From contig CAYFLR010000013.1 of assembly GCA_964343805.1 (NCBI GenBank), positions 47,168 to 101,574 on the forward strand: 54,407 nucleotides of DNA. Direction: 5' to 3'. A program made the position numbers and the translations under genes. This stretch comes from an uncultured bacterium. GTDB lineage: Bacteria; Bdellovibrionota_B; Oligoflexia; CAYFLR01. Below the pieces are notes generated by a model. It saw nothing but the letters and a program-made list of their open reading frames with translations. It ran no database searches and had not been told where the DNA came from. Below, piece by piece: positions 1-54,407 of the stretch (the first letter of the stretch is position 1; the number at the start of each line of letters is the position of its first letter).

Positions 1-1146
1 GCCCTTTTCAATTCGGCTCATGGCTGCCCAAATCTTGCCAAAGATTATGGGCGCTTTAAAAGACCTGAAATTAGACCCTCGACCACAGAACTTATCGCCT
101 ACTTGGAAAGACTTATCCAAGGGGGTATAGTAACCCTCTCTATGCTAACTCGATTTCATAATGCTTTAGACAAGGGGCAAATCATTAACCCTATTGCAAC
201 TATAAAAGCTCAGACAACCGCTCACCATCAGATGCATCATGAGGGCATCGAAGGCTTACTGCAAAGAAATAATTTGGATAAAGAGCAGCTCCAAAGATGG
301 GTGAGAAGACATGTAAAGCAAAAGAAAAAGGAGAAAAAGGAACGTAAGCAGGTTTCCGTCGCGGTGGCTTCCATATGGCAACCCATCTCCTTTATCACTA
401 TCAAACCGGGTAAATTTATAACTCGCACCTATGACAACAAGCCGGTTGAAGCGGAAATCACCTTACCTTTCTCCATGCAGGCATCATCTGTAACTCAATA
501 TCAATGGGCTTTAGTAATGAGAGAAAACCCTGCGCATTTTAAAGCAGGTAAAGATAAACAGCAGATAAATATAGAGGGGCAAAAAATACTAATGCAGCCC
601 GATCACCCCGTGGAAAATGTAAGTTGGAATGAAGTTCAAACATTCATTCAAAGAGTTAACGAACTAATAAAAAAGCAAGATCCCCTTATTATGAAACTTT
701 TCGACCGAAGGATAGGCACAGAAGCTAGCGTACGTTTACCCACTGCTGCCGAGTGGGATTTTGTTTCTCGCAAAGAAGGAGAAATCAAAGGAGATTACTT
801 TTTTGGAGAAAAGGTTTCTGACCTTGAAACCTATGCTTGGTTCAATGAAAATTCAGCCGAAACCACTCATCCAGTTATGACAAAGCACCCCCTTCTTATA
901 GGAAGAAAAGCTATTTACGATCTCTATGGTAATGTATCCGAATGGGTTGCTGATTATCATAATTATGATGCCTTAGGTCCTTTTCCTGGAAAAAACCCAC
1001 AGGGACCTGAGACTGGGCATTACCGAATCACCAAAGGAGGAAGCTTTAGGGATCCATCAAACGAATGCAATTCACCGAATCTTCCTTCAGCAGATCCTTC
1101 TATGAAATTCAATAATATCGGCTTTCGATTGCTGTTAAACGAATAG
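1..1146 (+). CDS. 5'-truncated protein with a C-terminal FGE-sulfatase (SUMF1/EgtB/PvdO-type) domain; a Ser/Thr kinase domain probably lies off-window
   Basis: Frame 1 is open from nt 1, with no stop before the TTG at 103 used by the ORF track, so the gene enters from the left edge. Conserved FGE-sulfatase blocks are present: HPVENVSWNEVQTF, RLPTAAEWDF, GNVSEWVADY, RITKGGSF, IGFRLL. The first ~35 aa (..RPEIRPSTTELIAYLERL) look like the end of a Hanks-type kinase domain. Confidence 0.75.
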   Translation, partial: ALFNSAHGCPNLAKDYGRFKRPEIRPSTTELIAYLERLIQGGIVTLSMLTRFHNALDKGQIINPIATIKAQTTAHHQMHHEGIEGLLQRNNLDKEQLQRWVRRHVKQKKKEKKERKQVSVAVASIWQPISFITIKPGKFITRTYDNKPVEAEITLPFSMQASSVTQYQWALVMRENPAHFKAGKDKQQINIEGQKILMQPDHPVENVSWNEVQTFIQRVNELIKKQDPLIMKLFDRRIGTEASVRLPTAAEWDFVSRKEGEIKGDYFFGEKVSDLETYAWFNENSAETTHPVMTKHPLLIGRKAIYDLYGNVSEWVADYHNYDALGPFPGKNPQGPETGHYRITKGGSFRDPSNECNSPNLPSADPSMKFNNIGFRLLLNE

Positions 1147-1299
1147 TTAGAAAGAGTTTATCTAAATTAGGGGAAATAGTTCTTAGAAGAAAAGGTTTTC
1201 TCTCTATTTTTCATTTCCAATAGCTCCTGCATCATTTTGAGTATAATACTACTCTATAAATAATGCATTAGTTAGAGCTAAATGGAATTTTAATACGGG

Positions 1300-2190
1300 T
1301 TATTTGTATCGAACCTCATCGTAAGAATAGGCACTGCCGATTGTCTTAGTAATGACTTCTTCAAGGTCGAAAACCAGGCCTCTTGATGTCTTAAAGAAAA
1401 GACGATTGTCTCGCTCTTGATAAGGAGTTGTACAAACAGCACTTACTTTATAGCCTATCAACTTTCCTGCATAGTCAATTAACTTTAAACCATCTTTCCA
1501 CTCAAAGCTTTCGCAGTTAGGATCTTGCCTTTGCAGGTCTTTTAAAATCAGGGCCCGATCATCAGCTTTGGAAGCGAGGGTCCAACTAGCAAGGTCTAGT
1601 TTAGATCGCTGTAAATGCCAGCGATTAGCAAACCAAATGATCATATCTTCATACTCTTCTTTAGATAAAACAGCGTCAGCCACAGCTAAAGGCTCAAAAG
1701 GTTCTCTATTTTTTTGACACTCAGCTGGAATGGTGTGCATGCGAAAAGAACGGCGATCAGCGGTGGTAGCGGGAACAAAGGTGATTTCCGCATTCCCATT
1801 TTCAAAATTCGCCATGGAAAGCAAAAAGCCATCTGTCATATTGTTACTTGATCGATAAGGACTGTAAGCAAGGTTATATCCTTCGCTATGATGTTGCACC
1901 ATTACTCGGCCTAGATACCTAGGATATTCAATATTGTTTCCATTACGATCAAGAGCTTTAATTGCCACCTGATATTGCGGGTTAACATTGGGACGTGAAG
2001 GAATATCTTGACGCAATTCCAAGGTCACTTCAACGAGCCGATTGGTGCGAGACCAAAAGCCAAAAGAGAGGGCATGCTTGGCTTCCACTTTACACTTCAT
2101 GAGAGAAACTTGCTCATTACTTGCGAAAAGGGGATTTATCGCGGTTATAGTTAAAAATACAAATGCAATTAAAGTAAAAATATTTTTCAT
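1300..2190 (-). CDS. hypothetical secreted protein
   Basis: 295-aa ORF. N-terminus MKNIFTLIAFVFLTITAINPLFA/SNE looks like a signal peptide. AAGGAG lies 7 nt upstream of the ATG. No recognisable domain. Confidence 0.6.
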   Translation of the reverse strand: MKNIFTLIAFVFLTITAINPLFASNEQVSLMKCKVEAKHALSFGFWSRTNRLVEVTLELRQDIPSRPNVNPQYQVAIKALDRNGNNIEYPRYLGRVMVQHHSEGYNLAYSPYRSSNNMTDGFLLSMANFENGNAEITFVPATTADRRSFRMHTIPAECQKNREPFEPLAVADAVLSKEEYEDMIIWFANRWHLQRSKLDLASWTLASKADDRALILKDLQRQDPNCESFEWKDGLKLIDYAGKLIGYKVSAVCTTPYQERDNRLFFKTSRGLVFDLEEVITKTIGSAYSYDEVRYK

Positions 2191-2416
2191 TTGAACACTC
2201 CTTATTTAAATTCATTGCTTTATTACATCTCCATCCTCCAGAAGTAAAATATATTGATTATAGTCAAACTATCCAAATATTATATACAACATAACTATTT
2301 GAATCATTTTAACCTCCTAGCTAGATATTTGGGTTGCACCTTGCAACAATGAGAGCTAATATCTGAAGGAAATTTTCACAAAATAAATGGTTGTTTCAAT
2401 CGCTTAGAGGGCTATT

Positions 2417-3439
2417 ATGAACACAGAAAACTATTGGCAGTTTACGACTCATCAAATTGCAAACTTAGCAGAGGTGCCCAAAACCCTGGTTCATAAGCTG
2501 ATTGATCAAAATCAAATTCAGCCCATCAACAATGATATCCTTAACAAAAGATACTCTTTAGAAGACACTCGAAATATCGTCTTTAGCTTAGCGAATCAAG
2601 GGGCTATCCCCCTCATTGAAAGATCTACTCAGGTTTTTTATAACTTCAAAGGGGGCACCGGGAAATCAACCATCTCTTCTCAAATCGCCAGTCAATTGGC
2701 CGTGATGGGATATAACGTTCTGGCTGTAGACCTAGATCCTCAAGCTCATATGACCCTCAATTTAGGTTTTATGAGCGATCAACCTGTTCCTTCTATGTAT
2801 GAAGTGCTTATCAACGGCACCTCTGTCGAAGAGGTCATCCAACCTCTTTATGAAGGTCTATGGCTTATTCCAGCTAATTTAAAAATGACTCGTGTAGAGG
2901 TTCCTCTCAGCCAAAAAACCCGACGAGAAGAACTTCTTAAACGAATTTTAGAACCCCTAGAGAAAGCCTTTGATTATATCATCATTGATACCAACCCAAC
3001 CTTCAGTATTCTCAATGTAAATGCCTTGGTTTGTGCTGATCAGATCAATATTGTCTCCGCCACCCATCCTCTCAGCTATCACGGTCTCTCTATTTTATTA
3101 GATGATTTAGAATCTCTTTTACAGGAAATGGATCTCTCCATTCCCTACTCCATCTTGCCGAATCTTTACGAAGCAAAAACTGTGACCGCACAAGAAATCC
3201 TTGGTGCCATTCAAAGTGAATACGAACATATCGCTATGAAAACTGTGGTGCGAAAGTCAGAAGATTTGAACCTAGCCTCCAAATATGGCCTCCCCGTCTG
3301 CACCTTTGCCAAAAAACGATCCGCAGCCTTAGTGGATATCCTAGAGTTGACTCGGGAAATATTGGCCACATCACAACAGCCTTACGGCAAACCCACTATA
3401 AAAAGTAAAAGCTCAAATCAAATGAGTATTAAAAACTAA
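2417..3439 (+). CDS. parA: ParA-family partition ATPase with an N-terminal HTH-like extension (plasmid/chromid type Ia-like)
   Basis: Deviant Walker A FKGGTGKST at about residue 76-84, followed by LAVDLDPQAH. About 70 aa of N-terminal extension (TTHQIANLAEVPKTLVHKLID) looks HTH-like. A ParB gene follows immediately. Confidence 0.9.
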   Translation: MNTENYWQFTTHQIANLAEVPKTLVHKLIDQNQIQPINNDILNKRYSLEDTRNIVFSLANQGAIPLIERSTQVFYNFKGGTGKSTISSQIASQLAVMGYNVLAVDLDPQAHMTLNLGFMSDQPVPSMYEVLINGTSVEEVIQPLYEGLWLIPANLKMTRVEVPLSQKTRREELLKRILEPLEKAFDYIIIDTNPTFSILNVNALVCADQINIVSATHPLSYHGLSILLDDLESLLQEMDLSIPYSILPNLYEAKTVTAQEILGAIQSEYEHIAMKTVVRKSEDLNLASKYGLPVCTFAKKRSAALVDILELTREILATSQQPYGKPTIKSKSSNQMSIKN

Positions 3440-3460
3440 GTGTTCGCCATGGCGAACACT
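3439..3460. promoter_or_regulatory. 22-bp perfect palindrome AGTGTTCGCCATGGCGAACACT between parA and parB (candidate parS-like or operator site)
   Basis: Read directly: the sequence equals its own reverse complement. It starts on the last base of the parA stop codon and ends 27 nt before the RBS-supported parB ATG (3488). No T-tract follows. Confidence 0.5.
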
Positions 3461-3487
3461 CAAATAGGATTTAAAAAGGGAGAACAG

Positions 3488-4366
3488 ATGAGTCAAAAGA
3501 TTATCAAAACTCGTAAGCCAAATGCCGGATTCATGCAGCGATTAAAATCTCCTGCAGCTAAACCCGCATCCATCTTAACTTCCAAAATGCAAGATGAGAT
3601 CATCTATGTAAAGGTTGATAATATCAAACCCTTTCGGGGTCAAAGTCGAGTAGAGATTAACCCCAAAGAGCTGGCTTCTTTGTCCACCACCATCAAAAGG
3701 CATGGAGTGAGACAGCCACTCACATTGATTCCCACCGAAGAGAAGCTGGGCTTTTTTGAGGTGGTCAGTGGAGAACGAAGATTAAGAGCCGCTACCATGG
3801 CCGGCCTTACCAAGGTTCCAGCTATTCTCATCCATGACTTTAATCAAGCTTATGAAATCTCCCTGATCGAAAATATCCACCGCCAAGACCTCCACCCGGT
3901 AGAGTTAGGTCAGGCTTACCAAAAACTGTTAGAAACAAAGAGCTTCTCCTCGCTACGAGACATGGCAGGAAAAATAGGTGAAAACCCCAGCAAGGTCAGT
4001 GAATACCGTCAATTTGCCAACTTACCCGAAGAAGTTCGCTTGACGCTTATTAAAAAGCGTCTTGAAAAGAGAAGTTTTTTACGATCCTTAGTACGAGCTC
4101 AGGGAATGAAACAACCGGTGGAAGTTCTTTTGAGAAAGATCGAAGAGGAGTTAAAAAAGTCTCCCCAAAATAGACCCACCCCCTCCGCTGCCACCGGTAA
4201 AGTAAGAATGAAAAGTTTGATCAATATTTCTCTGGGAGAGGATGAGGCCATAAACTTCCAGTTAAAAGGGCTTAAAAAATGTTCTAAAGGTACATTAAAA
4301 AAGTTAAAAGGTGGATTGGAAAAACTCATCCTGCAGGTGGATGAGCAGATAAAGAGCAGTAAATAG
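3488..4366 (+). CDS. parB: ParB/Srx-domain partition protein
   Basis: Motifs GVRQPLTLIP, VVSGERRLRAATMAGLTKVPAIL (ParB N-terminal GERR arginine patch) and HRQDLHPVE. I prefer the ATG at 3488 (GGGAGAA RBS 4-5 nt upstream) over the GTG at 3440, which sits inside the palindrome. Confidence 0.88.
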   Translation: MSQKIIKTRKPNAGFMQRLKSPAAKPASILTSKMQDEIIYVKVDNIKPFRGQSRVEINPKELASLSTTIKRHGVRQPLTLIPTEEKLGFFEVVSGERRLRAATMAGLTKVPAILIHDFNQAYEISLIENIHRQDLHPVELGQAYQKLLETKSFSSLRDMAGKIGENPSKVSEYRQFANLPEEVRLTLIKKRLEKRSFLRSLVRAQGMKQPVEVLLRKIEEELKKSPQNRPTPSAATGKVRMKSLINISLGEDEAINFQLKGLKKCSKGTLKKLKGGLEKLILQVDEQIKSSK

Positions 4367-4367
4367 C

Positions 4368-6251
4368 CTACCTTTGGCCAGCACTAGCTACCGCAGATGT
4401 AAAGTAAGGACTCCAGGTAAAATTTTCTGATTGAGAAGAGATCCCTAATTTGGTCTCTATATCTCCATAAGTAGCTGCCCCACTCCCATTATCATAATCC
4501 CAATAATTATCTTGTAAAGTATGAGTGCCATTGGAAGTTTGAAGATGAAGATTGGTGGTATTACTTGAAAAGTTAGAATTACTAATTTGGGCAACGGTTT
4601 GGTCCATTGAAAAAACACCATATTTACAGTTTTTAATATCCAAATAACTAGCCTCAAAAGGCTTTGAGATATCGTGCATCAATCTGATCCCTTCCGCCAC
4701 CGAGGTATCATTACAGGTAATGTCGGTGTAGGACATATTTAAAATTTGTTTTTCTCCTATATAGATCCCTTTGGTGGAAATATCAGAAAATGTGGAATCT
4801 CTTACGGTAATGGTACTGGTTCCAGTAAATTGAACTTGAGAGAAATATTCAACATCCAGATAAGTAATTGTGGCATCGTTATGGTTGGTGGTAGGAAAAT
4901 AGAATCCTTTCCAATCTCCAGCAGCTGGTGTACTTTTGGAGGAAGTAAACTTAACATGATTGTCTTTATTTCCCGCCACATGTAATCCACCAGAAAAAGC
5001 AATGGTCATATCATCGTCAAAGACTAGGGTCACTCCAGGTTCAATCACCATGTTAGACCGGGTGGTAAAATAGAGATTAGAAGGATCACTGGTCTTAATA
5101 AAATAAGGGGAAAAAACCTTGGTTAAAGTGGTAGAAGTGGCTGAATAATTAGGCATCTTTTCTTCGTTGTCAATAAGAATGGTTTTTTCACCGCGATAGA
5201 GATTGACCTTCACAATATCCGAAACCTGCTCTACTTTATCAAAAGCTTTAAGTTGTAGGGTATACCATTCATTATCGGTAGCTAGATCAAAACTGATGGG
5301 AGCACTCACTTTGGTCCAGGTGGTATACTGTCCACCCATTGCTTCATAATGAGAAAAATTAGCATCTTCACTGTCAGCTAAAATGGTGATAGCCTCTTTA
5401 TTGGCCGTCACTCGACGATCGGAATTCTCAATAATAGGAGCTGTGGGCTTAATGGTATCTAACAAAATAGAAGCGGTGATAATTTTAGAAATTTGCCCTT
5501 TTTCATCTTCCAATTGGACATAAATGGTTTTTTGACCTTCCGTTTGTGATAAGGTCCATGGGATGCTCTTTTTATAATCGGTGGCATCTTCAGCCATAAA
5601 GTTTTCCGTCTCACTGATGTATACTTTATATTCTTTATCATCTTCTGCATCTAAAACAATTTTAAGAGTTATAGATCGGGTGGTGGTATACTCCCCTTCT
5701 TCAATGGTAAAAGTGGGCTCCTTAATAGAGTACTCCACTTTAGCTTCTTCCTCTTCCTCTTCTTGAACCTCCTTGACAACCTTCCATTCTCCCTCTAACT
5801 CCACACACTCCTTTTGTAGCTCCTCTAACTTGGAAGCACTTAAAGGCTGATAATAGTGAATTGCCAGTTTATAACCCTCTTCATGGGTCACTTCTAAACA
5901 GGAGTTATAAATCTTTTCCGTTGGACACTCCTCACCCAGTTTCCAACTTTCAGATTCGCTAAGATCAGCAGGGGTTATAGAAAGAATCAATTGCTCAGTT
6001 AACTCACTGTAATCCTTGCAGTTAAGTAGGTTTGAGGAATTTTTTACAATACTATTGTAGGTCTTCCAGGCAGCAGTTGTGGCTTCTGGTTTGGTTGAAT
6101 CTTTCCCTTTTAAATTTGGATCCTTTGCTTCTTCTTCGGTTTTGTCCTTTTTATCTTTGTCCTCTTTTTCTAGCAAACCACATTGTGCAAAGTGGAGTAA
6201 AATAAATACCGCTAACCCAAAGAGGCCTAGTTGGTTATTCTTGATTAACAT
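4368..6251 (-). CDS. secreted or lipoprotein-like protein with a C-terminal right-handed parallel beta-helix region
   Basis: Start moved to the ATG at 6251 (GGAG 6 nt upstream), giving signal-like MLIKNNQLGLFGLAVFILLHFAQC. It has an acidic E/K linker. The C-terminal third shows PbH1-like repeats (ITVRDSTFSDIS.., MSYTDITCNDTS.., LDIKNCKYGVFS.., ISNSNFSSNTTN). Confidence 0.65.
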   Translation of the reverse strand: MLIKNNQLGLFGLAVFILLHFAQCGLLEKEDKDKKDKTEEEAKDPNLKGKDSTKPEATTAAWKTYNSIVKNSSNLLNCKDYSELTEQLILSITPADLSESESWKLGEECPTEKIYNSCLEVTHEEGYKLAIHYYQPLSASKLEELQKECVELEGEWKVVKEVQEEEEEEAKVEYSIKEPTFTIEEGEYTTTRSITLKIVLDAEDDKEYKVYISETENFMAEDATDYKKSIPWTLSQTEGQKTIYVQLEDEKGQISKIITASILLDTIKPTAPIIENSDRRVTANKEAITILADSEDANFSHYEAMGGQYTTWTKVSAPISFDLATDNEWYTLQLKAFDKVEQVSDIVKVNLYRGEKTILIDNEEKMPNYSATSTTLTKVFSPYFIKTSDPSNLYFTTRSNMVIEPGVTLVFDDDMTIAFSGGLHVAGNKDNHVKFTSSKSTPAAGDWKGFYFPTTNHNDATITYLDVEYFSQVQFTGTSTITVRDSTFSDISTKGIYIGEKQILNMSYTDITCNDTSVAEGIRLMHDISKPFEASYLDIKNCKYGVFSMDQTVAQISNSNFSSNTTNLHLQTSNGTHTLQDNYWDYDNGSGAATYGDIETKLGISSQSENFTWSPYFTSAVASAGQR

Positions 6252-6304
6252 TTTTAGCTCCTGCATTGTAATCACAGCATCCCCCAACAACCTTTATAAC
6301 TATT

Positions 6305-7582
6305 TTATTTTAATAAAAGTAATTTAAGATTCTCTATAATTTCTGTAACGGCTTTGTTAGATCCAACATTAATAAAAAGATCTTTGCTCTCATTCAATCG
6401 AGTCTCCGCTCCCGCTTTATGAACAACAAAGATCATCTTCACATCCGTGTATTTCAAAGCCTCTTTGAGAGCTGCCACATGAGGCTTGAGTTTCTGATAA
6501 GCAGCTTCAAAATCTTCAATAAAATAGGTAGTAATACCTAAAAGCTCACTCAGTTCCTCATTGTATTTCCTATTTTTTGCCCGCGCAGGTTTACCCGCAA
6601 GGACCTGATCAGCTAATTTATTAACAATAGAAACCAGCTCCTCACCACTGTTAATCATACTCATATTTATATAAATATCCCGATTAGAAGAACGGTGAGT
6701 TGTATTTTCATTGCTAAAAATGAAAAAGCTATTCACATCCTTACCAGCTATCGACCGATTTAATTCGGCTGCATGTTCAGCTACCAAATTATATGAGGAA
6801 GAAAAATTTTCAAAAAGATGAGTTCCCACTCCAATTTGGAGAGAGAGTCGTTCACTTAACTCAGCTCTTGACGCCTCATCTGTCTGAATTTGAAAAATGG
6901 CTTGAGCGAGCTTGCTCATCGTTGATACCAAACTCGATGCATCTTTAAGTTTTTTCATATTGAGGAAAATTTCCTGCTCTTTGTAACGGTTTTCGGTATA
7001 ATCATTGGCGAACACATAGAGTCGTTTTACTTTCTTTCCTTCTAAAGCCGTTTTTATCTGGCTGGCAGAAGCTTTCATTCGCCTATAGGAATCACGAAAG
7101 TTTTCATAAAGGTAGACGGGGACACCAATTCTCGCGGTTAAATCCTGTCCCATCTCCTTGTTAAGCTGTTCAGATATTTTGATTTCATTGATCTGATAGG
7201 CCAGCTCGGTAAAAACCCTTTTAATATCATCTAGAGTAGTCAACCTTCTCATATTGAGATAGATATCCTGCTCTTTAAAGCTGTTTTCAGTGTGATCATT
7301 AGCAAATATATAGAGTGTACGGATTGGTTTTTTATTTACTGTTTCCTTTAGGTAAGTCGTTACCTTCAATACCCTTAGATAACTTTGTTGATAGTCTTCA
7401 AATAGAAAAGTTCTCACTCCAACTTTTTGGGAGAGAGCCTCTGAAAGTTGAGCTTGTTGATCACTCTTATCTGGTTGGTATACATCTTTGAGCTGACTAT
7501 AGGATACCTTTTGCTCTGCTGCGGGTTTACAAGAAGTGAGTAGACTGAGGGACAAAAAGTAAAAAAGTAACAAGATTTTCAT
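6305..7582 (-). CDS. lipoprotein built from four tandem ~95-100-aa repeats; function unknown
   Basis: Lipobox LSLLTSC/K. AAGGAG RBS. Four colinear units each contain (I/L)G(V/I)xx(F/Y)L(F/Y)E(D/N)F..SY... then ..(L/F)(Y/F)(I/V)FAN(D/E)(H/Y)TEN..KEQ(D/E)I(Y/F)LNM. Confidence 0.7.
   Translation of the reverse strand: MKILLLFYFLSLSLLTSCKPAAEQKVSYSQLKDVYQPDKSDQQAQLSEALSQKVGVRTFLFEDYQQSYLRVLKVTTYLKETVNKKPIRTLYIFANDHTENSFKEQDIYLNMRRLTTLDDIKRVFTELAYQINEIKISEQLNKEMGQDLTARIGVPVYLYENFRDSYRRMKASASQIKTALEGKKVKRLYVFANDYTENRYKEQEIFLNMKKLKDASSLVSTMSKLAQAIFQIQTDEASRAELSERLSLQIGVGTHLFENFSSSYNLVAEHAAELNRSIAGKDVNSFFIFSNENTTHRSSNRDIYINMSMINSGEELVSIVNKLADQVLAGKPARAKNRKYNEELSELLGITTYFIEDFEAAYQKLKPHVAALKEALKYTDVKMIFVVHKAGAETRLNESKDLFINVGSNKAVTEIIENLKLLLLK
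6308..7456 (-). repeat. 4x intragenic tandem repeat, protein level, diverged at the DNA level
   Basis: Repeat cores: VGVRTFLFEDYQQSY..TLYIFANDHTENSFKEQDIYLNM; IGVPVYLYENFRDSY..RLYVFANDYTENRYKEQEIFLNM; IGVGTHLFENFSSSY..SFFIFSNENTTHRSSNRDIYINM; LGITTYFIEDFEAAY..KMIFVVHKAGAETRLNESKDLFINV. Confidence 0.8.
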
Positions 7583-7686
7583 CTCTATCTCCTTAAAAAG
7601 TTTAAAACGAATGATGATTGAATTATATCAAAAAAGAGAACTCTCTGATACCCAACCCGAGAACCCTCCTTAAGGAAAAAGCTAAG

Positions 7687-7714
7687 TTTACAAATCCTGT
7701 AAATATAGTATAAT
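7687..7714 (+). promoter_or_regulatory. sigma70-like promoter candidate (TTTACA-16 nt-TATAAT) for the receiver gene
   Basis: TTTACA at 7687-7692 and TATAAT at 7709-7714 with a 16-nt spacer, about 45 nt upstream of the ATG at 7759, which has a GGAG RBS. Confidence 0.5.
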
Positions 7715-7758
7715 CAATAGCATATCCTAGGATCTTAAACCTTTGGAGTGACTCATAT

Positions 7759-8145
7759 ATGCTTAAGAAATCTGATTACCACATCCTGGTGGTGGATGAT
7801 GAAAAGGACATTTTAGACTTTCTAAAAGAGCTCATTGAAGACTCAGGGTTTAAAGTAGAAAGCGCCCCCGACGGAGAGGCAGCCTGGGACATAATTCAAT
7901 CTAAGAGATTAAACCTCTTTCTCGTTCTATCTGATGTAAAAATGCCTCATTTAGATGGGGTCGGTTTATTAAACAAAATTAAAGCCAACTTACCTGATAT
8001 ACCAGTGGTCATGATTATGTCTGGCTTTTCTGATGTAAAAAAACAGGAATTCTTGGACAAAGGAGCCCTGGCGTTTTTTAATAAGCCCTTTGACGAGGCC
8101 ACTATAGAAAAAGTCATCAATGAAGAGTTTGCCAATTTCTGCTAA
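7759..8145 (+). CDS. single-domain response regulator receiver (CheY-like)
   Basis: ILVVDDEKD acidic pocket, LVLSDVKMPHLDG phospho-acceptor Asp context, FFNKPF conserved Lys. 128 aa with no output domain and no kinase gene adjacent. Confidence 0.9.
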   Translation: MLKKSDYHILVVDDEKDILDFLKELIEDSGFKVESAPDGEAAWDIIQSKRLNLFLVLSDVKMPHLDGVGLLNKIKANLPDIPVVMIMSGFSDVKKQEFLDKGALAFFNKPFDEATIEKVINEEFANFC

Positions 8146-8287
8146 AAAGTGATTACAGCCTGAACTATTAAATTAAAACCATACGAATTTCGACCATTTA
8201 TTGCATTTTAGTTTATTTTTTATTGACTTTAAATAAATTTTCAATTATTTATCCTATTTTAACAACCACTTAAAATAAGGATAAAAC

Positions 8288-8911
8288 ATGAATAAATTAA
8301 TAGCTCTTCTTACCCTGCTCATATCCACATCCCTCTTCGCAGAACAATATGTGGGTGACTTTGCCCCTGCATCCTCTTTAATCGGAAAGTACACCTTAGA
8401 ATCGGGTAATAAAAAGTTTTGTGGAGATGAACTATGGGTTTTTATCTCAGAAAAGGATTTGGATCTTTATGAAATTACGAGAGATCCTGAGTTTGCTCTC
8501 GACAGCATGCACTTCAGCTTCACATATGAAACAGGTGCAGTCACTTTTCACCGAGGTCCAGCCATCTATGACCTGACAGGAAAAACTAAAAAGCTTCCTA
8601 AAAAGACACTCAATATTGGTGCTTCTGTCTTTATGTACATTGCCTATACCAAAGAAGCAGTCAGTGGCCTTTGGAATGAAGATGAACAAACTCTGACCTT
8701 AGATTCAAAAATGACTTATAAAGTTGGCTTACGCCAGAGTTTACCTGTCTTTCATAAGACCGTAGGACATAAAAATTTCTATGCAGTGTTCAAGAAAACC
8801 GGAGATCAACTGATCATGGACTTAAAATATGAGAAACAAATCGACTCTTACATATTAGGTCAATCAGATGAAGCCAGTGAAGAACGATGCACATTCAACC
8901 TAAAGGATTAA
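8288..8911 (+). CDS. hypothetical secreted protein
   Basis: Signal peptide MNKLIALLTLLISTSLFA/EQY. AAGGA RBS. No recognisable domain. Confidence 0.6.
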   Translation: MNKLIALLTLLISTSLFAEQYVGDFAPASSLIGKYTLESGNKKFCGDELWVFISEKDLDLYEITRDPEFALDSMHFSFTYETGAVTFHRGPAIYDLTGKTKKLPKKTLNIGASVFMYIAYTKEAVSGLWNEDEQTLTLDSKMTYKVGLRQSLPVFHKTVGHKNFYAVFKKTGDQLIMDLKYEKQIDSYILGQSDEASEERCTFNLKD

Positions 8912-8913
8912 TC

Positions 8914-9555
8914 ATGAAAACCCTAATTATAATCATAATAACTTTTTTTCCATCACTCCTTCTCTCACAAACCCTGTTATTAAAAGGAGAGGAGACCTCA
9001 CAGCGTTTTGTTAAAATCGAACAGGTCAGCCAAGATGGGTACATCTTCGAAAGCTGCCAAGGATCTATTAAAAATCTTAACTGCGAGGCACTCTTTTCCG
9101 ATGACCCCATTTTTAACAGAAAAGATCTCATATCCCTCGTACATCGCAATGCTCGAAATGGTCAACTGGCCATGGGAGCAGACATTGCCTTAGTTGCCGG
9201 GTCTATCTATATTGGCATCGCATTAGCGGCTAAATTTACTGTGGTTGCCTTAGCTGGAAAAGTAAGTTTAGACGGAGGAGTTGCTGGCTTAAGCGGAATA
9301 CTCTATGGCACGGTTCCAGGAGGGGTATCTGGAGGCGTCATCGTATCTAAAATAGATGCTTTAGATCCTTTTATTCACTTCGATATGGCCAAATCATTTA
9401 AAGCGGCAATTGGAATTGCTAGTGAAGGTGACTTAGAGGATTTGGAGTCCTATTTAGATGATGAGTTTAGAATTCTGATCATTGAAGATTTTAGCTTTGC
9501 TCAATTAAAAGAAAAGCTGAAAGCCCAATTAGCAAGCCTTCAGCCTATTAGGTAA
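8914..9555 (+). CDS. hypothetical secreted/membrane protein with a Gly/Ala-rich hydrophobic segment
   Basis: Start placed at the ATG at 8914 (MKTLIIIIITFFPSLLLSQ), 2 nt after the upstream stop. It carries a glycine-zipper-like stretch GADIALVAGSIYIGIALAAKF...GGVAGLSGILYGTVPGGVSGGV. Confidence 0.55.
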   Translation: MKTLIIIIITFFPSLLLSQTLLLKGEETSQRFVKIEQVSQDGYIFESCQGSIKNLNCEALFSDDPIFNRKDLISLVHRNARNGQLAMGADIALVAGSIYIGIALAAKFTVVALAGKVSLDGGVAGLSGILYGTVPGGVSGGVIVSKIDALDPFIHFDMAKSFKAAIGIASEGDLEDLESYLDDEFRILIIEDFSFAQLKEKLKAQLASLQPIR

Positions 9556-9565
9556 TTTTAATAGT

Positions 9566-10363
9566 TTATTTCTTACGTTGCATTTGGACATTCACATCAT
9601 TGGGATCAATGCCAGTTTGCTGCTGTACAAAATCCACATCCAGTCGACCACTTAAATACTGTCTAATGAGATATGCACCACTAGAGGCTCCACTCCACTC
9701 GGCTTCAATATGGGTATTGATTCCACCACCTTGACCTCGGTAGAGCTGAATATTCTTACAATTCTCAAGTGGTCCTCCATGGATTCCAATGGTTTCATCT
9801 TGAAAATAGTTAACGCAATTATAGGCTGGCACTTCATCACTAAAAGCTCCAATGGGCTTTGCAACCCCATCCACCATCACAAAAAGATCTGGCAACCAAC
9901 CGCAGGTTTGAGTATACTTTTCGGCAAGTTCCACTGCTAAAGTACTGCCCCAGCTGTTAGCCATGATAATGATTCCGATCTCTTCATTACAGTTCTGACC
10001 ATTCATAAAATACTTCATTACCTCAGATATGCCATGGCTGCCATCATCATGCTCTAAATAAAGGGCATAGGATATTCTATTGTGATAGGAAGGAAGACGT
10101 GACCAAACTCCACTGGGTTCTTTTCCATTGCTGCTATCAATGGTGTTACTTGTTAGCCCATGCCCTTCTGGTTTCCCAGTCAAGAATCCTGAGACAGCTA
10201 CTGTTATATAGGTATTTGCTAGACGGTTGATTTTAGGAAAGGGTCCATTTTCGGTAAAACGGGGCATCATAGAATGATCCCGGTTCAATAGTTTCGAGTC
10301 CTGATTATTGCCACAACCAATAAAAATTAAAGCAAGTAATATGCTTAGACTCAATTTAATCAT
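9566..10363 (-). CDS. lipoprotein, possible lipase/esterase-like alpha/beta hydrolase
   Basis: Start moved to the ATG at 10363 (GGGGGA RBS). Lipobox LALIFIGC/GNN. IIIMANSWGSTLA resembles an A-x-S-x-G nucleophile elbow. The functional call is weak. Confidence 0.45.
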   Translation of the reverse strand: MIKLSLSILLALIFIGCGNNQDSKLLNRDHSMMPRFTENGPFPKINRLANTYITVAVSGFLTGKPEGHGLTSNTIDSSNGKEPSGVWSRLPSYHNRISYALYLEHDDGSHGISEVMKYFMNGQNCNEEIGIIIMANSWGSTLAVELAEKYTQTCGWLPDLFVMVDGVAKPIGAFSDEVPAYNCVNYFQDETIGIHGGPLENCKNIQLYRGQGGGINTHIEAEWSGASSGAYLIRQYLSGRLDVDFVQQQTGIDPNDVNVQMQRKK

Positions 10364-10618
10364 GATTTCCCCCAAAATCTAAAGATCAGCAAAACGATAA
10401 CCGACTTCATTAAAATGCAAAAGAGAGACCAAATTTTTCAATAGGATAACATCCTGTTTTCATTTAAGTGTTTATATATTAGCTTTCATTCACTGCTCCT
10501 ATCTGTATCTAAATTAGACAGAGTGTCGAATCCCTAGACAGGATTCTCTCCACTAAAAGACGGACAATTAACTAAAAATATGCTATTCGACGAAGAAAAA
10601 TTGCAAAGAGGTTACCAT

Positions 10619-10942
10619 ATGTTCAAATCAGCCACCGGCAACAAACAAACAGAATTAATAAAAGGGGTCAATTTAAGCACTTTGGCAGTGGGAAATGACT
10701 CTATGCTTTGTCAATTCAACCTCGAAAAAGATGCAGTAATTCCTAACCATCAGCATCCCTATGAACAAACCGGATATCTTGTAAGCGGCAAAATGGAGCT
10801 CACCATTGATGGCAAAAAGTTTTTAGCGGAACCTGGTAGCAGTTGGAGTATACCTAAAGATGTTCCCCATGAGGCCTTTGTCATAGAAGAGGTTTTAGCC
10901 GTTGAAGTCTTCACCCCCATTAGAGAAGATTATCTACTTTGA
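10619..10942 (+). CDS. cupin-domain protein
   Basis: Cupin motifs PNHQHPYEQTGYLVSGKMEL and PKDVPHEA. The ATG at 10619 has AAAGAGG 7 nt upstream. The ORF-track start at 10580 has no RBS but cannot be excluded. Confidence 0.7.
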   Translation: MFKSATGNKQTELIKGVNLSTLAVGNDSMLCQFNLEKDAVIPNHQHPYEQTGYLVSGKMELTIDGKKFLAEPGSSWSIPKDVPHEAFVIEEVLAVEVFTPIREDYLL

Positions 10943-12234
10943 AGAAAATACTACTTATCAACCCTCCTATCTATGATTTTTCTGCCTTTGATTACTGGTT
11001 AAAACCTTATGGCCTTTTGAGAATAGCTGGTTTTCTCCGTCAACAAGCAGATTTCACTCTTTTTGATTTTCTTGATCGAGAACATCCACAGATAAAAAAC
11101 AGTTCTCAACTCCGAAGTGACAAGTGGAGTCGAGGAGAATACCCCAGTAAAAAAATTGATAAACCAGCTCCACTCAAAGATGTTCCCCGCCATTACCGTC
11201 GTTATGGCTTGCCAGCAAGTGAATTTAATAAATTCACAGAAGATCATCCCCCTTTTGATTTCGTAATGATTCAAACCTCCATGACTTATTGGTACCTCGG
11301 TGTTAAAGAGATCATTGATCTGGTTAGAGATTTCTACCCCACAAGTAAAATAATCCTAGGTGGACCCTATGCAGGTATATCTCATCAACATGCAAAAACC
11401 TTGAAAGCTGATCTCGTCATTAATGGATTAAAACTAGATCCTTTATGGCAAATGTTAGGTCTCAACCCTGATTGGAAAGAGCCTGCCCTCTGGGAGGTTT
11501 ATCCACATATTGAATCAGGTGCCATCAGACTCACCGAAGGATGCCCTTACAAATGCAGTTACTGTTCGGTGGCCAACCATTACCCTCATTTTAGGTTGTA
11601 TGATCTTCCGATTTTAAAAAGGGAATTTGATCTACTCAACCAAATGCAAATAAAAGATCTGGCTTTTTATGATGACGCTCTTCTTTTTAAGCAGGAGAAA
11701 TGTCTCTCCCCCTTTTTAGAATATTTGGTAAGCCAAGACTCGAAAATCAATCTTCACACACCTAATGCACTTCATGCAAGGTACATCACCCCCCCATTAG
11801 CCACTTTAATGATCAAAGCAGGATTTAAAACCATCGCTTTAGGACTTGAAACCAACTCTGATGATTGGAGAAAAAAGACCGGATTAAAAGTCAAAAACCA
11901 TCAATTCGAAAAATGCATTGAAATTTTGATTAACGCAGGCTTTGCTGCTTCCAATATCACGGCCTATTTACTCATAGGTCATCCCAATGCTCCTTTAGAC
12001 AAGCTCGACGCCGCAATTACCTGGGTTCATAAATTAGGCTTAAAGGCCTTTCTCTCTGAATACTCCCCTATTCCAGGAACCCCGGATGGAGAGCTAGTAT
12101 CTCAGCAATATGACCTCAGCGAACCTCTTGCTCATAATAAGGTCGCTTTCACTATTAGACAGATTGGATCTGATAATTTAAACTATTTTAAGAATAGAGT
12201 TAAAGAAGGCAACCAAAAGAACATAGGAAATTAA
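10939..12234 (+). CDS. radical SAM enzyme with an N-terminal B12-binding-like domain
   Basis: CxxxCxxC cluster motif in LTEGCPYKCSYCSV. The N-terminus KKILLINPPIYDF...YGLLRIAGFL is typical of B12-binding-domain rSAMs. The TTG start overlaps the cupin TGA (TTGA). Confidence 0.85.
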   Translation: MKKILLINPPIYDFSAFDYWLKPYGLLRIAGFLRQQADFTLFDFLDREHPQIKNSSQLRSDKWSRGEYPSKKIDKPAPLKDVPRHYRRYGLPASEFNKFTEDHPPFDFVMIQTSMTYWYLGVKEIIDLVRDFYPTSKIILGGPYAGISHQHAKTLKADLVINGLKLDPLWQMLGLNPDWKEPALWEVYPHIESGAIRLTEGCPYKCSYCSVANHYPHFRLYDLPILKREFDLLNQMQIKDLAFYDDALLFKQEKCLSPFLEYLVSQDSKINLHTPNALHARYITPPLATLMIKAGFKTIALGLETNSDDWRKKTGLKVKNHQFEKCIEILINAGFAASNITAYLLIGHPNAPLDKLDAAITWVHKLGLKAFLSEYSPIPGTPDGELVSQQYDLSEPLAHNKVAFTIRQIGSDNLNYFKNRVKEGNQKNIGN

Positions 12235-12235
12235 A

Positions 12236-12778
12236 ATGAATCAGCAGACTCTCTACTTTGCCATCAATGATCCCATTGAACCCACTGATTTACCTTTAAA
12301 TGTGGGGATGGAAAAAAGTTTAAGTATCCTCTTAGAGGTGGATGTTCCTGAAGTGGTTGATTCAACAAAAAGTGTTTTAAAACATAAAGGGCTTGGTTTT
12401 TATGAATTCACTGGGGAAATTATTCAAACGGGAGATCTAGAGATCTTAATGGAGTGCCAGGGCATCCAACTCCTGCTAAAGTATATTCACCCTGAAATTT
12501 ATTATGCCGCGGGAAAAGGATTTAGTTCACCACCAGAAGGCAGTTTTATTAAAGGCTCCGGTCAGTTCAATGTCAATCCTTGTGAATGTTGCTGGGAAAT
12601 AGATAATAAAAATGTACAAAAAGTTAAAATCCATAAGATCCTGGTTTACCCTGATAATTGTATGGAAAGTTTGATTGATGACCTGTCCAATCTCCCAGAA
12701 CCCAAACAAAAAGAGCAGGTCTTAATCAGCGACACGGTAGAGACCATGAATGGTTATGTGGTGGAAGTGGAACTTTGA
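12236..12778 (+). CDS. hypothetical protein translationally coupled to the radical SAM gene
   Basis: The ATG lies 1 nt after the rSAM stop, with an AGGAAA RBS. 180 aa, no signal peptide, contains NPCECCWE. No recognisable domain. Confidence 0.6.
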   Translation: MNQQTLYFAINDPIEPTDLPLNVGMEKSLSILLEVDVPEVVDSTKSVLKHKGLGFYEFTGEIIQTGDLEILMECQGIQLLLKYIHPEIYYAAGKGFSSPPEGSFIKGSGQFNVNPCECCWEIDNKNVQKVKIHKILVYPDNCMESLIDDLSNLPEPKQKEQVLISDTVETMNGYVVEVEL

Positions 12779-13594
12779 TTATTTATCACCCATTTCTTGG
12801 GCTCTCTTGGTGGCTCGGTTTAACCCCTCAATAAAGGTATCTACAAATCCTTTTTCGTTATAATAATTAATCCCTGCTTCCGTAGTTCCCCCTGGAGTAA
12901 CTACTTTTCGCCAAAGATCATCAAGAGGTATTTTTGCATTGGCAGCCCAGGCAGCCGAACCTTCCATGGTAGATAAAATCATTTTCTTTGCAAGTTCAGG
13001 TTCCAACCCTTCACTACAGCCATATTTTATAAGCGCTTCCGCCATCATCACATAATAAGCCGGAGCGCTTCCAGAGAGGGCTGTGATAGCAGCCATCAAT
13101 TTTTCATTATCCACAAAGAAAACCTGGCCTAATAATTCAAAAAGAATTTTTAACTCATTTAAAATCGACGGATCTGTATGCGGGGGAGCATAAAGACAAA
13201 TGGTTCCTTTGCAAACTCGACTGGCTAAATTAGGCACGATCCTCACAGCCGATTGCCCTTCTGCCAGACTTTCCTGCAATAGTTGCAATGATTTTCCTGC
13301 GGCAACTGAAATCACAATGCTATTTTTTGGCAGGTGGGGTTTAATCTCTTCCGCTACTTCAATTAACTGATGGGGTTTGACACAGAGAAACAGCACCTCA
13401 GATTTAAGTGCAATCTCTTTATTGTTATCAACAACACATACCCCTAGCTGCTTTTGCACACTCTTTTTTTGCTCTTCACTGCAATCGGTCACTTCTATTT
13501 CGCCGTGATCATATTGTCTCGAGGTGATACATCCTCGTATCATCGCTCGGGTTATATTTCCTGCTCCAATAAATGATAGCTTTTTCACCTTCAC
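12779..13594 (-). CDS. proC: pyrroline-5-carboxylate reductase
   Basis: N-terminal Rossmann motif SFIGAGNITRAMIRG and the C-terminal signature VTPGGTTEAG. The length (271 aa) is typical. Confidence 0.9.
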   Translation of the reverse strand: MKVKKLSFIGAGNITRAMIRGCITSRQYDHGEIEVTDCSEEQKKSVQKQLGVCVVDNNKEIALKSEVLFLCVKPHQLIEVAEEIKPHLPKNSIVISVAAGKSLQLLQESLAEGQSAVRIVPNLASRVCKGTICLYAPPHTDPSILNELKILFELLGQVFFVDNEKLMAAITALSGSAPAYYVMMAEALIKYGCSEGLEPELAKKMILSTMEGSAAWAANAKIPLDDLWRKVVTPGGTTEAGINYYNEKGFVDTFIEGLNRATKRAQEMGDK

Positions 13595-13665
13595 CTCACT
13601 TAGTTATTCATGTTATATTTCACGCCATTAAAATATATCATTATAGAAAATAAAAGGAATAATGA

Positions 13666-14910
13666 ATGATGAAATTTTCTATTTTTATCCTAACACTTCT
13701 TTTTTATGCTTTGGCTTTAAAAGCTGAAGGGGGCAAAATTCATTGCAATATTGCCAGCTACGATTATCCCTTTAATACAGAATATGCCTGGCCGAGTTCA
13801 GAGCAAGCCCTTTCCTTAAGTAAATGTTTTTATCAATCAGCTAACTACGGTATCAGTAAATTATGGCCGATTAATTCAGTCGGTTATGAGATCATGAAAA
13901 ATCTGCCACCTTTCGTCTTTAATGTATTTACTGCCAAAATGCCCCTCTCCGAGATATGGCTGCACGAGCATGGTCACCGAATAGGGGCATTCATGATGGG
14001 AGCTGAGGCTGAGGTTATTATGAAGCCTTTTGATTATTCCTATATGCCTCGTGCCAAAGGAAGTTGGAGCAGTGATAAATCAAAGTTTAAGGAAATCTAT
14101 AATACCAAAAGGGCTTTTTTGAGCCACTCCATATCTGCCGCAACCGAACTTGGGGTTGAACTTGCTGTTGATATGCAAAAAGATCAATTCTTTTACCAAA
14201 CCCATTTACCAAATATATCCATTTACTTTCTGTCCTTGGGTCATCTCATTACCTATCTGATGCTTGATGCCGCCAGTGCATCGGAACCTGAAACCGAAGA
14301 ACATGCCATGGACTTTGGTCACTGGCTCTATGTATTAAAAAGGATAAAAGTAGATGAGGAACAAGCCACCATGCTCACCTCTGAAAAATTTACCCCCAAG
14401 TGGAGTAAAGAGGAAATCGATTATTTAAATACTCAGTTCACTCTCTCTTTTCTCAACCTTTTTAATCCGATGCTTCTTGACTTTAATTCTTTTGAAACCA
14501 ACGGAATCAGATGGAATGCCTTTTTAAATTATTTTGCCACTCCTTTTGGAAATGATGTTGTTACTAACTTTTTATTCCAAAGAGGAGACCTACAAAGTCA
14601 TCTCACATTGCATATTTTGAACAATGAAAAGAAAACATTTATGGGCATGGGTATTGAAGTAATTAGATACCCTCTGATCACGAACTTGACCATGAATGGC
14701 AAATTACAAATAGGACAGCAGCCTAAAAATCTGTTACATCAAGACGAGGAATCTCGAACAACTGCATTGGCAGGTATCGGACTGCTTTATGGTCAAGATT
14801 TTTGGGAATTTAAAACCAATATCACCTACAAAACAAAAGGCTGGATTATCAGAAATCCCTACCTTGAAGAGAATATCTCACTCTATTCAGGTTTAGGGTT
14901 TGTTTTCTAA
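13666..14910 (+). CDS. hypothetical secreted protein with an HExxH motif and a beta-barrel-like C-terminus
   Basis: Signal peptide MMKFSIFILTLLFYALALKA/EG. WLHEHGHRIGAF contains HEHGH (13963-13977). The protein ends ..YSGLGFVF, an aromatic C-terminal residue as in outer-membrane proteins. Confidence 0.55.
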   Translation: MMKFSIFILTLLFYALALKAEGGKIHCNIASYDYPFNTEYAWPSSEQALSLSKCFYQSANYGISKLWPINSVGYEIMKNLPPFVFNVFTAKMPLSEIWLHEHGHRIGAFMMGAEAEVIMKPFDYSYMPRAKGSWSSDKSKFKEIYNTKRAFLSHSISAATELGVELAVDMQKDQFFYQTHLPNISIYFLSLGHLITYLMLDAASASEPETEEHAMDFGHWLYVLKRIKVDEEQATMLTSEKFTPKWSKEEIDYLNTQFTLSFLNLFNPMLLDFNSFETNGIRWNAFLNYFATPFGNDVVTNFLFQRGDLQSHLTLHILNNEKKTFMGMGIEVIRYPLITNLTMNGKLQIGQQPKNLLHQDEESRTTALAGIGLLYGQDFWEFKTNITYKTKGWIIRNPYLEENISLYSGLGFVF

Positions 14911-14928
14911 CGATGTATTACAAGGACT

Positions 14929-15549
14929 ATGAAAACTACTAACTTAAATAAATTTTATACCTTGCTGGCAAAGCGACCCTCTTCACCTACCGTCTTCAAC
15001 CCCTGGTCGCAAACCAAAAAGTTAGACTATTTAAAATCCTACATCAAACAAATTGTACCCCATGAGGATATCTTCTTTTGCGTAGGAGAAGCGCCAGGAT
15101 ACAAAGGTTGTGCCATAACCGGCCTCCCCTTTACCAGCACTCATCAGATCATTCACTCGCCTCATTCCATTTTTAGTAACTTAAAAAATAAAATGAAAAA
15201 AGAGCAGCTATGTAAAGAAAATACCGCCAAGATCTTTTGGGATAATATTCCGATTGAAGGTCCTTTTCCTCTCATCTGGAATGCTTTTCCCTTTCATCCT
15301 CATAATAAAGGAGACCTCTCTTCCAATCGCAAACCGAATCAAAAAGAGTGTAACGAGGGAATTGTCTATCTTCAAATGCTAGTGAACCATTTTCACATTC
15401 AACGTGTTTACGCCATAGGAAGAGTAGCAGAAGAACTCTTATTAAAGCATTATTCTAAGGATGACAAAGTGGAGGTTATTTATATTAGACACCCCTCGCA
15501 CGGTGGGAAACAGAAGTTTGTAGAAGGAATTCAAAAGGTTTTTAATTGA
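14929..15549 (+). CDS. uracil-DNA glycosylase superfamily protein (family 4/5-like motifs)
   Basis: Motif A FCVGEAPGYKGCAITGLPFTS (GEAPG...G.PF) and motif B IRHPSHGG near the C-terminus. Confidence 0.65.
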   Translation: MKTTNLNKFYTLLAKRPSSPTVFNPWSQTKKLDYLKSYIKQIVPHEDIFFCVGEAPGYKGCAITGLPFTSTHQIIHSPHSIFSNLKNKMKKEQLCKENTAKIFWDNIPIEGPFPLIWNAFPFHPHNKGDLSSNRKPNQKECNEGIVYLQMLVNHFHIQRVYAIGRVAEELLLKHYSKDDKVEVIYIRHPSHGGKQKFVEGIQKVFN

Positions 15550-17419
15550 AAAAAGGTATTTCTTGATTTCTGATATCAAAGGGTCGAATATTAAGTTCAG
15601 GTATTGATGAAAAATTTACAGGGGCGAGATACTGTTTTGCCAAATCCTTTTCCAAAGATTCGGTTAACACAATCACTTTTGTTCCCACTTTACATGGATC
15701 AAAGAGACTCCCAAATAAATTAGTGTCATGTCCAATACGGATTGCTTTAAAAAGAGTGTAAGCAGAATCATAGGAAAAGCCTTGAATTTCGATCTCCGAT
15801 CCCGTAGGTAAAAAGCAGTTGATCGAGGACTCACCCTCCAGAGGCAAAGAGTCCCTCATGGCATCGTTAGCTAACATCATTTCGTTTTTACTGGTGACTT
15901 TGAGTTTAAGATTTTTATTGAGATCTCTTACCTGAGTGGGAAGAACAACATCAAAAGGGTATCCCCAATGAATATTAAAAGCTATATCTCTATAACTGAT
16001 CTGATCCAGACAACTTAGATTTTTATCTAAAGGTGAGCAACCCCAACGCTCAGGATAGGATCGAGTGGGATCATAGGAACGTGCGGACGCATAGTTTTCA
16101 TAAAGGAGGCTAAAGGCCTGCATGATCCAGATACTGGTGGAGAGTTTACCTTGAACGATTCCTAATAATGAGACCTCTTTATTCAGCTCTTTTTCTCTAT
16201 CTTCTAAAAAAGGATGAAGAGTGAGGGAACATTTCTTTTGAATGAACTCATTTCCCATTTCAAGTTCACCTATTAAATGCTGCAACATAGCAGCTTTTGC
16301 AATGATACGAGCATCTCGGCTGGGGGTTGAATAATCGCCATGAGAACCTTTAGTACAACTCGCTATATTTTTACCGAAGCATTTATCGAATCCTTTATCC
16401 ACCACCTCCACTCTTTCTTGCAGGTATTTACATAAGTCAGTAAACATCTCATTGGCAATAAGTGTAAAGTTAGGTTCTTCAGGAACCTTCTGATCTACAG
16501 CTAAATACTTAGGTTGCCAATAGACATTATGAGGGCATTGAATCCCTTCACGCTCTATTTCCTCCTTATTGAATCGAATGTCTAATTTCTTAGAGAGAAC
16601 AAAGTTATAAATGCTCTTCCAAAGAGGCAAACGATCCACTTTCTTCTCTGTTTTTTGACTTTCAGTAGCCTCCTCCTCCAATTGAATGGAACAATCATAC
16701 CAATTAGGTCCATTTTCATTAATCCGAGGATGAGCAGTAAAACTGATCTCTTTAGAAGCATAAACCCTCGACCCATCACGGAGGTAGGAAAAAAACCTAC
16801 GAAACTGCTGCTCGGCCAACACCCTGATAAAAAAGTTTCCTTCAGCGAGAGCTTTCACCGTGATGGGAGGGCCACTGGAAAGTGTCGTCAAAACATTCAG
16901 TTCATTCAGACCAGATACAGTATAACTATGTCCCTTTTGGAGTACAAAGTTTCCCCCTTGATAATTAGCAAAATCCCACATATCTACCAGATAACTAAAG
17001 TTATCAATTTCTTTAGTGCCATAGCTGCGAGCTGCAGCCTTTAGTAATTCCATGGGACGGTACCAATAATCAGTGGATTTGAAATAGCCAAAACGAATAG
17101 CCAGCCCATGCTTCAAAGCAAATATAAATCGAATGGCCATCACTGAATCAGCACAGTCGGAAGGGATATCCCAATCTGCAAGTATTTTAGGACTGATACC
17201 AGCCACCCACTTATCATACAGGTGCTCATCCTCCACCGTCCAACTTCTCCCTCCCTTACTTTCTCGCCACATTTTGGAACCGGATTTAATCACTTGTTGT
17301 TCCCAAATGGCCGTCTCCCAATCGCTGAGAGAAGAATAATCTTGACGGTTTTTACAGCTAAAGAGTAACACCAAACCGAGTACCAAAAGATGAACTTTGA
17401 AGATTGTTCTTTTATGCAT
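15542..17419 (-). CDS. large lipoprotein of unknown function
   Basis: Lipobox LVLLFSC/KN. 625 aa. The only hint is a Cys...His arrangement (SDCADSVMAIRFIFALKHGLAIRF ... KGHSYTV) vaguely like transglutaminase-fold peptidases; this is unverified. Confidence 0.6.
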   Translation of the reverse strand: MHKRTIFKVHLLVLGLVLLFSCKNRQDYSSLSDWETAIWEQQVIKSGSKMWRESKGGRSWTVEDEHLYDKWVAGISPKILADWDIPSDCADSVMAIRFIFALKHGLAIRFGYFKSTDYWYRPMELLKAAARSYGTKEIDNFSYLVDMWDFANYQGGNFVLQKGHSYTVSGLNELNVLTTLSSGPPITVKALAEGNFFIRVLAEQQFRRFFSYLRDGSRVYASKEISFTAHPRINENGPNWYDCSIQLEEEATESQKTEKKVDRLPLWKSIYNFVLSKKLDIRFNKEEIEREGIQCPHNVYWQPKYLAVDQKVPEEPNFTLIANEMFTDLCKYLQERVEVVDKGFDKCFGKNIASCTKGSHGDYSTPSRDARIIAKAAMLQHLIGELEMGNEFIQKKCSLTLHPFLEDREKELNKEVSLLGIVQGKLSTSIWIMQAFSLLYENYASARSYDPTRSYPERWGCSPLDKNLSCLDQISYRDIAFNIHWGYPFDVVLPTQVRDLNKNLKLKVTSKNEMMLANDAMRDSLPLEGESSINCFLPTGSEIEIQGFSYDSAYTLFKAIRIGHDTNLFGSLFDPCKVGTKVIVLTESLEKDLAKQYLAPVNFSSIPELNIRPFDIRNQEIPFFN

Positions 17420-17514
17420 GCAGACCTCCCTGGATTACCAGATATTTACTATTCGGTTGGCAATTTAAATCCTTTAACTTTATGAACTATTCGACCGCAT
17501 AAATACTTCTTTTT

Positions 17515-17543
17515 TTGACTTATTTAATAAAACCTGCTTTAAT
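17515..17543 (+). promoter_or_regulatory. sigma70-like promoter candidate (TTGACT-17 nt-TTTAAT)
   Basis: TTGACT at 17515-17520 and TTTAAT at 17538-17543 with an exact 17-nt spacer, about 110 nt upstream of the 17656 start. Confidence 0.45.
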
Positions 17544-17564
17544 TTGGTTGTCACATTGGGTGAT

Positions 17565-17589
17565 TCGTGATACCAGTCTTTTATCACGA
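17565..17589 (+). promoter_or_regulatory. leader hairpin (8-bp perfect stem, 9-nt loop) followed by a T-rich tract
   Basis: TCGTGATA (17565-17572) pairs with TATCACGA (17582-17589). TTATTTTTATT follows. It lies between the candidate promoter and the start codon. Confidence 0.35.
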
Positions 17590-17655
17590 TTATTTTTATT
17601 GAACGAACCCACAAGATTTTAAAGCTGAATTATGTTTAAAAACGACGGAGAGAGC

Positions 17656-18207
17656 ATGTCTTCCAAAACTGAAAATGCCCCTAAGAGAGAGCTCGTTTAT
17701 AAAAATATGGCCTCTTTAAACGCCATAAAAAAAATCATCAATGAAACCAATTCAACCCTTGAAGACCCCAATCAGCTCGAGTTTTCCAATGATTTAAAAG
17801 AAATCATGGGAGGCAGTCTGGGTGGTGTTTTAGGTATTGGTATTGGAGGTTTTACTATCGTAGCAGCGGGTACTGGGAGTAAAGTTATGTTAGTAACTTC
17901 TGGCTTAGCTGCTGTAGGTGGAATGGTAGGGGGAGGCATGATGACAGGAATGGCAGTAGCAGCGGCCCCTGCAGCCATACTTGGAGCAGGTGGAGCCTAT
18001 CTCTATTCTCTGAGAAACAAAGAGCGCCTCATTCAAGAAAAGCAGCGTCTTGTTAATGAGATAGATCGCAAACAAGTCCTGCTAGTAAAAGCCCTCAAAG
18101 ACAAAGTGAACCAACAAGAAGAGCGATTAGCCCATCTTGAAGATTTTCAAACCCTTCTACGCAATTCCAAGAAAAGCCTAATGGATGACTTAACCATTGA
18201 CAATTAA
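17656..18207 (+). CDS. membrane protein with a glycine-zipper TM region and a C-terminal coiled coil
   Basis: The ATG at 17656 has a GGAGAGAG RBS; the ATG at 17632 has none. Gly-rich stretch GGSLGGVLGIGIGGFTIVAAGTG...AAVGGMVGGGMMTGMAVAAAPAAILGAGGAY is followed by a heptad-like region QEKQRLVNEIDRKQVLLVKALKDKV. Confidence 0.6.
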   Translation: MSSKTENAPKRELVYKNMASLNAIKKIINETNSTLEDPNQLEFSNDLKEIMGGSLGGVLGIGIGGFTIVAAGTGSKVMLVTSGLAAVGGMVGGGMMTGMAVAAAPAAILGAGGAYLYSLRNKERLIQEKQRLVNEIDRKQVLLVKALKDKVNQQEERLAHLEDFQTLLRNSKKSLMDDLTIDN

Positions 18208-18311
18208 CCCCTTAAACCCTCTTAATATTTAAGAGCTTACCCTCATTTTCCATTTCAACTTAAGTAATTTTTCAAAACCAGGGAAAAAAAAACAAAAAAA
18301 GGAGTGGAGAT

Positions 18312-27552: not shown

Positions 27553-29631
27553 GTGGCTCTGAATTATTATAGCAGTCAAAAAGAAGATAAAGGCAGTGAA
27601 AAGTCCATAGGCTACTTTAGCGATCTGTTTGCACTGCTTTGCTTTATTTTTCTCTTTCTCTATGTGATTTCTACCTTGCAACAGAATTTATCCTCCTTGA
27701 ATCAAAATATAAAAAGTCAAAAGGTAGAGAAGAACTACGATCAGAAGATCAAAAATATTGTGCAGGAATATGAAAAGCAGATGGTAGTTTTTCAAAAAGA
27801 GAAAGAGGAATACATCAAACAGCATGCCACTAAAGAGCAGAAAAACACCTACGAAGATGTCCTTGAGAAATTAAAGGCCGTGAAGTTGAAAGAGCAGAAG
27901 AAGCTAGAAGCCTATCAAGACCTCATGGATAAAACTCAAAATAAGATTAAAAATATCTTCTCTCTCAATAAACAAATTGAAAATATAGCGGCCTCAAATT
28001 TAGTGGCCTCTGCCCAAATTAAAAAGCTAAAAGAAGAGAAAGAAAAAATAAAAAAGCAAAAGGAACAGGAAGAGTTAAGGAAAAAGCAAATTCTCGAAGA
28101 GATGCAGAAAAAGGTAGAGGAGAAAGAGAAACAAAAGCAGGTAGCTATCTTAAACGTAAAGAAACAAACCCAAGATGTTATTCAAAAGAAAGAAAAAGAA
28201 TTGAAACAAAAAGTTAAGAAAGTGCAAGAAATGGCTATCTCCATGGTGAAACAGACCAAGGAAGAGATGACTAATAAATATGAACAGAAAATAACCGAGC
28301 AGGACAAAAATTATAAAGAACAGATAAATACCATCCAAAAACAAACTAAAGAGCAGTTACAAAAGCAAAAGCAGGATTGGCAAAAAGAAATAGAAGCCAA
28401 AGATCAGCAGATGAGCATGAAGGTCCAAGAGTTTCAAGACAAAATCACGACTCAAGAACAGCAGTATAAACAGCAAATTACCACTCAAGAACAGCAGTAC
28501 AAGCAGCAAATTACTACTCAAGATCAACAATACAAACAAAAAATTGCCCAACAAGAGCAACAATATCAACAAGAGATCTCACAAAAAGTTCAGAAATATG
28601 AACAACAAATTCAAAAGCAAGGGCAACAGCATCAACAGGAGATGACATCTCAAGATCAAAACTATAAGCAGCAGATAAACAGTTTACAAAAAGCAAGCCA
28701 AGATCAACTGCAAAAACAAAACGCTTTATGGCAGAGCGAGCTACAAAGCAAAGAGCAGAACTGGCAGGCCAAAACCAATGAACTGCAACAATCTCTCAGC
28801 CAAAACAAAGACGCCTTCGCCCAATTTAAGAGTGCCGCTCAGGCAAAAGAAGATCAGTTGAAACAAGACATGAAAAATGCCCTTGTAGAAAACACCGCTG
28901 CTCTCACAGCTAATTTTGATAATCAAATGGCAGAAGCAGATAGTCAACATAAGAAAAAATACAGTGGCTTAAAAGATAAATATAAAGCAGCGGTTGAAGA
29001 TAAATGGCGCCTCATTGACAAAGTCAACATATTTGCCGAACCTCAAGCGAAATTGGTCGACCGAATTCATGGGAAGTTAACTGAAGCCTTTAAAAAAGCC
29101 GGTATTGAAGCCGATGTAAATCCCACATCTGGAGAGGTGACCATCAAGTTTAGAGACACCTTCTTTGATTTTGATAAGTCAGATTTAAAAGACGAAATGA
29201 AGGACCAGGTTGCTAAACTTTTTCCTATTTTTGCCAAGACGATATTAGGTGATCGAAGTATTGCTAGAAGGGTTAAATCCTTTGACCTCATTGGTTATGC
29301 TTCCCCTGTCTATGGCGGAGGATTTGTTTATCAAGATGCTCGCACCGAGTTCGGACGACGAGCCCTAAAATACAATATGGATTTGAGCTACCAACGAGCA
29401 CAATCGATTTTTCACTATGTATTCAACCCGGAAAACGTCAAATTTAAATACCAAAGATCCATGCTTAGAAAAACCAAAGTGATCAGTATGAGTCACCTAG
29501 GTACCAAACTCAAAAGGCTATTACCTGAGTATGACAAGAGTAAGCATTTTTGTGAAAATTATGACTGCCAAGAGTGGCAAAAAACATCGATTCGATTTAA
29601 TTTTCGACAACCCAGATTTGAGGGTAAATAA
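27553..29631 (+). CDS. MotB/TolR-like Asp-TM protein with ~430 aa of K/E/Q-rich coiled coil and a C-terminal OmpA/MotB-like peptidoglycan-binding domain
   Basis: GTG start, preceded in frame by TAA, with GAGG 6 nt upstream. Single TM GYFSD24LFALLCFIFLFLYV mimics the MotB YADFMTAMMAFF context. Long heptad-like region spans about residues 45-470. The C-terminus FDFDKSDL...DLIGYASPVY...YNMDLSYQRAQSIF matches the OmpA_C pattern (N..LS..RA). Confidence 0.75.
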   Translation: MALNYYSSQKEDKGSEKSIGYFSDLFALLCFIFLFLYVISTLQQNLSSLNQNIKSQKVEKNYDQKIKNIVQEYEKQMVVFQKEKEEYIKQHATKEQKNTYEDVLEKLKAVKLKEQKKLEAYQDLMDKTQNKIKNIFSLNKQIENIAASNLVASAQIKKLKEEKEKIKKQKEQEELRKKQILEEMQKKVEEKEKQKQVAILNVKKQTQDVIQKKEKELKQKVKKVQEMAISMVKQTKEEMTNKYEQKITEQDKNYKEQINTIQKQTKEQLQKQKQDWQKEIEAKDQQMSMKVQEFQDKITTQEQQYKQQITTQEQQYKQQITTQDQQYKQKIAQQEQQYQQEISQKVQKYEQQIQKQGQQHQQEMTSQDQNYKQQINSLQKASQDQLQKQNALWQSELQSKEQNWQAKTNELQQSLSQNKDAFAQFKSAAQAKEDQLKQDMKNALVENTAALTANFDNQMAEADSQHKKKYSGLKDKYKAAVEDKWRLIDKVNIFAEPQAKLVDRIHGKLTEAFKKAGIEADVNPTSGEVTIKFRDTFFDFDKSDLKDEMKDQVAKLFPIFAKTILGDRSIARRVKSFDLIGYASPVYGGGFVYQDARTEFGRRALKYNMDLSYQRAQSIFHYVFNPENVKFKYQRSMLRKTKVISMSHLGTKLKRLLPEYDKSKHFCENYDCQEWQKTSIRFNFRQPRFEGK
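28447..28545 (+). repeat. 3x 33-bp in-frame tandem repeat (TTQEQQYKQQI)
   Basis: The units are acgactcaagaacagcagtataaacagcaaatt / accactcaagaacagcagtacaagcagcaaatt / actactcaagatcaacaatacaaacaaaaaatt. Confidence 0.9.
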
Positions 29632-29633
29632 TT

Positions 29634-30509
29634 ATGGAACCAGGAATCATTCACCACCTCTTAGAAATGCTGTCAGAGTCGGCTGGCAATTATATGATGG
29701 CCCTGATGGTCGGCACCTTCTGTGTAGCATTTGTGGTTAGGCTGTGTATTTATTACATCATTAAAAGTGAACAAAAGTTCACCAAAGAGTTTGAGGCCAG
29801 AGTGGTCAGGCATATGATGAATGAATACAAAACGGGAAAAAACTGGACCTTTCAAAAAATCACCGACTTTCTTTTAAAGAAGACATTTCATGAGACCTAT
29901 TTATTACAGAAAGTCCAAGGCCTCAGAAGAATTAAATATCTGTTTACCCAATTGCTCAATAAGATATTTGGAATAGAAAGAGGAGCCAATCTAATCATTG
30001 AAGATACCCTTCAGCAAACTAAGTTTTTACGCGGCGGCATGGAGCAAAATTTCGACATGGGACTCAACTTTGTCTTTTCCTCTAACCCCTATTTCAATCG
30101 ACTCTTTAGGATATTCTCTATCGGAATGATTGATGACATTTTATCTATCTTACCAGGCATCTTTATTATTGGAGGTCTCTTCGGTACCTTTCTCGGTATC
30201 ATGGGAGGTCTCCCCGCCTTGCAGGTGATGGATGTAACCGATATGCAAAAATCAAGTGAAACCCTGAATTTCTTTTTAAGAAATATGGGTTTTGCCATGG
30301 GGACATCTGTATTGGGAATTTTACTATCAGTGGGTACCACCGTACTGAATACTATTTTTTCACTCAAATCCATCTATGTTGATTTAATTGAGCGCTATAA
30401 AAACTCGCTCATTTTCCTATTTAAAGAAACCACCACTAAAGTAAAAAAAGCTCGTCTCATTACCCGATCCGAGCCAAAACCAGAGGAATCAAAAACTATC
30501 CCAGCTTGA
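29634..30509 (+). CDS. MotA/TolQ/ExbB-family proton-channel-like protein (3 TM)
   Basis: The ATG lies 2 nt after the upstream stop. Topology is TM1 (YMMALMVGTFCVAFVVRLCIYYI), a ~130-aa loop, then LPGIFIIGGLFGTFLGIMGGL (ExbB/TolQ G-L-x-G-T-x-x-G pattern) and AMGTSVLGILLSVGTTVLNTIF. Confidence 0.7.
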   Translation: MEPGIIHHLLEMLSESAGNYMMALMVGTFCVAFVVRLCIYYIIKSEQKFTKEFEARVVRHMMNEYKTGKNWTFQKITDFLLKKTFHETYLLQKVQGLRRIKYLFTQLLNKIFGIERGANLIIEDTLQQTKFLRGGMEQNFDMGLNFVFSSNPYFNRLFRIFSIGMIDDILSILPGIFIIGGLFGTFLGIMGGLPALQVMDVTDMQKSSETLNFFLRNMGFAMGTSVLGILLSVGTTVLNTIFSLKSIYVDLIERYKNSLIFLFKETTTKVKKARLITRSEPKPEESKTIPA

Positions 30510-30518
30510 GGCTAACCC

Positions 30519-31010
30519 ATGAAACAAATGCGGCTGATGATTTATGTTTCTCAAGGAGTTTTCCATGTTGCAGGAGACTTAGATCAAGATTCCACATTTG
30601 AAGAGATCGAAGATTATTATATGGATCCGGTCATCATGGATCTCACCGGGTTAAGGCGGATTGACGCCTTAGGCTCGAAAAGATGGATCGAAATACTTGA
30701 AATGCTACAGGAAAGAAAAATATTTTTACGAAATTGCCCTCAGGTTGTGATAGAGCAAATCAATATGTTTCCTGAGTTTTTAGTCCATGCTCAAATTCGT
30801 TCCTTCTCCATGCCATTTTACTGTGAATCATGCCAAACAGAGCAGTCTTTTAAAGCCACTATGAAAGAGGCCAAGAAAGAAAACTTTCTTTCAACTATCA
30901 ACGATCGTTATGAATGTGAGGACTGTGAAGCACTAGTTCAATTGAAACCCAATGTAGATGAATATTTTGAATTTCTAGCACCCTATTTAAAGCCAGAAGA
31001 GACCAGTTAA
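30519..31010 (+). CDS. STAS-like domain protein with a C-terminal 4-Cys zinc-ribbon
   Basis: VFHVAGDLDQDS...VIMDLTGLRRIDALGSKRWIEILEML follows the STAS/anti-sigma-antagonist pattern, with Ala at the usual phospho-Ser position (DALG rather than DSSG). Then come CESC...CEDC. GAGG RBS. Confidence 0.55.
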   Translation: MKQMRLMIYVSQGVFHVAGDLDQDSTFEEIEDYYMDPVIMDLTGLRRIDALGSKRWIEILEMLQERKIFLRNCPQVVIEQINMFPEFLVHAQIRSFSMPFYCESCQTEQSFKATMKEAKKENFLSTINDRYECEDCEALVQLKPNVDEYFEFLAPYLKPEETS

Positions 31011-31031
31011 TTTCATTTGTGAGAGTGACCT

Positions 31032-31745
31032 ATGGGCTTATTTTCCAGTTTAAAAAATTTAGTGACAAAAGAGGATCTCCAACAAGAGTATGAACTCAGA
31101 GAATGCCGTATTTTGGTAGATCAAATTGAGGGGGTCAGTTTTTCACTTAAAGAAAATGAGAACGAGATTCCCATAAAAATTGATAATATTTCTATCAATG
31201 GAATAGGTCTGAGTAAGGATTCGGTGGACAATTGGGGAGAAGTTGGAAGCTCCCTTTTTGGTAAATTACATTTCGATCAAAAAGATTATGATGTGCAAAT
31301 GGAGATCGCTCGCATTACCCCTTCTTTGATTGGCTGTAAATTCACAGAATTCCCCACAGAATATGAAGAGCACTTTGAAGAATTCTTTGCCGTAGAACTG
31401 GCCGCTACTGATTTGGTTCCCATTACCATGCAGGGCTTATCCCAAGAAAGCGAAGAGGGAAAACCCTTTTATTATAAAGGAGATAATGACTGTCTGATTA
31501 AACTGCTAGAAAAAGATAAAAATGTCATCTCATTTTCTATCTCCTTTTTAGGACATAATGTAGGCTTTGAAGTTAATAAACCTTTAAAAGCCTGGTTTGA
31601 AGATAATGAAGAAGGAGAAGAAACAGGCTCGAACTTTGTTCAAATTATCAAGACAACTCGGAGCTTCTTGAATAACACCTCCTGTCTACCCAAAGAGCAA
31701 AGAGCTTTTATTTTAGAGCAACTAAATTCGGGACCTGCAACTTAA
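31032..31745 (+). CDS. PilZ-like domain protein
   Basis: IDNISINGIGLS matches the (D/N)xSxxG PilZ motif. Later PilZ barrel strands are GKLHFDQKDYDVQMEIARITPSLIGCKF. The upstream RxxxR motif is degenerate (LRECR). Confidence 0.55.
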   Translation: MGLFSSLKNLVTKEDLQQEYELRECRILVDQIEGVSFSLKENENEIPIKIDNISINGIGLSKDSVDNWGEVGSSLFGKLHFDQKDYDVQMEIARITPSLIGCKFTEFPTEYEEHFEEFFAVELAATDLVPITMQGLSQESEEGKPFYYKGDNDCLIKLLEKDKNVISFSISFLGHNVGFEVNKPLKAWFEDNEEGEETGSNFVQIIKTTRSFLNNTSCLPKEQRAFILEQLNSGPAT

Positions 31746-31852
31746 TTCGTTCTGTCAATTCTATTTTGTTTTATTGACCTAATAGTCTAACTATAATAAA
31801 ATTCGAAAAATACATAATACATATTAATGAAAATACTTTTATGGAGGTTAAA

Positions 31853-32251
31853 ATGCCATTTATTGACTGGTCTGATAAACTCAGTGTAGGACATCCCACG
31901 ATTGATTCTCAACATCAGAAGTTAGTAGAAATGCTGAATACACTTAATGACGCTATGGCTGACCGAAAGGGAAACGATGTCCTAGGTGGGATTTTCACAG
32001 GGCTCGTTGAATACACAGTCACTCACTTTCAATACGAGGAAGGACAGATGGACCTGCATAAGTATCCAGATGCAGTAAACCATAAAGCAGAACATAAAAA
32101 ACTCACAGAAAAAGCTCTCGACCTCAAAAAACAATTTGATGAAGATGCCATGCTCATCTCGGTGCAAGTGATGTCCTTCTTACGAGATTGGCTGCAAAAT
32201 CATATTCAAAATGTAGATAAAAAGCTGGGAGATTATTTATCATCTAAATGA
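31853..32251 (+). CDS. bacteriohemerythrin
   Basis: MPFIDWSDKLSVGHPTIDSQHQKLVEML, HFQYEE, HKAEHKKL and WLQNHIQNVDKKL match the hemerythrin His/Glu/Asp ligand pattern. The ATG at 31853 has GGAGG 6 nt upstream, so I prefer it over 31841. Confidence 0.85.
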   Translation: MPFIDWSDKLSVGHPTIDSQHQKLVEMLNTLNDAMADRKGNDVLGGIFTGLVEYTVTHFQYEEGQMDLHKYPDAVNHKAEHKKLTEKALDLKKQFDEDAMLISVQVMSFLRDWLQNHIQNVDKKLGDYLSSK

Positions 32252-32306
32252 TTATCTCTGCTTATAGTATCGAGAATAAACGGTCTGGGGGTGATACAAT
32301 AGCCGA

Positions 32307-33932
32307 ATGAATAAGCCTTTATCACTTCCCAGTTTCCCTTTGATCTTTTTGGTTATTTTCTTAGCCTTTTACTGCACACGATCAGAAAAAGAAAATGACA
32401 ACAGCAGCGAAGATCAAATTTCCAATGAACGTACTGAGCCGACTCCCTTACCAAATCCTTGGAATCAAATAAAAGCTTCCGACCCTTTTAATAATAACTC
32501 TTCAAGTAGTTCAGAAGAAGAACTCTTTTTTAATGAGATAGGAAGCTCGAAAGAAAGCCTCACTTCTCAGTATCAAGATGCGCTATCAAGTTTTTTACAA
32601 GCTGAGAAAGAGTGCCTTCAATCGAACTATCAAAAGTGTCATGAAATACTATCAGCACTTTGGAGCAAGTATCCTACCGGAGATCTCAGTTGGTATAACC
32701 TCACCAGTGAAGATGGAGATATGAACCTGGGGACTCCTCCTTTCTACTACGCTCTTCGTATGCTTTCCGACCTAGCTGAATTAAATCTTGAAAGTAAAGC
32801 GGAACCCAAAGAGAGCTTTCTACTTACTGTCATTTTAGTGGGTAAGTCCGAAAGTTTAATGCCCACCAGTCAAAATGACCTTACAAAATCCACGGGAATA
32901 AAAACTATTGAAAATCTTCATACCAGTTTGCGGGATGATGAAAATAAGCTACTCACAGAATCTTTGAGAATTTTCAAGGAGTATGTCCTGGTGATGAGTC
33001 AGGGTCTGAAGTCTCTTAAGGTAAATTATTTATTCGTAGATGACTATCAGATACCAGTGGAAATTAAATTTGATGAGAGATATTTTGCGACTCCCTCTAC
33101 TAAAGGCTACACTGAGCTATGGTCTTATATAGATGATGAAGTGAAGGCAAAAACCGACTGGTGGTGGCTCATCTACCCCTCTCAAGTTCCAGATCGTTAC
33201 CCAGATTTTGCAACAAGTGAATTTGTTACTGGGGGGATGGGACTCGGAGAGCAAGGGATTAAACCTCTGTTCATAATAGACGATCTATGGCTTATACGGC
33301 GGCCTCCCCATTTAGGGAAAGGACTTTACACTTCCTTAGAACGAAGAGTCTACCTTCCTCAATGGCTTCAGCACGAGTTTTTCCACCATCTATTTAGAGT
33401 GTACCCCATTTTCGAATTAGAAAAGGAATCTCATCAATGGTTTGATAAAATTAACTGGCCGAGTGATTTTGAGGGAGTGTTTGAAGCCGATTACTATCAT
33501 GAATCCCTCTTTAAAAGAATTCTTGATACTGGAGACCCAATTCCCTCAATACATTTATCATATAAAGCCCCAGAAGAGAGTTTATGGAAGGAAGTTCCCA
33601 TCAGTGGCATTTGTGGGAAATATCGACATCTCCCTTATCAAAATGAATGGCATGAAGGAACAATTAAGCTGAAAGACTCTAATGAGAGTAATACTTATGT
33701 TTGGAAAAATAGTGCCGGCGTTTCATGGAATTTGACCCCAAATTGGACGAAAGGAACGCTAGATACTGCATCCACTAGCCCCTACTATGAAGCTGATCCC
33801 TTAAGAGGTCGTCAATTTATCTTTGGTTTAGAAAAAATAAAAGCCGGTGGTTTCAACCCCAAACTTACTGGATTTACTTTTATGGGAGGTTTTTATCAAT
33901 TAATTGAGGAACATTCATGTGAGGGAAGCTAA
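32307..33932 (+). CDS. secreted protein with an HExxH motif (putative metallopeptidase-like)
   Basis: Signal-like N-terminus LPSFPLIFLVIFLAFYC. WLQHEFFHHLF contains HEFFH (33372-33386). No other recognisable domain. Confidence 0.5.
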   Translation: MNKPLSLPSFPLIFLVIFLAFYCTRSEKENDNSSEDQISNERTEPTPLPNPWNQIKASDPFNNNSSSSSEEELFFNEIGSSKESLTSQYQDALSSFLQAEKECLQSNYQKCHEILSALWSKYPTGDLSWYNLTSEDGDMNLGTPPFYYALRMLSDLAELNLESKAEPKESFLLTVILVGKSESLMPTSQNDLTKSTGIKTIENLHTSLRDDENKLLTESLRIFKEYVLVMSQGLKSLKVNYLFVDDYQIPVEIKFDERYFATPSTKGYTELWSYIDDEVKAKTDWWWLIYPSQVPDRYPDFATSEFVTGGMGLGEQGIKPLFIIDDLWLIRRPPHLGKGLYTSLERRVYLPQWLQHEFFHHLFRVYPIFELEKESHQWFDKINWPSDFEGVFEADYYHESLFKRILDTGDPIPSIHLSYKAPEESLWKEVPISGICGKYRHLPYQNEWHEGTIKLKDSNESNTYVWKNSAGVSWNLTPNWTKGTLDTASTSPYYEADPLRGRQFIFGLEKIKAGGFNPKLTGFTFMGGFYQLIEEHSCEGS

Positions 33933-34568
33933 TCATTTAGTGGTTATACTTAGCATAATCCCACTGAAGTCGACTTTAGCGCCTGCTTGATAGCCTAAAA
34001 GCATTGCCCTGCCAAAGGTTTTATTCTTAAAGTAACCGCCTTCTCCCCCTAACCAACCAGAAGCTGCTCCCAAAACAAACCCTTTATACACTTGTCTTCC
34101 CACATTGAAATCAGAATAGATTATAAGGCTAACCCCAATAGTTCCTCCGGCAGAAAAACCACCACCCCTGAGTGAGACCCATCTTACAATGTCCCTATTG
34201 ATAGACATGCAGAGTCCAGCCCCTCCTTTTATAATGAATGAGATTTGCCCTTTTCCACAAATTAAAACGGTAGTGGTAAAGTACTCATTTCCCTTCACCA
34301 AGGACATTTTTCGATCTTTATCTTCTCTTACAATAATTTGATCTGCCATTTCAATGGTCTTGGGCAATTCGGCCCGGATGGATTCAATCTCGGTTGTTGT
34401 GTGCCCTTCACCAGCCAAGTAATCTCTAATGGGTGCAAAATCAAAATGCTTTGATTCTCCATCGATAACTAAAGAGAGCACATTACTTGAGGTAGATGGA
34501 TAATTAGAACTTCTCACCTTACAACTAAAAAGCACCAAAGCGAATAACAAAGGCCAAAGCATCCTCAT
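33933..34568 (-). CDS. lipoprotein with a Gly-rich C-terminal half (possibly SYLF/DUF500-like)
   Basis: Lipobox ALVLFSC/KV. GGAGLCMSINRD...GGGFSAGGTIGVSLIIYS...GAASGWLGGEGGY. The family assignment is tentative. Confidence 0.5.
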   Translation of the reverse strand: MRMLWPLLFALVLFSCKVRSSNYPSTSSNVLSLVIDGESKHFDFAPIRDYLAGEGHTTTEIESIRAELPKTIEMADQIIVREDKDRKMSLVKGNEYFTTTVLICGKGQISFIIKGGAGLCMSINRDIVRWVSLRGGGFSAGGTIGVSLIIYSDFNVGRQVYKGFVLGAASGWLGGEGGYFKNKTFGRAMLLGYQAGAKVDFSGIMLSITTK

Positions 34569-34716
34569 AATGAACTCCTAAAATAGGTTGTAACGGTTAA
34601 CCATTATTTTATAATATCTCACTCTTCTTTTCACCTCCAATCCGACCCATGACTTGTATTTAAATCTCGATTGATTTAAAATTTATCCCAAACCCTAAGG
34701 AAAGATTGAATTACTT

Positions 34717-35889
34717 ATGAAATTACTTTTTATACTGCCCCAAAATCCATTTCTATTAAATGACGGTCTCACCTTGATCATAAACCAGTGGCTGAACCTA
34801 TTAGTATATGATCATCAAGTTTATATTGCTATTTCAAACCCTAAAGAGGGGGATGCCGACTCTCTAAAAAACCACCTTCCAAATGTCACCTTATTGGAAT
34901 GGCAAAAAGAAACCCAACCAGAAAAAGCTGGAGGTTTCCCATTTAATTGGTTTGATAAGAAAGTGCTCAACTACCATCTCTTTCGTTTTCAATTGCACAG
35001 CTTAATATCATACTATCACCAGCAAAATAAATTTGACGCGATTATTACCTTTGGTATCAAAAACTCGGCCTATCAATTCCACCTAAGGGACTGTGTTAAA
35101 GTCTGTCATGTGGTGGATGATCCCATCAAGCAAAATTGGCCCAAGGCTCACTCTCTTTGGCAAAAAATAAAAAACTACAAACCCGTGGTCATATCTCTTT
35201 ACAGTAGTTGGCGTTTTGCAAAAAAAATGAACCTTCTACTCACTGTCACCGATGAGGATTCTAAAGCCTTAGCGAAGTACTCTTTCCATCCTAATATTAA
35301 AACCATCTGCAATGGAGTGGATACAGAGTTTTTTACACCTGGGCAAGAGGGAGAGGTTCCATCTGTTATCTTCACCGGTAATATGGATTTTTTCTCCAAC
35401 ATTGAGGCCGTGCAGTTTTTTAGTACAAAAGTATGGCCTTTAGTGAATAAGACCAACAAGCCTGCCGAGTTTTGGATCGTTGGACGAAATCCCACAGCCG
35501 AAGTTTTGGCTCTTAATTCACCTGAGACCAACATTAAAGTGGTTGGGGCCGTACCTGATATTACGGAATACTTAGCCAAATCTTGGGTGGTGGCCGTCCC
35601 CATGGTGGTGGGAACCGGAATAAAAAACAAAACTCTAGAAGCTTGGTCCATGGCTAAACCAGTGGTTACAACGAGCATCGCCACCCAAGGTTTAATCATT
35701 GATGAAGGTAAAAACTGTTTTGTTCGAGATAGTGCAGAGGATATTGCAAAGTCTGTACTGGATCTCCTTTCATCTCAAGAACTACGAAATCAAATGGGTA
35801 AAACTGCAAGACAAACAGTTTTAGAGCACTACACATGGTCCGGCCAAGTCAATAAACTATTAAACGAAATTAAAAAATGCCAAGACTAG
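34717..35889 (+). CDS. GT4-family (GT-B) glycosyltransferase
   Basis: VIFTGNMDFFSNIEAVQFF...VWP, IVGRNP and PMVVGTGIKNKTLEAWSMAKPVVTT match the pattern of Gly-rich loop plus E-x7-E-like LEA. It resembles the F-x-G-x-MDY-x-PN sugar transferases often found in EPS loci. Confidence 0.8.
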   Translation: MKLLFILPQNPFLLNDGLTLIINQWLNLLVYDHQVYIAISNPKEGDADSLKNHLPNVTLLEWQKETQPEKAGGFPFNWFDKKVLNYHLFRFQLHSLISYYHQQNKFDAIITFGIKNSAYQFHLRDCVKVCHVVDDPIKQNWPKAHSLWQKIKNYKPVVISLYSSWRFAKKMNLLLTVTDEDSKALAKYSFHPNIKTICNGVDTEFFTPGQEGEVPSVIFTGNMDFFSNIEAVQFFSTKVWPLVNKTNKPAEFWIVGRNPTAEVLALNSPETNIKVVGAVPDITEYLAKSWVVAVPMVVGTGIKNKTLEAWSMAKPVVTTSIATQGLIIDEGKNCFVRDSAEDIAKSVLDLLSSQELRNQMGKTARQTVLEHYTWSGQVNKLLNEIKKCQD

Positions 35890-36611
35890 CCTTGCCCCCT
35901 TATCATTGCCCAAAGGATTCCATAGAGTTCGTGCATAAGCAGATCACTGTTACGTAAAATTTGTGAACGCGGTGCAATAGTCCCCGGGAACCAAGAGTTT
36001 TTTCCTCTCACCAAGTGCCCCACTGGCACGGGGGTAGGCTTCATTCCTTTATTTACAAACAACATCATTGAACGCGTCATGTGCAGTGCGGAAGTGACTA
36101 GTAAAAATCGATCAGTCTTAACTAACAACTTTATAATCTGAGCTTGATCTTTGGTATCTAAAGAGCGATCCTCAACAATAACTCTATTCGCTGGCACTTT
36201 TAACTGAAGAGCTAGTTGCTGCATAATCACTGCTTCAGCTGTTCCTCCATATGGAGAACCACCAGATAAAATCAGCTTTGCCTCTGGATATAATTGGGCC
36301 AACCGAACGCCCTCTATAAGGCGAACCAACGAAGCTTTATTTAGCTGACTAGTTGTAGGAATATTAGGATCTGGAACCGCTCCACCTCCCAAAACCACAA
36401 TAAAAGAAGGAGCAACAGAATTTTTGCTTACTTGATAAACTGGATAATTTCTTTCTAAAAGGGTGACGAGATGATCGGAGAGAGGGTCATAGAATGTCAG
36501 CAACATAAACAGCAAAGCCAATCCACTAAAGACCATTTGCCATTTATTTCTGGTATTTACTGACCAAGCAAAAGCCAACAAACCAAATAGAAAAATAAGT
36601 CCGGTGGGCAT
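35886..36611 (-). CDS. DUF218/ElyC/YdcF-family membrane protein
   Basis: Two N-terminal TM helices, then FIVVLGGG, LILSGGSPYGG, DTKDQA and LVTSALHMTRS, which are the DUF218 blocks. Confidence 0.75.
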   Translation of the reverse strand: MPTGLIFLFGLLAFAWSVNTRNKWQMVFSGLALLFMLLTFYDPLSDHLVTLLERNYPVYQVSKNSVAPSFIVVLGGGAVPDPNIPTTSQLNKASLVRLIEGVRLAQLYPEAKLILSGGSPYGGTAEAVIMQQLALQLKVPANRVIVEDRSLDTKDQAQIIKLLVKTDRFLLVTSALHMTRSMMLFVNKGMKPTPVPVGHLVRGKNSWFPGTIAPRSQILRNSDLLMHELYGILWAMIRGQG

Positions 36612-36659
36612 TAACCAAGGGCTAATTGATTTTTTTAACCAGTAAACTCCTCCTGAAAC

Positions 36660-37253
36660 TTATATAAAAACCAAATCCTGCACAATTCTATCATAGTTCC
36701 GGCAAAAGTAATCATCACTCCCACGCAGCAAAGTATAACGAGTTGATTTTACCAACTTCAAACCAACAAGCCTGTTTCTATACCCAAATAGGCTTGACCT
36801 TGGGTCGTCCTCAAGTTGATATTGACTCGGTATGTTAATATGCTTAAGAGAATTAAAAAGGACATATCTAAAACCATTCAGGATATACCGACCTGTTTTT
36901 AATGGCGACATCCAATATCGATCATGGAACAGCTGCCCTCTTCTCTTATGAAAACGATTTACCGCTCGGCTCACTTGAGAATTAAACATCCTCATAGCAT
37001 CTCCGAATAGCATATCTCTCCCCACTTTTCCTTCGTCCGTCTCCTTATCAAATTGAACAATCAGATGGATGTGATTAGAGAGAATAGAATACGCGGACAA
37101 GGCCACCCCGGGCCTTTTGGAAAGCAGATTTAATAGATGAATAATCGTCTTTCGTAAACTAGGATGATTGAAATTAATCCCTTTCACAGTTGTTTTCACT
37201 GCTATGTGATGGGGTTTTGCTTTTAAAAACTTTCTAGGTTTATGGGAAATCAT
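36660..37253 (-). CDS. IS200/RayT-like Y1 (HUH) transposase family protein
   Basis: HUH motif in YSILSNHIHLIVQF. DRYW and FRYVLFNSLKH resemble the catalytic-Tyr helix (Y-x-x-x-N-P/S). 197 aa, single gene, no obvious flanking inverted repeats or REP hairpins. Confidence 0.7.
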   Translation of the reverse strand: MISHKPRKFLKAKPHHIAVKTTVKGINFNHPSLRKTIIHLLNLLSKRPGVALSAYSILSNHIHLIVQFDKETDEGKVGRDMLFGDAMRMFNSQVSRAVNRFHKRRGQLFHDRYWMSPLKTGRYILNGFRYVLFNSLKHINIPSQYQLEDDPRSSLFGYRNRLVGLKLVKSTRYTLLRGSDDYFCRNYDRIVQDLVFI

Positions 37254-37430
37254 CCAAACTTCCTTTCATCATTTTCACCCCACTATGGTTAGCAAATAAT
37301 CACTCCGAAGTCTATTTCTTAAATAATTTAATATCCTGTAATAACGTAATAATTTGCTCCGCCCCAAGGGTTTTACAGAAGCTGAGGTATATGACTAAAT
37401 ACTTTTTAAATTGGAACTAGCGAGGTAGGG

Positions 37431-38462
37431 CTAGGATTGAAATAGATCTGTATTTACTTGATACTTTTGGCCCAGTTCTTTTAAAGCATCCACGGGAATA
37501 TTAGCAGGAGAAATCCCCTCCTTCTGAGTTTTTTTATAGAAATCCCATCTCATTTGCCCTGGGACTCTCACCTCTTCTCCTGAATCCCAGAGGTAATTAC
37601 AAAGTCTTTGCATTCGCTCTTTAAAATCACCTGCTGGAAGAAAATGTTCTGGGTTTAAAGCTAGAATAAAGTGAGTGCTTTTACCCGCTCTCTCCCAATC
37701 GCTATACATACTTCTTACTTCTTTGGAGATCGCTCCTCCACTCAAGACACCAGATAGCATTTCCACCAGGATCATGATGCCAAAACCTCTAGCACCCCCA
37801 AAAGGCAAAGCTGTACCTTCTTTAAATTTATTTGGATCAAGTAGGGGATTGCCTTCTTTATCAATAGCCATTCCAGGGTCTAAAGGCAGACCTTTATTTT
37901 TCCGCCGACGGATTTCTGATCCCGCCACCGCGGCTGTGGCCATATCTAAAATAATAGGATGATTATTTGCAACTGGTGCTGCAAAACTAAACGGGTTGGT
38001 TCCCAATACGGAATTTAATCCACTATAGGCAGCAACTTTAGGAAAGGAGTTACTCATGACCACTCCTACCATACCCTCTTTAGCTGCCAACCAACTATAA
38101 TACCCTGCTGCTCCAAAATAATTACTATTTTTAACAGTCACCGCAGAAACACCACCTTCTTGGGCCAGAGTGATCGCTTTCTTGGTGGCCATCTGAGCAG
38201 CAACATGACCAATCCCATCTCCCGCATCAAGGGCGGCTGCACTGCCTTTTTCATTCTCCCAAATCATCTTAGCTGGAGACTTCATTAAGCCAGATTCCAG
38301 CCGCTTACACAAAATAGGAAGCCGCTCGACCCCTTGTTCTGTTCGACCGACTTGATCAGCCCAAGATAAGATTGATGTTAGTTCAGTGGCATCTTCCGAA
38401 GATGCTCCAGCTCCTTTGAGCACACCTTTAGCAAAATTATTCAGTTCTTCCATTTTAATCAT
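37431..38462 (-). CDS. Ldh_2-family (malate/L-lactate/sulfolactate-type) NAD(P)H-dependent dehydrogenase
   Basis: NSNYFGAAGYY, GTNPFSFAAP and PFGGARGFG are the conserved Ldh_2 blocks. Confidence 0.85.
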   Translation of the reverse strand: MIKMEELNNFAKGVLKGAGASSEDATELTSILSWADQVGRTEQGVERLPILCKRLESGLMKSPAKMIWENEKGSAAALDAGDGIGHVAAQMATKKAITLAQEGGVSAVTVKNSNYFGAAGYYSWLAAKEGMVGVVMSNSFPKVAAYSGLNSVLGTNPFSFAAPVANNHPIILDMATAAVAGSEIRRRKNKGLPLDPGMAIDKEGNPLLDPNKFKEGTALPFGGARGFGIMILVEMLSGVLSGGAISKEVRSMYSDWERAGKSTHFILALNPEHFLPAGDFKERMQRLCNYLWDSGEEVRVPGQMRWDFYKKTQKEGISPANIPVDALKELGQKYQVNTDLFQS

Positions 38463-38611
38463 GAGTCATCCTATCCTCTAGAGATTTAAGCTTGTTTATG
38501 GTAAAATTTAGCATTGTATTCACTTTAATTCTAGTTAAACCTAGATCCAAAACTTCTGAGGATCCAGGATTAAATTAAACGCTTAAAAAGCTTTGCGTGG
38601 TGAGAGGACCT

Positions 38612-39382
38612 ATGAAAAAAAATAAATTATTAGAGATTTGGAAAAATGGAGATCCAGTGGTCAACGGATGGTTAACCATTCCTAGCTCCTTTTCGGCAGA
38701 AGTGATGTCACAGCAAGGATTTGATTCTATTGTAGTAGATATGCAACATGGCGCTATTGATTACCAAACTGCCTTTACTATGATCCAAGGGATATCAACT
38801 ACTGATGTGGTTCCCATGGCCCGAGTTCCATGGAGTGAGCCGGCATGGATTATGAAGATTTTAGATGCAGGTGCCTACGGAGTGGTTGTGCCAATGATCA
38901 ATACCCCAGAGCAGGCAGAAGAGCTAGTAAGAATTTGTAAATATCCTCCTCGTGGATTCCGCAGTTGTGGACCCGTGAGAGCCAAATATGCTTGTGGTGG
39001 AAATTATCTTGATGAAGCTAATGACAATGTCCTTGTCATACCTCAAATTGAAACTGGTGAGGCTTTAGAAAACTTAGATGGAATTCTAAGCACCCCGGGA
39101 GTGGATGCGGTTTATGTAGGTCCATCTGATTTGGCCATGGCCTTAGGATCACATGCCCGAACTGGTCAAAAAGATGAAGTAGTAGTGAACGCCAAAAAGC
39201 AGGTAGTGGAGGCTTGTAATAAACACAATGTCATCGCCGGAATCCATACCCCATCAGCTGAGGCAGCGGCAAATCTGGTTAAAGAGGGTTACCGTTTTGT
39301 CACCATTGCTTCCGATGATCGCTTTTTAGCTGCCAAAGCCAAGAATGAAGTGGCAACCATTCGCAACGCAATCAAAGGATAG
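38612..39382 (+). CDS. HpcH/HpaI-family class II (pyruvate) aldolase
   Basis: VVDMQHG, ARVPW, GVVVPMINTPEQAEE and IPQIETGEALENLDGILSTPGVDAVYVGPSDLA. ATG at 38612 after GAGAGGA; the ORF-track GTG at 38597 is possible. Confidence 0.85.
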   Translation: MKKNKLLEIWKNGDPVVNGWLTIPSSFSAEVMSQQGFDSIVVDMQHGAIDYQTAFTMIQGISTTDVVPMARVPWSEPAWIMKILDAGAYGVVVPMINTPEQAEELVRICKYPPRGFRSCGPVRAKYACGGNYLDEANDNVLVIPQIETGEALENLDGILSTPGVDAVYVGPSDLAMALGSHARTGQKDEVVVNAKKQVVEACNKHNVIAGIHTPSAEAAANLVKEGYRFVTIASDDRFLAAKAKNEVATIRNAIKG

Positions 39383-39390
39383 GAATTCAT

Positions 39391-40290
39391 ATGAAAACAC
39401 TTGTTATTGGTGGTGCCGGTTTTATTGGAAGTCATGTGGCTGATTTATTAGCCACTAAAGATCATGAAATCACCATCTTTGACCGCATGGAGAGCCCCTA
39501 TTTAAAAGAAGGATTTCACACCATTGTTGGAGATATTAACGATCCAAAGGCGCTGGAAGATGCGGTGAAGGGCAAAGATTATGTGCTCAATTTTGCTGGT
39601 ATCGCAGGTTTAAATGATGCCAAAGAACATCCCATTGATGCAGCCACCATTAACATTTTAGGCAACCTCAATGTACTTGAAGCTTTGCGCAAACATCCAC
39701 CGAGGCGCTATGTTTTTGCCAGTACCTTTTATGTTTATAGTACCTCGGGGTCCATCTATCGAATCACCAAGCAGTCCAGCGAAATGTTTGTGGAGGAATA
39801 CTCAAAGCAGTATGGAATAAATTTTAGTATTCTAAGATATGGTTCAGTTTATGGCACCAGAGCTGGTTACGCTAATGCTATCTATCGATTTCTAAGAGAG
39901 GCGGTTGAGTTTGGCAGCATCACTCGTAAAGGAAGTGGAAGTGACCAACGAGAATACATCAGCGTCATTGATGCCGCCACCTCCACCTATCAAATCATGG
40001 TGGATCCGGAATGTGAAAACAAACATTATATTCTGGCAGGCCAGCAAAAATTCAAAGTGGATGATCTCTTTCACATGATCAATGAGATGATGGGAGGCCG
40101 GCTCTCAATTACTTATCAACCCGGTGATCTCAACACACATGGACATTATAGTATTACTCCCTACTCATTCAAACCCGCTCAAGCCACTCGTTACACCCTA
40201 AACTGTTATCACGATTTAGGACAGGGAATGCTCGAAATGATGCACGAAATTCATGATCAACTGAACCAAGAAAAAGAAAAATCAGAATAA
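39391..40290 (+). CDS. NAD-dependent epimerase/dehydratase (extended SDR)
   Basis: LVIGGAGFIGSHVADLL Rossmann motif and the catalytic YRITK (YxxxK). Confidence 0.85.
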   Translation: MKTLVIGGAGFIGSHVADLLATKDHEITIFDRMESPYLKEGFHTIVGDINDPKALEDAVKGKDYVLNFAGIAGLNDAKEHPIDAATINILGNLNVLEALRKHPPRRYVFASTFYVYSTSGSIYRITKQSSEMFVEEYSKQYGINFSILRYGSVYGTRAGYANAIYRFLREAVEFGSITRKGSGSDQREYISVIDAATSTYQIMVDPECENKHYILAGQQKFKVDDLFHMINEMMGGRLSITYQPGDLNTHGHYSITPYSFKPAQATRYTLNCYHDLGQGMLEMMHEIHDQLNQEKEKSE

Positions 40291-40293
40291 ATA

Positions 40294-41232
40294 TTATTTA
40301 ATAAAATAATCTCTGAGATGATCGATGGCACTGTCTCCCATCGCATGAATGGATCGGCGTGAATTACCTGCCACATGGGGAGTGCAAAAAAGGTTAGGTA
40401 GGCTTAAATACTCTTGATCCTTAGGTGGCTCTTCTTCATAAACATCAATGGCGGCGGCTTTAATGGTTCCTTCTTGAAGAGCCAACTTAAGATCATCCGC
40501 TTTAACTACTTTTCCTCTCGCCGTATTGATAATGATACAGTTAGATTTCATCTGCTTCAAAGTCTCAGTACAAACCATGTACTCGGTGAGTTCTGTTAAG
40601 GGCACATGATAGCTTATTATATCCGCCGCTTTGTACATCTCTTCTTTTGAGACGTGGGTGACTCCATTTTGCTGGTAGTATTCATCTTGCTCGATAATAT
40701 CGTTCACCAATATTTTGCAGCCAAAGGGTTTTAAAATTCGAATCAGCTCTTTACCAATATGTCCAATACCAATAATACCAATAGTAGATTCATGAATTTC
40801 TAGACCTCCATCTTTATGCCAGGTCCCCGCCTTCAATTGCAAGGAAGAGGTAAAGAGATTACGTGAAAGGGCAATCATAAAAGAGACCACCTCTTCGGCG
40901 ACCGAAGCTCGATTGACTCCTCCTGTCCATCCGACTTTCACCCCTCTTTTTTCAAAGGCATCTAATTCCAAATTATCTAATCCCACACCATATTTTGCTG
41001 CAATCTTAAGATCTGGACAAGCAGCTAGAACACTATCATCCATGGGCTCCAGACCTATTACCACGCCATCCATTCCTTGTAAATAATCAGCCACTTGATT
41101 CTTACTCATATATCCTGTGCTGCTTTTAAATTTGGTATTAGGAAAGTAGGACAAGATCCTTTCTTTAAGATAAGTTGATTTGCTAAAGGAATTGGAAGTC
41201 ACCGCAATTTTTTTATCTGATGTTTTGATAAT
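40294..41232 (-). CDS. D-isomer-specific 2-hydroxyacid dehydrogenase, probably with a non-canonical ATT/ATC start
   Basis: IGIIGIGHIGKEL, NTARG, DVYEEEP and TPHVAGNS (the R/E/H catalytic set). The frame is open upstream of the ORF-track GTG (41202) back to 41256 and encodes the expected first strand KKIAVTSNSF. AAGGAG (41241-41236) sits 3-6 nt before ATT (41232) and ATC (41229). There is no ATG/GTG/TTG in between. Confidence 0.8.
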   Translation of the reverse strand: MIKTSDKKIAVTSNSFSKSTYLKERILSYFPNTKFKSSTGYMSKNQVADYLQGMDGVVIGLEPMDDSVLAACPDLKIAAKYGVGLDNLELDAFEKRGVKVGWTGGVNRASVAEEVVSFMIALSRNLFTSSLQLKAGTWHKDGGLEIHESTIGIIGIGHIGKELIRILKPFGCKILVNDIIEQDEYYQQNGVTHVSKEEMYKAADIISYHVPLTELTEYMVCTETLKQMKSNCIIINTARGKVVKADDLKLALQEGTIKAAAIDVYEEEPPKDQEYLSLPNLFCTPHVAGNSRRSIHAMGDSAIDHLRDYFIK

Positions 41233-41248
41233 AAACTCCTTATGAAAG

Positions 41249-42436
41249 TTAAAGCCCTAATCGATTAAATAACCTTGCCTTTAAATCCCAATACAATTGA
41301 ACAATGGAAGGCAATGGATCATGCCAAGCGAAAAAAGGAAACTGATGCCATCTGAGCCAAGAACGAACCCAAGCTGCAAAGGTGATTTTTCCTTCTCGTC
41401 GTAAACATCGATAGGAATCAATATCCTGAATGGGGTACCAAAGGGTCACATACTCTTTAAAGGAATCTAACTTAGGAACCGCTCTCCCTGTTAAATGGCA
41501 ATATACAAGATAAGCAACATCCATATTCGATTTCACCAGAATCTCATGAGCAGCAGTTATACGAGCATTGACTTCAATCAACTTAAGTTTATTGTCGCGA
41601 GCATCATGCTTAAATTCAATATTACAAAGACCAGTAAAACCAATTCCTCTAAAATATTTTTCACCCTCTTTGGCGGTATCAGGCAGCCATTTGGATTCAT
41701 GATAACAACCTCCACCAAAATTAGGCTGAGTCCGGCGAATCACTCGCTTGGTATATTTAAAAAGGTTATTTCCTTTGGCATCAATATGAGTGTAATAACT
41801 GCTATTACAGGTATCTGGCCCAGGAATAAATTCACAAATCATAAACTCAATTTGCTTGGCCTTAACCTCTTGTGCCCAACGCAGTAAGTCCTCTTTATTA
41901 TCAACTAACAGTAATTTTTTATCATAATGTTTTTGAAAAAGATGAGTAAAGATGGGCTTAATCAACACCGGATAAACAGCGGTATCAGCAATTTTTTGCA
42001 AATCATTCAGTTCATCCGGAAACCAAAACTTGGGAGCTTCAATCCCCACTTGCTCTGCGAGTTCGAGAGTCTTTCGTTTATTCAGCATATCCAGCTGTTT
42101 ACTGGGAATTTGACAGTCGAGGATGAAGTCTTTTTCCAGTTCGTCCCGTGCTTCGATCATAAAATCAATGGCGGAATCCCCACAGGCAAATATGACACTT
42201 CCCTTTAGCTCTGGGTATTTACCGGATAAAGTGATATCGCGATAGTGATCTACAGCCGAAACACCTTCCGGAATAGGGATGCCTTTTTTTAAATATCTCG
42301 ATTTATAAACAGCACAATCTGCATAGGTAGCTACTGTGACAGGAATTCCATATCCATGAAAGGCTCTTACAATGGCCAAAGTATTTTCGCGACCATCGAG
42401 TAACAGAACGGGGGCGAGATTATTTTCTATCGACAT
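41249..42436 (-). CDS. ATP-grasp ligase (COG3919-like carboxylate-amine ligase)
   Basis: VLLLDGRENTLAIVRAFHGYGIPV pre-ATP-grasp pattern, YPVLIKP, FMICEFIPG, and IEFKHDARDNKLKLIEVNARI (Mg/ATP site E-x-N). Start taken at the ATG at 42436 (MSIENN), overlapping the upstream gene by 17 nt. Confidence 0.75.
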   Translation of the reverse strand: MSIENNLAPVLLLDGRENTLAIVRAFHGYGIPVTVATYADCAVYKSRYLKKGIPIPEGVSAVDHYRDITLSGKYPELKGSVIFACGDSAIDFMIEARDELEKDFILDCQIPSKQLDMLNKRKTLELAEQVGIEAPKFWFPDELNDLQKIADTAVYPVLIKPIFTHLFQKHYDKKLLLVDNKEDLLRWAQEVKAKQIEFMICEFIPGPDTCNSSYYTHIDAKGNNLFKYTKRVIRRTQPNFGGGCYHESKWLPDTAKEGEKYFRGIGFTGLCNIEFKHDARDNKLKLIEVNARITAAHEILVKSNMDVAYLVYCHLTGRAVPKLDSFKEYVTLWYPIQDIDSYRCLRREGKITFAAWVRSWLRWHQFPFFAWHDPLPSIVQLYWDLKARLFNRLGL

Positions 42437-43499
42437 TATCAAGTGTTCCTTGTAACAAAATAGCTGCCACCGAATAATCTGGATCAGGATTCGCAACTAA
42501 ATAGTGATGATGGAGTCCTGGACCCGCATTAATATCAGTGGTAATAGCACCAGATTCTTTCAGATCCTGTTGAAGATTGGTCGCTAAGAGATCTAATCCA
42601 AATAGTTTAATCTGAAGAATATCGGCAATCTGCTCCCCAAGCTTAATAATTGAAGGATGGGGAGCTCCCTGCTCAATATGGTTTTCGGTAGCAGAGTTTT
42701 GATTCACCACTCGTTTTAAAATGATTCTCTCACCCTTAGCTGGTACCGACCCTGGATAGAGATTCTGACTCTCTAAATAGAGCTTTGCTTCGAGATCGAT
42801 CTCTAATGGATTTAAAGAAGTGATGGGATTTCCTTTCAATCTTTTTTCGTTTTCTAGTTCAACCAATCTGAGAATACTATGATTGCCATCTCCGATAATC
42901 ACAGGAGGATCTCTCCGAACTACATGAATCAGCTTCTTATTAAAAAAGAGCAGCCGGTAGGAATTTTTAGACACTTGTTCTTCTGCTAAAAATTCAGAAG
43001 AATAGGCTTTTGCCTTCACCAAAGCCCAAAAAAGTTGACTCTTGGTAGTTATACCGGTTGTTATACCCATCCCAGCACCGGTTCCGGAAGCTGGTTTTAT
43101 CACAATGGGATTACTTTTTGCTCTTAGAAAGTGTAAAACTGAGCCTAAATTATTAAGATTAAATTCTATAAAAGGGGGAGGTTTATAACCTTCAATTAAA
43201 GGAGTGAGTAAATGATGACCCACCGCCTTATCATCTGCTAGTAAAAGGCTCACAGAAGGGTCTAGATTCAAACCTGATTGTTTGACAAAGGTGGATTTCC
43301 CCTCCTTCTCAACTTGATAAAACCCATTGCCCAATTCTTTGATGGACGCACCTATATCGGCAGCAGTTTTAGGCCACAGCTCTTTGAAAAATTTTTGCCT
43401 GAGCTGACCATAGCGAGCATAATAATTTCGTCTTTGAAAATTAAAAAGGTTGATGATGCGGATCACCACCGACATGATATTTACAGCAAGTTTCAGCAT
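42420..43499 (-). CDS. ATP-grasp ligase resembling the ATP-grasp domain of cyanophycin synthetase
   Basis: PIVIKPASGTGAGMGIT, YRLLFFNKKLIHVVRRDPPVIIGDGNHSILRLVELENEKR, HPSIIKLGEQIA and LFGLDLL...DINAGPGLHHH are colinear with CphA-type ATP-grasp blocks. AGGAG RBS. Confidence 0.7.
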   Translation of the reverse strand: MLKLAVNIMSVVIRIINLFNFQRRNYYARYGQLRQKFFKELWPKTAADIGASIKELGNGFYQVEKEGKSTFVKQSGLNLDPSVSLLLADDKAVGHHLLTPLIEGYKPPPFIEFNLNNLGSVLHFLRAKSNPIVIKPASGTGAGMGITTGITTKSQLFWALVKAKAYSSEFLAEEQVSKNSYRLLFFNKKLIHVVRRDPPVIIGDGNHSILRLVELENEKRLKGNPITSLNPLEIDLEAKLYLESQNLYPGSVPAKGERIILKRVVNQNSATENHIEQGAPHPSIIKLGEQIADILQIKLFGLDLLATNLQQDLKESGAITTDINAGPGLHHHYLVANPDPDYSVAAILLQGTLDNVDRK

Positions 43500-43545
43500 A
43501 ATAATCTCCTGGCAACCGTCTGCAAATTATATATTAATATCTGGC

Positions 43546-45861
43546 TTATAACAAGGAGGGATCCTCATGATCAGATAGGGTAATCTCTTCGCCTTGAGCC
43601 AATTCTTGCCCCTTATAGAGCGCATCGGCAGCTAAAATTCCTCTATGCACTCGACCGGAAGGATAAAGATTGATTGAGCTTTCAGCCACAAAAGTAAAAG
43701 GTCCCTGTTTATAATCCTTAGATAGAATTGCATTTTGAACTCGTTCATTTTCATAGAAAGTGACCCACTTAAACTCTCTCACTGGCACACCAAAAATTTC
43801 ATATTCCCAAATGAGATGTGTTTTACGAGGGTGACCGGAGGGATAAAATTCGGTCTGCTCGAAGTAATGATATCCCCTTGAATCCTTGGCGCGCCAAATA
43901 TTAGTAGACTTCAAATTTCCATTGGGCCAAAACTCCACCGGAAAGTCATCGGTAATCTGAAAGTTTTTAGACTTCCAGAAGGCACCCGTAACAAAGGACT
44001 TAACTTTGCCATCTTCATAAAAAGAGACATATTCACCGGCTTTCAAAGGAAATCCTTCCCATTCCATAGCCTGTCTAACAAAGAGTCTTTTGAGTTGGCA
44101 ATTCCCATAAAAAACCTTGGTTTCCGCCAGACCCGCTTCATGACAAAGAGCAATTAAAGAGGGAAGATCTTTGGTGATATCATAAGAGGTTTTTTCATAA
44201 TGTTGAACCAGATGATCCAGGGCGTCTCCTCGCATCTCTTTTTTACTTTCATCTGCTACAATCACCTCTAGGGCCTCGGGACGAGAGCTATCCAGAATAT
44301 CAAAACTCATACCTGGAACGTACTCATTGCCGTGTTCTCCACTTACTAAGAAAGGAGAATTCGTCTTGGAAATTCTTTTAGCAAGTCGATTGATCTTGGT
44401 AATAATACCTAACCAGGAAAGGGATTTCTTTTGATAATTTGACCATCTAGGCTTCTTAATGGCACGCGCCGCAGTTTCAAGAGGTTTTAAAAGACCCATT
44501 TGATGACCTTCCCCTTTGATGCCATCATAAGTGGTTATCACATCAATGTATTTTGCATCTTTGACAGCCAGAACCGAATTCACTCCATAGGCATAGCTAG
44601 AACAGCCATTCAAAAGTACAATTTGATAACGATTGGCTGGGTAAAGTTCAGGAACGGTAAAGTGACGCTCTATATTTTGTCCATAACCAGAATGTCCGTT
44701 ATAAATAATTATCTCATCATTACCTAAAGCCCATTTGAGTTTTAAATTGGGAGCTTCATGATATTCACTGAGAATGCTGGTGATGTTAAATCGGATTCCG
44801 CCTACTGTTTTCTGTAATGCCACTTCACTGATATGGCCCTCATCATCTTTCTTAACTAAAGTTTTTCGGTAACCACTTCGACTCAATCGGCGCACGAATC
44901 TCTTCATAAAACCAGGGGAAGACTGACCCACCGGGCTAAATAATACAAAGATGTCAACCTGCCCATCTTTAAACAACTGCTGATACTCTGGGTATTTAAC
45001 GGATGCCAGCTTTGGCTTGATATCTGTAATCGTTAAATTGACTGTATTTAAGGTTTTACAACCTCTGATTTTCTGATTGTAGTAATAAAAAAAGTTAAGT
45101 GGAGAGATCCCATCTCCGTCTGGCTTAATGCAGGTGGATTCTCTGGTGCCCTTAGCACTTTTTTCCATCAGCATCTGGCGTTCTAGATTATCTAACACTT
45201 TTAAATTCTGACCTTTTTTTACTAAATCGATAGAATTATGATAAAAATCAATGAATTCACTTCCCATGGACTGATAGAAAACCCCCAGTACATCCTGAGG
45301 AACCGGAATCTGATATCCAACACTCAGTAAACTTCTTGATTCACCAGAGAGCTCGGATTTTGACATTTGAATACCAGTACATAGAGCCACATAGTCAATG
45401 GTAATGAGGCCGGAATTATCTTTAACTTTAACCTCTGAAGAGATGATCTTGTCCAAAGTGAGTACAATTCTCTCTGATGCCAAAGGATACCAGGAGTATT
45501 TGATCTGTCTTTTGACCCAACCTTCGATGGCTTTATGATCTTTGATTGCGGGTAGAAGATCTTGAATTTTTTGACGAATTTTAAATTTTAGCTCTTCAGG
45601 ATTGGACAGAGATTCTTTAAGATTGACGATGCCAGGATCTTTCTGATGATCGAAGATTTCTCTTTGTAGGTCATAGAGAGCGGCCAATAATAAGGGCTCC
45701 TCATGGGCAGGGATTTGCAGCGAACCTTCTATAACATAGTTAAATTCTTCAACATAATTGGAAAGAGTCTTCACCTCACTGGGGGTCTCTTGATGACATC
45801 CATGGAGAAAAACAAAAAACAATGTAAAAACAAATAGTTGAATCGGTAAAATTTTATTCAT
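43546..45861 (-). CDS. large lipoprotein with a clan-CD-like His/Cys dyad region and C-terminal MORN-variant repeats
   Basis: ATG at 45861 with GGAG 8 nt upstream. Lipobox FVFLHGC/HQE. EIIIYNGHSGYG..(30 aa)..QIVLLNGCSSYAYG. C-terminal repeats: FYEDGKVKSF, WPNGNLKST, FYPSGHPRKT, FYENERVQNA, LYPSGRVHRG. Confidence 0.6.
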   Translation of the reverse strand: MNKILPIQLFVFTLFFVFLHGCHQETPSEVKTLSNYVEEFNYVIEGSLQIPAHEEPLLLAALYDLQREIFDHQKDPGIVNLKESLSNPEELKFKIRQKIQDLLPAIKDHKAIEGWVKRQIKYSWYPLASERIVLTLDKIISSEVKVKDNSGLITIDYVALCTGIQMSKSELSGESRSLLSVGYQIPVPQDVLGVFYQSMGSEFIDFYHNSIDLVKKGQNLKVLDNLERQMLMEKSAKGTRESTCIKPDGDGISPLNFFYYYNQKIRGCKTLNTVNLTITDIKPKLASVKYPEYQQLFKDGQVDIFVLFSPVGQSSPGFMKRFVRRLSRSGYRKTLVKKDDEGHISEVALQKTVGGIRFNITSILSEYHEAPNLKLKWALGNDEIIIYNGHSGYGQNIERHFTVPELYPANRYQIVLLNGCSSYAYGVNSVLAVKDAKYIDVITTYDGIKGEGHQMGLLKPLETAARAIKKPRWSNYQKKSLSWLGIITKINRLAKRISKTNSPFLVSGEHGNEYVPGMSFDILDSSRPEALEVIVADESKKEMRGDALDHLVQHYEKTSYDITKDLPSLIALCHEAGLAETKVFYGNCQLKRLFVRQAMEWEGFPLKAGEYVSFYEDGKVKSFVTGAFWKSKNFQITDDFPVEFWPNGNLKSTNIWRAKDSRGYHYFEQTEFYPSGHPRKTHLIWEYEIFGVPVREFKWVTFYENERVQNAILSKDYKQGPFTFVAESSINLYPSGRVHRGILAADALYKGQELAQGEEITLSDHEDPSLL

Positions 45862-46026
45862 GACAGTCTCCGGCAAAAAATATCCGACCTCATAAATACC
45901 CATATTTTTAGTAAATGTCAATAATTTTTGTGTTTTTACCAAATTAAAATAAGCATAAACCCAATAGACAGAGCTAATCTACTGATATAAAATCTAATTT
46001 TAATACTCAAACACTTTGGGGGAAAA

Positions 46027-47499
46027 ATGTTAAAAAAATGGCTTTTTATTTTATTTCTCTTCACTGGATGCGTGGATGATAAAGAGATTTATGAGTATGT
46101 ATTAGATCATGTTGGGGATGAAGATAAAGAGATATCTAAGTATAAAATAAAACTATTAAAACTCAGAGGAGCAAAGGTTAACTACCAAGACAAAGAGGAT
46201 AAATATAGTCCACTCCACCTTGGGGCTCAATTTTGCGATTATAATGCAATTAATATTTTAATTGCTGAAGGAGCAAATATTAACATTGAAAATAAGAGAA
46301 ATGTCATTCCTTTATTTAGTGCATTATCTTTAGACTGTAAACCTGAAATATTAAAACTCCTGCTCACCAATGGATCAAATTTAGTCAAATCCTCGGGTAC
46401 TTCCGCAATTTTTATCGGCACCTCTAAAAATATCTCCATTGACAGAATAAAGTTATTAATGGAATACGGTGCGGATATAAATTCCAGGTCTCGAAACGGA
46501 CACACTTTATTGCATAGAGCTGCTATAGCGAGGGCTGATATTAAAACCCTCGAATTTCTAATTAAAAAGGGCATAGACATAAATGCCATTGATAAAAAAG
46601 GTAATACAGTATTAGCCACATATTTATCCCAGCGGGTTGATTATGAACGGACAGGATCGGGTAAACGGACACCAGATCCCTCTCCCCAAGAAATACAAGA
46701 TCTCAAATTTGTGGAAACTTTATTAGCCCATGGAGCGGATATAAATTTAAAAAATAAAGAAAGAAATACCCCCTTGTTTTTAGCCACCTCATGGCCAATC
46801 AGCCCTTTAATTATCAAGTTATTAATTAAAAAAGGGGCCAAAGTGAATGAAAGAAACCATGCTGGAAAAACTCCTCTTTTTAATCATATGCACCATAATT
46901 ACCACTTTGACTATGTCCAGTTTCTCATAAATAACGGGGCTAAGGTGAATATAAAAGATAATGAAGGGCGCACTCCCCTGCACTATCCATTTTCACTGCC
47001 AACACGAGCACTTAAACTATTTATTCAAAATGGTATAAATATAAACAGCAAGGATAAAAGCGGACAGACTCCTCTGCACATTGCTGTTTTTAGAGCCAAG
47101 CCAAGAATCATAGAGAAATTATTGGCTTTTGGTGCAGATTCTAACGCCCGCGATAAAGCAGGGGTTAGGCCAATTCATTTATGTGCAAGGGTGCGATACC
47201 CTCCTGAAATAGATATCTTAGTTAAAAATGGTGCAAAACTCCACTTTAAAGACAATATAGGACAAACAGTATTACATTACGCAGTAAGGAAATCTAATTC
47301 TCATATTAAAAAGAAATCTGGTAGACGTAGAAGAGGGAGGGAAGCCCCAGATCGTGAGAAAACCACAATAGAATATTTGATTTCAAAAGGAATAAAGATC
47401 AACATAAAAGATAAAAATGGTCAAACACCCCTTGATGTTGCCAAAGCAGCCAAATTTGATCATATAGTAGATTTTCTGTTAAAACATGGAGCAAAGTAA
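46027..47499 (+). CDS. ankyrin-repeat lipoprotein
   Basis: Lipobox LFLFTGC/VDD. At least 10 ANK units (SPLHLGAQFCDYNAINILIAEGANIN; GHTLLHRAAIARADIKTLEFLIKKGIDINA; QTPLHIAVFRAKPRIIEKLLAFGADSNA, and so on). Confidence 0.9.
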   Translation: MLKKWLFILFLFTGCVDDKEIYEYVLDHVGDEDKEISKYKIKLLKLRGAKVNYQDKEDKYSPLHLGAQFCDYNAINILIAEGANINIENKRNVIPLFSALSLDCKPEILKLLLTNGSNLVKSSGTSAIFIGTSKNISIDRIKLLMEYGADINSRSRNGHTLLHRAAIARADIKTLEFLIKKGIDINAIDKKGNTVLATYLSQRVDYERTGSGKRTPDPSPQEIQDLKFVETLLAHGADINLKNKERNTPLFLATSWPISPLIIKLLIKKGAKVNERNHAGKTPLFNHMHHNYHFDYVQFLINNGAKVNIKDNEGRTPLHYPFSLPTRALKLFIQNGININSKDKSGQTPLHIAVFRAKPRIIEKLLAFGADSNARDKAGVRPIHLCARVRYPPEIDILVKNGAKLHFKDNIGQTVLHYAVRKSNSHIKKKSGRRRRGREAPDREKTTIEYLISKGIKINIKDKNGQTPLDVAKAAKFDHIVDFLLKHGAK

Positions 47500-47502
47500 A
47501 CG

Positions 47503-49293
47503 CTATAATGGTTCGGAACACTTTTTAAAATGCTCTTTAAATAGTTCAATTTGCTTATGGGGTAACAAACCAAAGGATAAAAGCGTATCGTGAAAGCACT
47601 TAGACTTTAGTTTTCCATAACCTTTTTCTAAAAGTTTTCGCAGGTTAAGGATATTTACATAACCTTCATAATAGGAGGTTGCTTGGCCAGGACTTCTAAA
47701 AGCATAACGTTGATATTCAAGGTGAGCCATCACTTTTGAAACACCGAGTTCTTGATGAAAGATTTGCTGAACATCTTTCTCATCTGCTTTATCTAGTTGA
47801 ACCATCGGATCTAAAAAATACCGAGCGATCCGCCAGAGTCTAGTTTGCATGGCTATTAATTGCTCTTCTTCACTAATATAAGGAAATACTAAATCCTCAG
47901 CATAAAGAGCCCACCCTTCCACATTCACTGAATTCATAGCATAACTCGCCCTGATAATCGAAATGGGGCTTTCTAACATACGACTGAATTGCAAATCATG
48001 ACCGGGTCTTCCTTCATGAGCAGTTAAAATAGTTGCCGCACTTTTATAACTAAAGTCATCAAAAGGGAGTTTTCCATCCGATGAAGTAGGAACTACAAAT
48101 TCAGGCATCACTCCATTATTGTTTAATAGAGGTGGAGGTTTGAGATGAGGAACCGGATTCGCTTTACTCTCAGCATCACCCGCCATACGAATGGTCAATG
48201 GTTTTTTAGGGAGAGATACAATTTCATTTGCTTTTATAATTTGTTCAAGTCGATTCGAGGAACTCTGATAGAGAGCTTTAACTTCTTCAGATTGAAGCAC
48301 CACCTCTTTTTTCAAATAAGCAATGACGCTTTTGGGGCTGGTATTTTTTAATGAGAATTTTTTGGCTAAACGCATCGCAAGTTGTTTAAAGTTTTTATAG
48401 AGCTTTTTATAGTCCTCTTTACCAATTTTTATAAGATTGGTAGGCTCTGTTTTTACTCCATAGCTTGCCAACTGAAGTTCATACACCTCTTTCGGATAGT
48501 TAGGTTTTTTCCTGCATTTTGGCAGAATTTTGCTTCTTAATAAAGAGTCATAGCGCTTAATCTCTTTAACAAAAAGCTTGTACTCTTTATGCCAATCATT
48601 ACGACCACTCTGTTTTAAGAGAGCTTCGATTCCCTTTATATAGATAGGAGAGTCTTTGAGATACTTCTCGACCTTGCCACGAAAAGGGTAGAATTTCTTT
48701 TTGTTATTATACTTTCTTTCATATCTCTTGATTTCATTCACATAAGCCGCAATTAAATTTAATTTCCCTTTTTCCAACATATAATATTTAAAGCGAGAGA
48801 CTGCCGCTTTCTTTCTATGGGCTGGCGACTGGATATTAATAAGTTGAAATAAATATCTATAAATAGTCAAACTCAGTTCTGGAACCGGTATAGCTCCGAA
48901 TTTCTCATCGATATAATAGGACTTTAATTGCTTATCCACCTTATCAAGTAGAATTAAATAGTCTGCCTTTAGATCATTTGATTCAGTATTGGCAGCTAAC
49001 CGAGTGAGACGTTTTTTCCAATTTTTTATGAGAGCAAGCCCTTTATCTTCTAGCTCTTCAGAAGGGATATGACCCAGAGCATCATACTCATGGAGGCCCA
49101 AACCAGATCCCATCTCGGGATAGAGTTTTGCAAAACTATGAGTGTACTCTTTGGCCACTTTATCTGACTCTATTATCCAGTCGGGTTTAGTGGGAGGACT
49201 CGGGTTGTCAGTTAGAGAGGATTGATGGGCAGTGCAACCAATGATAAAAATGAGCAGCAAGGAATAAGTCATTGAAGTTATTAAACTATTCAT
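47503..49293 (-). CDS. DUF885-family lipoprotein (metallopeptidase-like fold)
   Basis: Lipobox LIFIIGC/TAH. AHEGRPGHDLQF corresponds to the DUF885 H-E-x-x-P-G-H signature. 596 aa is typical of the family. Confidence 0.7.
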   Translation of the reverse strand: MNSLITSMTYSLLLIFIIGCTAHQSSLTDNPSPPTKPDWIIESDKVAKEYTHSFAKLYPEMGSGLGLHEYDALGHIPSEELEDKGLALIKNWKKRLTRLAANTESNDLKADYLILLDKVDKQLKSYYIDEKFGAIPVPELSLTIYRYLFQLINIQSPAHRKKAAVSRFKYYMLEKGKLNLIAAYVNEIKRYERKYNNKKKFYPFRGKVEKYLKDSPIYIKGIEALLKQSGRNDWHKEYKLFVKEIKRYDSLLRSKILPKCRKKPNYPKEVYELQLASYGVKTEPTNLIKIGKEDYKKLYKNFKQLAMRLAKKFSLKNTSPKSVIAYLKKEVVLQSEEVKALYQSSSNRLEQIIKANEIVSLPKKPLTIRMAGDAESKANPVPHLKPPPLLNNNGVMPEFVVPTSSDGKLPFDDFSYKSAATILTAHEGRPGHDLQFSRMLESPISIIRASYAMNSVNVEGWALYAEDLVFPYISEEEQLIAMQTRLWRIARYFLDPMVQLDKADEKDVQQIFHQELGVSKVMAHLEYQRYAFRSPGQATSYYEGYVNILNLRKLLEKGYGKLKSKCFHDTLLSFGLLPHKQIELFKEHFKKCSEPL

Positions 49294-49446
49294 TTTATTT
49301 CCTATTTAATAATTTCAAGAAGAATTCACATTATTATAGCACAACCATAACCATTGGTTTCTATAAGCAAATATTGACGACTTTAAACAAAACCCATAAC
49401 CCGTCGATGGAAAAATGATTATCAATTATTTTAAGAGGAATATATA

Positions 49447-50283
49447 GTGAAAAGAATAAGCTCTCTGTTCATCTTCTTTATTCTAATAATTTATATACTT
49501 ATTGCTTATCAAAACTGTGGCTCACCTAATCCCAATGCAACTAAAAGCGGGTCTTTATACCCGGGTGTTTACAGTAACTCCCCTGAACAAGAAACCAATG
49601 ATCCAGATATTACTTATTCAAATAGCAAGTATTCGAGTAGAGATGAAGCACCTCCAGGAAAAGAAGATTGGGTAATTTTCAACATGGATATATTAAAAAA
49701 AATAGGAGAACAATGTCACCCTCCTAAGAAAATCACCATGCCTTTAAGCGGACCTCAACTAGCAAAGTTTTTACCAAATAGTATTAGTGGGTTAAAACAT
49801 GTATCAACAAGTTGTGATCCAGAAGATTGGCCTCTTGATTATTACAAAAATAGTGAAAATGAAACAAGTGTTAATCTATTTAAAAAGTTTTCAACTGATG
49901 GGCAATCTAGCACTTTTTCAGAAGATGGCATGAAGGTCCAAATACATGATTTTTCCTTTAATAGTTTTGGAAAGGATATTTCTTGGAATCACCTAGACAA
50001 TGCTTCTATACGGGCAATGATTGAGAGCAATGATCATATTAGATTCGAAAAAACTGCCCGAGGTGATCATAAATTCATTATAAATGAAAATAGAGAAAGA
50101 CCAGCCATTCATATTTACATTGCATGCCGATTTTATGTTTCCTTTATAGGCGAAACTTACTTTAGTATGGATAAAATAAAAGAGGCCGTGGTCGAGCACC
50201 TTCCTTCTATGCAAAAAATCGCAGATTATGCGGACAAATCCGGAGATAAAGACTCCCAATGCGAAAAGATCGAAGAGGATTAA
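49447..50283 (+). CDS. hypothetical secreted or lipoprotein-like protein
   Basis: GTG start with an AAGAGGAA RBS. Hydrophobic N-terminus ending ..LIAYQNC/GSP. No recognisable domain. Confidence 0.55.
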   Translation: MKRISSLFIFFILIIYILIAYQNCGSPNPNATKSGSLYPGVYSNSPEQETNDPDITYSNSKYSSRDEAPPGKEDWVIFNMDILKKIGEQCHPPKKITMPLSGPQLAKFLPNSISGLKHVSTSCDPEDWPLDYYKNSENETSVNLFKKFSTDGQSSTFSEDGMKVQIHDFSFNSFGKDISWNHLDNASIRAMIESNDHIRFEKTARGDHKFIINENRERPAIHIYIACRFYVSFIGETYFSMDKIKEAVVEHLPSMQKIADYADKSGDKDSQCEKIEED

Positions 50284-50284
50284 A

Positions 50285-51103
50285 TTAAGAACAGCCAAAT
50301 TGCCGAGTGGTCCAACTAATAATCCTCTCCATCAACTCCTTTTTCTCTTTTAGGGGAGTAAAAAGATGATCACTGTTTTCAAAGAAATCCAACTCTACAC
50401 AATCTTTAAAATCCACTCCTTTAAACATGTCATAGAATTGGTTTTTGTAGTTATAGTAATCTAAAACCCCGTTGGTGTAGATATAGTAGAGTTTTAAGTC
50501 TTTGTTAACCAACTGCTGAAGATCTTCTTTAACCTTTTCCCTTGGAGGAAAATCCCAAAAGGCCACTTGTGATTCGGGAGCCACCTTGTTGGTGCCTATG
50601 ATTTTCATTAATAAAATTAAAAAATGGCGAATCCATTTTCTAAAGCGAAAGAGTTTTAAAAAATAGTAGAAGAAGTACTTGCGAGTCTTATATCCATAGG
50701 AATCAATAAGAATAGAACCTGCTACTTTATCCTCTGTTAACATCAATTCATGAGCATTCAGAGCGCCAGAACAAAAACCGATTAAAATTGATTTTTCCCC
50801 TCCTATTTTAGAAAGACCATACTCAATAGCTTGCTTTAAATCATAGTCGGTTTTATCTCCTTTCTCCTGATAGCTCACATTATAACTATCACCCACTCCT
50901 GATAAATCGAATCTTAAAGTGGAAAAACCGAGTTCAGCAAATTTACGAGCAAGTAATACTTGAATACGATGAACTCCAGTTTTAGCAATAAGACCAGCAT
51001 TCCAAAAAACAATCAATGGGAGTTTACCATGCTCCGAGGAGGGAGTGGTAAGAATTCCATGTAAATTTTTTCTTTCACCAAAGGCTACGATCTCTTCATT
51101 CAT
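50285..51103 (-). CDS. alpha/beta-hydrolase-fold protein with Cys at the nucleophile elbow (G-F-C-S-G); paralogue of the NRPS C-terminal domain
   Basis: The ATG lies 1 nt after the NRPS TGA. LPLIVFWNAGL..HRIQVLLARKFAELGFSTLRFDLSGVGDS ... SILIGFCSGALNA ... KVAGSILIDSYGY. From memory, the pattern matches hydrolase 1 of exosortase-A-associated clusters (unverified). Confidence 0.65.
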   Translation of the reverse strand: MNEEIVAFGERKNLHGILTTPSSEHGKLPLIVFWNAGLIAKTGVHRIQVLLARKFAELGFSTLRFDLSGVGDSYNVSYQEKGDKTDYDLKQAIEYGLSKIGGEKSILIGFCSGALNAHELMLTEDKVAGSILIDSYGYKTRKYFFYYFLKLFRFRKWIRHFLILLMKIIGTNKVAPESQVAFWDFPPREKVKEDLQQLVNKDLKLYYIYTNGVLDYYNYKNQFYDMFKGVDFKDCVELDFFENSDHLFTPLKEKKELMERIISWTTRQFGCS

Positions 51104-51104
51104 T

Positions 51105-54100
51105 TCAATCTTCCCTGAGAAAGTTGGTAATTTTATCTAATATAGGAATAGGTAGAAGAACCTCTCCATGTTGAGCATTATCATTCCAAAGGATGCCACT
51201 TTCAAAGTTGGCGAATTTTACTAATTCCTTATCAGCGTAATCCATATAAAACTTGCGCATCTGTCGATTGTGATTAGAGCTAATGATCAAAGTCTCATTT
51301 TGCTGATTTAAATCCTCACTATAGAGGTCTATATCTTCAATTTCATTTTTCATAGATGTTGGAAGTTCATACCCTAGAAGTTCAGTGGGGTTTTTTATTC
51401 GAGGAATAAACTTACTCCAAAACTGGTGTTTCCCCTGTTCAATGAGTTTCAAAACCTGCCTTTGGATACAACTGAGATTTTTTATCAATTCATCTCCTTT
51501 TAGAATTGGATCCCATAAAACCAGTTTATAGCCTTCTTTGGAAAGATAAGCTGCTAAGGTGGCTCCTAATCTAATTCCCACCATAGAAACTTTATCGACT
51601 TTTATCTGATCTTTAAAAAAGGCAAGGGCGGTTTTGATATCTTGCTTCCACCTTGTAAGTGCCATTTGATCGTTTTCTCCAAAGGAGTCTCCTGTTCCAT
51701 AATAATCAAATTTAAAAACATGGAATCCTTTCTTAACTAATCTTTCCGCGAGGTTGCGATAGGCAAGGTGAACTCGATGATTTTCTTGTGGCATAGGATA
51801 TAATAAGAGCACTCCCTCTCCGTTAGCCTTTTCTGCAGGAGGTGTATAATGAACACCAAACAGACGATCCTCAGTTTCTGCTTGGGGTGGAAAGTAAAAC
51901 ATCCTGGGAAAATGAAGATCAGATTCGAGATCGTTATCTACTCTCGATGTTTTTTCATCCTCCTTCACTTCTAATTGCTGTGACATTTGATCTAAAGTAT
52001 CAGTGAGCATCATACGAGGAGTAACTCCATGTTCACACTGATCCTTGATTTTTTGAATCACTTGCACCGCCAACAAAGAGTGACCCCCCAGTTGGAAAAA
52101 ATTATCTTCGATTCCCACTTCAGATAGAGAAAGTACCTCTTTCCAAATATCAATTAAAATTTGTTGAGCTCTTGTCACATTGGTTCGCACATGAGAGGCT
52201 TTAACAAAAAACTTGCCGGTGGTTGGCAAAGCTTTGCTATCAATTTTACCATTTAAAGTGCGGGGAAATTCTTTCATTTTAACCAAATGACTGGGTATCA
52301 TATACTCAGGGAGTTTCTCTCTCAAAAAGGAACGCATCGCCCCATGATCAAGGATTTCACCATCCTCTAATAGGACATAGGCGACTATGGCTTTATTTTG
52401 ATTGATCTCTTTGAGTCGAACCACCCCTTGCATAATCGCTGGATGTTCGTTTAAGATAGTTTCAATTTCTCCTAATTCAATTCGATATCCTCGAAGTTTA
52501 ATTTGACTATCATTTCGACCTAAGCACTCCAATAGTCCCTCTTTATTATAGCGAGCCAAATCCCCCGTTTTATAGATGGTGATAGTCTTATTACCATAGG
52601 AAAAGGGAATAAATTTCTCCGCTGTTAATTCGGGTCGACCATGATACCCCATGGTCACCCCATCTCCCCCAATATGGAGTTCGCCTATTTTGCCAGGAGG
52701 TAAAACCTTTCCTTTTTCATTCAAAATAAAAACTTGGGTATTAAAAATGGGCTCACCTATCAAAATGGGATTCTGGGGCCGAGTAATTTTATGACAAGTT
52801 GACCATACTGTGGTTTCGGTGGGACCATACATATTCCACAAACTCTCCACTTTTCCCACAAGATTTTGAGCTAAATCGAGGGGAAGTGGTTCTCCTCCAC
52901 AGAGCGCTTTAAAATCGGATTTTCCGGGCCAACCTGCTTCTAATAAAAGCCTCCAGGTGATGGGTGTTGCCTGCATTAAGGTGATGTCAAACTCTTCAAT
53001 ATGATGTTTTAATTTAGCACCATCTATAGCAGTTTCTCTTTCAGCAATGGTGACACTTCCCCCCATGACCAATGGCAAGAAGAGTTCAAGGACAGCTATA
53101 TCAAAGGAGATGGTGGTTACCGCTAAAAGATGATCCCGATCGGTGAACCCTGGAGTATGGGACATTGAGTAGAGGAAGTTCACGGCATTTTGATGAGTGA
53201 CCAGCACCCCCTTTGGTTTACCAGTACTCCCAGAGGTATAAATCATATAGGCAATATTATTAGGAGAGAATTCGAAAAGGTCTGGTGAATAAGAGAACTC
53301 AGGGTTAAAGTCAAAATCATCCACCTGTACAATCTGATTTGGGTGAGCAGGAACTTCGGATGCTGTAGAGGATTCGGTAACCACAAAGGGCATGTTAGAA
53401 TCTTCTATCATATAGGCCAAACGGTCTTCCGGGTAATTGGGATCTAAAGGAACATAACCACAACCACTCTTCCAAATGGCGAGCATAGCAATAAGCATGG
53501 ATGCGGATCGCTCCATACAAATACCAATGAGTTGATTCGCTTCAACCCCTAGGTCCAGTAACTGATGGGCCAACTGATTCGATTTCTCTTCCAGCTCACC
53601 ATAAGAAAGCTCACCTTTATAATCGTATACTGCAACTTGATCTCGCTGCAAAGAGGCTTTGCGGCTGATCAGATGATGAACTCCCTCTTGGTGATTATAG
53701 CTCACTTCGGTGTCATTCATTTTATTTAAAATAGCCAGTTGCTCTTTATTAACGATTTGAGAGAGTTCATGAATCGTTTTTTGAGGAGATTGAATCACCT
53801 GAGTCAAAATTTGTTCATAATAATTTAACCATTTAAGTATCGTCTCACTCTTAAAAAGGTCAGTGTTATACTGCGTCTCTAAAGTAAACACACCGTCCCC
53901 TTTACTCACATTGATAAAAAGTTCGAAGTTTTCAAAGTAACGAGGATTTGACTCGTAAGATGCTGTTATATTTTTAAACTTAAAATCTTTACTCTCGATT
54001 TTTTGATCAATATTAAAAGTGATAGGCATCAAAGGAATATGGCTGGCATCCCTTTTAATATTCAAATCCTTTAACAGGCTCCCGTAGGTGTAGACCTGGT

Positions 54101-54407
54101 TTTCGTAAGCCGAGAGCACTCCCTTTTTAATGATATGTAGAAACTTGGAAAAAGAGCTTTGGTCATCTATTAGAGTGCGAATAGGAAGCATATTGACACA
54201 ATGCCCGATGAGATAGTACTCACCCAAAATAGACTGCTCAGCCGCGGGCATACCAATGACCAAATCATCCTGATCGGAAAGTGAGTATATGAGCACATTG
54301 AATGCAGCCAACATCACATGCACTAAGCTGGTCCCTTCAGCAGCTCCTAATTTAGCTAAAGAAAATTCTAGCTCTGAATTTAAATGATAATCGATGCGAT
54401 GAGCATA
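51105..54407 (-). CDS. NRPS, 5'-truncated at the window edge: C (C5-C7 part) - A - T - C-terminal alpha/beta-hydrolase-like domain
   Basis: The frame stays open to nt 54407. C-domain motifs: IGHCVNMLPIRT, YENQVYTYG, RDASHIPL. A-domain motifs: AYMIYTSGSTGKPKGV, FDIAVLELF, NMYGPTETT, GELHIGG, YKTGDLARY, GRNDSQIKLRGYRIELGEIE, NGKID. T domain: FFQLGGHSLLAV. The C-terminal ~270 aa read GVLLLYPMPQE..FKFDYYGTGDS..MVGIRLGATLA. Confidence 0.9.
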   Translation of the reverse strand, partial: YAHRIDYHLNSELEFSLAKLGAAEGTSLVHVMLAAFNVLIYSLSDQDDLVIGMPAAEQSILGEYYLIGHCVNMLPIRTLIDDQSSFSKFLHIIKKGVLSAYENQVYTYGSLLKDLNIKRDASHIPLMPITFNIDQKIESKDFKFKNITASYESNPRYFENFELFINVSKGDGVFTLETQYNTDLFKSETILKWLNYYEQILTQVIQSPQKTIHELSQIVNKEQLAILNKMNDTEVSYNHQEGVHHLISRKASLQRDQVAVYDYKGELSYGELEEKSNQLAHQLLDLGVEANQLIGICMERSASMLIAMLAIWKSGCGYVPLDPNYPEDRLAYMIEDSNMPFVVTESSTASEVPAHPNQIVQVDDFDFNPEFSYSPDLFEFSPNNIAYMIYTSGSTGKPKGVLVTHQNAVNFLYSMSHTPGFTDRDHLLAVTTISFDIAVLELFLPLVMGGSVTIAERETAIDGAKLKHHIEEFDITLMQATPITWRLLLEAGWPGKSDFKALCGGEPLPLDLAQNLVGKVESLWNMYGPTETTVWSTCHKITRPQNPILIGEPIFNTQVFILNEKGKVLPPGKIGELHIGGDGVTMGYHGRPELTAEKFIPFSYGNKTITIYKTGDLARYNKEGLLECLGRNDSQIKLRGYRIELGEIETILNEHPAIMQGVVRLKEINQNKAIVAYVLLEDGEILDHGAMRSFLREKLPEYMIPSHLVKMKEFPRTLNGKIDSKALPTTGKFFVKASHVRTNVTRAQQILIDIWKEVLSLSEVGIEDNFFQLGGHSLLAVQVIQKIKDQCEHGVTPRMMLTDTLDQMSQQLEVKEDEKTSRVDNDLESDLHFPRMFYFPPQAETEDRLFGVHYTPPAEKANGEGVLLLYPMPQENHRVHLAYRNLAERLVKKGFHVFKFDYYGTGDSFGENDQMALTRWKQDIKTALAFFKDQIKVDKVSMVGIRLGATLAAYLSKEGYKLVLWDPILKGDELIKNLSCIQRQVLKLIEQGKHQFWSKFIPRIKNPTELLGYELPTSMKNEIEDIDLYSEDLNQQNETLIISSNHNRQMRKFYMDYADKELVKFANFESGILWNDNAQHGEVLLPIPILDKITNFLRED

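Follow-up and report, generated by a model that had tools for sequence, protein, structure and literature searches.

A cysteine-elbow hydrolase and its arginine-elbow paralogue as a candidate chain-release pair of a nonribosomal peptide synthetase without a thioesterase

NRPS Module and Terminal Hydrolase-Like Units

The analysed stretch of DNA (the window, 54,407 nt) comes from an uncultured bacterium of the Oligoflexia, and all features described here lie on its minus strand. The 3' part of a nonribosomal peptide synthetase (NRPS) gene occupies positions 51105..54407 and encodes condensation, adenylation and thiolation domains (C-A-T) followed by a hydrolase-like domain, hydr2. The ORF was called at 51105..54323, and its reading frame is unbroken up to the window edge at 54407. 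About 250 N-terminal residues lie beyond that edge; a 1422-aa C-A-T-hydr2 protein from an orthologous locus (L002) is 47% identical to the NRPS and colinear with it from its own residue 251 on. Profile searches agree with the preliminary description, which had spoken of a bona fide NRPS module. The C-terminal half of the condensation domain (53736..54401; PF00668, 124 bits, profile positions 226-453), the adenylation domain (52245..53663; PF00501, 282 bits, plus PF13193) and the thiolation or carrier domain (51981..52160; PF00550, 38 bits) were all matched, and the carrier serine of the GGHSL motif is intact (codon 52077-52079), as in an elongation module; TIGR01733 scored 421 bits (cut-off 317). 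Reading the A-domain motifs FDIAV, NMYGPTETTVW and GKID by hand gave the specificity code DILQLGMVWK, which we take to be glycine-like in Stachelhaus terms, consistent with a predicted glycine module.

Neither a thioesterase (TE; PF00975) nor a reductase (R) domain was found in the NRPS by Pfam search, which returned only Condensation, AMP-binding, PP-binding and Hydrolase_4. The last of these matches falls in hydr2 (51108..51869), which is fused to the T domain, and its score of 36.9 bits, above the gathering score of 27, assigns hydr2 to the alpha/beta-hydrolase fold. As had been read from the sequence at the outset, the usual nucleophile elbow is replaced here by V-G-I-R-L-G-A, with an arginine (residue 946 of the visible NRPS, codon 51570-51572) at its center. 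A W-D-P motif follows at 51510-51518, and family conservation indicates that the catalytic His is absent. An ordinary type I TE was considered for this domain and rejected, given the missing PF00975 match, the G-I-R-L-G elbow and the lack of a conserved His.

The next gene (50285..51103) encodes a stand-alone alpha/beta hydrolase of 272 aa, hydr1, with the elbow I-G-F-C-S-G-A. Its proposed catalytic triad is Cys111 (50771-50773), Asp134 (50702-50704) and His246 (50366-50368). At the NRPS/hydr1 junction (51101..51107), which reads GAT TGA A ATG AAT with AGGGAAG just upstream, the hydr1 ATG lies 1 nt past the NRPS stop codon, an arrangement that indicates translational coupling of the two genes. 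No exact copy of this hydr1 sequence was found on record. The genes neighboring NRPS and hydr1 in the window are unrelated. A scan of metagenomes did not recover the cluster's upstream part, so the genes there were inferred from locus L002.

Pairwise BLASTP of hydr1 against hydr2 gave E = 2e-7 across 101 residues, and profile-profile comparison of the two families with hhalign gave 99.3% probability (E = 3e-20). In the hhalign register GLCSGA falls on GlRLGA, so that Cys111 is aligned with the arginine, and Asp134 of hydr1 with the Asp of the hydr2 W-D-P. Judged by these alignments, the paralogy of the two units, already suggested in the preliminary description, is beyond chance.

Relationship to Exosortase-Associated Hydrolases

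The fused and stand-alone units had been likened to 'hydrolase 2' and 'hydrolase 1' of the exosortase A system, respectively. This pairing was recovered when both were searched against NCBIfam: the best match of hydr2 was TIGR03101 (hydr2_PEP; 82.5 bits, 3.3e-23, profile positions 10-194 of 266), and that of hydr1 was TIGR03100 (hydr1_PEP; 54.6 bits, 9.6e-15), the latter along the whole profile (residues 9-264 aligned to positions 9-271 of 274). No Ser-type TE profile matched. Identity in the strict sense did not hold, because both scores are well under the curated cut-offs (202.75 bits for TIGR03101, 168.45 bits for TIGR03100), and the window proteins are thus relatives in sister clades rather than members. 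TIGR03100 was also the best match for all 126 hydr1 relatives, with a best E-value among them of 1.7e-31.

Both TIGR models are hypothetical equivalogs annotated as exosortase A system-associated. We found no literature on their function, on exosortases together with NRPSs, or on TE-less NRPSs with hydrolases. The hydrolase 1 and hydrolase 2 genes are adjacent, as they are in the window, and the hydr1/hydr2 sub-clade also occurs in genuine XrtA/PEP-CTERM exopolysaccharide (EPS) loci. In contrast, the partner of the pair in the window and in most relatives is an NRPS or polyketide synthase (PKS), not the ligase-ACP-decarboxylase cassette. As noted before, the 54-kb window holds no exosortase: neither an exosortase-like polytopic ORF nor PEP-CTERM-like tails were found within it.

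Conservation and Structural Models

Neither Cys111 nor His246 of hydr1 varies among relatives (85/85 and 126/126), and Asp134 is found in 79 of 85 (~93%). In the AF2 model of hydr1 (pLDDT 90.5, pTM 0.88) the Cys follows beta5, the Asp beta6 and the His beta8, with Cys111 situated between E105-110 and H112-123. Foldseek searches with this model returned esterases and lipases (probability 1.00, TM ~0.6); beyond these generic enzymes, neither Foldseek nor PDB sequence searches gave an informative structural relative.

The hydr2 elbow carries Arg in 78 of 84 sequences and Gly in the remaining six, all of which also lack His61. R127, which corresponds to residue 946 of the visible NRPS, covaries with H61, and further conserved pocket positions are E56, R65, D104 and W146-D/E-P. 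A model of a single-chain hydr2-hydr1 fusion (535 aa, pTM 0.77) suggests that the two halves pack in a defined way.

Distribution and Genomic Context

Of the informative loci from other species, 77 of 78 have a hydr2-type unit directly upstream of the hydr1-type gene, and NRPS/PKS megasynthases are present in 62 of 80 loci. The proposal that the exosortase-type hydrolases had been grafted onto an NRPS therefore stands and can be generalized, since dozens of species have the pair behind NRPS/PKS lines; the NRPS-linked arrangement is common and not peculiar to the window. Terminal megasynthases of five related loci, scanned for domains, end in PP-binding or T-hydr2 and contain no TE or R domain. 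Genuine XrtA/PEP-CTERM exopolysaccharide loci number 13, including those of Dyella and relatives. A tblastn search of plasmids returned no hydrolases annotated as 'exosortase A system-associated' and found one Variovorax locus in which the NRPS/PKS and XrtA/PEP-CTERM contexts are united.

Gene fusions follow a fixed order. T-hydr2 fusions occur in 11 loci from at least four lineages, hydr2 and hydr1 are joined in one chain in four proteins (P0040, P0098, P0113, P0154), and two others are A-T-hydr2-hydr1 fusions (P0059, P0156); no direct hydr1-T fusion was seen among the fusions examined. The additional neighbor seen most often is an Sfp-type PPTase (18 loci, XrtA-type included), which points to a carrier-protein substrate for the pair. 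In the neighbor clustering, where antisense shadow ORFs added noise in high-GC loci, only PPTase and EPS genes stood out.

Proposed Release Mechanism and Alternatives

We propose, with a probability of roughly 60%, that hydr2 and hydr1 form a two-subunit, cysteine-dependent transacylase that off-loads the finished chain in place of the NRPS thioesterase. This reading draws its support from the lack of a TE or R domain, the upstream pairing, the fixed-order fusions, the invariant Cys111 and His246, the conserved hydr2 pocket and the PPTase neighbors. The catalytic subunit would be hydr1, an alpha/beta hydrolase with a Cys111-His246-Asp134 triad. The chain, probably a beta-amino-fatty-acyl-glycine by analogy with L002, would pass from the last T domain, where it sits on the phosphopantetheine arm, to Cys111 as a thioester, and would then be handed to a nucleophile. 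With Arg where the nucleophile would be and without a catalytic His, hydr2 may be the subunit next to the carrier, docking hydr1 on the assembly line and contributing its conserved binding pocket, which could also give hydr2 a chemistry of its own beyond an adaptor role. The heterodimer, the adaptor role of hydr2, the acyl-S-Cys intermediate and the nature of the acceptor are all inferred.

The invariant Cys111 makes a non-water acceptor likelier than water, which favors a transacylase over a plain hydrolase; to our knowledge, an invariant Cys in place of Ser is unusual among hydrolytic thioesterases. Plain hydrolytic release, in which hydr1 would act in trans as a thioesterase to yield the free acid, with hydr2 surviving only as a structural remnant, an inert and degenerate duplicate, is unlikely, even though both proteins have the alpha/beta-hydrolase fold, their closest structures are esterases and lipases, and hydr2 has neither nucleophile nor His. 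In one locus, L011, hydr1 does follow an A-T protein while no hydr2 lies within 10 kb; the requirement for hydr2 is thus not universal. An inert remnant, however, would not be expected to show so strongly conserved a pocket, the R127/H61 covariation included, or to accompany hydr1 almost without exception and be fused repeatedly.

Alternatively, the pair might be a cyclase: attack of the lipid chain's own free beta-amino group on the Cys acyl-enzyme would yield a medium-ring lactam, 7-membered in the case of beta-aminoacyl-Gly. In L002 and many other loci the C-A-T module is preceded by an aminotransferase-terminated PKS, and strained rings are made by known Cys thioesterases (PMC6668435, PMC11298585). 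Many pair loci nevertheless lack an aminotransferase domain, among them A-T/KS-AT-KR-DH-ACP lines (L035) and XrtA EPS loci without a megasynthase, so beta-amine cyclization cannot be the family-wide function, and we regard this reading as quite improbable.

That the pair is not a release step at all, and serves in type II thioesterase-like editing or as a LuxD-like acyl-ACP transferase supplying a fatty-acid starter, was rejected as very improbable: Acyl_transf_2 (LuxD family) does match hydr2 (27.8 bits, gathering score 20.3), as does NF052253 LuxD weakly, and P0100 and P0129 carry hydr1 at the N-terminal side of FAAL-T-KS-AT-T-AMT, but the LuxD match spans only ~70 residues around a shared RFD..G.GDS loop, the P0100-type fusion mirrors the hydr2-hydr1-FAAL gene order of L015, hydr2 is fused behind the last T domain and not near the loading end, and these lines have no other release domain.

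Within the preferred off-loading transacylase, a more specific role is tentatively possible, though we would not bet on it: the pair may be a peptidyl/acyl transferase that attaches carrier-bound products to an exopolysaccharide, a lipid-linked precursor or an acceptor used by the exosortase. NRPS/PKS lines would supply lipopeptides for this transfer, and XrtA cassettes small acyl groups.

Comparison With Known Systems and Implications

Cysteine is found in thioester-handling NRPS release enzymes such as ObiF1 of obafluorin (PMC6668435) and SulM of sulfazecin (PMC11298585), which resemble the proposed system in their alpha/beta-hydrolase fold, Cys nucleophile and receipt of the chain from the last T domain. 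Theirs is a single cis-acting TE domain of the PF00975 type, whereas the window pair has no PF00975 match, and its catalytic unit is a separate protein with an Arg-elbow paralogue between it and the T domain.

Transfer of an acyl thioester to an acceptor other than water is also catalyzed by alpha/beta-hydrolase-fold enzymes such as PhaC (PHA synthase), which uses Cys-His-Asp, and the Pks13-type TE acyltransferases; the acceptors are a growing polyester or trehalose. TIGR01836 matched hydr2 weakly (E = 0.011), and the pair has no significant sequence relationship to PhaC or the Pks13-type enzymes. In the carrier-dependent decoration systems DltABCD and AlmEFG, a small acyl or aminoacyl group, which is glycine in Alm, is loaded on a carrier protein by a ligase or an A domain and transferred to a cell-envelope polymer, a logic echoed by the link of the pair's family to EPS loci. 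The Dlt and Alm transferases have different folds (MBOAT/SGNH, LABLAT), and glycan transfer by the pair is a hypothesis only.

How the chain is released determines the final shape of polyketides and nonribosomal peptides, and few devices for this step are known: TE, R and terminal C domains, and PBP-type cyclases. The hydr2/hydr1 pair looks like an additional, widespread one. For the exosortase A 'hydrolase 1/2' cassette, it would provide a defined and testable substrate, an aminoacyl or peptidyl carrier protein. Transfer to EPS, if true, would account for that old cassette and would link assembly-line natural products directly, at the biochemical level, to PEP-CTERM/EPS surface assembly.

Members of the pair are currently labeled only as 'alpha/beta hydrolase' or 'hypothetical', and recognizing them would aid product prediction for numerous orphan clusters across Myxococcota, Gemmatimonadota, Proteobacteria, Acidimicrobiia and Bacteroidota. 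Word-indexed protein searches gave only 5, 3 and 18 matches, so the size of the family was taken from an exhaustive search, which yielded 2129 representative clusters at E <= 1e-30.

Two Hydrolase-Like Units at the NRPS Terminus

The 3′ part of the NRPS gene runs on the minus strand from the window edge at 54407, where its reading frame is still open, to a TGA at 51105-51107, and is directly followed by a 272-aa ORF (50285-51103, minus strand). Their junction reads TGA-A-ATG, with a purine-rich stretch shortly 5′ of it, which places the second start codon 1 nt after the NRPS stop, as the preliminary description had stated. Pfam and NCBIfam searches of the NRPS gave, in order, a partial Condensation domain, AMP-binding, PP-binding, and a Hydrolase_4 alpha/beta-hydrolase; neither library produced a thioesterase or reductase match, in keeping with the earlier claim that a type-I thioesterase is absent from the NRPS end. 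The non-serine elbows reported for the fused domain (hereafter hydr2) and the stand-alone protein (hydr1) were also found: Arg in V-G-I-R-L-G-A (codon 51570-51572, minus strand) and Cys in I-G-F-C-S-G-A (codon 50771-50773, minus strand). The two units had been called paralogous, and sequence comparison supports this (BLASTP, E = 2e-7; profile-profile, 99.3% probability, E = 3e-20), in a register that sets the hydr1 Cys opposite the hydr2 Arg and hydr1 Asp134 opposite the Asp of hydr2 W-D-P. All details of the preliminary observation were confirmed.

Best matches were TIGR03101 for hydr2 (hydrolase 2, exosortase A system-associated; 82.5 bits, curated cut-off 202.75) and TIGR03100 for hydr1 (hydrolase 1; 54.6 bits over the entire profile, curated cut-off 168.45). 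TIGR03100 was likewise the best match for 126/126 hydr1 relatives scanned (lowest E = 1.7e-31), and no other Pfam or NCBIfam family covered them. With scores far short of both cut-offs, the units described here form a sister clade of the TIGR03100/TIGR03101 pair and are not members.

Conserved Residues and Predicted Structures

Cys111 and His246 of hydr1 are invariant (85/85 and 126/126 sequences), and Asp134 is present in 79/85; Asn35-x-Gly37, Arg46, Arg53, and Arg64 are further conserved. In the AlphaFold model of the window hydr1 (pLDDT 90.5, pTM 0.88), Cys111 lies between strand 105-110 and helix 112-123, the position of a nucleophile elbow, while Asp134 comes right after strand 127-133 and His246 shortly after strand 236-241. 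The predicted Cys-His-Asp arrangement is that of a standard triad, with the acid after beta6. Only generic esterases and lipases (TM about 0.6) came up when hydr1 was searched with Foldseek and by sequence against the PDB.

The hydr2 elbow residue is Arg in 78/84 sequences and Gly in 6/84, and no conserved His was found in the C-terminal half of the 84. Conserved residues of the pocket region are Pro52, Glu56, His61, Arg65, Asp104, and W146-D/E147-P148. His61 is lost in all six Arg-to-Gly variants, which suggests a functional coupling between it and Arg127. Position 50, at the end of beta3 in the oxyanion-hole region (window codon 51807-51809), is Cys in 78/84 sequences; the window and its closest locus (L002) have Leu there, Desulfoluna has Ser, and a Comamonadaceae locus (L055) has Ala.

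Gene adjacency (see below) and natural fusions indicate that the two units act together. The fusions always keep the order T-hydr2-hydr1 (T, thiolation domain). The 11 loci with T-hydr2 fusions often have unfused loci as their closest relatives, which points to several independent fusion events. Both units share a single chain in P0040, P0098, P0113, P0154, P0014, and P0017, and A-T-hydr2-hydr1 chains are found in P0059 and P0156. The AlphaFold model of the P0040 fusion (535 residues; pLDDT 81, pTM 0.77) argues for packing of its two halves in a defined manner.

Distribution and Gene Neighborhoods

An exhaustive HMMER search with the hydr1 profile returned 2129 representative clusters at E <= 1e-30, a number that rises to 6119 at E <= 1e-10. 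Scanning species-representative genomes gave more than 500 loci, and 80 of these were retrieved for neighborhood analysis. Of the 78 loci with upstream DNA present, 77 have a hydr2-type unit directly 5′ of hydr1, and in many the gene ends abut or overlap. The sole exception is a Polyangiaceae locus (L011, 4171-10858), where hydr1 directly follows an A(methyltransferase)-T protein and hydr2 is absent within 10 kb.

NRPS/PKS megasynthases are encoded in 62/80 loci; in the typical layout, FAAL/A-T, KS-AT-(T)-aminotransferase, and C-A-T genes come first and the pair closes the array at its 3′ end. All five terminal megasynthases scanned with Pfam end in a PP-binding domain or T-hydr2, and none of the five has a thioesterase or reductase domain. 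The commonest further neighbor is a phosphopantetheinyl transferase (PPTase; 18 loci). Two loci (L003, 11666-13851; L004, 11567-13854) carry NRPS(C-A-T-C-T)-hydr2-hydr1 followed by convergent genes for an RDD-domain protein and a rhomboid protease, with GH3-family and MacB/FtsX genes close by.

In 13 loci, which come from Dyella, Luteibacter, Rhodanobacter, and related genera, the pair lies within exopolysaccharide (EPS) loci and no megasynthase is encoded within 10 kb. One of them, in Dyella monticola (L068), has two genes above the curated exosortase A/PEP-CTERM cut-offs (TIGR03007, 386 bits; TIGR03027, 208 bits) as well as a gene for an Sfp-type PPTase. The NRPS and EPS contexts meet on a replicon of Variovorax paradoxus: after two NRPS genes, a PPTase, hydr2 (Arg elbow), and hydr1 (Cys elbow), in that order, the same strand continues with genes for Wza/Wzc-type export, a sugar transferase, glycosyltransferases, and a flippase. 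A third, ligase-free context is seen in L087 (1552-11694), where the single-chain P0017 stands beside a PPTase, a free-standing carrier protein, and an acyl-CoA dehydrogenase-like protein, with DUF1839, glycoside hydrolase, and polysaccharide flippase genes as further neighbors.

Assembly Line and Proposed Chain Release

The locus closest to that of the window, L002, codes for a C-A-T-hydr2 protein of 1422 aa, followed by a hydr1 gene whose product is 42% identical to that of the window. Since the window NRPS is colinear with this protein from residue 251 on (47% identical), it is probably a single module with some 250 residues missing at the window edge. Hand-read A-domain specificity residues are DILQLGMVWK in both, which we take to specify glycine from the Stachelhaus codes. 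The 5′ part of this cluster is not contained in the window, and a metagenome scan recovered none of its upstream genes. The upstream gene product in L002 ends in a class-III aminotransferase domain, in agreement with the FAAL-T-KS-AT-T-AMT proteins of the family, to whose N-terminus hydr1 is fused in P0100 and P0129. The chain arriving on the last T domain would be a beta-amino-fatty-acyl-glycine.

The pair is best explained as a two-subunit off-loading module, because no other release domain is present and hydr2 sits between the last carrier domain and the Cys-His-Asp subunit. Hydr2 would be the carrier-proximal partner; the chain would move from phosphopantetheine onto Cys111 of hydr1, and the resulting thioester would then be resolved. 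Transfer to a non-water acceptor is favored, because the Cys is invariant across hundreds of sequences, known Cys release enzymes are non-hydrolytic, and the pair recurs in EPS loci. PhaC is a Cys enzyme with a likewise non-hydrolytic outcome. Such outcomes are also documented for the Cys release enzymes ObiF1 (PMC6668435) and SulM (PMC11298585). Where the locus encodes an aminotransferase, the beta-amine may instead resolve the thioester to give a lactam; hydrolysis of the thioester is, on the grounds that favor transfer, the less favored outcome.

We infer that the pair is a putative release enzyme of the alpha/beta-hydrolase fold, related to an uncharacterized TIGRFAM pair and unusual in its split architecture, in which a Cys subunit is paired with an Arg-elbow subunit. 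The searchable literature yielded no papers on TIGR03100/03101 function or on the pair as an assembly-line terminus, which is no proof of absence. Lipo-amino-acid-type products tied to PEP-CTERM/exosortase surface systems would fit the link of N-acyl amino acid synthases to such systems for which Craig et al. (2011) are cited in PMC11631085.

Other Genes in the Window

The ORF convergent with hydr1 (49447-50283, plus strand) starts at GTG, encodes 278 aa, has no Pfam or NCBIfam match, and is also called in a near-identical metagenome contig (L001); the two stops are one base apart, leaving no space for a terminator. A 490-aa protein (46027-47499, plus strand) is built of ankyrin repeats over nearly its whole length (Ank_2, 228 bits), and together with a window G+C content of about 39% this suggests a host-associated organism resembling Legionellales. 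A four-gene block (27553-31745, plus strand), described as proteins without family matches, encodes products of 692, 291, and 163 aa and a 237-aa PilZ-domain protein; the 291-aa product contains three hydrophobic stretches and shows weak ZorA/MotA-like similarity (32.7 bits). The AT skew at 28-30 kb is a striking 0.32. Finally, 41249-45942 (minus strand) encodes in a row a 415-aa ATP-grasp protein, a 359-aa protein without matches, and a protein of 798 aa that weakly matches MORN repeats.
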